This document shows positions 1 to 53,950 of a DNA stretch of 53,950 nucleotides, piece by piece. The translations under genes and the position numbers were made by a program. Source of the DNA: Bacteroidales bacterium (GTDB lineage Bacteria > Bacteroidota > Bacteroidia > Bacteroidales > WCHB1-69); NCBI GenBank assembly GCA_016281255.1, contig JAEEIG010000170.1:1-53950 (forward strand), written 5' to 3'. Position 1 is the stretch's first letter; each line of letters begins with the position of its first letter. A model generated the notes under the pieces. It was given only the letters and a program-made list of their open reading frames with translations, was not told the DNA's origin and searched no databases.

Positions 1-226
1 AAGCCCCGGTTTATTTGGTCTTTCAACCCATAAGGTTTACCCCCGCCGGCATCACTGACGGCGGCGTGAGCTCTTACCTCACGTTTTCACCCTTACCCGA
101 CAAGCGGGCGGTATCCTTTCTGTTGCACTGTCTGTCACGCTCGCGCGCGCCTTCCCGTTAGGAAGTATGGTGCTCTGCGTTGCCCGGACTTTCCTCAGCC
201 TCGCGGCCGCGACAACTCGGTTTTCC
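1..226 (-). ncRNA. rnpB: RNase P RNA (class A), 5' portion; 3' end lies beyond the window start
   Basis: Reverse complement reads GAGGAAAGTCC (196-186), then AGTGCAACAGAAA, GGTAAGGGTGAAA, GGTAAGAGC and GGTAAACC, the conserved RNase P motifs in canonical order. 5' end is approximate. Confidence 0.95.
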
Positions 227-262
227 TTTTTTTTGCTGTTGGACGTTAGCTCAAAGCCGAGG

Positions 263-1390
263 TTAATTCAACATCACCGGCATAATCAGCATCAACACAT
301 CCTCGTTCTCGTCATGCTGGACCGTGGGAGATATCAAAGCGGCGCGCTGCGGCTTTGAGAACGACATCTGGATGGTGTCGGCGTCAATATTCTCGATCAT
401 CTCACGCAAGAAACGGGAATTGAAGCCGATCTCCATCGGATCGCCCTGATAGTCGCACTGGATGTTCTCGGCTCCTTTGTAGGAGTAATCCATATCCTCA
501 GCCGTCAGATTCAGACCAGTCTCGCCCAAAGAGAGACGAACCTGGAAGGTGGATTGGCTGGAGTAATTCCCCAAACGACGGATGGATTTCAGGAACTCAT
601 CACGGCCGATAACCAGCACGTTCGGATTCTCTTTCGGGATAACAGACTCATAATTGGGATATTTGCCTTCTTTCAAAGAGGAAAACAACTCGAAATTGTC
701 GAAGGCAAAACGGATATGATGCGTGTTTTCGGAATACGCAACCTGAACATTCTCAGAGCAATTCGACAGAATATTCTTGAGATGAGCGATAGGCTTCTTC
801 GGCAGGATGAGGGAGGAGAACTCCTCGGTCTTCACTTCGGTGTTGCGGTAGCGAACCAACTTGTGCGCATCTGTGGCCACAAATGTGACGCCTTCAGAAG
901 AGAGCTCGCACAGAACACCCATCATGTTGGGACGGAGCTCATCATTGCCGGTGGCGAAGATCGTCTTGCTGATAGCACGTTGCAGCACTGAAGCACGAAT
1001 GGAGAAAGTCTTGGGCTCCTCGATGGGCTTCACCGTCGGATATTCATCGCTGGGGAAACAAGGTGCGCCATATTCGCCGTTCGCGGAAGAGAACTTCAGG
1101 ATGTTGTTCTCACTGTCGATGGCGAAAACCAACGGCATGTCCGGCATCAACTTCAACGTCTCAAGCAGAATCTTGGCAGGGACCGCCACGGAGCCTTCCC
1201 CTTCCACATTGTCCAATTCAATTACGGATGTCATCGTGGACTCGAGATCCGAGGCCGTGAGTTTCAACTGGTTCCCTTCAATAGAGACTAAAAAATTGTC
1301 TAAGATGGGCATGGTGCTGTTCGTTCCCATCACGCCGCTGATGGCACTTAAATTGCGATACAACAGGTCGCTTGATACGATGAATTTCAT
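263..1390 (-). CDS. dnaN: DNA polymerase III beta sliding clamp
   Basis: 375 aa; motifs MPILDNF, LTASDLE, VATDAHKL, GKYPNYESVIP, IGFNSRFL, C-terminal LIMPV. Confidence 0.97.
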   Translation of the reverse strand: MKFIVSSDLLYRNLSAISGVMGTNSTMPILDNFLVSIEGNQLKLTASDLESTMTSVIELDNVEGEGSVAVPAKILLETLKLMPDMPLVFAIDSENNILKFSSANGEYGAPCFPSDEYPTVKPIEEPKTFSIRASVLQRAISKTIFATGNDELRPNMMGVLCELSSEGVTFVATDAHKLVRYRNTEVKTEEFSSLILPKKPIAHLKNILSNCSENVQVAYSENTHHIRFAFDNFELFSSLKEGKYPNYESVIPKENPNVLVIGRDEFLKSIRRLGNYSSQSTFQVRLSLGETGLNLTAEDMDYSYKGAENIQCDYQGDPMEIGFNSRFLREMIENIDADTIQMSFSKPQRAALISPTVQHDENEDVLMLIMPVMLN

Positions 1391-1417
1391 ATTCTATTTC
1401 TATTTTATTTCAAACTG

Positions 1418-1425
1418 CAAAGATA
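1418..1425 (-). promoter_or_regulatory. Bacteroidota sigma-A -7 box (TATCTTTG) upstream of dnaN
   Basis: Exact TAnnTTTG match 27 bp upstream of the dnaN ATG. The same box recurs upstream of recQ (7094-7101, -) and crt (19507-19514, +). Confidence 0.65.
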
Positions 1426-1447
1426 CAAAAATATGGATATGGACGGA

Positions 1448-2032
1448 TCAGGAATTTTCATTCCGCAATCTGACCATCTCCTCCAATTCGGCATACCACT
1501 CCTCGCCGTACTTGTTGATAAGCGGTTCCTTCAAAAACCGATAGACCGGCAACTTCAGGCGGTTGCCATTCTCCACCGCGGTCTTGCAAATCGACCAGTG
1601 GTCGTAGTTCAACGCGTCGTAATCCCCCACCCTGCTGACCCTGACGGGATAGAGATAACAGGAGATGGGCTTCCTGAATGGGATCTCACCTCTGCGGAAA
1701 CACTTCTCAATCGCGCATTTCGCCACGCCATCTTCAAAGAAGGCATACGCACAGGCGTCATTGCTCTCCATCAAGGGAGTATCGAAAGAGTCGCCGCCAT
1801 TGAAAACGAAAGTGCCGCCGTTATCCACCACGGCGACACCTTCTTCGGTCATATATTTTTGATACTCAGGATAATATTCCTCAAGTTCAGCCACTTCGTC
1901 GGGGGCTATTGGCGCACCGCTGTCACCCTCCACACAACAAACACCCTTGCACTGTTCCAAATCACAGCAGAAGCATTTGTCGATAAGTTCCTCTGAAACG
2001 AGGACATTTCCCACAATTAACATCGTGTCCAA
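1448..2032 (-). CDS. DUF3109-family Cys-rich protein
   Basis: FCCDLEQCKGVCCVEGDSGAP, CAIEK, KPISCYLYP and FLKEPLI..YGEEWY motifs. An alternative ATG start is at 2023. Confidence 0.85.
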   Translation of the reverse strand: MDTMLIVGNVLVSEELIDKCFCCDLEQCKGVCCVEGDSGAPIAPDEVAELEEYYPEYQKYMTEEGVAVVDNGGTFVFNGGDSFDTPLMESNDACAYAFFEDGVAKCAIEKCFRRGEIPFRKPISCYLYPVRVSRVGDYDALNYDHWSICKTAVENGNRLKLPVYRFLKEPLINKYGEEWYAELEEMVRLRNENS

Positions 2033-2035
2033 CTG

Positions 2036-3412
2036 TTAGCCAAGACGTTTGAACTGACAGGTGAAGTGACGCATCAGTTCAGCTTCCCAAGTGATTTCCA
2101 AACCGCGTTTGATGGAATCGCGACGGTCATAGACATTCTTGAGGGCAGCGGCGATCACGTCCATGTGGTTGTTCGTATAGACGCGGCGCGGGATGCACAG
2201 ACGCACGAAGTCGTTGCCGCCGAAGCGGTTCTCGCGGGTCACAGGGTCGCGGTCAGCCAGCACGTAACCGATCTCGCATGCCCGGATACCGGCTTCGAGA
2301 TAGAGCTCGCATGTCAGCGTTTGAGCCGGGAACTCCTCTTTCGGGATTTGCGTCAACACCTTGTCGGCATCCACGAAGATAGCGTGACCACCGGCAGGAC
2401 GTTGGTAAGGGATGCCGTATTCGTCGAGCTTTGCAGCAAGATAGTGAACCTGTTTGATACGGGTCTCGACCATCTCAAACTCGATGTTCTCCTTCAAACC
2501 GACAGCCAAAGCGTCCATGTCACGGCCGTTCATACCGCCGTAGGTCAGGAAGCCTTCGAACGGGATGCAGAAGAGTTTCGCACCCTCATACCAATCCTTG
2601 CGGTTGGTGGCGATGAAACCTCCCATGTTGACCAAACCGTCTTTCTTGGCACTCATGGTCATGCTGTCCGCATAGCTGAACATCTCCTTGCAAATCTCGC
2701 GCAGGGTCTTGTTTTCGTAGCCTTTTTCGCGGGTCTTGATGAAGTATGCGTTTTCGATGAAGCGGGCGCTATCGACATTGACAGGCACGCCATATTTGTG
2801 GCAGAGTTCGCAGGTTTCGCGGATATTCTGCATGCTAACCGGCTGACCACCAACGGTGTTGTTTGTCACTGTGAGGACCATAAACGGAACTTTGCCCTTG
2901 TTCTCTTGCAACACCTTCTCCAGTTTTTCCAAGCTGACATTACCTTTAAACGGCACCTCCAATTGTGTGTCGTATGCCTCGGGGACCGTCACGTCGATGG
3001 CGAAAGCCTTACGGCTCTCGATATGGCCCTTCGTGGTGTCGAAATGGGCGTTGCCGGGGACGACCATGCCGGGTTTCACCAAGTAGCTGAACAGCACGTT
3101 CTCGGCCGCACGACCTTGGTGGGTAGGAATCACATAGTCGAAACCTGTGAGTTCCGTAATCGTATCCTTCATGTGGTAGAAAGAGCGGGCACCGCCGTAG
3201 CTCTCGTCACCCATCATCATCGCGCTCCACTGGCGGTCGCTCATGGCACCTGTACCGGAATCGGTCAGAAGATCGATATAGACGTAGTCGCTCTTCAGCA
3301 TGAAAATGTTATTATGGGCTTCCAAAAGCCACTTTTCGCGTTGTTCACGTGTGGATTTTTTAATGGGTTCCACCATTTTGATTTTCCACGCTTCTGCAAA
3401 TGGTAATTCCAT
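2036..3412 (-). CDS. tnaA: Tryptophanase (PLP-dependent beta-eliminating lyase), Bacteroides type
   Basis: IDLLTDSGTGAMS, THQGRAAE, HFDTT, PLP-lysine motif SAKKD, RLCIPRRVYT. The N-terminus MELPFAEAWKIKMVEPI resembles Bacteroides TnaA. Tyrosine phenol-lyase activity is not strictly excluded. Confidence 0.88.
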   Translation of the reverse strand: MELPFAEAWKIKMVEPIKKSTREQREKWLLEAHNNIFMLKSDYVYIDLLTDSGTGAMSDRQWSAMMMGDESYGGARSFYHMKDTITELTGFDYVIPTHQGRAAENVLFSYLVKPGMVVPGNAHFDTTKGHIESRKAFAIDVTVPEAYDTQLEVPFKGNVSLEKLEKVLQENKGKVPFMVLTVTNNTVGGQPVSMQNIRETCELCHKYGVPVNVDSARFIENAYFIKTREKGYENKTLREICKEMFSYADSMTMSAKKDGLVNMGGFIATNRKDWYEGAKLFCIPFEGFLTYGGMNGRDMDALAVGLKENIEFEMVETRIKQVHYLAAKLDEYGIPYQRPAGGHAIFVDADKVLTQIPKEEFPAQTLTCELYLEAGIRACEIGYVLADRDPVTRENRFGGNDFVRLCIPRRVYTNNHMDVIAAALKNVYDRRDSIKRGLEITWEAELMRHFTCQFKRLG

Positions 3413-3473
3413 AGTATCTTTTTATTTGATTAATAATATTTATTGTTGTTATTTCTTCTTATTCGGATGTAGG

Positions 3474-4046
3474 CTAATAGGTTTCGGTCCGGGACAATGT
3501 GCCGTCTTCGTTATAGAAGCGCCACTCCCCTACCTGACGACCTTGGTCATAAACACCTGTATATCTGACGTTTCCGTTAGAGTAATAGACGGTATAACGC
3601 CCTTGCTCCTTGCCGTTTTCGTAATATCCCATCGTCTGTACCGTGCCATCCGGGTAATAGGCGTACCAGAGTCCCTCCCGGGTGGCGCCGCCGCGGTTCC
3701 CGTCAATGTACTTCTGATGGTTCTGATAGTAATGGGTCTCGTGCGCAATCTCGGAAGTCGGGTTGCCCGCACTGTCTTTTACATAATAGACCTCGATCTG
3801 CGGAGTATCATCCTCGTAACTTTTGAGCGCGACCTTCGCATAGAGCGAGTCGGCAAATTCGATCGGCGGGAAAACATGCAGGCTGTCGATAAACGACTGC
3901 TCATCAGCCACCGCCTGCCGCTTCTGGTTGCGGTTAGACACTGCAAGAAACGCGAGCGCAGCGGCCAAAGCCCCGAAAGCAAGGCAAAGCAGCACCACAT
4001 GTTTTGTGCCAAAAGACCGGTCCTTTTTCATCTCCTGTTCTGACAT
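3474..4046 (-). CDS. Membrane-anchored MORN-variant (YwqK-like) repeat protein
   Basis: N-terminal hydrophobic helix; repeats GLWYAYYPDG, GRYTVYYSNG, GEWRFYNEDG. Confidence 0.8.
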   Translation of the reverse strand: MSEQEMKKDRSFGTKHVVLLCLAFGALAAALAFLAVSNRNQKRQAVADEQSFIDSLHVFPPIEFADSLYAKVALKSYEDDTPQIEVYYVKDSAGNPTSEIAHETHYYQNHQKYIDGNRGGATREGLWYAYYPDGTVQTMGYYENGKEQGRYTVYYSNGNVRYTGVYDQGRQVGEWRFYNEDGTLSRTETY

Positions 4047-4060
4047 CGCTTCTATGGTTA

Positions 4061-4804
4061 TTATTTCTTCTTTTTGAAAGATTTGTTCAACTCGTCGAGC
4101 ACCTCCTGGGTGATGTCATGTGCGGGATCCGCATACAACAGTTGCCCTCCTGTCTGGTAGGTGAAGATGTAGGAGGCGTTGTAAGAAGCATTCACCCGGT
4201 CGGCGGCGGCCATCAAGGAGTCCGCGATCTGCGACAAAGCAGCCTGGTAGCGGGCCTCCAACGACTCCACTGCCTGCGAATAGTCGTTCTGCAGCCGAAG
4301 ACTCTCTTCCTGCAGACTCTGCTGCGCATACTGCGCTTGCTGCGCGTTCAGAGAACCGGAGCTGTAGTTTTTCTCGAAATTGGAGGCTTTCTGTTCCAAC
4401 GCTTTCTGGCGGTTCTGGAACACCACGGCCTGTTTCTGTTTCTCGGCATCGATACTGTCGGTCAAGATCTTAACCAACTCATAATTGGCATTAATCGAGT
4501 CTATATTGATATAAACGACCTCGCCGTTGCCTTTTTCCGCCGGTTTCTGAACCACGGCAGCCGGCTTTTTGCCGCCCGCGAAATGCAGGATAAACAGCGC
4601 TATCACAGCAGCTGCCAGCAAACCTTCGACTATCCAGTGCACCCTTCCGCACTTATTCTCGCACGCCGGCTTGACTTCCTCTTTCTGCGGTGAATCCATC
4701 GTGTCGTGTTCCACCACAAAACCTTTCTCGTCCACCACGGTTGCTTCGTTCTCCACAACCTCATTCTTCAACTCTTCGTTCTTCTCTTCGAAATTTTCTT
4801 CCAT
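4061..4804 (-). CDS. OmpH/Skp family periplasmic chaperone with N-terminal membrane anchor
   Basis: VVYINIDSI..NY motif, Gln-rich coiled coil, LLYADPAHDITQEVLDELN C-terminus. Confidence 0.85.
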   Translation of the reverse strand: MEENFEEKNEELKNEVVENEATVVDEKGFVVEHDTMDSPQKEEVKPACENKCGRVHWIVEGLLAAAVIALFILHFAGGKKPAAVVQKPAEKGNGEVVYINIDSINANYELVKILTDSIDAEKQKQAVVFQNRQKALEQKASNFEKNYSSGSLNAQQAQYAQQSLQEESLRLQNDYSQAVESLEARYQAALSQIADSLMAAADRVNASYNASYIFTYQTGGQLLYADPAHDITQEVLDELNKSFKKKK

Positions 4805-4832
4805 TACTGATTACAAATTACTAATTAAATGA

Positions 4833-7034
4833 TTAATTTCCGACGTCCGACAGGTACTTGATTCGCATGATGCGGATCTCGTCCAGCGTGTATTCGTCCT
4901 CGCCCAACACGCGCAACGCCTCCTCCGCGGAGTCGGTGTCGGCATTGGCGAAATAGTCGATAATGTCTTCCTGATGGTACGCCTCAATCTCCTCGTCGAT
5001 GTAGTAGGAGATGTCGATCTTCGCACCAGAGGCCACGATATGCTCGATTTCAGTGAGCAGCTCGTCCATGTCCAGTCCTTTCGCGATAGCTATGTCCTCG
5101 AAGCTGATCTTGTGGTCAATCCCTTGGATGATAAAGAGTTTGTTGGCGGATTTCTTCGCGACGGTCTTCAACACAAAATCTTGCGGACGATCGATTTCAT
5201 TCTCCTCCACATACTGCTTGATCAATTCGATGAAACGACGGCCGTATTTCTGCGCCTTTCCGGGACCGACCCCCACCACGCGGGTCATCTCCTCCATGGT
5301 GATCGGGTACTGGATGCACATATCCTCCAACGACGGGTCCTGGAAAATGATGAACGGCGGCAGGTTCTCCTCCTTGGAGATGGTCTTGCGCAGGTCTTTC
5401 AACAGGCTGAACAGCACGGTGTCGAAAGCCTCCTCGACATTGCCAGCGACCGCATCCACCGCATCGTCGTCGTCCTCATCCTCCTCCGTCACCGGCTTGA
5501 TGGCCATGATCGGATAGGGATTGGTCATGTACTTCTTGCCTTTGTCGGTGATTTTAAGCAAGCCGTAGTTCTCTATATCCTTGACAATCAGATTGTCGAA
5601 AATGGAGACGCGGACCACGTTGGACCAGAATTTCGCGTCATAGTCCATGCCTTCGCCGAACTGTTTCAGTTTCTCGTGATGGAACTTCAGGATGGAGGTC
5701 GTCTTGTTACCACAGATGATATCCACAATCTGATCCTCCTTGAACTGTTGCTTAACCGCCAGGATCACCTCCAAAAGCAGCTGAATCTGCTCGGAAGCGT
5801 CCATTTTGGGCTTCGGATGGTTGCAGTTGTCGCAATTGTGGCAGTTCTCCTCCGTGTAATTCTCACCGAAATAGTGGAGCAGGTGTTTTCTGCGGCAATT
5901 GGTGGACTCCGCGTAGGATGCTGTCTCTGCGAGGAGCTGTTTCACAATTTCCTGTTCCGAAACCGACTTTTTGGCGGAGAATTTCTCCAATTTGTTCAGG
6001 TCCTTCTGGTCATAGAAAGCGATACAGAGGCCCTCGCCGTCGTCGCGTCCGGCACGCCCTGTCTCCTGGTAGTATCCCTCCAGACTCTTGGGCATGTCGT
6101 AGTGGATGACAAAACGTACATCCGGTTTGTCGATACCCATACCGAACGCGATGGTCGCCACAATGATATCCGCCTTCTCCATCAGGAAGTCGTCCTGATT
6201 CTGCACGCGGGTCTTGGAGTCCAGGCCGGCGTGATACGGCAGGGCGCGGATGCCGTTCTCCTGCAGCAGCACGGCCAATTCCTCCACTTTTTTGCGGCTC
6301 AGGCAATAGATGATACCGGATTTCCCGGGGTGGTTCTTGATGAATTTCACCACTTCCTTGTCCACATCCTTGGTCTTCTCTCGGATTTCGTAATAGAGAT
6401 TCGGGCGGTTGAAGGAGGAGATGAAGACCTCCGCCTTGTCCATGCCGAGGTTCTTCTGGATATCGCTCTGCACTTTGGGCGTAGCGGTGGCCGTCAGCGC
6501 AATCACCGGCACATCTTTACCGATCTGCTGGATGATTTTGCGGATATTACGGTATTCAGGACGGAAATCGTGGCCCCATTCCGAGATACAGTGTGCCTCA
6601 TCAATGGCATAGAAGGAGATGTTGATATCCTGGAAAAAGTTCACATTCTCCTCCTTGGTCAAGGATTCGGGGGCGACATACAACAGTTTGGTCTTGCCGG
6701 AGATAAGGTCTTTCTTCACTTCGGCAATCTCAGCCTTGTTGAGGGAGGAATTCAGGAAATGCGCGATGCCGCGGTCGGTGCCGAACGTGCGGATGGCATC
6801 TACCTGGTTCTTCATCAGCGCGATCAGCGGCGAAATCACGATAGCCGTGCCGTCGCTCATCAACGCCGGAAGCTGATAGCACATGGATTTGCCGCCGCCG
6901 GTGGGCATAATCACAAAACAGTCCTTGCCTTTCAACAAAGTCTTGATGATTTTCAGCTGGTCGCCCTTGAATGTGTCGAAGCCGAAAACCGTTTTCAAAG
7001 TTTGATGGATGGCTTTATCCGTAATTCTCTTCAT
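4833..7034 (-). CDS. recQ: ATP-dependent DNA helicase RecQ
   Basis: [40 protein letters not shown], Zn-binding CRR..CHNCDNC, RQC and HRDC domains. Confidence 0.97.
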
Positions 7035-7216
7035 ATATAACTATATAGAAATACTCTAAATATCTGTATTTTAACCAAGTTCAAATTTAAGTACAAAGAT
7101 ATAAAATATTTGATATGGTATCACGCGGAAATAATTTTTCTTGAAATTATTTTTATCAACACATGTTAATGAAAAGCGGTTGGGCACGAAAAGGGCTTCC
7201 CGCAACTGTCCGGCAT

Positions 7217-7248
7217 AAAAAAAGCGGATGTCTTCCGACACCCGCTTT
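7217..7248 (-). terminator. Intrinsic terminator of the porP-gldKLMN operon
   Basis: Minus strand AAAGCGGGTGTC-GGAA-GACATCCGC-TTTTTTT, just downstream of the gldN stop. Confidence 0.8.
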
Positions 7249-7276
7249 AGCGTAATTATGAAAAAGTCTTGTTGGA

Positions 7277-8206
7277 TTAAAACTCCCAGAGGTCGTGCTC
7301 GAAATTACGCATCTTGTCAGTAATGCGCTCGGATTCGATACGCTGGTCGCGGGAATTGGCGATGTATTCCTCAATGTCACGATCATAGACATTCGATTCC
7401 TTGTAAATCAAGCTGGAAAAATCGCGCTTCCAAGTGATGAGGTCGTCAAAGGAGAGACGGGAGGCATTGTTCTTCACATTGAACACCTCCTGCTTGGCAA
7501 GGAAAGGACGGAGTTCATTGTAATAGATGTAGCCGATACGTTTCTGGGTTTTGTTGGCGGCCACAGCCTCTTGGTCCTCCTCTTCGTCGTAAGAGTTGCT
7601 GGTAGGACGGTCGTATTCGATAATAGGTTCAATCTCAAGGATTTGAACTCTGAATGTGGAATACTGTTTGTCGAAATACCAAACCTCTTTGAGACGATAG
7701 TTGATGATCTCCTTGGGCTCGAATTGGAGGATGAGTTCCTTCGTGCCGATTTCCTCACCGTCCTCGTCGATTTCGGGGATAGTCATCACCTGGGAGACCA
7801 GGGTTTGCAACTCGTCACGTGAATAAGGGAAGGTGCACATCTCGTCGGAATAGACCGGCAAAACGCCCTCGGACTTTTCAGGGTTGCTGATGTCGATAGC
7901 ATCGAAGATTGTCTGTCCAAGGCTTCTCCACGTGCCGCGGGTCTCCGTCGGGAAATAGAGCGGATGGTTGACCTTCTCGCGCAAATCGATGATACGCCAA
8001 ATCGTCCAATAGTAGGCCACATCGGCCTGGCGGACCGGCGGATATGCGATAGGATCGTTAAAGTCACCGATATTCACCTGTTCCCAGGGCATCTCGACGG
8101 GCTTGCGAACAGGCTGCTCCATTGTGCTGCCGTCAATTTCGTCGTCCTGCGCGAACGCGAAAGAGGCGGCCAGTAACATCATTGCGAATAATGCGAACTT
8201 TTTCAT
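7277..8206 (-). CDS. gldN: T9SS ring protein GldN/PorN
   Basis: Signal peptide; YPPVRQADV, IWRIIDLREKVNHPLYFP, YRLKEVWYFDK, IYKESNVYDR, FEHDLWEF; last gene of the operon. Confidence 0.93.
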   Translation of the reverse strand: MKKFALFAMMLLAASFAFAQDDEIDGSTMEQPVRKPVEMPWEQVNIGDFNDPIAYPPVRQADVAYYWTIWRIIDLREKVNHPLYFPTETRGTWRSLGQTIFDAIDISNPEKSEGVLPVYSDEMCTFPYSRDELQTLVSQVMTIPEIDEDGEEIGTKELILQFEPKEIINYRLKEVWYFDKQYSTFRVQILEIEPIIEYDRPTSNSYDEEEDQEAVAANKTQKRIGYIYYNELRPFLAKQEVFNVKNNASRLSFDDLITWKRDFSSLIYKESNVYDRDIEEYIANSRDQRIESERITDKMRNFEHDLWEF

Positions 8207-8227
8207 AATTGTATGTTTTTATTTTTG

Positions 8228-9859
8228 TTATCTGATACGGACAGAGAATTCATCCAACGTACGGGAGCCGGCTTCGGAGCTGACCTTGATGTCGCTGAAG
8301 TAGATAACCGTGTTGGAAGAAGCCTTCTGAATGGCGGACTTGGCCTTATCGCTCAAAGAGCCACCCTGACAAACGATGGCAGGTTCCTCCATACCCTTGC
8401 TCACGATAATCACGCGGAAAGAGTTGACGGACCACTTGAGGTCATAGACAAAGTCGTCGCCCATGGTGGCACGAATGACCGGGTTGGCCAGCAACTCGGC
8501 TTTCGCACGCTTGCCACCGCGGATGTTGGCACCCAAGACTGCCTTCGGGTCCGGAACACGTTTCACACGGAACGTAGTGGTACCCAAAGTCTTGGTACTC
8601 TCACCCACTTTGGCGGCAACCGTTGCCTGAACGGTCTTGCCAATCAAAGAGGTGGGAACGTTCACGTTGAACTTGCCGGCACCTTGTGAAGAAGCGTTAC
8701 AACCGGGGAAGGAGACGCTCAGCTTGTCGGGAGCCACAGGACCTGACACAGAGACGGGGTTGGCGATACCGGCATACAGCACGTTCATCTTGTCGGCTGC
8801 AATCGTCGCGGAAGGTGTCAGCACCGTGTACTTGTCGCTGAATCCGTAGTATTTGGGTTGACCACTCGGGTCCATGATCTTGATCAAGCCTGCATATTTC
8901 TGCTCACCCGTACCGCTGGTACCGATTTTCAGTTTCACAAGGCCGTTCTCGCCTTCCAGTTTGGTGGCACCGCCGAGACCTTCAACGGTCAGGGTGTCGG
9001 CACCCATCTTGTACCAAACCTCGGGGGTTGACTTGCTGTCGAAAGCAGCCACGATAATGTCAGCCTCGTAAGCGTCTCCGGCGAACACCATCTGTGATTT
9101 CGGGATGGAACGACCCGTGACCTGGTCGAACTTGAAGTCTTCAGCACTGATAGAGGCCTTCAGGTAGGCAAGCATCATGGACTCGGCATTGCGGACCTCG
9201 CCGATCTCCTTGTTCAAAAGGGTGATGGCAGCGGCAGCGATGATATGGTCGAAGTTGTGTTCGGCCCAAGACTGCACCGCACCTTCCTTGGTGAACTTCT
9301 GATCGACATCCAGACCGATACCGGCGGAGAGACGCTCACGGTCGGAGGCCTTGGCCAATTTCAGGATGTTCTTCTTGTAGTCTCTGATCTTATCGGCAAG
9401 CTCGAAAGCGTGCTTTTTGTTAATCATATAGTCGGTGGGCTTGTCGAAGTTCTCCTTGGCCTTCATGTTGGCCACCGTCGTGGTGACCTTCTCCTTCTTG
9501 CCTTTGTCGTTCTTCACCTCAACCAGTGTGTCACCGTCAACGTAGAATATCAGATCCTGACGCATGTTCTCAATGTATTTCACCATTTGGTTGGTCTCCT
9601 TGCGGAGTGTCTGTGCATTGACGTATGCATCGTGAATCTTCGCCTCGCCCAGAATGGTCTTCTGCTGCTCGAACCAGTTGTAGTCCGAGTAGTTCTGTTG
9701 CGTGGCGTTGCGCGTAGATATAGCAAGCGTGTCATCCACAACGATGAAGGCGTTCAAAATTTCCGCAGAAACGTTCAATGCCAACATTGCGGTGTACACC
9801 AAGTACATCATCTGAATCATTTTCTGTCTCGGGGTTTCCGGACAATTTGTTGCACCCAT
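8228..9859 (-). CDS. gldM: T9SS motor subunit GldM/PorM
   Basis: PRQKMIQMMYLVYTAMLALNVSAEIL, ADKMNVLYAGIANPVSVS, FRVKRVPDP. Confidence 0.95.
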   Translation of the reverse strand: MGATNCPETPRQKMIQMMYLVYTAMLALNVSAEILNAFIVVDDTLAISTRNATQQNYSDYNWFEQQKTILGEAKIHDAYVNAQTLRKETNQMVKYIENMRQDLIFYVDGDTLVEVKNDKGKKEKVTTTVANMKAKENFDKPTDYMINKKHAFELADKIRDYKKNILKLAKASDRERLSAGIGLDVDQKFTKEGAVQSWAEHNFDHIIAAAAITLLNKEIGEVRNAESMMLAYLKASISAEDFKFDQVTGRSIPKSQMVFAGDAYEADIIVAAFDSKSTPEVWYKMGADTLTVEGLGGATKLEGENGLVKLKIGTSGTGEQKYAGLIKIMDPSGQPKYYGFSDKYTVLTPSATIAADKMNVLYAGIANPVSVSGPVAPDKLSVSFPGCNASSQGAGKFNVNVPTSLIGKTVQATVAAKVGESTKTLGTTTFRVKRVPDPKAVLGANIRGGKRAKAELLANPVIRATMGDDFVYDLKWSVNSFRVIIVSKGMEEPAIVCQGGSLSDKAKSAIQKASSNTVIYFSDIKVSSEAGSRTLDEFSVRIR

Positions 9860-9905
9860 ATCTCAATTAAATTTAGTTAGTGATTTTGGTAATGAACTAA
9901 ACGAA

Positions 9906-10652
9906 TTACTTCATAGCGGCAAGCATATTGCCGTAAACGTTACTTAATTTGGAGATATTGGTGGTTAATTTATCCAATTCGGCTTTGAAACTGTCGGTTT
10001 GAGCTAAGGACTTAGCTGTTTGTTCGTAAGCGGTAGCCAGTTGTGTGACAGCGGTGGTGGCGCGTTTCACACTCTCGTTGTAGGCTGCGGAGACACCGCC
10101 GTCCACCTCGAGGCTCTGGGCGACCTTATCATATTTCAGAGTGAGGTTACGCACAGACTCGGAAGCCTTCTGCAAATTGCTGGTGTAGTTGTCGGTAGAG
10201 ACAACAGCGTCGGAAACGCCAGCCAGTTTGTGGGCGTTGTCGCTCAAGTTGCGCATACCGGACGCAAGGCTTTCCATCAGTTCGGGACCAATCTTCGCCT
10301 CTTCCAGCATCTTGTCCAGAGCCTGGGTCGTGGAGAGCGTGTCAGTCTTCACCTGCTGTTTCTTCTCGCGACGGGACTTCTTTTCGCCCTCCTCAATCTC
10401 GATGTCGGAACCAGTGGCCAACTCGGGGTAAACCAAAGCCCAGTTGTACTCCACGTGAAGCGGCTCGAAAGCGGAGAAGAAGAAGATGACGGACTCCGTG
10501 AACATACCTGCCATAAGCATGATGTTAGCGCCCGGCCAGTGCAGAATTTTGAACAACGCACCTAAAATGACGACTGCAGCGCCCCAGCCATACAGCTTGG
10601 CCATGAAGTTCTTGTAACCTTTCGATCTGACTAATTGATCAATTTTACTCAT
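9906..10652 (-). CDS. gldL: T9SS motor subunit GldL/PorL
   Basis: YGWGAAVVILGALFKILHWPGA..TESVIFFFSAFEP; C-terminal VYGNMLAAMK. Confidence 0.95.
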   Translation of the reverse strand: MSKIDQLVRSKGYKNFMAKLYGWGAAVVILGALFKILHWPGANIMLMAGMFTESVIFFFSAFEPLHVEYNWALVYPELATGSDIEIEEGEKKSRREKKQQVKTDTLSTTQALDKMLEEAKIGPELMESLASGMRNLSDNAHKLAGVSDAVVSTDNYTSNLQKASESVRNLTLKYDKVAQSLEVDGGVSAAYNESVKRATTAVTQLATAYEQTAKSLAQTDSFKAELDKLTTNISKLSNVYGNMLAAMK

Positions 10653-10705
10653 TTTGTTTAATTTTTTAAGTTAATGATTTATTTTTATTGATTTTGATTT
10701 ATTGT

Positions 10706-12136
10706 CTAGTAAACGTGGGAAGCGCTCTTGCTGTTGTTGTCGCCTCTCTGACGGCCCATGTAGGACTGCACGTTACGGAAACCGACGTAGGACTTACAGG
10801 TATCCTGATACTCGTATGTGCGTGCATACACGGTGGTGTAGTAGCTGACATCCTTCCAGGAACCGCCGCGAATCACTTTTCTCTTCTTCACAGGGGAATC
10901 GTCCTTGGTGGCATAATAGACATACGTCGGGTTCATGTCGTGAGTGAAGTTGGTGGCAGCCTCGTCGTAGGCATCCTCACACCACTCAGCCACGTTGCCG
11001 CTCATGTCGAACAAACCCCAGTCGTTGGGATGGTAGTGGGCCACAATGCCGGGATAGAAGTTGTCATCGGCGATATAGTTACCGCGTTGCGGTTTGAAGT
11101 TGCTCAGGAAACAGCCGTTGCGGTTGGTGGTGTAAGGACCGCCCCAAGGATAGGAGACCAGCGCGTTACCGCCGCGTGCACCCCATTCCCATTCCGCCTC
11201 GGTGGGCAAACGGAACTCGTGTTCGAAAGCGTATTCCTTGCCAGACAGCCAGGACATGCGCAGTTGGGTTCTCCAGAACGAGAAAGCCTTAGCCTGACGC
11301 CAGCTCACACCGACAACCGGGTAATTGTCGTATTGCGGGTTGTTGAAGTAATTCAGGATCATGGGCTCGTTGTAGGAATAGACAAAATCGTGCGCCCAGC
11401 AGAGCGTGTCAGGGTAGATGTTCACCACCTCATGCTTGATGAAGCGCTGATAACCATTGCCCATGCTGCTCGGACGGTTGGCGTAGATACCGCCCAAGTC
11501 GTTGCCCTCCTTGTCGAACTCTTTGGTTGCAGCTCCGAAATTGTCAGGATTCTTGGGATCCCGGTAATTGCGGTAGTCGAACCACCAATACTCATAATTG
11601 AGCATGGAGACGTTCATGCGTTTCGAGCTGTAGTGGTAGAAGCGGGTGTTCAGTTTGCTGAACAAGGGTGACAAGGCGGCCTGCACCTCCTCATTTTCAG
11701 AGTCCCACGGAATCTTCTCCTTCCAGTTGATCAATTTGGGCTCGATGATTTCGCCCTCGTTCTCGCCCTTCTGATACTTCTGATAGTGGCCGTACTTCTC
11801 CTCGTCCGTGATTTCGGCGTCACCGAGAAGCGTGTGGGCGATGGAGTCACGCACCCAATACACAAACTGACGGTATTCGTTGTTGGTGATCTCCGTCTCA
11901 TCCATCCAAATGGCCGCAACCGTCACATTCTTGGACTGTTGGGTCAGGGCGAACGGAACGTCCTGGTCACCGCCACCCATGACGTAGTGGCCGGTGGGGA
12001 TATAGACCATACCGTAAGGCTCCATGTCGGAGAATTCCGGACGGTCCTTTACGCCGACGAGCTGTCCGTCGCCGCCGTTCTTACACGACACCATTAACAA
12101 GAATGCCGCTGCTACAAAAATGATTACCCGTTTCAT
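10706..12136 (-). CDS. gldK: T9SS ring lipoprotein GldK/PorK
   Basis: Lipobox LMVSC; FGE-sulfatase-like motifs MDETEITNNEYRQFV, YPVVGVSW, FRLPTEAEWE, DMSGNVAEW, RGGSWKD. Start placed at MKRVIIF. Confidence 0.93.
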   Translation of the reverse strand: MKRVIIFVAAAFLLMVSCKNGGDGQLVGVKDRPEFSDMEPYGMVYIPTGHYVMGGGDQDVPFALTQQSKNVTVAAIWMDETEITNNEYRQFVYWVRDSIAHTLLGDAEITDEEKYGHYQKYQKGENEGEIIEPKLINWKEKIPWDSENEEVQAALSPLFSKLNTRFYHYSSKRMNVSMLNYEYWWFDYRNYRDPKNPDNFGAATKEFDKEGNDLGGIYANRPSSMGNGYQRFIKHEVVNIYPDTLCWAHDFVYSYNEPMILNYFNNPQYDNYPVVGVSWRQAKAFSFWRTQLRMSWLSGKEYAFEHEFRLPTEAEWEWGARGGNALVSYPWGGPYTTNRNGCFLSNFKPQRGNYIADDNFYPGIVAHYHPNDWGLFDMSGNVAEWCEDAYDEAATNFTHDMNPTYVYYATKDDSPVKKRKVIRGGSWKDVSYYTTVYARTYEYQDTCKSYVGFRNVQSYMGRQRGDNNSKSASHVY

Positions 12137-12189
12137 ATTGTTCAATTTTATTAATTTCAAATATGGTTATTAACGTTACTTTGTTAATT

Positions 12190-13239
12190 TTAGTATCTGT
12201 TCTTGTAAATATATCTGGAGTTGCCGTATCCAGAGAAGACCTCAGGCTTGTAAATGTCGAAGCAATAGCGCACCACCACCTCCACGTCACCGAAGCTGCG
12301 GTGAGGCTTGTAAGCCAAACTGTTGGCGGTGAACCCGTATGAGACACCCACATCCAAACCTTTCAGGTAGATGTTGGAGGAGTTGTGGAACGGACGCGCA
12401 CCGAAGGCCAACGTGACAGCATCTTGGAAACGGTAGCCGACACCGCCCCAGAAGACCCCGTTATAACGAGCCAATGCCAATATCTCCCATTGGAATGAAT
12501 GGAGATCCGTCTTCACCAAGGCCTGCGGCATAATCTCCCAATTCGGGTTGAACGGCACCACCCACGTGTAGCCGCCATGCAGGTAGAGCTGGGAAGAACG
12601 GTGCGTCCCTCTGTCGCCCGACAGTCTGATAATCGATTGGGTTGTGTCAAACATGGCCAACATCTGCGTCCATCCCAAACCCACATACCATTGGTCAGTC
12701 TTGTATAACACACCTAAGTTGAAATCCAAATCCAGCGTTGATTCAGACAAAGCGGCCAAAGTCGGGTCATTCGGGTCTGTCGGGTTAAGACCACTGGCAT
12801 CAATGGCCTGATTATACAACGAAACCTGCGCGCCGATGCCCAAATTCCCGCCTCCGACACGCAGTTTATAGGCGTAACCAATCTTTACGCCTGTGTTCTT
12901 ATAATAACCTATCTGGTCGTGCACCAAAGTCACACCGATGGAACCATGCAATTTCTTCAAATAGGATTCGATACTGAAAAGGAAGTCCTGCGGCGCTGTC
13001 TTCGCAGCAGTATCATTGTTGATGGCCGTCGTGGAAAGGTCTCCCCAGCCCAGATACTTGTTGCTGTAATCAGCCGTGAAGCACAATGTGTTACTTTGCT
13101 CCCCTATTCCGCCGGCGTTGTAATAGGACGTCACCCACGGAAAAAAGGTGAATTGTGCATCGTCTTGGGCAAAACCTGACATCGTCACAGTGATTGCCAA
13201 GAGCACTAACAGACCAACTTTTTGTATACCTTTACTCAT
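12190..13239 (-). CDS. porP: PorP/SprF family T9SS outer-membrane beta-barrel
   Basis: Signal peptide then QDDAQFT; GVTLVHDQIG, WGGVGYR, VGVSYGF, GDVEVVVRY; directly upstream of gldK. Confidence 0.88.
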   Translation of the reverse strand: MSKGIQKVGLLVLLAITVTMSGFAQDDAQFTFFPWVTSYYNAGGIGEQSNTLCFTADYSNKYLGWGDLSTTAINNDTAAKTAPQDFLFSIESYLKKLHGSIGVTLVHDQIGYYKNTGVKIGYAYKLRVGGGNLGIGAQVSLYNQAIDASGLNPTDPNDPTLAALSESTLDLDFNLGVLYKTDQWYVGLGWTQMLAMFDTTQSIIRLSGDRGTHRSSQLYLHGGYTWVVPFNPNWEIMPQALVKTDLHSFQWEILALARYNGVFWGGVGYRFQDAVTLAFGARPFHNSSNIYLKGLDVGVSYGFTANSLAYKPHRSFGDVEVVVRYCFDIYKPEVFSGYGNSRYIYKNRY

Positions 13240-13332
13240 ATTCAATTATGAATTGTTTTATACATTAACTAATTAACTATTAATGTATTACGCAATCTTA
13301 TTGACCTTTGAAAAATCGTTTTTCCTTTCATA

Positions 13333-13357
13333 TACGATACTTCATTTCAAAAAGTTA
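13333..13357 (-). promoter_or_regulatory. Putative ECF-sigma promoter of the T9SS operon
   Basis: Minus strand TAAC-TTTTTGAAATGAAGTA-TCGTA, i.e. AAC-N17-CGT, the typical ECF spacing, about 95 bp upstream of porP. Confidence 0.5.
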
Positions 13358-13530
13358 CACAATACATTTACAGTCTAATTTTTTGAAGTGACAAAAATAG
13401 CATATTTTTTGATTTGTTTAACCAAAACCATCAATTTTGAAAAAAAAGAACTCAACTTATAAACAATACTCTATGAATCAGTTATTTACACCGAACTATC
13501 TTTATAATTCACTAAAACAGAATATTTTAA

Positions 13531-16500
13531 CTAAAACAAAGCATTCAATGTAATGTTCCCCGTATGGATGACGGCATGGTTCTGCATTGCCCGCCCCTGG
13601 TATTGCACTGCGATCTGAAGGAACTGTGTGACAGAGATTTGCCCCGACAACGTCCAAAGCAGGTTGCGGCCGAGCTGGAGACCGTCCAGCATGAAATACG
13701 AAACCGAGGAATTCTGCCCTATATTGCCTTTCAAATAGACATATTCCGCTGATAACGAAACAGTTCCTCTATTCAACATCCGATAAAGGAACGAGAACTC
13801 GGCGTTATACCGTTGAACATATTCATCCCCTTCCGTATTGTCTTTATAGGAATACAACCCCTTCAGGGAGGCGGTAAACCGATTGACGAACTGCAACCGG
13901 AACTCCTGTTCCACGGAACAGTCGCTCACCCGGTATTGGCGGGATGCAAAAGAGCTGGAGCTGTTGCGGGTCATCTTTCTCCGAAACGCGGTCTGGATGT
14001 AAAGGGGGGCTACCGGGGTGCTTTTCAGTATAAGTTCCATCAAATCAACCTTGTTTGTCTCAAGTCCGTAGTACAAACACTGTGTGTTGGCGTTGGTTTG
14101 CGTGATGAAATCGAAGGCGAAATACGAGCTGCTGTTGTTGAAGGAGAAGGTATTGGTGAGATTCAGACGGTTGGCCACAAGATTCGAATCCTCCCCCGCC
14201 TTCGGGAACGGATTGAACATGCGGGTCTTATGCTTCAGCATGGTATTCAGTGTCAACACATTGGAAAACCTGGACAGGAATTTCCGGAAGCCCTTGCTGT
14301 TGGACCAAACCGCCGCGGGACGCAACTGCACACTTTGTGTCCACTGACTCTGCCACACGTTGACGTAGTCGGTGCCGGCAATCCACACCTTCACATACTC
14401 CGCCTCGTCGGGGAACGCCGCCACCTCGAACTCGTCCAACTCCTCAATGCCATTACCGTTGTAGTCATTCCAGACATGGGTTCCCTGCCCTTTCGCCACT
14501 TTGATATAGGTGAAGGTTTTCTTGAGTTCCATCCCGCTTCCTGTTTCATAGTAAGTATTGACTACCAATGCGTTCCGGAAGAAACGGCCGGTATATTGAA
14601 GATTGCCGACGAAGTAATGCTCCGCATGGGAATGCTTCAACGAATCAAAGACCGATTGGTGGCGATAGGTGGCGTTCAAGGAGAAACTCTGGTTGCGGAT
14701 CTGCGAAAAACGGTACTGCGCCCGCACTTCGTGAATCATCAGATGGTGACGGAGCCGCATTGAATCGGGGGTGAATTCGATGCGGTTCTTATATCCTGCC
14801 AAGAACTGATGTTTCATCTCTTCCGTACTCTGGAGCATGGCATTCAACTCGTTGAAGGCAAAGCTGTTGGCGCGCAACGAGTCGGTCGAAACTCCTTTGA
14901 AGACATTATGTTCCAGCAAGTTGTCTATCCCTAAAGAGAGGGTCCGGAACTTTTTGGCCACCCGCATCCGCGAAACAAGATATCGGCTTCGCTGCACAGA
15001 ATCGCGGGTGAGCAGATAGCTTGTACCCGTCTGCAAATGCCAAGTCAGCCAACGGTCGTCGCTGCGGAACTCGTTACGGAGCGCATTCACCTCGCCCGTG
15101 CGGTTGAAATAGTTGAAATCATACATCAGCAGGTGGTCCTTCGGCTTGGAAAGCACGAATTCCGCCTGTGCCATCCACTCATGCCGGTTCGTTGCATAAT
15201 CCGTCTTCAGATTGTACTGGCGGGCGAACTCCACCTCCCTGAAGGACTCGAAGGGGGTGAAATTCTTATGGAGAAACTGCAGTTGAACTTGACTCTTGAA
15301 GAGCCACGGTACCGTGTCCTTGCGAGAAGAGAACCGTTCCAAATCGCTGATATTCAAAAAATAAGCAAAACCGACATCGTCATTCCTGTCTTTTTTGGAG
15401 AAGGTGTTCTTGTCATAATGCGAAAGAGCCACCTCCGTTTTGACACGGGTGTTCTCGCGCAGGTCCATATCCATACCGAATGTCGCCATTTGCTGGGAAA
15501 TGGGGGCGGTGAGCACCTGTACCGGTTCATATTCCCCCTGCGGAACCCCCTCTTCAGGAGCCACCCAGGCGAAGACCCGTCCATTGGCTGTACTACTGGT
15601 CAACTTGTAGTTTCCCGCATTCGCGCCCATATAGGTGAAATCCGGGGCATACATTTCCGCATTGGGATCGGTGGAATATTTATAAATAGTATATATATCA
15701 TTTTTGTATAACGTATCTGTTTTTTCGTATTGAATGCGGTCTGGAGAGTATGCGACGGTATCGAAATAGGGAAAATAGGCGGTTCCGCCCGCATCCCCGA
15801 GCGCGGCAAGGAAGCGCATATTCTCCATTGTCAGCTCAGGCTGGATAGACTGGTTTTTCAAATCCTGCTCATGGAAAACATTCAGGTAAAGCTTGACAGG
15901 GAGCTTCCGGGAAAGTTGAAACTCATTACGGGAAAACAAGTTATATCTCGAATAGTGCCGATTGGTGTATTCGAATTCCACGATCACCCTCTTTTCTGCA
16001 GAGACCAGCATTTTAGGGGTGAACGTGATTTCAGCCGTGTTGTAGTCCACCGTGTAATCATTATCCGACCCGCGTGTAATCTGCTGACCGTCAACATATA
16101 CGCGTTCCGATCCCGACACGATGGTGATGGAGACCTCGCCATCGGCGCCGTAGAGTTTGTACGGACCTTGCACTCCGTTCCAGACGGCAATGCTCTGGCG
16201 GACGAACTTGCCTTTGGCCACACCGCCGCCCGCCTCGTTCATCATCTTCGTCTTCTCCGCCGGGGCATACCTCACCGCGGCATCCAGTCCCAACACATTG
16301 CGGGAGACGCGCAAGAAACAATCTTCCGATTCTCTCCAGGTCACGTCACCGGCACGGACGGTCGCCACCTCTTTGATTTTCAACGCGATGAAGATACTGC
16401 TGATATCTTGCAGCACTTGGGTGTTGCCTTCAGGCTGTATAGGGATGTTCTTGTCGGAAACAGAAGCCATAATCTCCACATCCTCCGAAAGTTTTCCGGA

Positions 16501-16980
16501 GATCTGCAGATTCAGGGAGGAGTTGAGGACCAAATCCTGATTATTACCGACAGAAACGCCACGCGAGATGGCACCGTTAGTATATAACTCACTGCTATTC
16601 AATATATTCTGAATCGGAGTAATGGAATAATCCGCCATGGCGTGCTGAGAGCGTCCGGGCTCGATGGAGGAGAGCGACTTGTGTGACACGGGGCGAGACA
16701 GATCGGACGGGAAGACTTCATATTGAAGAAAAATCCTTTGTCCAAGCAGTGCGGAGTCGAGGATGGTGAGGGTTGCCGTCAAAGGATCGAGGCGATATTG
16801 GCCATTATTAACCCCTTGTATTTGAAACGTTTGCGGGACAATCGAGCAACTATCCAGCCGGAGTGCGATTGAATCAACCCGCCGGTGTTTCACACGCCAC
16901 GTGCCATCGCTCTGGGCGGACATGCGGGCGGTCCAAAGCGAGAGAAGCAGCGGCAGCAGAAGGAGTCGTTTTTTTCTCAT
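13531..16980 (-). CDS. Large conserved uncharacterised outer-membrane protein (1149 aa)
   Basis: Start MRKKRLLLLPLLL (signal peptide) just downstream of a -7 box at 17006-17013. Motifs GAISRGVSVGNNQD..NSSLNLQISG and QGPYKL..SGSERVYVDG..DYTVDYNTAEITF; amphipathic strands; terminal Phe. The ORF-track extension to 17670 is antisense to the transketolase gene. Confidence 0.8.
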   Translation of the reverse strand: MRKKRLLLLPLLLSLWTARMSAQSDGTWRVKHRRVDSIALRLDSCSIVPQTFQIQGVNNGQYRLDPLTATLTILDSALLGQRIFLQYEVFPSDLSRPVSHKSLSSIEPGRSQHAMADYSITPIQNILNSSELYTNGAISRGVSVGNNQDLVLNSSLNLQISGKLSEDVEIMASVSDKNIPIQPEGNTQVLQDISSIFIALKIKEVATVRAGDVTWRESEDCFLRVSRNVLGLDAAVRYAPAEKTKMMNEAGGGVAKGKFVRQSIAVWNGVQGPYKLYGADGEVSITIVSGSERVYVDGQQITRGSDNDYTVDYNTAEITFTPKMLVSAEKRVIVEFEYTNRHYSRYNLFSRNEFQLSRKLPVKLYLNVFHEQDLKNQSIQPELTMENMRFLAALGDAGGTAYFPYFDTVAYSPDRIQYEKTDTLYKNDIYTIYKYSTDPNAEMYAPDFTYMGANAGNYKLTSSTANGRVFAWVAPEEGVPQGEYEPVQVLTAPISQQMATFGMDMDLRENTRVKTEVALSHYDKNTFSKKDRNDDVGFAYFLNISDLERFSSRKDTVPWLFKSQVQLQFLHKNFTPFESFREVEFARQYNLKTDYATNRHEWMAQAEFVLSKPKDHLLMYDFNYFNRTGEVNALRNEFRSDDRWLTWHLQTGTSYLLTRDSVQRSRYLVSRMRVAKKFRTLSLGIDNLLEHNVFKGVSTDSLRANSFAFNELNAMLQSTEEMKHQFLAGYKNRIEFTPDSMRLRHHLMIHEVRAQYRFSQIRNQSFSLNATYRHQSVFDSLKHSHAEHYFVGNLQYTGRFFRNALVVNTYYETGSGMELKKTFTYIKVAKGQGTHVWNDYNGNGIEELDEFEVAAFPDEAEYVKVWIAGTDYVNVWQSQWTQSVQLRPAAVWSNSKGFRKFLSRFSNVLTLNTMLKHKTRMFNPFPKAGEDSNLVANRLNLTNTFSFNNSSSYFAFDFITQTNANTQCLYYGLETNKVDLMELILKSTPVAPLYIQTAFRRKMTRNSSSSFASRQYRVSDCSVEQEFRLQFVNRFTASLKGLYSYKDNTEGDEYVQRYNAEFSFLYRMLNRGTVSLSAEYVYLKGNIGQNSSVSYFMLDGLQLGRNLLWTLSGQISVTQFLQIAVQYQGRAMQNHAVIHTGNITLNALF

Positions 16981-17005
16981 TAAAAATATCCGCAAAATTT
17001 GGTGG

Positions 17006-17042
17006 CAAAGATAACTCTCTTTTGGCAAATTTCGTATTTTTG
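17006..17042. promoter_or_regulatory. Back-to-back -7 promoter boxes for the divergent OMP and transketolase genes
   Basis: CAAAGATA (17006-17013; TATCTTTG on -) and TATTTTTG (17035-17042, +). Similar divergent pairs occur at 38398/38476, 45672/45717 and 51727/51945. Confidence 0.65.
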
Positions 17043-17067
17043 CCGGAAATTTTTTGACAATAGGAAA

Positions 17068-18012
17068 ATGGAGAATTACACAATGAAAGACACCCGTTCC
17101 GGGTTTGGCGCCGGGCTGATGGAAGCCGCGCAGAACAATGAAAAAATCTTCGCACTGACCGCCGATGTCACGGGAAGCGTGAAAATGGGCGACTTCAAGG
17201 CCGCATATCCCGACCGTTTCATCCAATGCGGCATTGCGGAGGCCAACATGATCGGCATTTCCGCGGGGTTGGCATTGAGCGGCAAGATCCCGTTCGCCAG
17301 TGCATTCGCGGGCTTCATCTCGGGTCGCGTTTACGACCAGATCCGCATGACAGTGGCCTACTCCAACCTGAACGTCAAGATCGGCGCGTCCCACTCCGGC
17401 ATCACCGTGGGCGAAGACGGTGCCACCCATCAGATGATGGAGGACCTCGGGTTGATGCGCATGCTCCCTAACATGGTGGTACTCAACCCCTGCGACTACA
17501 ACCAGACTAAAATGGCGACCATCGCGGCAGCGGAGCACAACGGTCCCGTCTATCTTCGTTTCGGTCGTCCGGCCGTCCCCAACTTCACCGAAGAGAACAA
17601 GCCGTTTGTCATCGGGAAGGCCGACGTGATGCGCGAAGGCGCCGACGTCACCATCATCGCCACCGGCCATTTAGTCTTCCCCGCCCTGGAAGCTGCCGAG
17701 ATGCTCGACGAGCAGGGAATCCATGCCGAAGTCATCAACATGGCCACCATCAAGCCGTTGGACGAGGAAGCCATCCTGAACAGCGTTCGCAAGACCGGTT
17801 GTGCCGTCACTGCGGAGGAGCATTTCCTGAACGGCGGACTCTGCGACGCTGTCTGCCAATGTTTGAGCCGCAACCTGCCAGCGCCCGTGGAGACCATCGG
17901 CGTGAACGACCATTTCGGCGAGAGCGGCACCCCCGAAGAACTGATGGCGCATTTCGGGCTTGACAAAGAGCACATTGTGGAGGCCTGCAAGAAAGCAATC
18001 AGTCGCAAGTAA
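17068..18012 (+). CDS. Transketolase, C-terminal (pyrimidine-binding) subunit
   Basis: GIAEANMIG, VGEDGATHQ, GPVYLRFGR, TIKPLD, TAEEH, DHFGESG. Confidence 0.92.
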   Translation: MENYTMKDTRSGFGAGLMEAAQNNEKIFALTADVTGSVKMGDFKAAYPDRFIQCGIAEANMIGISAGLALSGKIPFASAFAGFISGRVYDQIRMTVAYSNLNVKIGASHSGITVGEDGATHQMMEDLGLMRMLPNMVVLNPCDYNQTKMATIAAAEHNGPVYLRFGRPAVPNFTEENKPFVIGKADVMREGADVTIIATGHLVFPALEAAEMLDEQGIHAEVINMATIKPLDEEAILNSVRKTGCAVTAEEHFLNGGLCDAVCQCLSRNLPAPVETIGVNDHFGESGTPEELMAHFGLDKEHIVEACKKAISRK

Positions 18013-18027
18013 CCAATAATCAATAGA

Positions 18028-18585
18028 ATGCCTGAAATCACAGACGAATTCATCCTGTCGCTTTTCAGCAACGAGAAGACCAAGGAGAAGGCTTTTGAGA
18101 TGCTGCTGAAGAAGTATCAGAAGCACATCTACTACAGCGCCCGCAGAATCACCACGATTCATGAGGATGCGGATGACGTGACGCAGAACGTGTGCATCAA
18201 AATCTGGAAAAATCTCGACAAATTCAGAAGTGAATCCAGCTTGAAAACCTGGATCACAAGAATTTGCGTAAACGAAGCACTCACCTACATCGAAAAAAAG
18301 AAACGGCTTCTGAATCTGGACGACGACAATTACACGGACTTCCTGCTGGTCAGTCAAGCGGACACCAGCACCGTCACAGCAAGTCAGATCGAGCAGTTCC
18401 TGCAGGAGGAGATCGTCAAGCTGCCGCCGAAACAGCGCGCGGTGTTCACCATGCGCTATTACGACGAGACGCCCTACGCGGAGATGTCGAAGATTTTCGA
18501 CACCTCGGAAAGTGCATTGAAGGCTTCTTACCATTTCGCCGCTGAAAAAATCAAAAAAAATATTTCAGAGCGTTTAACCTTTTAG
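18028..18585 (+). CDS. ECF RNA polymerase sigma factor
   Basis: DADDVTQN..IKIW, SSLKTWITRI, LPPKQRAVF, YAEMS..TSESALKASYHFA (regions 2 and 4). Confidence 0.92.
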   Translation: MPEITDEFILSLFSNEKTKEKAFEMLLKKYQKHIYYSARRITTIHEDADDVTQNVCIKIWKNLDKFRSESSLKTWITRICVNEALTYIEKKKRLLNLDDDNYTDFLLVSQADTSTVTASQIEQFLQEEIVKLPPKQRAVFTMRYYDETPYAEMSKIFDTSESALKASYHFAAEKIKKNISERLTF

Positions 18586-18622
18586 AATATCCAAAGTCAT
18601 TATATCGTAATTTCATTTAGTT

Positions 18623-18943
18623 ATGTTTGATTTAGACAATATAGAAAAGACAGAGCATTATCAGATTCCTGAGAACTATTTCGAGGAGCTGCCCGGCAGG
18701 GTCATGCAGAAGATTCAGTCTGAGCAAGTCAGGCGCAAACGGTTTATCATGTCGGCCGTGGCGGCCGTCGCCTTGTTAGTCGTGGCGGTCGGGCTGTTCT
18801 TCACCTACAACACCCCTGACGAGGGTGCGGCCATCACGCAAGCCCCGCAGATCACCGAAGAGGAGGTCCTGGAATCTGTCGCCTCCGATTACTACAGCGA
18901 AGAGCTGGCCATGATGGATTATTACGATTATTTGCAATATTAA
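18623..18943 (+). CDS. Small single-TM protein, putative anti-sigma factor
   Basis: YQIPENYFEELP motif, basic patch, one TM helix; directly downstream of the ECF gene. Confidence 0.7.
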   Translation: MFDLDNIEKTEHYQIPENYFEELPGRVMQKIQSEQVRRKRFIMSAVAAVALLVVAVGLFFTYNTPDEGAAITQAPQITEEEVLESVASDYYSEELAMMDYYDYLQY

Positions 18944-18960
18944 CCTAAAATGTGGATATT

Positions 18961-19476
18961 ATGAAAAGACTTTGGATTTTATTGATTATCGCCGTTTTTT
19001 GCACCTCGGGCAACCTCTTCGCACAGGAAAAGGGCCCGAAGCAGAAAATCATGGATCGCCTTACCTATATGAAGGAGCATTTGACGGTCAGCGAGAAAGC
19101 AAGTGCGAATTTCTGGAAGTCCTACGAGCAATACCTGAAAGACGAGAGGGCCATCATGGACAATTACCGCAAAAACCTGGAAAAGCAGGGCATCAAGCTC
19201 GGCGCCCCGGGAACCAACAAGGAGATGATAGAAAAACTGAGCGACAAGCAACTCACCTATCTGCAAGACCAGAAATTCGACATGCGCAAGAAAATGCTCG
19301 ACTTGGAATACAGTTATTACAAAAAATTCAAAACGATGTTGCCACCTCAGACGCTGCAGAAACTCTACAACCTGGAATATAAATACAAGAGGACGATGAC
19401 GGCCAAAATGAAAGATGAGAAAAAGAAAAAGAATGACGAGATCGGGCCTGTCAACACGGGTAAGAAAAAACGTTAA
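18961..19476 (+). CDS. Exported helical protein (Spy/CpxP-like), ECF-cluster accessory
   Basis: Signal peptide ending LFAQ; L..SEK....FWKSY and YYKKFKTMLPPQ motifs typical of such ECF-linked Bacteroidota proteins. Confidence 0.65.
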   Translation: MKRLWILLIIAVFCTSGNLFAQEKGPKQKIMDRLTYMKEHLTVSEKASANFWKSYEQYLKDERAIMDNYRKNLEKQGIKLGAPGTNKEMIEKLSDKQLTYLQDQKFDMRKKMLDLEYSYYKKFKTMLPPQTLQKLYNLEYKYKRTMTAKMKDEKKKKNDEIGPVNTGKKKR

Positions 19477-19505
19477 AAAAAGAGTGCCAAACGGCACTTT
19501 TTTTT
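19475..19505 (+). terminator. Intrinsic (possibly bidirectional) terminator after the ECF cluster
   Basis: A-tract, AGTGCC-AAAC-GGCACT, T-tract. Confidence 0.8.
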
Positions 19506-19535
19506 GTATCTTTGCCCCTCGAAAAAATCAAAAAT

Positions 19536-20315
19536 ATGAAGGAATACCAATACCTGAAAATAGAGAACTCCGAGTCGGTTTGCACACTGACCATTTCCGC
19601 GCCCAAGTCGCTTAACGCATTAAATTCCAATCTTTTGAAAGAAATGGACGATTTCCTTTCCAACCTCGACAGCCACATCCGCGTGCTGATCATCACCGGT
19701 GACGGCGAGAAGTCGTTTGTGGCGGGCGCCGACATCTCCGAAATGCAGTCGCTCAATGCGGAGGAGGGCGAACGTTTCGGCGCCTGCGGTGCGAAAGTGT
19801 TCCGCAAGATCGAGACGCTGCCGATACCCGTCATCGCGGCGGTGAACGGCTTTGCCCTCGGCGGCGGTTGCGAGTTAGCGCTGGCCTGCGACATCCGATT
19901 GGCAGCCAACACCGCGAAGTTCGGACAACCCGAGGTCGGTCTGGGCATCATCCCCGGCTTCTCCGGCACCTACCGCCTCACCAAGATCGTCGGCATGGGC
20001 ATGGCCAAGGAACTGATCTTCTCCGCCCGCGCCATCAAGGCGGACGAAGCCCTGCGCATCGGACTGGTCAACGCCGTTCACGAACCCCAGGATCTGATGA
20101 AAGAGGCGATGAGACTTGCCCACAGAATCGTGAAAAACGCACCCATCGCCGTGAGATACGCCAAAGAGTGCATCAACGAGGAGTACGACCTCCCCGCTGA
20201 CGAGGCCATCGCTTTCGAGAGCCGCATGTTCGGCAAATGCTTCGCCACCAAGGACCAAAAGGAGGGCATGACCGCGTTCCTCACCAAACAGGACGCCCAC
20301 TTCACCAACGAATAA
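19536..20315 (+). CDS. crt: Crotonase / short-chain enoyl-CoA hydratase
   Basis: KSFVAGADI, AAVNGFALGGGCELALACDIR, FGQPEVGLGIIPGFSGT, DQKEGMTAF; paired with hbd. Confidence 0.9.
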   Translation: MKEYQYLKIENSESVCTLTISAPKSLNALNSNLLKEMDDFLSNLDSHIRVLIITGDGEKSFVAGADISEMQSLNAEEGERFGACGAKVFRKIETLPIPVIAAVNGFALGGGCELALACDIRLAANTAKFGQPEVGLGIIPGFSGTYRLTKIVGMGMAKELIFSARAIKADEALRIGLVNAVHEPQDLMKEAMRLAHRIVKNAPIAVRYAKECINEEYDLPADEAIAFESRMFGKCFATKDQKEGMTAFLTKQDAHFTNE

Positions 20316-20345
20316 ACATTTTTAATCCTAAAAAAATACATTGTT

Positions 20346-21182
20346 ATGAAAATTTGCGTTATCGGTACAGGTACCATGGCCAAAGGTATTGTAAAGGCTT
20401 TCGCCGCCAAGATGCCCGTGGTCATGAAGAGCAGAACCCAAGCCAGCCTCGACAAGGCAATGGGTTCTATTTCAAAAGGTTATAGCAAACTGGTGGAAAA
20501 AGGCAAGATGACCCAAGAGGCTGTCGATGCTTTGTTGAAGAATATCACCACCACCACGGACTACGCCACATTTGCAGATGCAGACCTCGTGATTGAAGCC
20601 GCTGTAGAGGAAATGCAGCTCAAAAAGGACGTCTTCATGGAATTAGACAAAATCTGCAAACCGGAGACGATTTTCGCCACCAACTCCTCTTCTTTGTCCA
20701 TCACGGAGATTGCCGCCTGCACGAGCCGTCCCACGAAATTCATTGGCTGCCACTTCTTTAACCCCGCCGACAGAATGGCATTGGTGGAGGTCATCAAGGG
20801 TCAGCTCACCTCGGACGAGACGGCCAAATGCATCGTGGATCTGACCACCGAGATTGGCAAGACCCCCGTTCCCGTGAACGAAGCACCCGGTTTCGTGGTG
20901 AACCGCATCCTCATCCCGATGATCAACGAGGCTGTGGGCATTCTGGCCGACGGCATCGCAAGCGCCGAGGACATCGACAAGTGCATGATGTTGGGTGCCA
21001 ACCACCCCATGGGCCCGCTCGCTTTGGCCGACCTCATCGGCAACGACGTGAACCTGGCCATCATGGAGGTGCTCTACAAAGAGTTCGGTGACCCGAAGTA
21101 TCGTCCTCACCCGCTGTTGCGCAAGATGGTCCGCGCCGGACTGCTTGGCCGCAAGACTGGCGAAGGATTCTACAAATACTAA
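20346..21182 (+). CDS. hbd: 3-hydroxybutyryl-CoA dehydrogenase
   Basis: [58 protein letters not shown]. Confidence 0.93.
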
Positions 21183-21196
21183 AATCGAACGAAAAC

Positions 21197-21234
21197 AAAA
21201 ACACCCTCGGAGTTATCCGGGGGTGTTTTCTTTT
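21197..21234 (+). terminator. Terminator hairpin after hbd
   Basis: AAAACACCCTCGGA-GTTA-TCCGGGGGTGTTTT followed by CTTTT. Confidence 0.8.
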
Positions 21235-21246
21235 GGGTTTACAGGC

Positions 21247-21421
21247 TTACTTGTCGTTTTTTGGTTTCCACCTACTCGCTTCAGCATTATTTGAACTTAC
21301 TTCGATGGTGATAGAATCTCCAACTTGACGGTCACCATAGAATGATGCTATTCCTTGTATCGTTTGATTTTTGGGCGACTGCCTTTTTATGTTTCTTTTT
21401 ATGTTTATGTTTCTTTTTCAT
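21247..21421 (-). pseudogene. Internally deleted, frameshifted small gene remnant
   Basis: ATG at 21421 gives MKKKHKHKKKHKKAVAQKSN. A different frame gives IQGIASFYGDRQVGDSITIEVSSNNAEASRWKPKNDK-TAA (stop 21247-21249). The span of 175 nt is not a multiple of 3. Confidence 0.45.
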
Positions 21422-21532
21422 ATGATATTATTATGGTGCAGAGGCGAGTCGTGATGTGCAATGTAGTGTCGTACTTGTTCGATGTTCATTTATATGCTCC
21501 TACGCCTGCGAAAACTCGCATTTTGCCGGTTA

Positions 21533-22444
21533 TCACCAGCGAAGCCAATCCTTGCGGCCACGCAATTTGTCTATCAGGGTCGGTTTGGTCACGGGCTTTT
21601 GGAATTCGAAGTTGCCGGAGTAATTGATGTAGCCATGCGTGTCACCGATTCTGGCGTAAGCAAGCCCTTCGGAAAATATGTTCAGATTGTCGAACTTTGC
21701 ATCTACCAACAAGTTACCCTCTTTGTCGATGATTCCATATTTCCCGTCCATCTCCACTCTAGAGTATCCCTCGTAGAGCGGCATGACATAATCGAATCGG
21801 TCGCCAAGCCGAGTCACTTCAGCCCCATTTTTGTCAATAAAACTCCAAACGCCATCTTTATTGACTGGAGCCACCCCTTCGGAAAAGGACTCCGCTTCAT
21901 CGAATTGAGGTTGGATGACAAAACGCCCTGTGGTGTCGATGAAGCCGCTTTTGCCATCCTCGGTCAAAGTCACCAATGCCAATCCATCGATAAACGGAAA
22001 CGCCATGAAGAATTTCGGTTCAATCACCATCTTTCCCGAACGATCAATAAAGCCGTTGTTGTTGAAACCAACTTCGGCAGTAGCCAGTCCGCAAGAAAAC
22101 AGTCCCACATCCGTGTATTCCTCACCGAAATCAACGACCACGTTTCCAGCCTTGTCGATGATTTGGAGTTGGTTTTCGATTTGAACCGTCGCAAGCCCCT
22201 CGGAAAAAGCAAGGGCAAAGTCATATTTCGGCTCCAACACCATCGTACCGTATCGGTCGATGAATCCGTATTTATTCTTAACGGCCACTGCGGCCAAACC
22301 TTCTGAGAAACCGTCTGCTCCCGTAAACTTCGGCTCAATTTCAACATTTCCATTACGATTGATAAACCCCATGTGGTTTTTGATAACCACGGCAGCCATT
22401 CCTTCGGAGAAAACCCACGGACTGCCAATAATAGCACTATTCAT
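21533..22444 (-). CDS. WG-repeat (KWG) protein, 8 repeats, no signal peptide
   Basis: Eight repeats of about 35 aa, FSEGLA.V....KYGFID..G..VIEPKF. Confidence 0.9.
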   Translation of the reverse strand: MNSAIIGSPWVFSEGMAAVVIKNHMGFINRNGNVEIEPKFTGADGFSEGLAAVAVKNKYGFIDRYGTMVLEPKYDFALAFSEGLATVQIENQLQIIDKAGNVVVDFGEEYTDVGLFSCGLATAEVGFNNNGFIDRSGKMVIEPKFFMAFPFIDGLALVTLTEDGKSGFIDTTGRFVIQPQFDEAESFSEGVAPVNKDGVWSFIDKNGAEVTRLGDRFDYVMPLYEGYSRVEMDGKYGIIDKEGNLLVDAKFDNLNIFSEGLAYARIGDTHGYINYSGNFEFQKPVTKPTLIDKLRGRKDWLRW

Positions 22445-22642
22445 GATACAAAATTTTGAAATTTCTGTTTTTTTATTTCCTCAAAAGCGTTCATCACATT
22501 TGTTCACCCACCTTGGGTCGCAAAGATACTATCTTTGTTTATTGGTATGGATACAAAAAAGTCAAAAGGTTGCAGTTTGTTGAAAAATATTTATTTCGAG
22601 AACTCCGCAAGCGGAATGCTAATGTTGACCGGGGATTCCCTT

Positions 22643-22746
22643 TAACCTTCTAACCTTTTAACCCTTTAACCGCCTAACCGTGTAAACCTGTAAACCCGTA
22701 AACCTGTAAGCCTGTAAACCTGTAAACCCCTAAGCCTGTAAACCCA
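22643..22746. repeat. Degenerate 8-bp tandem repeat, 13 units (consensus TAAACCTG)
   Basis: taaccttc taaccttt taaccctt taaccgcc taaccgtg taaacctg taaacccg taaacctg taagcctg taaacctg taaacccc taagcctg taaaccca. Confidence 0.9.
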
Positions 22747-22785
22747 AGACGCCCTCGGAGAATTTTCCGAAGGCGTTTTGTTTTT
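22747..22785. terminator. Hairpin, probable terminator, related in sequence to the hbd terminator
   Basis: ACGCCCTCGGAGAA-TTTTCCGAAGGCGT-TTTGTTTTT. ACGCCCTCGGAG matches ACACCCTCGGAG (21201-21212) at 11 of 12 positions. Confidence 0.65.
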
Positions 22786-22792
22786 CCACCAG

Positions 22793-22900
22793 CATCTGGT
22801 ATCCGGTATCCGGTCTCCTGCAAATGTTTTGCGATTTTTGGGGTTAGTCTGCGGAAATCTGCGAGGTCTGTGAGCAATATGGTCGGTGGTGGGTCATTGG
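22793..22900. repeat. Short degenerate 7-bp and 9-10-bp tandem repeats
   Basis: catctgg tatccgg tatccgg tctcctg (22793-22820); TCTGCG/TCTGTG at 22848, 22858 and 22867; tggtcgg tggtggg. Confidence 0.55.
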
Positions 22901-22913
22901 CAGAGGCAAACTG

Positions 22914-25900
22914 TTATCGTTTCACCACTCGCTTGGTGACAGTGCCTTGTTCGGTGATCACACGTACGAAGTAGATGCCGGAAGCACGGGAAGATAAGTT
23001 GATATCTATTTGATAATCATCTACTTGAATAATGTCCAGTTCTTTTCCGAAAACATCAAACACCTCTACTTGATCAATGAGAAATTCTTCGCTGCGGATG
23101 GTGCATTTGCCAGTTGTGGGGTTGGGGAGAACATTGATCGACATGTCAAGCTGATGTGGCGCAATACCAACAGAATCAGTGTCGGAAGGATGTATATACG
23201 ATATTACTATATTGTCCATCCACATGAACCAATTGTAGTTTTGTGGGTAATACCGGAATGCGATGTGATTTCCCGTTCCGGAAATATTTGTTAAGTCGAA
23301 ATCTACCACTTCGTCAGTCCAGCTTCCAGTGATTTCTCCTGCTTCAATGGTACGAACAAGTTCGAAACTGTTTTCATCGGCAGTACTATTCAGCACACCT
23401 ACTTCAAGACGGCCTGAATTTCCCGATTCAGCAAGCATTTGGAAAGAGGCCCGTACATCATGCAGTTCCACATCTAATCGGGGCATCACGGCCATCAGCA
23501 TATCCCCTGCATTATCTGTCCTGAGCCAGAGTGAATGCGAGCCGCCCACATAGTTATGAGTTACTTGGATGCTAGCATTTTCAGGGAAGAAAATATCCGG
23601 GTAAGCCCATGAGGTATACGGGAAAGACCAGCAACGGGGACGAGCGAATTCGTTGTAATACCAAGGTTGGAAGTAGTTTTCGAAGTCTTCCACGTAAGGC
23701 AGGTGAGTTATTGTGGTACATGTTGTAGTAAAAGCTACGGGCACGCTCCACCCACTTGTTTCACCATTGTCACAGTTGGCTTTGACATACACATCGTACC
23801 ATTTCCCAAACTCTAGATTGTTTATATGATACGGTTTTGATGTTACGGTGGTAATCATGGCTTGGGACATAGGTGCTTCATGTAACTTCACTGCGACTTG
23901 CCAAGAGGTTACCTCGCTTTCGGAGATCCAGTCTATATCGGCTGATTGATCCGTGATATTGGTGACGCTAATGTCGTGTGGCAGTGGGCATGTTGAGTGC
24001 TAAAGCAGCACATTGTCAAGGTACCCATAACCACGTAGTGCTATGTAATGACCGTTGCCAGTGTAGTTGTGCAGATGCACTTTTTTTTCTGCCCAATGCT
24101 CCACTTGGTGGTACTCTAATTGCATGGTGTCCACTGGAGTGAAAGTGGTTGCATCTTCTGGATCATCCATTACACCTACGATAAGCATGGCTGCGGGGTC
24201 GTAGGTTTTGTATTGGAAGGAAATTTGTAGTTCGTTGATAGGTGTTGCTGGATCTATTTCAGGCAGGATTGCAAAGCTGTTGTATCCGGATGGGAAGACC
24301 ATCATGCCAGGAGTACTGTAGGTGTGGTCGTAATGACCTGGAGTGTACAGATCAATATAAGGGTAATTGCTTGATGTGGTACTTAATCGTTGCCAGCACC
24401 GTGGGAAACTTGCAGTTTCATACGTATCAAAATTGTCAGAATAGGGGAATGATGAAATGTAACCGCAGTCGGTTCGCTGAGAAATGGGTTGAGACCAATA
24501 ACTGTACTCGCTATTGTTGCACAAAGCGCGAATATAAAGGTCGTATGAGTAATCATTTATCAGATTTTGGAATGTGAATATCGTATCCGTCAGGGTGATC
24601 AATTGTGATGGATTAATGGCGGACCCAGTAGGGACGAGAGCCGCTTCCCAAACACTGTCTAAAGGTGAAGATGGGGTAAAGTGAATTGTGATGGTGTGTG
24701 CAGTCACGGAATCCACCGTGATGTGCGTTGGAACGCCACAAAGACAACCTTGTATGGACACGTTGTCCACTGCGGCAGGTGGGTTGGAAACGTTGTATTC
24801 AGTATTGGTCCACAAGAAGTAGAGGCGCTTCACCCCTTGGAACGTGGTGTCAGCTGTAAAGGTGAAATGACTCCAGCTGGGTTGTCCGTAGAAATCGTTT
24901 CCAATTTGCACCGCGCCCGTGGGAACAGCATAAGATATTGAGCCTCCGGGACCTGCATAATCCACAGGGGTCACGGGTGGCCCTATGAACACCTTCATCC
25001 ATGCAAAATCGGCATTCCCTTGCACCCGATAATCAAAAGAAATCTCATATCCTGAATACGAAGGATCAAAATAAAAATCCCGAAATGCCCAGCATCGATA
25101 GATGTTAGTAGTGAAACAGGCATTGGAAACACCATTGTCGTTGGAAATGTATAAAGCTGAATCCCCTGACTGATAAGCAGCATGACCAATGAACCAGCCA
25201 GTGGGCCAGGTGGAATTGGTATAGGTCAACGATGTCCAGTGACTATTTTCTTCTGCATCTTCGAAACCATGAGCGTATGGAATCCTGCCCAATATCGAAT
25301 GTGTCTGATAAGTTTCCTGATTGCTCCAAAAACTTGTCTCACCATCAGAGCAGAGGGATTTCACTTTCCAAGTATAGAAAGAGGAAGGCTCAAGATTCGT
25401 CATTTGATAGGATGTCTCTGTAGTGAGCACTTCTGTAAAAGCACTGTCTGTCAATGCTTTGAATGCTACGATAAATGTATCCGCGTCAGAATGCCATGTT
25501 AGAGTGGCAGCATCATCAAGAATGTTGACTGTGGCTAACTGCATGGGAATGGGGCAACTAGAGGTGCTGATTTGGATATTGTCCACGGCGCCTGGCGGAT
25601 TCGTACCTTCAACATAATCGTTTTTCCACAAGAAGAAAAGGCGTTGTATGCCTGCATGAGTGGAGTCTACGGTGAAAGTAACAGTGTTCCATATAGAATC
25701 GTTTACATAATCACCACCTAATTGCGTGGAGCCTTGAGGTGCTATATTAAAGTAAGAATTACTTTGATAAGCGGGAGGCGTAACAGGCGGTCCAAGATAA
25801 ACATTGAGTCTATCGTAAGGCAAATTACTAAATACCTCCCCAAAACTGCGAACATCAAACGTAATATGATACTCAGGATGTCCTGGGGTGAAATAAAAAT

Positions 25901-28900
25901 CTCGGTAAGCCCATACATGGGAAGTAGAATTGACACTGTAGGCATTGGTGGCACCATTATCGTTGGAAACATACAGCGAGTTGCTGCCTCCATTATTCGT
26001 TGCATTGCCTATGTGCCAAATATTCGTGTAGGTTCCGTTTACAAATGTCCATTGATTGTTCTCAACAGTGTCCTCAAAATCGCAAATATAGGGTAATCGT
26101 GCGGTGTTTTCAGATGTTTGGAAGGAGGATTCTGCAGACCAGAAGCTATGGTCAGTGGCAGTGCAGTTGGTCCGCACTTTCCAAACGTATGTGGTCAGTG
26201 GGGCGAGATTGCCAACGGTGACATACTGATCAGGAACTGTTAGATAAGTATATGCTGAATCGTTTGGAAGTTTATAAGCAACAGTATAGGAATCGGCACT
26301 CCCGTTAGCCAACGTCCACGACAAATTAGCAAGTGTGTCCATTACTTGTGCGGTCAATGCAGTAGGAACATGGGCACAATAGAATCCAGTAATAGAGATG
26401 TTGTCAATATAAGCAGGAGAAGAAACGTTGTTGTTGTAACCATAATATTGAAAATATAATCGTTGTAATCCTTTGTGGGTAGAGTCAATCACCATTGTTT
26501 TTGTTTGCCAAATGCAAGTGTCTTGGAATATTGTTGTAAGTTCGGTAGCTCCTGAGACAGTTGTGCCACCAGGAATCGTAGGTGTTCCGATGAAAACTCG
26601 TACATATTCATTGTTTGCAGCATTGCTCAAGCCATAGAAATCAAAAGTTAGGGCGTAGCCGTTATATGTGGAATCAAAGAAAATGTCGCGATAAGCCCAA
26701 TAGACGTGGCTGACCGGATTGTTGTCGTTAACGTAAAGAGCATGTTCACCGTCTCCGCTGATAGAATTTCCTATTTGCCAATTCACGTAACCAGTAGAGA
26801 TTGTGCTGGTGCGAAATGTCCAAGCTGCATTTTCTGTTGCATCCTCAAAATCACAGAAATAGGGCGTTTGAGTGGGAGTCTCGAATGTCTGCTCAGTACT
26901 CCACTCGCTCTGTCCATCCTCGCCGCATGAGCTTCGTACCTTCCATACGTACTTGGTAAACGGGGTGAGAGTGTTGAGGGTGCAAAATGTGTCAGCAACC
27001 GTGATTTCTTGATATTCCTGAACGTCATAGGGACGGTAGGCCACAATGTAGGAAGTGGCATCACCGGTCCAGGACAAAGTTTGCGCGTTGCCGCTGACCA
27101 TTGATGAAGTTAAATTTTGAGGCAAGGAACAATGAGAACCCACAATCGAGAGGTTATCCAAAGCGGCGGGCGGCTGAATGCCATTGGAGTTGTTGTTAAC
27201 CCACAAGAAATAGATGCGTTGCACGCCAGCGTAGGTGGAATCCAGCTCGTAAGCGTAATGTGCCCAATCGTTCACCTCCGAGAGTTTGCTAACCAACGGC
27301 ACCGCACCTTCCGGCGTAGCAGTGCCAGATGGAGCAGATGGTGTACCCACAAACACTTTCATGTAGTCAGCCGTATTTTGTCCCATGCCCTTGTAATCGA
27401 AAGATAATTGATAAACTAAATGGTTTTCGTCGAAATAGACATCGCGGTACGCCCACACGGACGAGGTTGAGGTGATGGTATAGGCATTGGTCGTACCACT
27501 GTCGTTGGAGATATAGAGGGCGTTGTTATCACCGTAGCCAGTGGCATTGCCTATCACCCATTGGTTCACGGCATTGCCGTTCGCTAATGTCCAATGGCTG
27601 TTTTCGGTCGGGCTGTCGAAGGGACAGAGGTATGGTAAGTGTGTCGGCGTTTGCGTAGTGGTGAAGAATGCATCGCTGCTCCATTCGCTGGTGTCAGAAG
27701 TGCTGCAAATAGAACGTACATGCCATATATAATCGCTACTCGGAATAAGTCCTGGAACCGTGATGGTCGTGTCCTGTGTGGTTAATTCCGTATAAACCGA
27801 ATCGCTCAACACCTTGTAAGCCAATATGAAAGAAGATACGATACCGGCACTTCCAGACGACCAAGCAAACGTGGAAGTAGTGTCTTGCGGATTAGAGGTC
27901 AAGTTGCTGGGCACTCCGCAAGTCACCCCATTGATGGAGATATTGTCAATAGCAGCAGGAGGGTTGGCACCCGTCCACAGGTTGTTGGTCCATAAAATAT
28001 AAAGACGTTGCGCACCCGCATGGGTGGAGTCTATTGTGAAACTTTTATGCGTCCATTGGCTTATAAGATTAAGATCTTCCCCTATTTGAACTAAAGGAAC
28101 AGGAAGATCGCTTTGTAGAGGAGGAAACAAAGGAGTGTCTAAGAACAGTCTCACATAATCATTTCCTTCCTCACCCATTCCTTTGAAGTCTAACGAAAGC
28201 TGATATTCAGGATATCCAGGGTCAAAATAAATGTCACGATATGCCCAGACGTATGCGGGGGGACCATACTCGTAACTATTGGTAACCCCGTTGTCGGATG
28301 ATATGTACAGCATTTTATTGTTGTCGACGATTTCGGAAGGGGTTCCAATATACCACTTGTTGGTATGGTTTGAGTAGTATCCGGAGCTACCATTACTATA
28401 GTCTCCGATGCGGATGGTCCAGTGCTGATTTTCTAGTTCATTATCAAAATCACAGAAATAGGGAAGCTGCGCCAATGTCTTGAAAGCCATCTCGCCACTC
28501 CAGTCGCTCCATTCGTTGTCTGAATATAATGCTTGTACTTTCCAAACATACCATGAAGAGGTTCCTAAGTTGGCGAGAGTGTATGTTGTGTCGGAGGCAG
28601 ACAAAAGTACCTCTGTATAAGTTGAATCAGACTGGGAGCGCCATGCCAGACGATAGGAAAGCGGAGTCTCGGAAGAGTCGGATGTCCAGGATAACTGCGC
28701 AGAATGATAGGTGATATCGGTAGTTGTCAAATCAACAGGGGGCTCGTGAAAAATACCTTTGATGGAAATATTGTCAAAAGCGCCAGCGGGATTCCAAGTG
28801 GTGTTGTATTCAAACCGAAGACGCAATTGATGGTAACCAGAAATGGATGAATCTACGATGATGCTTTGACGAGTCCAGAACCCGGCATTACTTAGATGAT

Positions 28901-31664
28901 TACTCAAGAGTGTTTCATCCAGGAATATCTGCATAACTCCCGTTTCGTCGCCTCCTCCTTTACAGTCAAAGGAGATTAGGTATTTCGGATACTCAGGAGT
29001 GAAACAAATGTTGCGTAAGGCCTCAGGATTAGTCGAATTCGGTGTGTAACTATTGGTAACACCGTTGTCTTTTGAGATATACAATGAGTGCCCCTCGTTA
29101 TACGCAACTGCATTGCCGATATATGTTTTATTACTACCACTATTGGGAGTGAGCTGCCAGATAGCGTTCTCCACCGAATCTTCAAAATCACAGAAATAGG
29201 GTAGAATAGCTATCGGAAGTTTAGTCGTGAATGATAGGGGATCACTCCAATAACTACCGGTCGAATCTGAACAATGCGAACGCACACTCCATACGTAGGA
29301 TGTTGTAGAATTCAGACTGCCAATCCGGAGCACCGTGTCGTTGGTTTGAACTTCCGTATAGGCAGTGTCGCCAGTGGATTTGTATGCCACCGTATAGCTG
29401 TCGGCTCCAACGGGTTCCCAAGCAATGAGTGCGAAGGTGTCTTGCACGCTAATGTTTTGCAAATTGTGAACGCGCGGACAGGCGTTTCCTACAATGGAGA
29501 GATTGTCAATGGCTGATGCTGGGTTACGCGACCACATAGCGCGACAGCTGCCGAAATAGATGCGTTGAACTCCTGCAAAGGTTGAATCCACCAGGAAAGT
29601 GTAATGCTTCCAGATAGTGTCTGAATCAAAATAAGTGAGGAGGATGCTTCCAGGTGGTGTCTCTGTATCGACGGTTAGCGATTCGTAAGGCGGTCCGATC
29701 ATTACCTTTGGAGTTGTCCACGTATCCACAATTCCCTTGTAATCAAAGGAGATTTGATAATCAGCATAGCCAGGAGGAAGTTGGATGTCGCGATAAGCCC
29801 AAATGGTCTTTAGACTATTACTATAACTTACCCCGCTTATCGCATTTGTGATGCCTCCATCATTGGAAACGTACAGCGCTTGGTCTCCAGATTGTGCGGT
29901 AGCAGAACCAATGTACCATCCGTTTATCTCCATGTTTACCATCCGCCAATAGTGGTTCTCTAACGAGTCTTCAAAATCGCAGAAGTACGGGAACTCGGCG
30001 ATGGGGGGCTCGGTCTTGAACTGTATCGTCTCACTCCAGTCGCTTTGGTCGGTGGATGAGCAGTGGGCTCTTACTTTCCATTCGTACTGGGTGTAAATAT
30101 CTAATCCCGTTAATGTGAATGATGTGTCTGTCAACGTGATTGTTGTGAAATCGGAATCGTCTAAGGTTCTATATGCCAGTGTGTAATAGCTTGCGGCTCC
30201 GATTAAGGGCGTATGCCAAGTGAGAACAGCCGAACCCGTGTCAATGTTTGTGGTGGTCAGTTGTTCAGGCATGGCACAGGTGAAACTCTCAATGGTGATG
30301 TCGTCAATGGCACCTGGTGGGTTAGAAATATGAGTGTTGTTATTACTCCAGCAGAAATAGAGCCGATAGACTCCCTGATAAGTTGAATCCAGCAGGAAAG
30401 AATAGGTTTTCCAATTGCTTTGATTGAAAATGTCGCTGCCTAACTTCACTGCTCCGGTGGGCGCATTAGTGGTGTTATTTCCGGGGGTGGCAGGCGGACC
30501 GAGATAGACTTTCATCAATCCGTGATTCATGTTGTTGTAATAACTGTGGTTTTTGGCCACAAAAGATAACCTATGACCGGCATATATGGAGTCGAAGTCA
30601 ATATCTCGGTAAGCCCAAATGTAGGTCACCCCAGATGTGTAACCATAGGAAACACCTTGGTTGTAAGAAACATACATTGAATGGGTTCCGCTGTATTGGG
30701 TCGCCGTACCTACCCACCATTTGTTCGGACCATTGCCGTTGAGGAAAGTCCATTGAGAAGATTCCTCTGCATCTTCAAAGTTACAAACATAAGGTACATG
30801 AGCGATAAATGGAGGTAAGGATACCGATACACCGCTTTTCCAATTGCTGGTATCACCATCATTACAGACGGAACAAACTCTCCATTGTAGAGTGGAATTG
30901 TACGCTATATTATTGACAGTAAAGAAAGTGTCGGTCAATGTGACGTTCGTAAAAATAGTATCAGTAGCAGTTTTGTATTCCAAAACATAATGCTGAGAAG
31001 TAATGTAAGGGCTTGGAGACCAAGTCAGGAGTGCTGAAGTGCCGTTTAATTCAGCATGAGTATTTATGGGTCTAAAACAACCATTGCTGACGTAGTTGAA
31101 AGTCAATATCGGGAGAGAGGACGAAGCGTAGTTAAGACCCGAAGAGAGGTAAGTAAGGTAGGACACCTGTTGAGGTTGACTCATTCCTTTGATCGTTGCC
31201 TCTTTCCAATTAGCCGCAACTGGATTCTCGAACTCTATCAGTAAGTTGCCGCCCATATAGAGGAAGGGATCGTCTAACGTAATGTGCATCTGATTGTTAG
31301 AGATGTTCGATGAGAGTGTGCCAGTCCATACTAACGCGGAGGGTGAGTCAAGGAGACCATTCTGCAAGTCAGTGGCGTTGGTGGTACCGATTCTCACGAG
31401 TTGCGTGCCTCCCCACGAACCATTTGGGGGTGTCTCGAAATAGTAAGTGAGCTCCGTGATATAGTTCCCAATCATGTCTGTCAACAGTGAATCTGGATAG
31501 ATACTTTGCGAACGCTGAACGAAATTCATACGAATTCCATAGACAGGGAAATGACTTTCGGCAATATCCGAACTGTCTGGGCTACAGGGAACAGTAAGGG
31601 TCTGTGCATTCAATCCTGCCATCAGGATCATCGCAATTGCTAATGTCGTAATATGTTTTTTCAT
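22914..31664 (-). pseudogene. Giant modular T9SS cargo protein (10 FN3 + 10 beta-sandwich modules + C-terminal sorting domain), 2916 codons, interrupted by one in-frame TAG at 24000-24002
   Basis: Signal peptide at 31664. ORFs 24000-31664 and 22914-23891 share a frame and the 36 codons between them are open and continue the module pattern (YLDNVLL*HSTCPLPHDISVTNITDQSADIDW). CTD motifs LPNPT..EVFDVFGK..SGIYFVRV..TKRVVKR. Confidence 0.88.
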
Positions 31665-31733
31665 AACTATATAAATTTCTCTATGTTTTTCCTAACCAAC
31701 CTTTTAAGGCGTTATTGCTCTGTTTTCTCTCGG

Positions 31734-31741
31734 CAAAAATA
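31734..31741 (-). promoter_or_regulatory. -7 box (TATTTTTG) of the giant cargo gene
   Basis: TAnnTTTG match about 70 bp upstream of the ATG and about 30 bp from the IS left end. Confidence 0.55.
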
Positions 31742-31772
31742 CATTATTTTTCGAGAATTATGAATTTTGAAT

Positions 31773-32351
31773 CACTACTGTCCCGTTAAAGTGGACTAAT
31801 CGTTATTTGAAATCGCTGAAATAAAGTCTTTTACGAGTGGTTTTAAGAGCGCGACGATTTGAATTTGTAATTTTGCAGTCAAACAGATTGACTGCAAAAT
31901 GAATAAAGACAAATATGTATTCGCCCAATTGATAGAGTTTCTGAACAATGACAAGTTCCGTCGCCTTGTTGACAAGTATGATGGGAACCGTTATGTCAAG
32001 CATCTCACCTGCTGGAACCAGCTTCTTGCACTGATGTTCGGGCAACTCAGCAACCAGACTTGATAGTGGCCTTCGAAGCCCATCAGTCAAAGTGTTTCCA
32101 CCTCGGTTTAGGTAGTTAGTGCAGCCATCACTGCCTACTGCCTCGTGGCGATTGTACAGCATGATATGCAGTTGAAGCGCTCGACCTATGAAGTCTTGCA
32201 AATCCTCAGCATATCACTCACGGACAAGACACCGCTTAGAGAACTGTTCGATAAGACTTATTCCAATGATGTCAAAGAGCAATTAGATCCCCTTATTCCG
32301 GGGTTGTTTGATTAATAATTAACTCGTCCCGATTTTAACGGGACACTAATG
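31773..32351 (+). mobile_element. Internally deleted IS4-family element (DUF4372-type transposase remnant), 579 bp, with intact terminal inverted repeats
   Basis: TIRs CACTACTGTCCCGTTAAA (31773-31790) and TTTAACGGGACACTAATG (32334-32351), 16 of 18 complementary. From 31899: MNKDKYVFAQLIEFL..KHLTCWNQLLALMFGQLSN, then a frameshift, then a junction near 32115 to the C-terminus AITAYCLVAIVQHDMQLKRSTYEVLQILSISLTDKT..GLFD* (32315). The DDE core is missing. Confidence 0.9.
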
Positions 32352-32723
32352 ATGTACACACAATCATAAAACTTAATAAAACCTTTTTCGTCATAAATAT
32401 TTTTTTTTGTTAGGCAAATATAATCACGAAAACACTTATCTTTCACAAAAAAAACGCGATTTCGTCCCTTGGGACGTAATTGTGACAAAAAAACAATTAT
32501 TAAATAATGAGAATATAGGAAATATTTGATTGTCAATCCCTTATTCACTTTGAGCTCTTGTTTATATATTCGTTTTTGAATCTATATTTATTACACTATT
32601 TTTCAAAAATCATACAATAACAGCATCGAAAAGAGGCAGTATACACTCCAAAATGACAATATAACTTTCCTTGTTTTGCAAATTTTAGTAATTTTGCCGC
32701 AGAACGGTAAAAATCAATAAACT

Positions 32724-33806
32724 ATGCAATCTTTCAAAAAAACAATTCCCTTGATCACAGGACAGGTAGTGTTCTTTGCGCTCTTCTTTTGGTATTTTCT
32801 TCAGTATAATTTTTTACGTCCATATACAGGTACTTGGGTGGAATGCCTCATAGCCTCAATATTGATAGTGATAATGACCACCAATTTTTGGATTGTATAT
32901 CCCTACATCATTAAGAAGCACACTTACTTCGTTTATTTGTTCGTTTCGCTTTTTGAATCCTTAGTCATCAACGTCATAGAGTATTTGGTAACATATCAAT
33001 CTTCCTTGGCAATTTATGGAGATATTATCCAGCAGGTGGAACATTCAACGATGTTCTTGTTGCCTATGTATTTCAACACCTTTTTGCGAGATTTTGCACT
33101 TTTGGTTTTTGTAGGATTGGTCGCTGACAACATACAACTCTCTGAGAGACAAATCGAAAATGACCAAGAACTGCTTCGTTCTAAAAACCAACTCATGGTC
33201 AGGGATGAAGGGAAGACATGCGTGATTGACATGGCCCCCATATATCTATGCCGTCAGGAAAAAAACTATGCAATACTCTATTCTATTAACGGTCGGAGAT
33301 ATAAAAAAAGAATTTCGCTTAAAAATTTGGAGGATTTATTGAAAGCTCAACAGTTCATCAGAATATCCAAAAGCGATATCATACGTCTTTCATCCATCAA
33401 AAAATGCGAAAACAATTTGCTGATACTCAAAGACACGGTGGTTACCAACACAAAAGCTATTGCTATCAGCAAGTCATTCGTGGAAAATGTTGTTCCTACC
33501 ATTCTGCAATTCCTTCAAAACGAGTTAGAATCGGAGCCAGTTCGGGATAGTCCATTGGAGGAAGAACAGCAGCAGGCAGCCGTTGCCGAACCAGATAGCC
33601 CAATGCTTAATCCAAAGGCCACAAAAATCAAAAGGTACGTTTCGTCCCACCGAGACTGCAAACTGGATGATATCGTTTCTGCTACCAAAATCCCGAAAAG
33701 CACTGTAACCCGCTACCTGAAGGAGCTACAGCAGGACGGCCTCATCGAGTACGTCGGCAGCAAGAAGACAGGCGGCTACAGGGCGGTAGAGAAAAGGGAA
33801 ATGTAA
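32724..33806 (+). CDS. Membrane-anchored LytTR DNA-binding protein with C-terminal winged HTH
   Basis: About four N-terminal TM helices; LytTR motifs EKNYAILY, RISLKNLEDLL, FIRISKSDII; C-terminal IPKSTVTRYLKELQQDGLIEYVGSKKTGGY. -7 box TAATTTTG at 32689-32696. Confidence 0.85.
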   Translation: MQSFKKTIPLITGQVVFFALFFWYFLQYNFLRPYTGTWVECLIASILIVIMTTNFWIVYPYIIKKHTYFVYLFVSLFESLVINVIEYLVTYQSSLAIYGDIIQQVEHSTMFLLPMYFNTFLRDFALLVFVGLVADNIQLSERQIENDQELLRSKNQLMVRDEGKTCVIDMAPIYLCRQEKNYAILYSINGRRYKKRISLKNLEDLLKAQQFIRISKSDIIRLSSIKKCENNLLILKDTVVTNTKAIAISKSFVENVVPTILQFLQNELESEPVRDSPLEEEQQQAAVAEPDSPMLNPKATKIKRYVSSHRDCKLDDIVSATKIPKSTVTRYLKELQQDGLIEYVGSKKTGGYRAVEKREM

Positions 33807-33808
33807 CC

Positions 33809-36301
33809 TCACGCATCAACATTCACCACGCAGCGGACTTGCTTGAACTGCGGGTTCTGCTTGAACTGGCGCAACACCTCACGAAGCTGCTGTTTCTTGG
33901 TGGCCAGCGTGTTGTCACGGGACATCTTGATCCAGAAATCCTGCAAGAAGTAGTTCTGGATGCGGGAGACCAACGGGGCGGCAGGCCCCATGACATTGCC
34001 GGCGAACACTTCGCGCAACATGCCCTGCAGCTGCTGGGCAGCCGCCATAACGGTCTGCTCCTCAGTGTGTTTCAACGTGATTTTCACCATGCGGGTGATG
34101 GGCGGCAAACGGAACTGCTGGCGTTCGGCAATCTGACTGGTGTACATCGCCATAAAGTCGTTGGACTCCACATAGCGCAACGCCGGATGGTGCGGCTGGA
34201 AGGTCTGGATGACCACCTTTCCCGGCACCTCCTTGCGCCCCGCGCGACCACTCACCTGCGACAACAGCTGGAACGCCCGCTCGAAAGCCCGGAAGTCGGG
34301 GAAGGAGATCAGCGCGTCGGCATTGAGGATGCCGACCACACTCACGCGGTCGAAATCCAACCCCTTGGTCACCATCTGCGTACCGACCAAAATATCCGTT
34401 TTGTGTTGCTCGAAATCGGTGATAATCTGCTGGTAGGCGTTCTTCGAGCGCGTGGTGTCCGTGTCCATGCGGGCAATGCGGGCCTCAGGGAATATCGCAG
34501 CCAATGTGTCTTCAACCTGTTCTGTACCAAACCCTTTCATCTCAATATCCGTACTGTGGCATGTGGGGCACTCGTGCGGCACCTCAATGGCATAACCACA
34601 ATAGTGGCACTTCAGCAGGTTGGTCTTCTTATGGTAGGTCAGCGTCACGTCGCAATACTGGCACTTGGGCATCGACTCGCAGGTGTGGCAGATCATGCGC
34701 ACCGCGTATCCGCGCCTGTTCTGGAAGAGGATAATCTGCTCCTGGCGTTCCAACGCCTGCGCCATCTGCTCAATCAGGAAGTGGGAGAACAGCCCCTGCA
34801 CCTCATGGCGCTTGGTGGCCAAACTCATGTTAACGGTGTAGATATCAGGAAGATGACTGTCGGCATAGCGCTGCATCAGCTCCACCAAACCGAACTTGCG
34901 GAGCTGTACGTTGTAATAGCTCTCCAACGACGGGGTGGCCGTACCCAAAAGCGTTTTCGCCCCATGAATCTGCGCCAACATCACGGCGGCATCGCGGGCG
35001 TGGTAACGAGGAGCGGGATCCATCTGCTTGTAAGATCCGTCATGTTCCTCGTCCACGATCACCAGTCCCAACTCTTTGTAAGGCAGCAACAAAGCCGACC
35101 TTGCTCCGAGAATCAACTGGTATTTGGAGGTGTCGTCCTGCTCGCCGCCGCTCAGCACGCGGTTCCAGATTTCCACCCGTTCGTATTCGTTGAAGCGGGA
35201 GTGATACACCCCTACCCTATCCCCGAAATATTTCCGCAACCGATTGACTATCTGAGAAGTGAGCGCGATTTCGGGCAACAAGTACAACACCTGTCTCCCC
35301 TGTTTCAGCACCTCGTCAATCAGCTTGATATAGATTTCCGTCTTGCCGCTGCCGGTAACGCCATGCAGCAACGTAACGGGATAATGTTCGAAACTCTGCT
35401 TGATTTGCCGGAAGGCAGTCTCTTGCGGAGCCGAAAGCGCCACTTCCGCCGTCTGGTCCGTGGCAAATTCGGCCAATCGGGAAATCACCCGTTCTTCCGA
35501 CTGCAAAACACCCTTTTTGAGCAACGTCTGCAGACTGCTCTGGCTGGCATGCTCCCCTTTCAACAGTTCCGCTTTGGGGACAGCGGCATCGAAATGGTAG
35601 CGGTTGTTTTGGCGGGTCTGCATCATAAAGCCCAGCAGTGTGTCGGCCTGCGAGGAGGTTTGGGGCTTCGCATTGAGCCGGTCGAGCAGCGCCATGAACT
35701 CGGCTTCCTGATCATAGGGCGGTGCCAACTTTACAACCGTCTCCTTCTTGGGTTTATAAGGATTCCGAATCTCCTCATCGGTGATAATCGCCCGTTTGTC
35801 CACCAGCGACTTGATGATGGGCATCACCTTGGCCACCTGCAGGTTCTTCGCGACATCGGCCACGGTCATGGTCTCGCGATGGATCAGCAACTCCACAACG
35901 TTGAGTTCGTAGGGAGTGAGCACGGAGACGTCGCCGTCGAATTCGGGATGGATTTTGACCTTGGTTTCGCTGGCGAGCCGCAAGGCGGAGGGCAGCGCGG
36001 CGGCCATCACCTCGCCTATGGTACACATGTAGTAGTCGGCAATCCACTGCCAGAGGCGGTATTGTGCCTCGGAGACCACGGGGCGGTCGTCGATGACATC
36101 CAGCACATACTTGACGGTGAACTGTTTGGGCGCGTTTTCATGCACTTTCTCCACAATGGCAGCATAAAGCTTGTTGTTGCCGAAGGGGACGATGACTCTC
36201 ATGCCAAATGCCAATTTGCCATTCAGCACCTGCGGCACGCGGTAGGTGAAACGCGCCTCGATGGGCAACGGCAAAATCACATCCACAAAGAAAGTCTGCA
36301 T
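33809..36301 (-). CDS. priA: Primosomal protein N' (replication restart helicase)
   Basis: LLHGVTGSGKTEIY, LPEIALT, VDEEHD.SYKQ, QNRRGY, four CxxC pairs, GTQMVTKGLDF, QVSGRAGR. Confidence 0.97.
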   Translation of the reverse strand: MQTFFVDVILPLPIEARFTYRVPQVLNGKLAFGMRVIVPFGNNKLYAAIVEKVHENAPKQFTVKYVLDVIDDRPVVSEAQYRLWQWIADYYMCTIGEVMAAALPSALRLASETKVKIHPEFDGDVSVLTPYELNVVELLIHRETMTVADVAKNLQVAKVMPIIKSLVDKRAIITDEEIRNPYKPKKETVVKLAPPYDQEAEFMALLDRLNAKPQTSSQADTLLGFMMQTRQNNRYHFDAAVPKAELLKGEHASQSSLQTLLKKGVLQSEERVISRLAEFATDQTAEVALSAPQETAFRQIKQSFEHYPVTLLHGVTGSGKTEIYIKLIDEVLKQGRQVLYLLPEIALTSQIVNRLRKYFGDRVGVYHSRFNEYERVEIWNRVLSGGEQDDTSKYQLILGARSALLLPYKELGLVIVDEEHDGSYKQMDPAPRYHARDAAVMLAQIHGAKTLLGTATPSLESYYNVQLRKFGLVELMQRYADSHLPDIYTVNMSLATKRHEVQGLFSHFLIEQMAQALERQEQIILFQNRRGYAVRMICHTCESMPKCQYCDVTLTYHKKTNLLKCHYCGYAIEVPHECPTCHSTDIEMKGFGTEQVEDTLAAIFPEARIARMDTDTTRSKNAYQQIITDFEQHKTDILVGTQMVTKGLDFDRVSVVGILNADALISFPDFRAFERAFQLLSQVSGRAGRKEVPGKVVIQTFQPHHPALRYVESNDFMAMYTSQIAERQQFRLPPITRMVKITLKHTEEQTVMAAAQQLQGMLREVFAGNVMGPAAPLVSRIQNYFLQDFWIKMSRDNTLATKKQQLREVLRQFKQNPQFKQVRCVVNVDA

Positions 36302-36309
36302 GGGAGCGG

Positions 36310-37422
36310 TTAATATTGGCTTGGGACTATCTCATTGTCTTTTACTTCCAGGAACTGCACATTCACATTCTCGAAGCCGCCGTCAGGGGATTTGTCGAAG
36401 GAGAGCGGACAGGCAATCGCCTCGGTCTTCACGAGATCGATATCCTTGCCATGGCGCAGGAATTCCACGAAAAAGCGGGTGATGTCGTACCCCTGGAATG
36501 CGAAATTCTTCAACGAGGGGGGAGTTCCGAAGCGTTGGATATAGTCATAGACGAACGTTTTGACCTTTTCGCCTTCGAAATCAATGTAATAATCCGAGAA
36601 AAAGTGCAGATTAAGCTTCGAATAGTACTCTATATCGTAGGTTTTGGACTCCAGCCAAGTTTCGGGCACCACGAAGGTGAGGTTATCCGTCTTATCGCTC
36701 ATCACCAACGTCCTGGAAATAATCAGGTTTTGGGCGGGATTGTCGTAAAAGGTGACCACAAACCGAGGCTTCGTCTTCTGAAGGCGGTCCACCACCGTGG
36801 AGGCGTTGGGCGTGATCATGTAGGGGATGCTGTTCTTGCGGAAATAGGCGCAGTAGGCGTTCATCTCCTTGTCAGAGAGGGTGGAATCACCGTAGATGAT
36901 GATCGGGAAGGCATTGGTTTGTTGCGCCAGAAAAGCAAGCATGGCAGGACGCGCCTCCAACGAAGGGATCAGTTTGTACACATACTCGTTCGACTCTATG
37001 AAATCCCGGCGGCGGCTAAAAGGATTCACTATCGGGATCCCATACTGTTTGGCATATTGCGCCGCAATGGCGAACAATTTGCCGAAAAAGGGGCCGACAA
37101 TAAGGTCAACCTCCCCCATCAACCCCTGATCCTCCATCAAACGGCGCAATTTGGATTCGTCATTCGTGATATCGCGCACAATGACATTCAGCGGGACACC
37201 CTGGGCGTCATATTCGTCCAATGCCATCTGCGCCCCGTTCCAAAAGCCCATCAGCTGATAGGAGCGAACCGCTTCCACATCCTCGCACTCTTTAATGTTC
37301 GGTGTCTCATAACTCCCTGATTCAAAAGGAATCAAGTACAAAATGGTAAACGACTCCACCTCAGCAAACGCGGAGGAGAGCCCCATCATAACAACCATTG
37401 CGACAAATAACAATTTCTTCAT
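36310..37422 (-). CDS. Type 1 periplasmic-binding-fold protein (LppC/LpoA-like or ABC substrate-binding), exported
   Basis: Signal peptide; FWNGAQMALD, VDLIVGPFF, IPIVNPFS, FAFQGYDI. Confidence 0.75.
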   Translation of the reverse strand: MKKLLFVAMVVMMGLSSAFAEVESFTILYLIPFESGSYETPNIKECEDVEAVRSYQLMGFWNGAQMALDEYDAQGVPLNVIVRDITNDESKLRRLMEDQGLMGEVDLIVGPFFGKLFAIAAQYAKQYGIPIVNPFSRRRDFIESNEYVYKLIPSLEARPAMLAFLAQQTNAFPIIIYGDSTLSDKEMNAYCAYFRKNSIPYMITPNASTVVDRLQKTKPRFVVTFYDNPAQNLIISRTLVMSDKTDNLTFVVPETWLESKTYDIEYYSKLNLHFFSDYYIDFEGEKVKTFVYDYIQRFGTPPSLKNFAFQGYDITRFFVEFLRHGKDIDLVKTEAIACPLSFDKSPDGGFENVNVQFLEVKDNEIVPSQY

Positions 37423-37474
37423 CGTTTTATCTTATTTTATTAGAGATGGCTAACACCAATCCCTCAAAGTGGCA

Positions 37475-37506
37475 CATCATCGCATCATCCCATCATCCCA
37501 TCATCG
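37475..37506. repeat. 8-bp tandem repeat x4 (CATCATCS) abutting the phosphorylase stop codon
   Basis: catcatcg catcatcc catcatcc catcatcg, then TCA (stop codon on -). Confidence 0.8.
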
Positions 37507-38373
37507 TCATATCCGTTCCAGCACCGTATGGCACAACTGCTCCATACGGTCGTGGTAATCATCGCAAAACTCGCCTGTCACGCGGTTGGCGATAATCAGG
37601 CAGACGGTCAGCGGATGGTGTCCCAGCAGGGCGCCCAGACCATAGACAGCCGAGCATTCCATCTCCATATTGGTAACAAAGTTCCCCTGATACTCGAAAG
37701 TTTGAATACGGCTATTGAGTCCTGGATATTTCAGTTTGGCACGCACTTTTCGTCCTTGCGGTCCGAAAAAGCCGGGCGCACTGATGGTGATCCCCCGCGT
37801 CATGTCGTGGGCGATGCGTTCCATCAGAAGCGGCGAGCACGGGGTGCAATAGGGGTACGGCAGCGCATTGTCCCAGCCCGTATGGCGGACAAAGGCCTCC
37901 ACCAAGTCTTCCCGGACCAGGTCGCAGGTGTCGTAGTAGCGCAACATGCCGTCAATGCCGAGCCCGAAAGCCGACGCGAGAAAGGTACCGCACTCGATAT
38001 CGGGGTTGAGGGCGCCGGAAGTGCCAATGCGCACGAGATTGAGGGAACGGTGGTTCTCCTTGACGACTCGCGTTGTCAAATCGACGTTGAGCAATGCGTC
38101 CAGTTCGGTAAGCACAATATCGACATTGTCGGTTCCCATTCCCGTGGAAATCACGGAGATACGTTTTCCGTTAATAGTTCCGGTATGGGTAATCATCTCG
38201 CGGTTCTGTTTTCGCACCTCCACCGTGTCCAACATGGCGGAAATCACCGGCACACGACCGGGATCGCCCACCAGGATGACGTTGTCGGCCAGTTCCTCCG
38301 GATGCAGATTGAGGTGATAGACGGCACCGTCGGAACGAAGGGGCAGTTCGGATGCGGGTATCTGTTTGTACAT
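37507..38373 (-). CDS. Nucleoside (uridine-type) phosphorylase
   Basis: ILVGDPGRV, NREM.THTG, STGMG, RIGTSG, GFFGPQGR, NMEME. Start set at the ATG below the -7 box at 38398-38405. Confidence 0.9.
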   Translation of the reverse strand: MYKQIPASELPLRSDGAVYHLNLHPEELADNVILVGDPGRVPVISAMLDTVEVRKQNREMITHTGTINGKRISVISTGMGTDNVDIVLTELDALLNVDLTTRVVKENHRSLNLVRIGTSGALNPDIECGTFLASAFGLGIDGMLRYYDTCDLVREDLVEAFVRHTGWDNALPYPYCTPCSPLLMERIAHDMTRGITISAPGFFGPQGRKVRAKLKYPGLNSRIQTFEYQGNFVTNMEMECSAVYGLGALLGHHPLTVCLIIANRVTGEFCDDYHDRMEQLCHTVLERI

Positions 38374-38529
38374 ATTGTTCGGATTTTTATGAAAAGGCAA
38401 AAATACAAAATAATTGAAAATGGATCATGGCTGAATCATTATTATTTCACCATGGCTTTTTTTAATAAAAAATATTATTTTTGTAGCTTGATTTTTTCAA
38501 CGGATTTATTCACGAAAAGCATAGGTACT

Positions 38530-41500
38530 ATGAGAAAACATTTGACAATCATCACACTGATATTATGGGCATTCTGCGGATTCGCGCAGAATTTCTCCCC
38601 GCTTTCCGAATCTTTCGAGGGGATTTTCCCACCTCAGGGGTGGACCAACCTGCATGTTTCAGGCACTCCGCAGTGGTCCCAAACCAACACCTTGGAGTAC
38701 TGTGCCGGCGCCCAGGAGGGGGCGAATTACGTCATGGTGGGCTTCGGCCAGAACGACAACTACCTGATCACGCCGAAGTTATACCCGCAGATCGGCGACT
38801 CCATCGTCTTTTACATGGGCATCGAAAGTCCCAACTACAACATCGACAACTTCACCACTGTGGAGGTTTCCACCACAGGCACCGCGCCGGCGGACTTCAC
38901 CACCGTCAGGAATCTCACGGTCGCGGATTTCACCATGGGGGACAACTGGTACCGTTTTGCCGTGAATCTTGGCGGCTACGCGGGTCAAGGCATCTACGTG
39001 GCCTTCCACAACAAAGTCACGGCCTCGGGGATGCTCGCCGGCGGCAACGTCTATCTCGACAATGTGAGCGGGCCTGACATGGCGGTGGCGGGCTGCACGA
39101 CGCCGTTGAATTTAGCGGCCACGAACATCAGCACCTCATCGGCCGATTTGACCTGGCAATCGGACGCCAACGAATACATCGTCTATATCCGCGCATTCGG
39201 GGAGACGGAATACAGCGAGCAGACCAACGCCACGCTGAACCCCTACGACAGCACATTCCAAGTCAACGGGCTGGTTCCCGGCACCACCTACCAGTGGTAT
39301 GTCGCAGCCATCTGCAACGACACGTTCAACAGTCCGGTGGCCGCCTTCACCACCTCGTGCGTGCCCTACGAAGCCGACATTCTCCCCTACTCCACCACCT
39401 TCGCCGAGTGCACGTCGTTCGGCGATTTGCCGAACTGCTGGATCCGCGTAGAGGGCAGCGAATTCAACAACTCCGGGATCTACTTCCCCGGGGCCCACTC
39501 CAACTCGTTCTACGGTTACGACTGGTACACTGGCGACACCATCCTCCGGTTCACCCCCGAGGACTCCATACGTCACTGGGTGGCCATGCCGGCGGTGAAC
39601 ACCGACATCCACCTGCTGCGGGTGCGGTTCCTAGCGACGCCTTACGAGAACATCGCCTCTTACGGCCGAATGGAAATCGGGCTGCTCCCGGACATCAACG
39701 ACACCGCGAACTTCGAGATTGTGAGCACGATAGAGGCGGTCAACCTGCCGTCAACAGACTACGTCCAATACACTGTGCCCTTCCTCAACACCACCCTTTC
39801 GGGCAACAACCGGCTGGTCTGTTTCCGCTGCATCGGGCAATCCGGCAGCGTTTGGTACCTGGACAATGTCACTTTGGAATACATCCCCCTTTGCGAGGAG
39901 CCGTATGATTTACAAGCCTACAGTACTTCCGCCACCACCGCGGACCTCTCCTGGGTTCCCGGCGACAGCACGCAAGTCCACTTCACCATCCACTACAAAC
40001 CGCAAAACACTCCCGTTTGGATGACCGAGACCGTCACCATCACCGACTCCGCCCACCACCAGCTGACCGATCTGCAACACAGCACCCTTTACGAAGCCTA
40101 CGTGACGGCGCCGTGCGCCCCCGACCAGCAGAGCAATCTCGTGACCTTCACCACCGACTGCATGCCCTTCGAGGCCGACAGCCTGCCTTACTATATGGAT
40201 TTCGAAAACGTGGCCGAATATGAGCTGCCCCTTTGCTGGACACGGCTGGCGGGACACACGGAATACAGCCACAGCTATCCTTGCGCCATCGAAGGATCGT
40301 CGGCGCATGAAGGCGGCATTTGCATCCGCTTCAGCGGGAACCAGTCCGACCCCAACTTGCTGGCCTTACCCGCGATGGAGGAGAACATCCAGCAACTCCG
40401 AATCCGGTTCTGGATGAAGCCCGGCGGCAACATGACCCCCTACGGCAGTATGGAGATCGGGGTGATGCCGGATCTCAACGACACCTCCGCTTTCGAGGCC
40501 GTGAGCATCATAACCGCCTCTCAGTTAAGCAATAGCGACTATCAACTTTACAAAGTGTCCTTCCAGAACACCACACTCCCCGGCAGTGGCAACCATATCG
40601 TGTTCCGTTATGCCAACCCGATGAACACCGCCTCGGGGTACGCTTGGTATATCGACGACGTGACGGTGGAGTACATCCCCGACTGTTACGAACCTGAGGG
40701 GCTGGCCATCACGGGGGTGACGGCGACCACCGCCACGCTCACATGGAGTTCGGAGGACAACGTACCGGTAGCCAGCACTGTCCATTACGCCGTTGCAGGC
40801 GACACCGCGTGGGTTCACCAAGCCGTCCCCGCCACCGCCAACTTCAGCGCGGCACTCGCCGGTCTGACCCCAAACACGACCTACACGGCCTACGTCACCG
40901 CCGATTGCGCCGCCGACATGCCCTCTCTGCCGGTCACCTTCACCACCGAATGTGCCGGTATCACCATGTCATCCATCCCGACGACCTGGGATTTCGAGAA
41001 TGAAAATCCCTCCGGCACCCTCTCGCACCCGCTGCCCGCCTGCTGGAAACGATTCGCCACCACCAGCGCCGAGGCTCCCTACGTGTACTCCAACGCCCTG
41101 TATGCCCACCAAGGGGTCAAAATGCTGAACTTCAACAGCACAGAGGGTTACGCCATTCTTCCTCCGCTGGACGACAGTGTGCCCGTCAACGCTTTGCAGC
41201 TCTCCTTCTTTGCCCGCAGCAGCACCGACGAAAACGGCACCCCATTCACCTCCCAGTTCCAGGCGGGTGTGATGACCGACCCCTATGACACCGCCACATT
41301 CACAAACGTACAGTCGTTTTCGGTGACCGGCGGGACCTACTTCCCGGTGGAGATTTCCTTCGCCGGCTATGCGGGACAAGGCCGTTATCTGGCTCTCCGT
41401 CAACTGGACAACGGAAACGTGAACGGCTATGGCTTCATCGACCAAGTGACCTTGGAATACATCTCCGATTGCGAGCGCCCGTATGATTTGTATGCGGACG

Positions 41501-43551
41501 ACCTCTCGGTCTCATCCGCCCGGCTGCACTGGAGTTCAAACGCCCCGCAATTCTCCGTCTATTTCAAAGAAGAAGGCACGGACAATTACACCCTTTCCGG
41601 CACCACAACGGACACCTTCATGGTGATATCCGCCAATTCGGGGAGCTCCTACGACTGGTATGTCTCCGCGAACTGTGCCGACACCATCCTGGCCTCCATC
41701 CCTTCGGGGTTCAGCACCTTGTGCGCCCCGGTATCCGTCTCGTCCCTGTCTCCCTGGACAGAGAACTTTGACGCTCCCGGCACAGCCCACCAAGTCCCTT
41801 ACTGCTGGATACGGCTTTCCTCTTTCGTATGGAATGCGACGGAGACTTATCCTGCCATTGATGATTATTATGAGGAGAACTCCCAGAACCTGTTGATGGC
41901 CGGCGCCAATGCCACGAATCTCATTGCGTTGCCTCTATTCGCGCAAGACCTCAACACTTTGAGGCTCTATTTCAGCGCGAAAGCCGCCACTGTCACCTCC
42001 AACAATCTGGAAGTCGGCGTGCTAAGTTCCCTTTCCGACACTTCCGGTTTCCAGGTCATTTCCACCCTGCACCCTCAAGACTATCTTGCGGAATTGGACC
42101 CCCTCACGCCTTACATCCCCTTTGTCATGGACCTCGACACGGTTCCGGATCTCACGGGATGGATTGCCCTCCGCCTGCGTTGCAACGACACCGTCATGAG
42201 CCAATGGCACTTGGACGACTTCAAAGTGAAGCCCATCCCCGAATGTTCCGAGCCGCTGAATCTGACCGTCAGCGACATCACCTCCTCCAGCGTGGATTTG
42301 TCCTGGGAAAGCGATGCTGACACGTTCGACGTCTATTACCAAAGCGTCAACGAAGCCACCCCTCATCTTCTCCCTGGCGTCACGCTGACCAACGGTGTGT
42401 TCACGCTCTCCGGGCTCAACACGGGGACTCATTATATTTGGTATGTGGTCGCTCATTGTCCCGGCAATGACAACAGCGATGCGTCGCATACGGGAGGGTT
42501 CTTCACCGCCTGTGGCGATATCGCGACATTCCCCCATCTTGAGGATTTCGAGTACGGCATGGAATGTTGGACCACGGAGTCCGTCACCGGCGACAACGGC
42601 TGGATGGTCGTCAGCGACCCCCAATACGCCGCAGGCGGCAACAGTTGTGCGGTGTTTCTCTATTATTCCGGAAACTCCGCGCGCCTGACTTCCCCTGTTT
42701 TCGATTTCTCCGGTTACGAAAACATCACCTTGGATTACGATTTATACATACGTCCTTACAACAACGTTTACGATTCCGTAGGGGTCTATTATCGCACCTC
42801 TTCCGATGCCCCGTGGACCTATCTGCGCTCCCACACGGACAACATGGGGACCAACACCTACATCTCCTACAGCACTCCTTTGCCCAACACCGGCAACGAA
42901 TACCAAGTGATGTTCCTTGGCGAAGGTCTTGACGGGAACTCCATCTTCCTCGACAACATTTCGGTGTCGGGGGATAGCATCCACGACACACCGGACACCT
43001 GTCCCGTCCCGACAAATCTGGAGCAACAGATTGCATTACGGGATGCGGCCAACATCACGGTCTGTTGGGTCGATCATGCCGGCGTTTCGCAATGGAACCT
43101 GCAATATCGCAGAGAGAACAGCGGTGAGGAGTGGACCACGGTAACCGTGACAGGGACGCCATGTCACGAAATCGTCGGGTTAATCAACGGCACCGTGTAT
43201 GAGATTCGGGTGCAGGCGATCTGCGACGAGGAGAGGCTCAGCGAATGGTCGGTGATTCTTTCGGCCATTGCGAGCGACAACGGCATTGAGAATCATCCGG
43301 ACGGTCACATCCTTCTCTTCCCGAATCCGGCCAGCGATTATGTGGAAATCCGCGCGAACGGGAACGAGCTCGACATCACAGGAATAGAGGTTTATGATGT
43401 GTACGGGAAATTAATCCGCACCGTTGTCGTGGCAGACAATAACAATTCCCGACAGACCCGGATCAACGTGGCCGGTTTGGCGGCCGGCACCTATTTCGCA
43501 CGTCTCCACACCCACCAAGGGGTGGTCACGAAGCCATTCGTAAAACGGTAA
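38530..43551 (+). CDS. Modular T9SS cargo protein (1673 aa): cleaved-adhesin-like domain, 6 FN3, 5 beta-sandwich modules, C-terminal sorting domain
   Basis: Signal peptide MRKHLTII..AQ; ESFEG.FPPQGW..DNYLITP; FN3 repeats C..P..L....SADL.W..L...T.Y; CTD LFPNPA..EVYDVYGK..AAGTYF..TKPFVKR. The ORF-track extension to 37528 is antisense to the phosphorylase gene. Confidence 0.9.
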   Translation: MRKHLTIITLILWAFCGFAQNFSPLSESFEGIFPPQGWTNLHVSGTPQWSQTNTLEYCAGAQEGANYVMVGFGQNDNYLITPKLYPQIGDSIVFYMGIESPNYNIDNFTTVEVSTTGTAPADFTTVRNLTVADFTMGDNWYRFAVNLGGYAGQGIYVAFHNKVTASGMLAGGNVYLDNVSGPDMAVAGCTTPLNLAATNISTSSADLTWQSDANEYIVYIRAFGETEYSEQTNATLNPYDSTFQVNGLVPGTTYQWYVAAICNDTFNSPVAAFTTSCVPYEADILPYSTTFAECTSFGDLPNCWIRVEGSEFNNSGIYFPGAHSNSFYGYDWYTGDTILRFTPEDSIRHWVAMPAVNTDIHLLRVRFLATPYENIASYGRMEIGLLPDINDTANFEIVSTIEAVNLPSTDYVQYTVPFLNTTLSGNNRLVCFRCIGQSGSVWYLDNVTLEYIPLCEEPYDLQAYSTSATTADLSWVPGDSTQVHFTIHYKPQNTPVWMTETVTITDSAHHQLTDLQHSTLYEAYVTAPCAPDQQSNLVTFTTDCMPFEADSLPYYMDFENVAEYELPLCWTRLAGHTEYSHSYPCAIEGSSAHEGGICIRFSGNQSDPNLLALPAMEENIQQLRIRFWMKPGGNMTPYGSMEIGVMPDLNDTSAFEAVSIITASQLSNSDYQLYKVSFQNTTLPGSGNHIVFRYANPMNTASGYAWYIDDVTVEYIPDCYEPEGLAITGVTATTATLTWSSEDNVPVASTVHYAVAGDTAWVHQAVPATANFSAALAGLTPNTTYTAYVTADCAADMPSLPVTFTTECAGITMSSIPTTWDFENENPSGTLSHPLPACWKRFATTSAEAPYVYSNALYAHQGVKMLNFNSTEGYAILPPLDDSVPVNALQLSFFARSSTDENGTPFTSQFQAGVMTDPYDTATFTNVQSFSVTGGTYFPVEISFAGYAGQGRYLALRQLDNGNVNGYGFIDQVTLEYISDCERPYDLYADDLSVSSARLHWSSNAPQFSVYFKEEGTDNYTLSGTTTDTFMVISANSGSSYDWYVSANCADTILASIPSGFSTLCAPVSVSSLSPWTENFDAPGTAHQVPYCWIRLSSFVWNATETYPAIDDYYEENSQNLLMAGANATNLIALPLFAQDLNTLRLYFSAKAATVTSNNLEVGVLSSLSDTSGFQVISTLHPQDYLAELDPLTPYIPFVMDLDTVPDLTGWIALRLRCNDTVMSQWHLDDFKVKPIPECSEPLNLTVSDITSSSVDLSWESDADTFDVYYQSVNEATPHLLPGVTLTNGVFTLSGLNTGTHYIWYVVAHCPGNDNSDASHTGGFFTACGDIATFPHLEDFEYGMECWTTESVTGDNGWMVVSDPQYAAGGNSCAVFLYYSGNSARLTSPVFDFSGYENITLDYDLYIRPYNNVYDSVGVYYRTSSDAPWTYLRSHTDNMGTNTYISYSTPLPNTGNEYQVMFLGEGLDGNSIFLDNISVSGDSIHDTPDTCPVPTNLEQQIALRDAANITVCWVDHAGVSQWNLQYRRENSGEEWTTVTVTGTPCHEIVGLINGTVYEIRVQAICDEERLSEWSVILSAIASDNGIENHPDGHILLFPNPASDYVEIRANGNELDITGIEVYDVYGKLIRTVVVADNNNSRQTRINVAGLAAGTYFARLHTHQGVVTKPFVKR

Positions 43552-43558
43552 AACGGCA

Positions 43559-44368
43559 CTATAAATCGACAGAGCGCAAACTCACCTCGTAGTAATGCTT
43601 CGGCGTCGCGTGCGGGGTGAGTTTTCCGGTCTGGAAGGATTCGGGGATATAAACGGCGCACATGGTGTTGGCCACTTGGTAGAGATATTGGCGTTTCGCC
43701 CCGGGCGTGCCCTCCCAGATGGCATTCAGCACGCTCCAGCGGATGGTCTCGGGATCGTAGCCGTAGTCGTGCCACACAATCACCGACTTTTCGTCACGTA
43801 ACAGCCTGAAAGCGGTCTGCGTGTCCTTTTTCACCGCCTCCGAATGATGGTCGCCATCGATGAAGACCATGTCGTACCGACGCAGATGGGGCGTGAAGTC
43901 GAAGGTTTGAGAGTTGCCCTGCAGATGGGTCACATTGTGCAAAGACTTGGAAAAACGGGCATGGGCATCGGCGTAGGTTTCATCGCCGGTGAGGGCGACA
44001 ATCTCTTCCCGGGAGAGGTTCAGGGTGACGCAATCAGGCACCACAGCGGCCACATTCGCGACGCTCTCGCCGCGCCATGTGCCGATTTCGAAGTAACTTC
44101 GGGCGTTCTGCCGACGGGCCAGCGACTTCAGCAAAGCGATGTCGATGGGCATGGTGGCACCCGAGAGGTAGGCATAGGGAGAAACCGTTTCCTGAAAACC
44201 GGGGAAGAGCGTCTCCAAGTGCAACAGCGGCAACCCGTCCTCGAGCCCGTAATTCTCCGACACTTTCTGTTTATAGACATCCTCGCTTTCCAGCACCAAA
44301 TTGAGCAGATACGGACGCTTGAAGATGAGTTTCAAAGCACGACAAGCTTTTTCGATTTTATTATTCAT
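43559..44368 (-). CDS. Class I SAM-dependent methyltransferase (Methyltransf_24-like, probably glycan-modifying)
   Basis: YFEIGTWRGES, GNSQTFDF, YDMVFIDGDH, IVWHDY. Confidence 0.85.
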   Translation of the reverse strand: MNNKIEKACRALKLIFKRPYLLNLVLESEDVYKQKVSENYGLEDGLPLLHLETLFPGFQETVSPYAYLSGATMPIDIALLKSLARRQNARSYFEIGTWRGESVANVAAVVPDCVTLNLSREEIVALTGDETYADAHARFSKSLHNVTHLQGNSQTFDFTPHLRRYDMVFIDGDHHSEAVKKDTQTAFRLLRDEKSVIVWHDYGYDPETIRWSVLNAIWEGTPGAKRQYLYQVANTMCAVYIPESFQTGKLTPHATPKHYYEVSLRSVDL

Positions 44369-44376
44369 TGCGCAAT

Positions 44377-45654
44377 TTATTTCAGGTAATGATTCTTGAT
44401 CTCAGCAATATATTCCTTTAATTCAGAAGGCGTCAAGACCAGATCCCGGATCCGGAAACGCGATTCCCGGAGGAAACAGGCCAGCAGGAAAGCGGCGTTG
44501 AGGGCGTAGGCCACCGATGCCGTGACGGCGGCGCCGTTGGTGGCGAAACGCGGCACCAGGAGGAAACCTCCCGCCAGCGTGGCCGCCAAGCCGCACAGGG
44601 CGGCCAAAGTGTTCATGAAGTAGCGGCCGGAACCGGAATAATAGTGCCCGAGAATCAGGAAGATGCTGTAGCAGAGCACTCCGGGAGACAAAATGCGGAT
44701 TATTCGCGACATTTCCCCGAATTCCGGACCGAAGATGAACTGATAGAGCGACGAAGGCAGCAATGCCAGCACCACCACCGCACCCAAAGAGACCACAAAG
44801 CAGATTTTCCCCAAGTTCAGGGTCAGCGTCTGGTTGTAAGTCTTGTCGGTGCTGTTCGATATGCGGGCGTACTGCACCAGCGCGATGCTGTTGGAAATGA
44901 TCCAGATTGACTCGGCCAAAGACACCGCGTTGGAATAGACCCCCACGTGTCCGGTATCGACATAGGCGTTCAGCAGATAGTAGCTCAACCGCAGATTGAA
45001 AAACTGCACAAAATGGCCGGTCTGGTTCAGGAATCCGTATTTGAAGAGATCCGTCAACGCCTCTTTGTACTCGCCAAGTGGGTAGCAGCGCAGCGTTTTA
45101 TACTCCTCGCGCAGCTGAAAGACGCCTAACACCGAGGAGCTCAGATAGGCGACATAGAGCGCGATGATGTATCCGTAGATGTCGCTCTTGCCCAACATCA
45201 GGTAATAGACCACCAGCGTCAGCAGCAGCATGGCGGGCTGCAGCAACGTGTTGACATTCGCCTTCTTCACCTCCTCTTTCCCGATCAAGACACGGAAATG
45301 GATGTTGGCGAATGAGGAGACAAACGAAAGGATGGCGGTATGTATCGCCAAGCCTCGGTCAAGGCCAGGGGTGAAGAGACTGATCGCCATGCCCATCACC
45401 GCACCCATGAGCAACGACCACAGCAACGATGGTGCCCACAGTTTGGAAAACTCGTGGCGGGAGGTGAGATAGACCAGGCTGGCGCCGCAGACGATTTCGG
45501 AGAAGATGAGGATGAAGCTGATGTTCGTCAGCACCAGCGACTGCACGCCTTTGCCGCTGTCGCCCAACACCTGTGAAATGACGATGGCAATCGTCAGGTT
45601 GAGGAGAGCCACCAGGATTTTCGTGCCAAAAGTGTTTAGAATCTTCCCGAACAT
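44377..45654 (-). CDS. Wzx-like oligosaccharide flippase
   Basis: Many TM helices; LGDSGKG, NLRLSYYLL, VGVYSNAVSLAE, LVPRFATNGAA. Start set at MFGKIL below the -7 box at 45672-45679. Confidence 0.88.
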   Translation of the reverse strand: MFGKILNTFGTKILVALLNLTIAIVISQVLGDSGKGVQSLVLTNISFILIFSEIVCGASLVYLTSRHEFSKLWAPSLLWSLLMGAVMGMAISLFTPGLDRGLAIHTAILSFVSSFANIHFRVLIGKEEVKKANVNTLLQPAMLLLTLVVYYLMLGKSDIYGYIIALYVAYLSSSVLGVFQLREEYKTLRCYPLGEYKEALTDLFKYGFLNQTGHFVQFFNLRLSYYLLNAYVDTGHVGVYSNAVSLAESIWIISNSIALVQYARISNSTDKTYNQTLTLNLGKICFVVSLGAVVVLALLPSSLYQFIFGPEFGEMSRIIRILSPGVLCYSIFLILGHYYSGSGRYFMNTLAALCGLAATLAGGFLLVPRFATNGAAVTASVAYALNAAFLLACFLRESRFRIRDLVLTPSELKEYIAEIKNHYLK

Positions 45655-45742
45655 ATTTGCAAATTCGGCGGCAAAGGTACACAAATTACAGACATGCTTC
45701 CAATGAGAAAAAAAACTATCTTTGCCGTTCAAATAAGAAAAC

Positions 45743-46861
45743 ATGCTGGTTGTACATATACCCTCTTGGTTCCCCATTCCTGAAAAGCCGCTGAACGGCA
45801 ATTTCATCTCGCGCCACATTGAATCGCTGGGCGAAAAGGTCCAGTCGGTCATCCTGCATCATGTACGCGAGAATTTCACTCCCGTGTTGCCCAAAAACGC
45901 CACGCTTTTCCCCTTGCACGTCATCCATGCCAACAAATTGGGACTTTTCCACGCATACATCACCGCTTTCGAGCAGCTGATCAAGACATACGGGCATCCC
46001 GACCTCATCCACCTTCACGTGGCGATTCCCATGGGGATCATGGCGGCCAAGCTGAGCCGGAAATTCCGAGTCCCGATGATTGTCAGCGAGCACTGGACCG
46101 GCTACCTGCCCATGAACCGGCCGAAGCTCACCCTCCCCGAGCGTCTGATCCTGCGCCGCACCTTCCGGCACGCCGACTACATCACCGCTGTGTCGCAGAA
46201 CCTTCTCGACAACATCTGCGCCACTGTTCCCGCCGCTGTCGGGAAACCGCAGTCGGTGGTCGGCAATGTGGTTGACACGGAACTCTTCTCCCTCAAGACG
46301 GGCCCTGTTTCCGAAGGGAAACGGAAGATCCTGCACGTCTCCACCATCGACAACAACGCGAAAAACATCATGGGGATTCTGCGGGCGGTAAGGGCGCTTT
46401 CCACGCGGCGCACAGATTTCGAGTTGAACATCGTCCACGATTTCCGGAACGAAGAGGCCGAAACCTTTGTCAAGGGCAACGGATTGTCCGAGGCCGTGCA
46501 TTTCCTCGGCCGGAAAACCTCCGCTGAAATCGCCGGTTTGCTGCACCAGTCGGACTTCTTCCTGCTCTTCTCCAACTATGAGAACCAGCCATGCGTGCTG
46601 TTGGAGTCCTTCTGCACCGGCACACCCGTGGTCACCACCCCGGTGGGCGGCATCCTTGAAATCGCCAATGCCGACAACGCGGTCATCGTCGCGCCCGAAG
46701 ACGAGACGCAACTCATTGAAAAACTGAACGAAATGTTAGACAACAAACACCCATTCGACCCGGCATCCATTCGGAAACAGGCGTTGGAGATTTGCTCTGC
46801 CGACATCATCGGACAAAAATGGCTGGAAATTTATGAGATCTGCACCAGCTCCACCTTTTGA
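45743..46861 (+). CDS. GT4-family glycosyltransferase
   Basis: PDLIHLH, TAVSQNL, GNVVD, SNYENQPCVLLES (EX7E), GTPVVTTPVGGI. Confidence 0.9.
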   Translation: MLVVHIPSWFPIPEKPLNGNFISRHIESLGEKVQSVILHHVRENFTPVLPKNATLFPLHVIHANKLGLFHAYITAFEQLIKTYGHPDLIHLHVAIPMGIMAAKLSRKFRVPMIVSEHWTGYLPMNRPKLTLPERLILRRTFRHADYITAVSQNLLDNICATVPAAVGKPQSVVGNVVDTELFSLKTGPVSEGKRKILHVSTIDNNAKNIMGILRAVRALSTRRTDFELNIVHDFRNEEAETFVKGNGLSEAVHFLGRKTSAEIAGLLHQSDFFLLFSNYENQPCVLLESFCTGTPVVTTPVGGILEIANADNAVIVAPEDETQLIEKLNEMLDNKHPFDPASIRKQALEICSADIIGQKWLEIYEICTSSTF

Positions 46862-47493
46862 AAGTTGCGGAGGATAGAGGCTATCGACTTGATATTATCA
46901 TAACGTTGCATCCGGACTTCCAGGGAGACCAACATTTTCCCGTTGTTTTCCTCTGCATCCTTGTGCATTTCATAGTTCAGGACGGTGATTTTCTCGCGGC
47001 GAAGGTTTTCCATGACCTCGGTCAGCACCATATAATCCTCCACCAGAAAGGTAATCCGGCGATCGCATTGGGAGACGTAAGGCAGGAAGACGTTGATCAG
47101 CCCGAGGGAGGCGATGACAATCACGGTGGCGACGGCTGCGATCAGATACATCCCGATACCGCAAGCCAGACCGATGGCGGCCGTAACCCACACGCCTGCA
47201 GCGGTAGTCAGTCCGCGCACCACCTGTTTTTGCAGAATGATGGTACCCGCACCGAGAAAACCGATACCCGTAACCACCTGAGCGGCAATACGCGAAGGGT
47301 CGAAGCTGACATGATCCTGATCCAAGAAAGCGTCGAAGCCGTAAGCGGAAAGAATCATGAAGAGGCACGAGCCCACCGCCACCAACAGATGGGTACGCAC
47401 GCCCGCCTCTTTCGCGTGATATTCGCGTTCAACGCCGATCAGAGCGCCCAGAGCCGTGGCCATCAAGAGCCGTATGACCATCGTCCAGATCAT
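46831..47493 (-). CDS. MgtC/SapB family membrane protein
   Basis: IGVERE, AGVRTHLLV, DPSRIAAQVVTGIGFLGAG, GLTTAAGVW. Confidence 0.93.
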   Translation of the reverse strand: MIWTMVIRLLMATALGALIGVEREYHAKEAGVRTHLLVAVGSCLFMILSAYGFDAFLDQDHVSFDPSRIAAQVVTGIGFLGAGTIILQKQVVRGLTTAAGVWVTAAIGLACGIGMYLIAAVATVIVIASLGLINVFLPYVSQCDRRITFLVEDYMVLTEVMENLRREKITVLNYEMHKDAEENNGKMLVSLEVRMQRYDNIKSIASILRNFQKVELVQIS

Positions 47494-48554
47494 TGATCCA
47501 CTTCAACGAATTCGGGTGAATTGCGATAATAGTCAAAATTCAGGCGACGGGTGCGCGCGCTCTTCACCAACGTGTCCTCGTTGTGCCCGAAGGTGTAATC
47601 CATCATCAAATCGACGTAGGAATAGTTTCTCGAAGCCATCAAGCCGTAGGCCGACTCGTTCTCGGAGACAAAGTTGGTGTATTCCTGGTTGTTTTGCACT
47701 ATGCTGCTGTTCGGCGTGGCCACCTCTCTGTAAGTCAAATAGTTTTTATCACCAGCCCAAACCGTCAGGCGCATGCAGTAATAAGGCTGGTTGTCCACGG
47801 CATCGATATAGCGCGTCACGGCGGGATTGGTCTCGATACGCTGGACGAAAGTATTGAAAAACGACTCGGGCGTAAACCCTGAATAGACGACATCGCTGCC
47901 GGATGAAGCCCGGATATAGTCGCCATTAAGCTTGCGGGTCAGCTGCTTGTGTTCGATCTCTCCGGTGCTGTTGTTCACCTCTATGTAATAGAAAGTGAGG
48001 AAGACATCATACATGGCGGCATTCTCCGCAGAATAAAACTGGATTTTGTAAGGCTGGTTGAGGTTCATGTTCCATGAAACTTTCGGACGGGTGATGGTGA
48101 AGTTATGCACCATCAGGGTTTCGGCATACACCTCCTCGCCCGTGCTGTTCCGGCGGATCACCAGACGATAGGTACAGTCGTCAAAGAGCTGCCATTGGGA
48201 ATAATAAAGCAGCTGCTTGGGGCTGGGGAAATAGCCCTCATCCTTCAGCACGGCAGTGGTGGTGTCGAGCACCGCACTGCGCGTGAGCTGTCCGTTGCGA
48301 TACTCTTCCAGCCGCACCTCGATGGAATCCACAGGATAATAGACATTATCCCACTCGCCAGCGGCCTCAAGGGAATTCCCGTCAGTCAGAAAGCCGTGAT
48401 AGACCTTGAAATAATGGATCTGGTCTTGGATATTCACTATGCCGTAAGAGACGGTGATATCCTTGTAATCGGCAGTCAAATCCAAAGGTTTGCACTGATG
48501 GAACAAGATGGCCGCGACCGCTGCCAGGAGAACGGGGATCAATGTTTTTTTCAT
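47490..48554 (-). CDS. Outer-membrane lipoprotein (DUF4249-like)
   Basis: Lipobox ..LFHQ-C, DITVSYG, YTNFV..AYGL; ATGA overlap with the mgtC-like gene. Confidence 0.65.
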   Translation of the reverse strand: MKKTLIPVLLAAVAAILFHQCKPLDLTADYKDITVSYGIVNIQDQIHYFKVYHGFLTDGNSLEAAGEWDNVYYPVDSIEVRLEEYRNGQLTRSAVLDTTTAVLKDEGYFPSPKQLLYYSQWQLFDDCTYRLVIRRNSTGEEVYAETLMVHNFTITRPKVSWNMNLNQPYKIQFYSAENAAMYDVFLTFYYIEVNNSTGEIEHKQLTRKLNGDYIRASSGSDVVYSGFTPESFFNTFVQRIETNPAVTRYIDAVDNQPYYCMRLTVWAGDKNYLTYREVATPNSSIVQNNQEYTNFVSENESAYGLMASRNYSYVDLMMDYTFGHNEDTLVKSARTRRLNFDYYRNSPEFVEVDQ

Positions 48555-48556
48555 AA

Positions 48557-49357
48557 TCAGTTGTTATAATCGGGGATTTCACGCAACCATTTCGTGCCCA
48601 TTCTCTGGCCGTATTTGTTGACGCGGGTGTTCAAGTAAAATTTTTCGTTGATAAAGTAAACCAACCGGGCGGAAATCATGTGGTTGTAGTACTTGTGGGT
48701 TTCGATGAGGGAGGAGCCGTCGTTACGCAGGTACTCGAACTGCGTAACGCGGATGGGAACGAGCGAGTATTCATAGCGGAAATTGAGATTCAAGTTCTTA
48801 TAGAGACGGATATTGACATCGGCGATAATCGACCAGTCGTTTTTCTTGTATGTGCCGCTCCTGACATTGGTGGTGCGCAGGTAGCCGTTGTAGATTTCCT
48901 TGGCGCGGACGAGCCGGCTCCATGCGAAGCCCAACGCGAAAGAGCATCCGGAATAGGGCTCCTCATAGCGCATCATCACCGGAATCTGCACATAGTCGAG
49001 GGAGATGTTGCATTTGACGGTGGAGTCGATCGGCACAGACCAATCCACATCCTGGAACATCGACTCGCCGTAGTTACTGGTAAGGAAATAACCAGGCTGG
49101 CAAGTTTTTTTGGCGCCCTTCATTGAATAGAGCAATTCAACAGAGACCTGCCACGTCTGCTTCGGGTTGACGGGGAGCGTCAGTCCCAAACCGCCGTTGA
49201 AGCCGACTTTATAGAAACCGTGCACGTCATCGCCTTCTATCTGGGCGAAGTTACAGCCTGCGACGACCGAGCCGATAAACCGCTGGGCATCAACATGCTG
49301 CACAGCAAAGATGCAGACTGCCACTCCTAAGAGAATCCGTAAAACAATATTTTTCAT
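48557..49357 (-). CDS. PorT-like outer-membrane beta-barrel (OMP_b-brl_2 type)
   Basis: Signal peptide; GCNFAQIEGD, VELLYSMKG, LDYVQIPV, FRYEYSL. Confidence 0.75.
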   Translation of the reverse strand: MKNIVLRILLGVAVCIFAVQHVDAQRFIGSVVAGCNFAQIEGDDVHGFYKVGFNGGLGLTLPVNPKQTWQVSVELLYSMKGAKKTCQPGYFLTSNYGESMFQDVDWSVPIDSTVKCNISLDYVQIPVMMRYEEPYSGCSFALGFAWSRLVRAKEIYNGYLRTTNVRSGTYKKNDWSIIADVNIRLYKNLNLNFRYEYSLVPIRVTQFEYLRNDGSSLIETHKYYNHMISARLVYFINEKFYLNTRVNKYGQRMGTKWLREIPDYNN

Positions 49358-49411
49358 CGTTCCAATTATTTTTGCGCCGCGAAGATACAAAAATGTTTCA
49401 AAACGCAACGG

Positions 49412-50752
49412 TTATCTTCTTCCACGAGCTTTCATCGCGCGAATCATGCCTTTGGTTTTGCCGGACCCGTTGTTCACGGCCTTCATCACCTTGCGGATGT
49501 CGTCGAACTGTTTGATGAGGCGGTTCACATCCTGGATGTCACGGCCGGAGCCGCGCGCGATGCGTTTGCGGCGAGAGCCGTTGATAATGTCGGGATTGGC
49601 ACGCTCTTCGGGGGTCATCGACTGGATCATCACCTCCACACTCTTGAAAACGTCGTCGTCGATGTCCATATTGCGCACGAGTTTGCCCATACCGGGAATC
49701 ATGCCCATCAGATCCTTCACGTTGCCCATCTTTTTGATTTGCTGGATCTGCTGGTTGAAATCGTTGAAGTCGAACTGGTTCTTCGCCAGCTTCTTGGAGA
49801 GTTTGGCGGCCTCCTCGTCGTCGAACTGCTCTTGCGCACGCTCCACGAAGGAACGGATGTCGCCCATGCCGAGAATACGCTCCGCCATGCGGTCGGGATG
49901 GAACACGTCGAGAGCTTCCATCTTCTCGCCCATACCGACGAACTTGATCGGCTTCTCGGTGACCTTGCGGATGGTGAGCGCGGCACCGCCACGGGTGTCG
50001 CCATCCAACTTGGTGAGGATCACACCGTCGAAGTTGAGCTTGTCGTTGAACGCTTTGGCGGTATTCACGGCATCCTGACCGGTCATGGCATCCACCACGA
50101 AGAGGATTTCCTGCGGGTTGACCGCCTCCTTGATGTTGCCGATCTCGTTCATCATCTCCTCATCGACGGCCAGACGGCCGGCGGTATCGATAATGACCAC
50201 GTCATAGCCGTAGTCCTTGGCATGGCGCACCGCGTTCTTGGCGATCTCCACCGGTTTCTTGTTCTCGGGTTCGGAATAGACCTCCACGCCGATTTGCTGG
50301 CCGAGCACCTGCAACTGGTCGATAGCAGCAGGACGATAAACGTCGCAGGCCGCCAACAACGGTTTTTTGCCGCGCTTGGTTTTCAGGAGGTTGGCGAGTT
50401 TCGCACTGTGGGTGGTCTTACCGGAGCCCTGCAGACCGGCCATCAGGATGATGGCGGGAGAACCCTTGATGTTGATGTCCACCGCTTGGCTGCCCATGAG
50501 GGCGATCAACTCGTCGTAGGTGATCTTCACCATCAACTGGTTGGGCGACACGGCGTTGATGACATTCATGCCGATGGCCTTCTCCTTCACGCTGTTGGTA
50601 AACTCCTTGGCGATATTATAGCTCACGTCGGCGTCAATCAACGCCTTGCGGATCTCTTTGGTGGTTTCGGCCACGTTGATCTCGGTGATCTTGCCCTGGC
50701 CTTTCAGTATCTTAAACGAACGTTCTAACCTATCTGATAAGCTTTCAAACAT
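49412..50752 (-). CDS. ffh: Signal recognition particle protein
   Basis: GLQGSGKTT, DVYRPAA, DTAGR, TKLDGDTRGGAA, SRRKRIARGSG. Confidence 0.98.
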   Translation of the reverse strand: MFESLSDRLERSFKILKGQGKITEINVAETTKEIRKALIDADVSYNIAKEFTNSVKEKAIGMNVINAVSPNQLMVKITYDELIALMGSQAVDINIKGSPAIILMAGLQGSGKTTHSAKLANLLKTKRGKKPLLAACDVYRPAAIDQLQVLGQQIGVEVYSEPENKKPVEIAKNAVRHAKDYGYDVVIIDTAGRLAVDEEMMNEIGNIKEAVNPQEILFVVDAMTGQDAVNTAKAFNDKLNFDGVILTKLDGDTRGGAALTIRKVTEKPIKFVGMGEKMEALDVFHPDRMAERILGMGDIRSFVERAQEQFDDEEAAKLSKKLAKNQFDFNDFNQQIQQIKKMGNVKDLMGMIPGMGKLVRNMDIDDDVFKSVEVMIQSMTPEERANPDIINGSRRKRIARGSGRDIQDVNRLIKQFDDIRKVMKAVNNGSGKTKGMIRAMKARGRR

Positions 50753-50914
50753 ATTTCAAAATTTCAAATTTCTAAGAAAAAGTAACTGCGCACAATTGCG
50801 GCCGCGAAAATACAATTTTTTTAGTTAGAAGTCGGTCGTCAATCGTCAGAAGTTTTAGAAACTCCATACCTATCGACCCTATAATGCCCTACTCCCCTCA
50901 TTATCAACCATCCA

Positions 50915-51700
50915 TTACCAGACCGATTCCCAATCTTCCGCCTCCCTCACGGACTTATCCCGCTGGAACTCCAACAGTTTCGCATATTTCAGAAAGCTGT
51001 TGTGGGCGACAGCACGGGAGAGCACATAGCCGTCGAGACCGCCGAGAATGCCGCCCCGGAAGAAGTAGTTGCTGACGAACGCCGCCAGTCCGTGCAGGAA
51101 TGGCGAGAAGGCGTTGGCCTTTTTCCCTTGCAGATAGAGGATTTTCGCGCCGCGGGAACTGTAGTTGCGCTCGGGCTTCGCAAACAGACTGTCGTAGTTC
51201 TTGTAACGGTAATGGATAATGTCGGCCTTGAGCCGTTGCGTGTTCTTCTCGGGCACGAACGCGTGCTGCTTTCGGTCGAGGAAGCGCAGCTTGTCCTTGC
51301 GATAGAGCCGCACGAGCCAGTCGGGGTACCAGTTGCAGGCCTTCACCCACCGGTCTCCGATGTAGTTGCGCCGACGGATAGCAAAACCGTCGTATGGAGT
51401 ATGCTCCAAATCAAGCTGTTGGATGGCCGCCACGAGCTCGTCAGTGAGCCGCTCGTCGGCATCGAGACTGAGCACCCAATCGTTCTTGGCGTGCTCCAAT
51501 GGCAGGTTCTTCTGCGGGCCGTCGCCGATGTAAGGGTGCACGAAGACGCGCGCGCCGGCTTTTTCCGCTAACGCCACGGTGTCATCCTTGCTGCAGGAGT
51601 CGGTGACGATGACCTCGTCGCACACGCGCTGCAACGAGCGGATGCAGGCTTCGATGTTTTTCGATTCGTTAAGGGTGGTGATGATGCCGGTGATCTCCAT
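50915..51700 (-). CDS. GT2 glycosyltransferase (WaaE/KdtX-like beta-1,4-glucosyltransferase group)
   Basis: IITTLNE, DSCSKDDT, WVLSLDADE, WYPD..VRL, GGILGGLDG, FLKYAKL. Confidence 0.88.
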   Translation of the reverse strand: MEITGIITTLNESKNIEACIRSLQRVCDEVIVTDSCSKDDTVALAEKAGARVFVHPYIGDGPQKNLPLEHAKNDWVLSLDADERLTDELVAAIQQLDLEHTPYDGFAIRRRNYIGDRWVKACNWYPDWLVRLYRKDKLRFLDRKQHAFVPEKNTQRLKADIIHYRYKNYDSLFAKPERNYSSRGAKILYLQGKKANAFSPFLHGLAAFVSNYFFRGGILGGLDGYVLSRAVAHNSFLKYAKLLEFQRDKSVREAEDWESVW

Positions 51701-51746
51701 TTCAAACTGCACTTGGGTTTCCGCGGCAAAAATACAAAAAATTAGT

Positions 51747-51937
51747 TTCAGGATTCAGGATTCAAGATTCAGGATTCAGGACAGGGCTTTCGCATCCATG
51801 TTTTTATTTGGGCGAGCCGGCGCGGCGGGAGCCGATGCGATGTGGCCGAAACCGCGTCTCTCAGGTGTTTGGGCAAGTTGGTACGCAAGCCCTATAACTC
51901 CATTCACTATTCACTATTCACTATTCACTATTCACTA
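51747..51937. repeat. Two heptamer arrays (TTCAGGA x5 and TTCACTA x5) flanking a 111-bp GC-rich segment with inverted ends
   Basis: 51747-51781 TTCAGGA x5 (one unit TTCAAGA); 51903-51937 TTCACTA x5; core AGGGCTT (51783-51789) ... AAGCCCT (51887-51893). Confidence 0.85.
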
Positions 51938-51976
51938 AAAATCGTATTTTTGCCGCTTGATAAAATCATCCTAAAT

Positions 51977-52291
51977 ATGAAAAAAATCATTGCCTCCGCC
52001 TTTGTCGTGACCATTCTCGCCCTCTTTGCGGCGGGCTGCACCAACTATGTAAATTGTACCTGCGCCTACGATCTCGAGAACGAAGTGGTAGATTCCGTGC
52101 TGTGGAACGCGGCTGGACAACCCATCTACCTCAAGTCTGACCCCATTCTCCCACAGGAGAAAACCTATATCCGTGACACAGTCTCCGCCACAGGAGACTG
52201 CTCTTCATTAAACTATTACGATCCTATCGGCACCGAATATCCGAATGTCGGTCTCCGGCTTCACGCCATCGTGAACTGCTGGGAGAAGTAA
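51977..52291 (+). CDS. Small Cys-containing lipoprotein
   Basis: Lipobox FAAG-C; CTC...C...C pattern; -7 box at 51945-51952. Confidence 0.75.
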   Translation: MKKIIASAFVVTILALFAAGCTNYVNCTCAYDLENEVVDSVLWNAAGQPIYLKSDPILPQEKTYIRDTVSATGDCSSLNYYDPIGTEYPNVGLRLHAIVNCWEK

Positions 52292-52506
52292 CGCCAATCC
52301 CGCCACTTCGATCTGGTGACTGGTTCGCGTTACTGTTTGTCGATTTTCTGCGAAATTTATTAAATTATTTTAATTAATTTCAAATCAATTAGTTAAAATA
52401 ATTTTATAACACATTGTTATTCAAGACAAAACAAAAAATTTCAAAACCCTTGACAAAGCTGTTTTTTCATTGTATATTTGCCGTACAATTTTTAACCTTT
52501 GAAAGT

Positions 52507-53397
52507 ATGGAAAATATTACACAAACAGCCGTCCCGGAATGGGACACCTTGATTAAAACCGCACAAGACACCAACCTGGTGGTCAAGGAGACGAATCAAT
52601 TAACCCGAATGCTCCGCGAAGAGCAACGCAAAGAATTCACTGCGATGAAAGAGGACCAGCGACAGCAGAAGGATGACTTCCGGAAAGAGATGAATGACAT
52701 AACAGAAGCGCAGGAGAGTAGAATCCAGAGACTTCGCGATTATGACCAATTCCTTACTCGTTGGAGGGAAGATTCCCGCCGTGACATGGCAGAACATCGA
52801 GAACGGATGAAAGAGATAGACAAGCGGTTGGACAGAATCAGCAAGATGCAGGTAGAGGATAGAATGCAACAACAGGAGAATGGCAGATTGCAAAAGGAAA
52901 CGGAAAGGCTGCAAAAGGAAACTTTCGCCCAGATGAAGGAGACCGACAAGAAAATCAAAGAATTGGCCACACGGTTTTCAACCACTACTGGCAACATTAT
53001 TGAGGGGCTGATGAGTTCTTCAGCCACCGAAATGTTCCAAAGAGCCGGCTACGACATGCACAGCAAAGCCAAAAACGTGTCCCGGAAGTCCAAGAACCCC
53101 AACGAAGGCATGGAGGTTGACGTGATCCTGCACAATGACACCTCCGCAATCGCCATTGAGGTCAAAGCAAGTTGCGGGAAAGGCGACATCGACCGTTTCC
53201 TGCACCAGATGGAAAAGTTTAAAAGATTATTCCCTCTTTATGCGGACAAAGAGGTATTGGTGGCCATCGCCGCCATCAACTATGAAAACGATGCTGACAA
53301 CTACGCACACAGGTGCGGCCTCATTGTGGTACGCACCGACAGTTACAACTTTTTCAGCGTTGACCCTTGCGAAAAGGGGAAATTACTGAGATTCTGA
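52507..53397 (+). CDS. Coiled-coil + PD-(D/E)xK nuclease-fold protein (DUF3782-like)
   Basis: Long charged coiled coil, then GNIIEG, MEVDVIL, AIEVK, DIDRF motifs. Confidence 0.75.
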   Translation: MENITQTAVPEWDTLIKTAQDTNLVVKETNQLTRMLREEQRKEFTAMKEDQRQQKDDFRKEMNDITEAQESRIQRLRDYDQFLTRWREDSRRDMAEHRERMKEIDKRLDRISKMQVEDRMQQQENGRLQKETERLQKETFAQMKETDKKIKELATRFSTTTGNIIEGLMSSSATEMFQRAGYDMHSKAKNVSRKSKNPNEGMEVDVILHNDTSAIAIEVKASCGKGDIDRFLHQMEKFKRLFPLYADKEVLVAIAAINYENDADNYAHRCGLIVVRTDSYNFFSVDPCEKGKLLRF

Positions 53398-53400
53398 GCC

Positions 53401-53950
53401 TTAGAAGAACTGGGCAATCTCCTCCAATGGACGGTGTGTGGGCTGTCTCGGCTCGCCGGCCCTGTAACCTAAGGAGATGACTGCCATGACGGCTTCGTTT
53501 TCGGGGATATTGAAAAGTTCCCGCAGCTTTTCGGAGTCACGCATGCCCATGATGAGAGTGTCGAAACCCTTGGCTCGAGCCACAAGGATGAAATAAGCAT
53601 TGCTCAGACCGTTGTCGTAGGCGCCCCAGCCATCACCCACCTCGTTGGTCTGGTTGCCGTTGAAGAAGCCCGACTTGCCCTTCTCGTAGGTGGAGACGAT
53701 CAATACGGGGGCTCCGGCGATGTTCTGCTTGTTGCGCTCGCCTACCAATTCCTGCACGGCCGCCACCTTTTCAGGGCTCATGGCCACATAGTATTTCGAG
53801 GGTTGTTGGTTTGCCCAATAGGGTGCCTCTTGCGTGGCGATGAGTAGCTCGCGCACCTCAGCCTCGCTGATGGTCTTGGTGGAGTCGTAGTGACGCACAC
53901 TCCTGCGGTTTTTCAGCACCTCCTCGAAAGAAACAGCAGCGCAGGTCTCT
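53401..53950 (-). CDS. Nitroreductase family protein, 5' end truncated by the window
   Basis: RRSVRHY, AP..ANQQP, GFDTLIMG, VISLGY. The frame stays open to the window edge (ETCAAVSFEEVLKNRRS). Confidence 0.9.
   Translation of the reverse strand, partial: ETCAAVSFEEVLKNRRSVRHYDSTKTISEAEVRELLIATQEAPYWANQQPSKYYVAMSPEKVAAVQELVGERNKQNIAGAPVLIVSTYEKGKSGFFNGNQTNEVGDGWGAYDNGLSNAYFILVARAKGFDTLIMGMRDSEKLRELFNIPENEAVMAVISLGYRAGEPRQPTHRPLEEIAQFF

Follow-up and report, generated by a model that had tools for sequence, protein, structure and literature searches.

STRR heptamers were reportedly described in heterocystous cyanobacteria by Mazel in 1990, and heptameric long SSRs are said, following Mrazek in 2007, to be over-represented in prokaryotes; to our knowledge, the origin of heptamer-type repeats has stayed open since the cyanobacterial STRRs. 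The GGGAATC heptamers of Xanthomonas and the GGGGAYT heptamers of Nostoc occur as dispersed tandem arrays, mostly intergenic and near the neighbouring ORF, which form 70 convergent opposite-strand site pairs in Xcc and 75 in Xac and which are retained at their sites in close relatives although their length and sequence change (Rehm et al. 2015, PMC4692102). Within the wider class, G-quadruplex-forming G-tracts are a feature of the Xanthomonas/Nostoc subclass only. The TAACTGA direct repeats of Beggiatoaceae, Cyanobacteria and some Bacteroidetes are abundant intergenic 7-nt arrays of patchy phylogeny that precede start codons, mostly by a few nt and in a single orientation, and whose mechanism is not known (MacGregor 2015, PMC4679880).

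The arrays analysed here belong to this class of heptamer-type simple repeats in bacteria, which has been published but not explained. They came to attention in a 53,950-nt stretch of a rumen Bacteroidales genome (the window), in which the initial annotation had proposed a transposase-free gene cassette or an invertible segment at 21191-22787, bounded by a 17-bp inverted repeat. We consider it probable, at about 0.65, that the inverted repeat represents the heads of two separate (RGGYTTAS)n arrays and that the enclosed DNA is ordinary accessory DNA and not a self-contained moving or inverting element.

A dispersed octamer satellite

Throughout the 2.4-Mb genome, (RGGYTTAS)n forms an intergenic satellite of 47 dispersed arrays with 3-27 units each, while the reversed genome, used as a control, contains 0 arrays of at least three units. 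The initial annotation had named such genome-wide abundance of the octamer as an argument against its own proposal, and abundance is what the count reveals. Strict arrays of at least two units number 74, and crude ORFs overlap none of 71 of the 74 chained arrays; with all unit families of period 7 or 8 included, ~470 arrays sum to 19.4 kb. The 17-mer of the inverted repeat has 17 genomic matches with at most two mismatches (0 in the control), including 3 perfect copies and 7 with one mismatch, and when up to three mismatches are allowed the window holds 5 matches against 0.13 expected. The third perfect copy (C216:1449) lies beside an unrelated gene.

The likeness to the Xanthomonas and Nostoc heptamers has three components. 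First, the arrays are dispersed and intergenic. Next, they form convergent pairs. Finally, sites persist among close relatives even as array length and sequence change, as is evident at C83:1386-1473, where the array has 11 units in this genome (G000) and 6 in G005 and is split in G002; in G002, an insert of ~600 nt lies within an array (flanks AGGGCTTACGC / GCGTAAGCCCT). Unlike in those heptamers (PMC4692102), the unit is 8 nt long and poor in G-tracts (a single GG or GGG in each 8 nt), many unrelated 7-8-nt unit families coexist within a single genome, and one orthologous site can carry different units in sister species. Abundant intergenic arrays of short units and a patchy phylogenetic distribution, with no mechanism known, are points of resemblance to the TAACTGA repeats, but here the arrays follow terminators, precede promoters and form inverted pairs instead of sitting mostly just ahead of start codons (PMC4679880). 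The STRR heptamers fall into the same general class, in which short tandem units fill intergenic DNA, but in another phylum, and the period here is 8 nt.

Octamer-family neighbours at most 3 kb apart comprise 13 convergent, 3 divergent and 11 tandem pairs, and same-family 7/8-mer neighbours spaced by 300-3000 nt comprise 11, 5 and 16 pairs, respectively. Since 6 of the 16 inverted pairs in the latter set contain PF05635 genes, inverted pairs around other genes are not in excess. Abutting same-family pairs are strictly polar, with 20 convergent, 0 divergent and 8 tandem cases and, by keto skew, 21 pairs versus 0, the G/T-rich arm coming first on either strand. Only 4 of 46 array starts adjoin a strong hairpin.

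The PF05635 family (23S rRNA intervening-sequence protein, a four-helix bundle) has 6 of its 10 matches in this genome between arrays; no literature link between PF05635 and such arrays was found. At C83:8107-8693 convergent octamer arrays surround a PF05635 gene that is absent from G005, where the arms are kept as an empty heptamer hairpin, and the site in G002 has no array. The window segment may resemble these loci in part: its arms are convergent and of one family, but they have 2 versus 13 units and lie 0-190 nt from the enclosed genes. It differs in its cargo (a WG_beta_rep gene and a small ORF), and no gain or loss of the segment was seen, whereas the PF05635 cargo is gained and lost between relatives. 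The initial annotation had proposed to test whether inverted copies bracket varying cargo genes; in this genome, convergent arrays do so for the swappable PF05635 genes, and other genes show no excess of inverted pairs.

Organization of the segment downstream of hbd

The features of the locus are collected in Table 1, and the initial annotation proves accurate in its description of them. The two arms (21233-21249 and 22731-22747) pair without a mismatch and enclose ~1.5 kb, and the ends are indeed made from the octamer repeat, the left 'array' being merely two units long. The 13-unit array has 9 in-register copies at a spacing of 8 over 22635-22744, and TRF assigns period 8 to 22639-22679 and 22676-22744. 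On its minus strand, homogeneous RGGYTTAC units next to hairpin 2 give way to a degenerate tail of RAGGTTAR, the unit type present in other species of the genus. The left arm is identical in the metagenome contigs L147 and L148, in which the window array is shorter. A two-unit array that matches the head of its neighbour perfectly over 17 nt is not the rule in this genome.

Table 1 Features of the hbd-proximal segment and its surroundings, in window coordinates
Feature	Position	Strand	Remarks
hbd, 3-hydroxyacyl-CoA dehydrogenase	20346..21182	+	Pfam 3HCDH_N and 3HCDH; last gene of conserved left flank
Species-variable island, 12.6 kb	21183..33798	.	between convergent genes hbd and priA
Hairpin 1 + T-run	21198..21232 (terminator scan: 21198-21229)	+	intrinsic terminator of hbd
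Left arm	21233..21250	+	TT plus two octamer units (GGGTTTAC AGGCTTAC); stunted array 'head', overlaps small-ORF stop codon
Small-ORF remnant	21243..21420	-	from 127-aa ORF, 209-nt internal deletion at 21340/21341 versus L148
WG-repeat protein gene, 303 aa	21533..22444	-	Pfam WG_beta_rep, E 3.6e-67; accessory
WG gene promoter module	22517..22616	-	palindromic box CAAAGATAcTATCTTTG; repeated across genus
Octamer array, ~13 units	22635..22747	-	head (GGGTTTAC AGGCTTAG ...) at 22747
Hairpin 2	22749..22786 (terminator scan: 22776-22749)	-	related by descent to hairpin 1
325-aa protein gene, T9SS C-terminal sorting domain	22914..23891	-	Pfam Por_Secre_tail

The broken gene had been recognized correctly as well: the TAA stop of the remnant lies inside the left 17-mer, and the ORF from which it derives by deletion is intact in L148. 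No Pfam family was found for this ORF, which accounts for the remnant downstream of the WG gene in place of a putative YjbR/MmcQ-like gene start at 21462-21512. The WG gene is accessory rather than syntenic, as the initial annotation had presupposed; of 54 further genomes in the genus, only three have a homologue (G049, 85%; G007, 66%; G065, 65%), all elsewhere in those genomes and none adjoining hbd, and no arrays or hairpins were found around the most similar one, in G049. Copies of the promoter module that are 92% identical are located upstream of unrelated minus-strand genes (G060:C9 and G021:C3), and its palindromic CAAAGATAcTATCTTTG presumably corresponds to the Bacteroidetes-type -7 box (consensus TAnnTTTG). 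A plus-strand small RNA running from the -7 box (22521-22537) via the array to hairpin 2 and its T-run was considered and dropped as the less probable reading, the conserved 100 nt being explained as the minus-strand promoter module. Rfam gave nothing above threshold in the whole window except RNase P at 1-228, and chance-level matches only in 21100-22950. In the RNA run X15, contigs fall on hbd, parts of the WG gene and the T9SS-tail gene, with some bins uncovered; the library may hold DNA.

Related hairpins outside each arm had also been claimed, and both are present. Hairpin 1 has a G.U wobble in the plus-strand RNA only, whereas hairpin 2 is more stable in the minus-strand RNA, in which G.U replaces C.A, and is therefore likely the terminator of the 325-aa gene; a T-run also follows it on the plus strand. 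Hairpin 1 differs from the hbd terminator of relatives: it was found neither in 11 genus loci, 8 of which have a GTGCGTCG...CGGCGCAC hairpin instead, nor in the 14 species loci listed, and its only two exact matches among metagenome contigs are both at this same locus. Hairpin 2 is absent in L147/L148-type strains. Alignment of the two end modules, related over ~50 nt, scores 60 inverted and 45 direct, against 13.5 +/- 2.8 (maximum 28) in 1000 shuffles. For the hairpin portion alone, the direct alignment beats the inverted one (45 versus ~26 after removal of the 17-mer); the hairpins themselves form a diverged direct repeat of ~43 nt, unlike a typical target-site duplication. The exact 12-mer ACRCCCTCGGAG has two sites in the genome, namely the two hairpins, and a degenerate hairpin pattern matched 51 places across 596 Gb, which belong to unrelated phyla and do not include the sister species, for which reason the hairpin was rejected as a lineage family accompanying the arrays. 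The shared unique 12-mer and the rarity of the pattern argue that the end modules are related by descent, beyond chance juxtaposition.

Breakpoints and tests of mobility

Rearrangement breakpoints at this locus coincide with array heads and gene stop codons. First, collinearity with G005:C191 and G002:C10 holds to 21182, exactly the hbd stop codon, so that the between-species breakpoint is not the 17-nt repeat, and hairpin 1 falls on the variable side; 21183-24000 is shared by 0 of 80 species loci around hbd. Next, strain homology with L147 and L148 stops at the head of the window array, which is the outer end of the right repeat, as would be expected of a cassette boundary. A contig from run X6 (record 31) diverges from the window sequence beyond 22720.

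The extent of the variable island follows from G002:C10, in which hbd ends at ~1202 and the 3′ end of priA (corresponding to 33799-34783 of the window) occupies 1-984, i.e. the two genes are 217 nt apart and the entire island is missing rather than the segment alone. The island contains the flagged segment, the T9SS-tail gene, a 2554-aa fn3-repeat gene, an IS4/DUF4372 remnant and a LytTR-HTH regulator gene. The initial claim that no transposase or recombinase is encoded therefore holds within 21191-22787 but not for the island, in which the DUF4372 (IS4-type) transposase remnant lies at ~31780-32350. Homologues of the T9SS-tail gene in G016 and G002 have 42-43% amino-acid identity, with dprA plus a (TTAGCAG)n array and a GT28 (MurG-type) gene as neighbours, and were rejected as a right-side empty site, being too rearranged.

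The inner segment (21250-22640, ~1.39 kb) is single-copy in the 82%-complete assembly, with partial copies of the promoter module only. No target-site duplication was found at either candidate boundary pair, the flanks being different, and no site-specific recombinase or integrase was found among the island ORFs scanned (WG_beta_rep, Por_Secre_tail, fn3, DUF4372, LytTR/HTH). The empty site that the initial annotation had proposed to look for was not found in 54 genus genomes, 80 species loci, 3 DNA runs and 2 metagenome contigs. The stretch from hbd to the WG gene is joined in a single orientation in 3/3 DNA runs from three studies and 2/2 metagenome contigs, and neither an excision joint nor an opposite-strand joint spanning the segment was found among the contigs of these five independent assemblies; since contigs drop rare variants, inversion or excision at low frequency might still take place. 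Joints within the array were seen in one contig each, with a short side (22638/22698 on opposite strands and skips 22709/22811 and 22736/22799); most likely, they come from other array loci.

Competing readings and wider meaning

In the favoured account, a stunted two-unit array begins directly after the hbd terminator. The T9SS-tail gene on the minus strand has a hairpin downstream, directly followed by the 13-unit array, and the two arrays face each other because hbd and the T9SS-tail gene are convergent. The accessory WG gene with its own promoter and the decayed small ORF lie between them, and the whole stretch is the left edge of an island that differs between species and strains. Replication slippage may account for array growth and shrinkage and recombination for array spread or homogenisation, while the arrays, as dispersed homologous patches, would favour gain, loss and exchange of adjacent DNA. 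As for the kinship of the two hairpins, its probable source is a terminator-plus-head module that was duplicated or converted locally. Several observations weigh against this account: the descent of the end modules from a common source, the rarity of a perfect 17-nt match between a two-unit array and its neighbour's head, the strain junction where a cassette boundary would be expected, and the small share of arrays (4 of 46) that begin beside a strong hairpin.

An alternative that we regard as rather unlikely starts from one abutting convergent pair after hbd, similar to the many empty pairs of this genome, whose loop would later have received the WG gene and the small ORF by insertion or exchange, so that the arms would mark a recurrent gene-capture site and not the ends of a moving element. 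The polarity of abutting pairs would fit, as would the PF05635 genes between arrays, the C83 gene present in G000 and not in G005 with the arms retained, and the insert within an array in G002. The outermost units of the array hairpin in G005:C87 are complementary, as they are in the window. However, the arms in the window are very unequal, its 1.4-kb cargo consists of two genes and a promoter and is not PF05635, an empty hairpin at this site was seen in no relative or strain examined, and genes other than PF05635 show no excess of inverted brackets.

A more far-reaching and highly improbable idea is that the arrays are not passive products of slippage but traces of a dedicated process that acts on DNA ends or junctions. 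Broken DNA might, for example, have its 3′ ends extended by G/T-rich 7-8-nt units before being joined, with foreign DNA captured now and then. Such a process, if real, would account for several features: abutting pairs that are strictly polar with the G/T-rich arm first, heads exactly at junctions of strain-variable DNA, species-specific units at orthologous sites, and cargo between arms, among it the WG segment, whose hairpin-plus-head ends are duplicated; the PF05635 proteins, related to Avd, would then be candidate partners.

The original proposal of a non-autonomous cassette with terminal inverted repeats of a hairpin and two octamers, which an enzyme from another locus would mobilize in trans into terminators, has very little probability left. 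The end modules related over ~50 nt, a hairpin 1 that is not the ancestral hbd terminator, a strain breakpoint that coincides exactly with the right repeat's outer end and the patchy WG gene all speak for it, and inverted ends, hairpins, intergenic position and the absence of an own transposase recall MITEs and REP-type elements. Here, however, the segment is single-copy with no further inner copies and no target-site duplication, its ends are built from a tandem satellite, and its hairpins align better as direct repeats. Moreover, L147 and L148 keep the whole segment yet lack hairpin 2, exact hairpin 1 was found at this locus only, and the G049 homologue is without such ends. There is some resemblance to integron gene cassettes, which are defined by an attC recombination site and a nearby IntI integrase, but no integrase was found among the island ORFs scanned. 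If true, a cassette would amount to a novel mobile system, which is not borne out by the evidence. The suggestion of a switch that flips the WG gene is extremely improbable despite the perfect 17-nt inverted repeat and a C62 gene that lies between convergent arrays and is oppositely oriented in G002, as that locus has two extra genes and is no simple flip, no recombinase was found among the island ORFs scanned, 5/5 assemblies have one orientation with no opposite-strand joint across the segment, and flipping would not switch a gene whose promoter is inside the segment.

With the paired ends read as heads of two separate arrays, a lesson for annotation is that inverted matches of 15-20 nt around genes are to be expected in such genomes and are by themselves no sign of mobility. 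Dense 7-8-nt satellites shape the genome of this gut anaerobe: they mark the exact points at which strains and species differ, can have another unit at the corresponding site of a sister species, and surround genes that are gained and lost. Uncultured rumen Bacteroidales, in which arrays run into the hundreds and many strains have been sequenced, lend themselves well to work on the origin of heptamer-type repeats.

The inverted repeat and its two hairpins

The structural features initially annotated around the WG-repeat gene are confirmed: the arms of the perfect 17-nt inverted repeat are fully complementary, the right-hand array keeps its period of 8 by in-register spacing and by TRF, and the stop codon of the broken small ORF lies within the left arm. 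In the window the 17-mer has five matches with up to three mismatches against 0.13 expected. With a probability of about 0.65, we read the segment as two adjacent members of a satellite family that enclose unremarkable accessory DNA where a variable island begins, its two related hairpins having probably arisen by local duplication or conversion, and both arrays would then begin past a terminator, one for each of two convergent genes.

Features of the WG-repeat segment and its surroundings
Feature	Position	Strand	Basis
hbd	20346-21182	+	Pfam 3HCDH_N, 3HCDH
Hairpin 1, intrinsic terminator with T-run, 3′ of hbd	21198-21229	+	terminator scan
Left arm: TT, then two octamer units, directly after hairpin 1	21233-21250		
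Small-ORF remnant, between left arm and WG_beta_rep gene		-	
WG_beta_rep gene, 303 aa	21533-22444	-	Pfam, E 3.6e-67
Promoter module	22517-22616		
Octamer array, about 13 units	22635-22747		
Hairpin 2	22749-22776		
325-aa gene with type IX secretion sorting domain	22914-23891	-	Pfam

The proposed kinship of the hairpins is upheld. The sequence ACRCCCTCGGAG occurs twice in the genome, exclusively in hairpins 1 and 2, and the hairpin pattern overall is rare, with 51 matches in unrelated phyla across 596 Gb. The end modules align with a score of 60 inverted and 45 direct, far above shuffles (13.5 ± 2.8), and once the 17-mer is removed the direct alignment beats the inverted one. An insertion into the loop of one former hairpin, of which the two arms would be the halves, appears rather improbable. 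Hairpin 1 has a G·U wobble in plus-strand RNA only and hairpin 2 in minus-strand RNA only, and the wobble strand of each fits its own upstream gene.

The promoter module (100 nt) has a palindromic -7 box (CAAAGATAcTATCTTTG); copies of 92% identity precede unrelated genes in two other genomes (G060:C9, G021:C3), and shorter ones are spread through the genus. Positions 1-228 (-) hold a class A bacterial RNase P RNA (160.5 bits), truncated by the window start.

A genome-wide satellite

The octamer (RGGYTTAS)n is a genome-wide satellite. In the source assembly G000 (2.40 Mb, 225 contigs, 82% complete; the window is contig C208), the strict pattern yields 74 arrays of at least two units, 47 of them with 3 to 27 units, against 13 two-unit matches and nothing longer in the reversed-genome control; a looser chain finder gives 123 against 39. 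Nearly all chained arrays (71/74) lie outside crude ORFs. The 17-mer has 17 genomic matches with up to two mismatches versus none in the control, and contig C216 has a third perfect copy, 11 nt away from an unrelated gene's start. The octamer is just one family among the 7/8-nt arrays, of which TRF finds 470 (359 of period 7, 111 of period 8; 19.4 kb in total; e.g. on C83, C62, C72, C91 and C122), with a dozen common units. A T-rich octet precedes about a third of array heads (15/46) versus 3.6% of random positions, and a strong hairpin only 4/46.

The relatives are MAGs of uncultured rumen Bacteroidales. Across the 41 genomes searched, overlapping three-unit matches of the strict octamer number 76 in G000, 57 in G005, 3 in G002 and zero in the remaining 38. 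Related, telomere-like units fill other members of the genus, namely GGTTTAA in G021 (102 copies), GGTTAGAG in G009 and AGGGTTAC/ACGGTTAA in G016, and the degenerate tail of the window array (RAGGTTAR) is of this older type.

The G021 copies form a single array of about 102 heptamers over 750 nt (C23:47742-48490; L034 1243-1991) with a 45-nt higher-order period, adjoined by further arrays. The window holds 7/8-nt arrays of other families at 37475-37505 (CATCATCC), 51747-51781 (TTCAGGA) and 51902-51937 (ATTCACT). A dispersed repeat of ~60 nt (ACAGCCTCGGAGAGGC...GCGCGAAGCGCAATTAACCCCACACAAG) was seen at no fewer than 13 G000 sites, e.g. C26:2658, C83:11146 and C119:12354, and also adjoins the WG homologue in G049:C31. 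Several congeneric species share an intergenic family of REP-like hairpins (TGTAGAGACG...CGTCTCTACA; L016, L017, L020; G000:C83:3650-3700).

Genes between paired arrays

Convergent arrays around genes that come and go do occur in G000. At C83:8107-8693, octamer arms (AGGYTTAC) surround a gene of PF05635, the 23S rRNA intervening-sequence protein family; the orthologous site in G005 (C87:7580-7680) is an empty hairpin with AGGTTTA heptamers, and in G002 the site is array-free. Unit length at one orthologous site thus differs between sister species. On C62, convergent arrays flank a Cytidylate_kin2 gene that in G002 is inverted within a larger insert. Six of the ten PF05635 matches (6/8 strong ones) lie between arrays, every pair having its own unit.

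Octamer-family neighbours within 3 kb form 13 convergent pairs, seven of them abutting, along with 11 tandem and 3 divergent ones. Among abutting same-family pairs of all 7/8-mers, 20 are convergent, 8 tandem and 0 divergent; those 300-3000 nt apart comprise 11, 16 and 5, respectively. Since PF05635 genes occupy 6 of the 16 inverted pairs at this distance, no inverted-bracket excess is left for other genes, and, given an array about every 5 kb, genes with an array on either side are often expected. The G/T-rich arm comes first in 21/65 abutting neighbour pairs and the reverse order in 0, the skew in the other 44 being same-sign or weak.

A variable island with a strain breakpoint

In G002, 217 nt separate the hbd stop from the 3′ end of the convergent priA (window 33799 onward); this makes window 21183-33798 an island of 12.6 kb, bounded by both stop codons. 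Besides the WG and T9SS-tail genes it contains a LytTR-HTH gene, a 2554-aa fn3-repeat gene and a DUF4372/IS4 remnant. The hbd terminator of relatives differs, being GTGCGTCG...CGGCGCAC in 8/11 genus loci, and hairpin 1 is found in 0/11.

The fn3-repeat ORF (24000-31664) lacks a secretion tail and 108 nt on is followed by the 325-aa Por_Secre_tail ORF; the pair may represent a single surface-protein gene that has been split. The IS remnant (31780-32350) is internally deleted, joining the DUF4372 N-terminus to a C-terminal transposase fragment, and its inverted ends include GTCCCGTTAAA.

The right array head is a breakpoint between strains, as two junction types exist. In two metagenomic contigs (L147, L148) homology stops at the array's outer end, and hairpin 2 and the T9SS-tail gene give way to three units of CAACGGT and another plus-strand gene; sequencing run X6 resembles them, record 31 continuing past 22720 with sequence unlike the window's, and record 32 having 65 unlike letters ahead of 22915. 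The window's own junction is present in runs X1 and X2 (records 7 and 23). The identity of the surface-protein gene adjoining the array varies between strains.

The initial interpretation, a transposase-free cassette moved in trans or an invertible segment, is partly supported: the strain breakpoint, related hairpins and array-bracketed genes elsewhere stand, but not a moving or flipping unit. Both readings are unlikely. The cassette is highly improbable, as the inner 1.39 kb is single-copy in G000, target-site duplication is absent at both candidate boundaries, and left synteny (about 16-20 kb) breaks off precisely at the stop codon of hbd. In 80 species loci around hbd, no part of window 21183-24000 is shared. 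Among 54 other genus genomes only G049, G007 and G065 have a WG homologue, never beside hbd; that of G049 (85% identity) lies amid other genes, without arrays or hairpins, and its homology stops at the WG stop codon. The switch is scarcely credible: in three DNA runs, each from a separate study, hbd is connected to a WG gene oriented as in the window (X2 21096-22582; X6 21146-22720; X1 21128-22038 and 22013-22582), these runs show no joints inverting or skipping the segment, L147 and L148 share its arrangement at 98.9-99.6% identity, and 5/5 assemblies have one orientation, although these are contigs throughout, from which rare variants could escape.

STRR, and the repeats of Mrazek's 2007 survey, reportedly belong with heptamer-type simple repeats. 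In the literature covered, which mostly excludes subscription journals, we found no link between PF05635 and arrays and no octamer arrays of rumen Bacteroidales. The consulted parts of MacGregor 2015 (PMC4679880) describe TAACTGA arrays, with Bacteroidetes among the hosts, and give no mechanism. Those of Rehm et al. 2015 (PMC4692102) describe intergenic GGGAATC arrays in Xanthomonas, with convergent pairs numbering 70 in one species and 75 in another, and sites retained at variable lengths. As long simple repeats, our arrays fit this published heptamer-type class.
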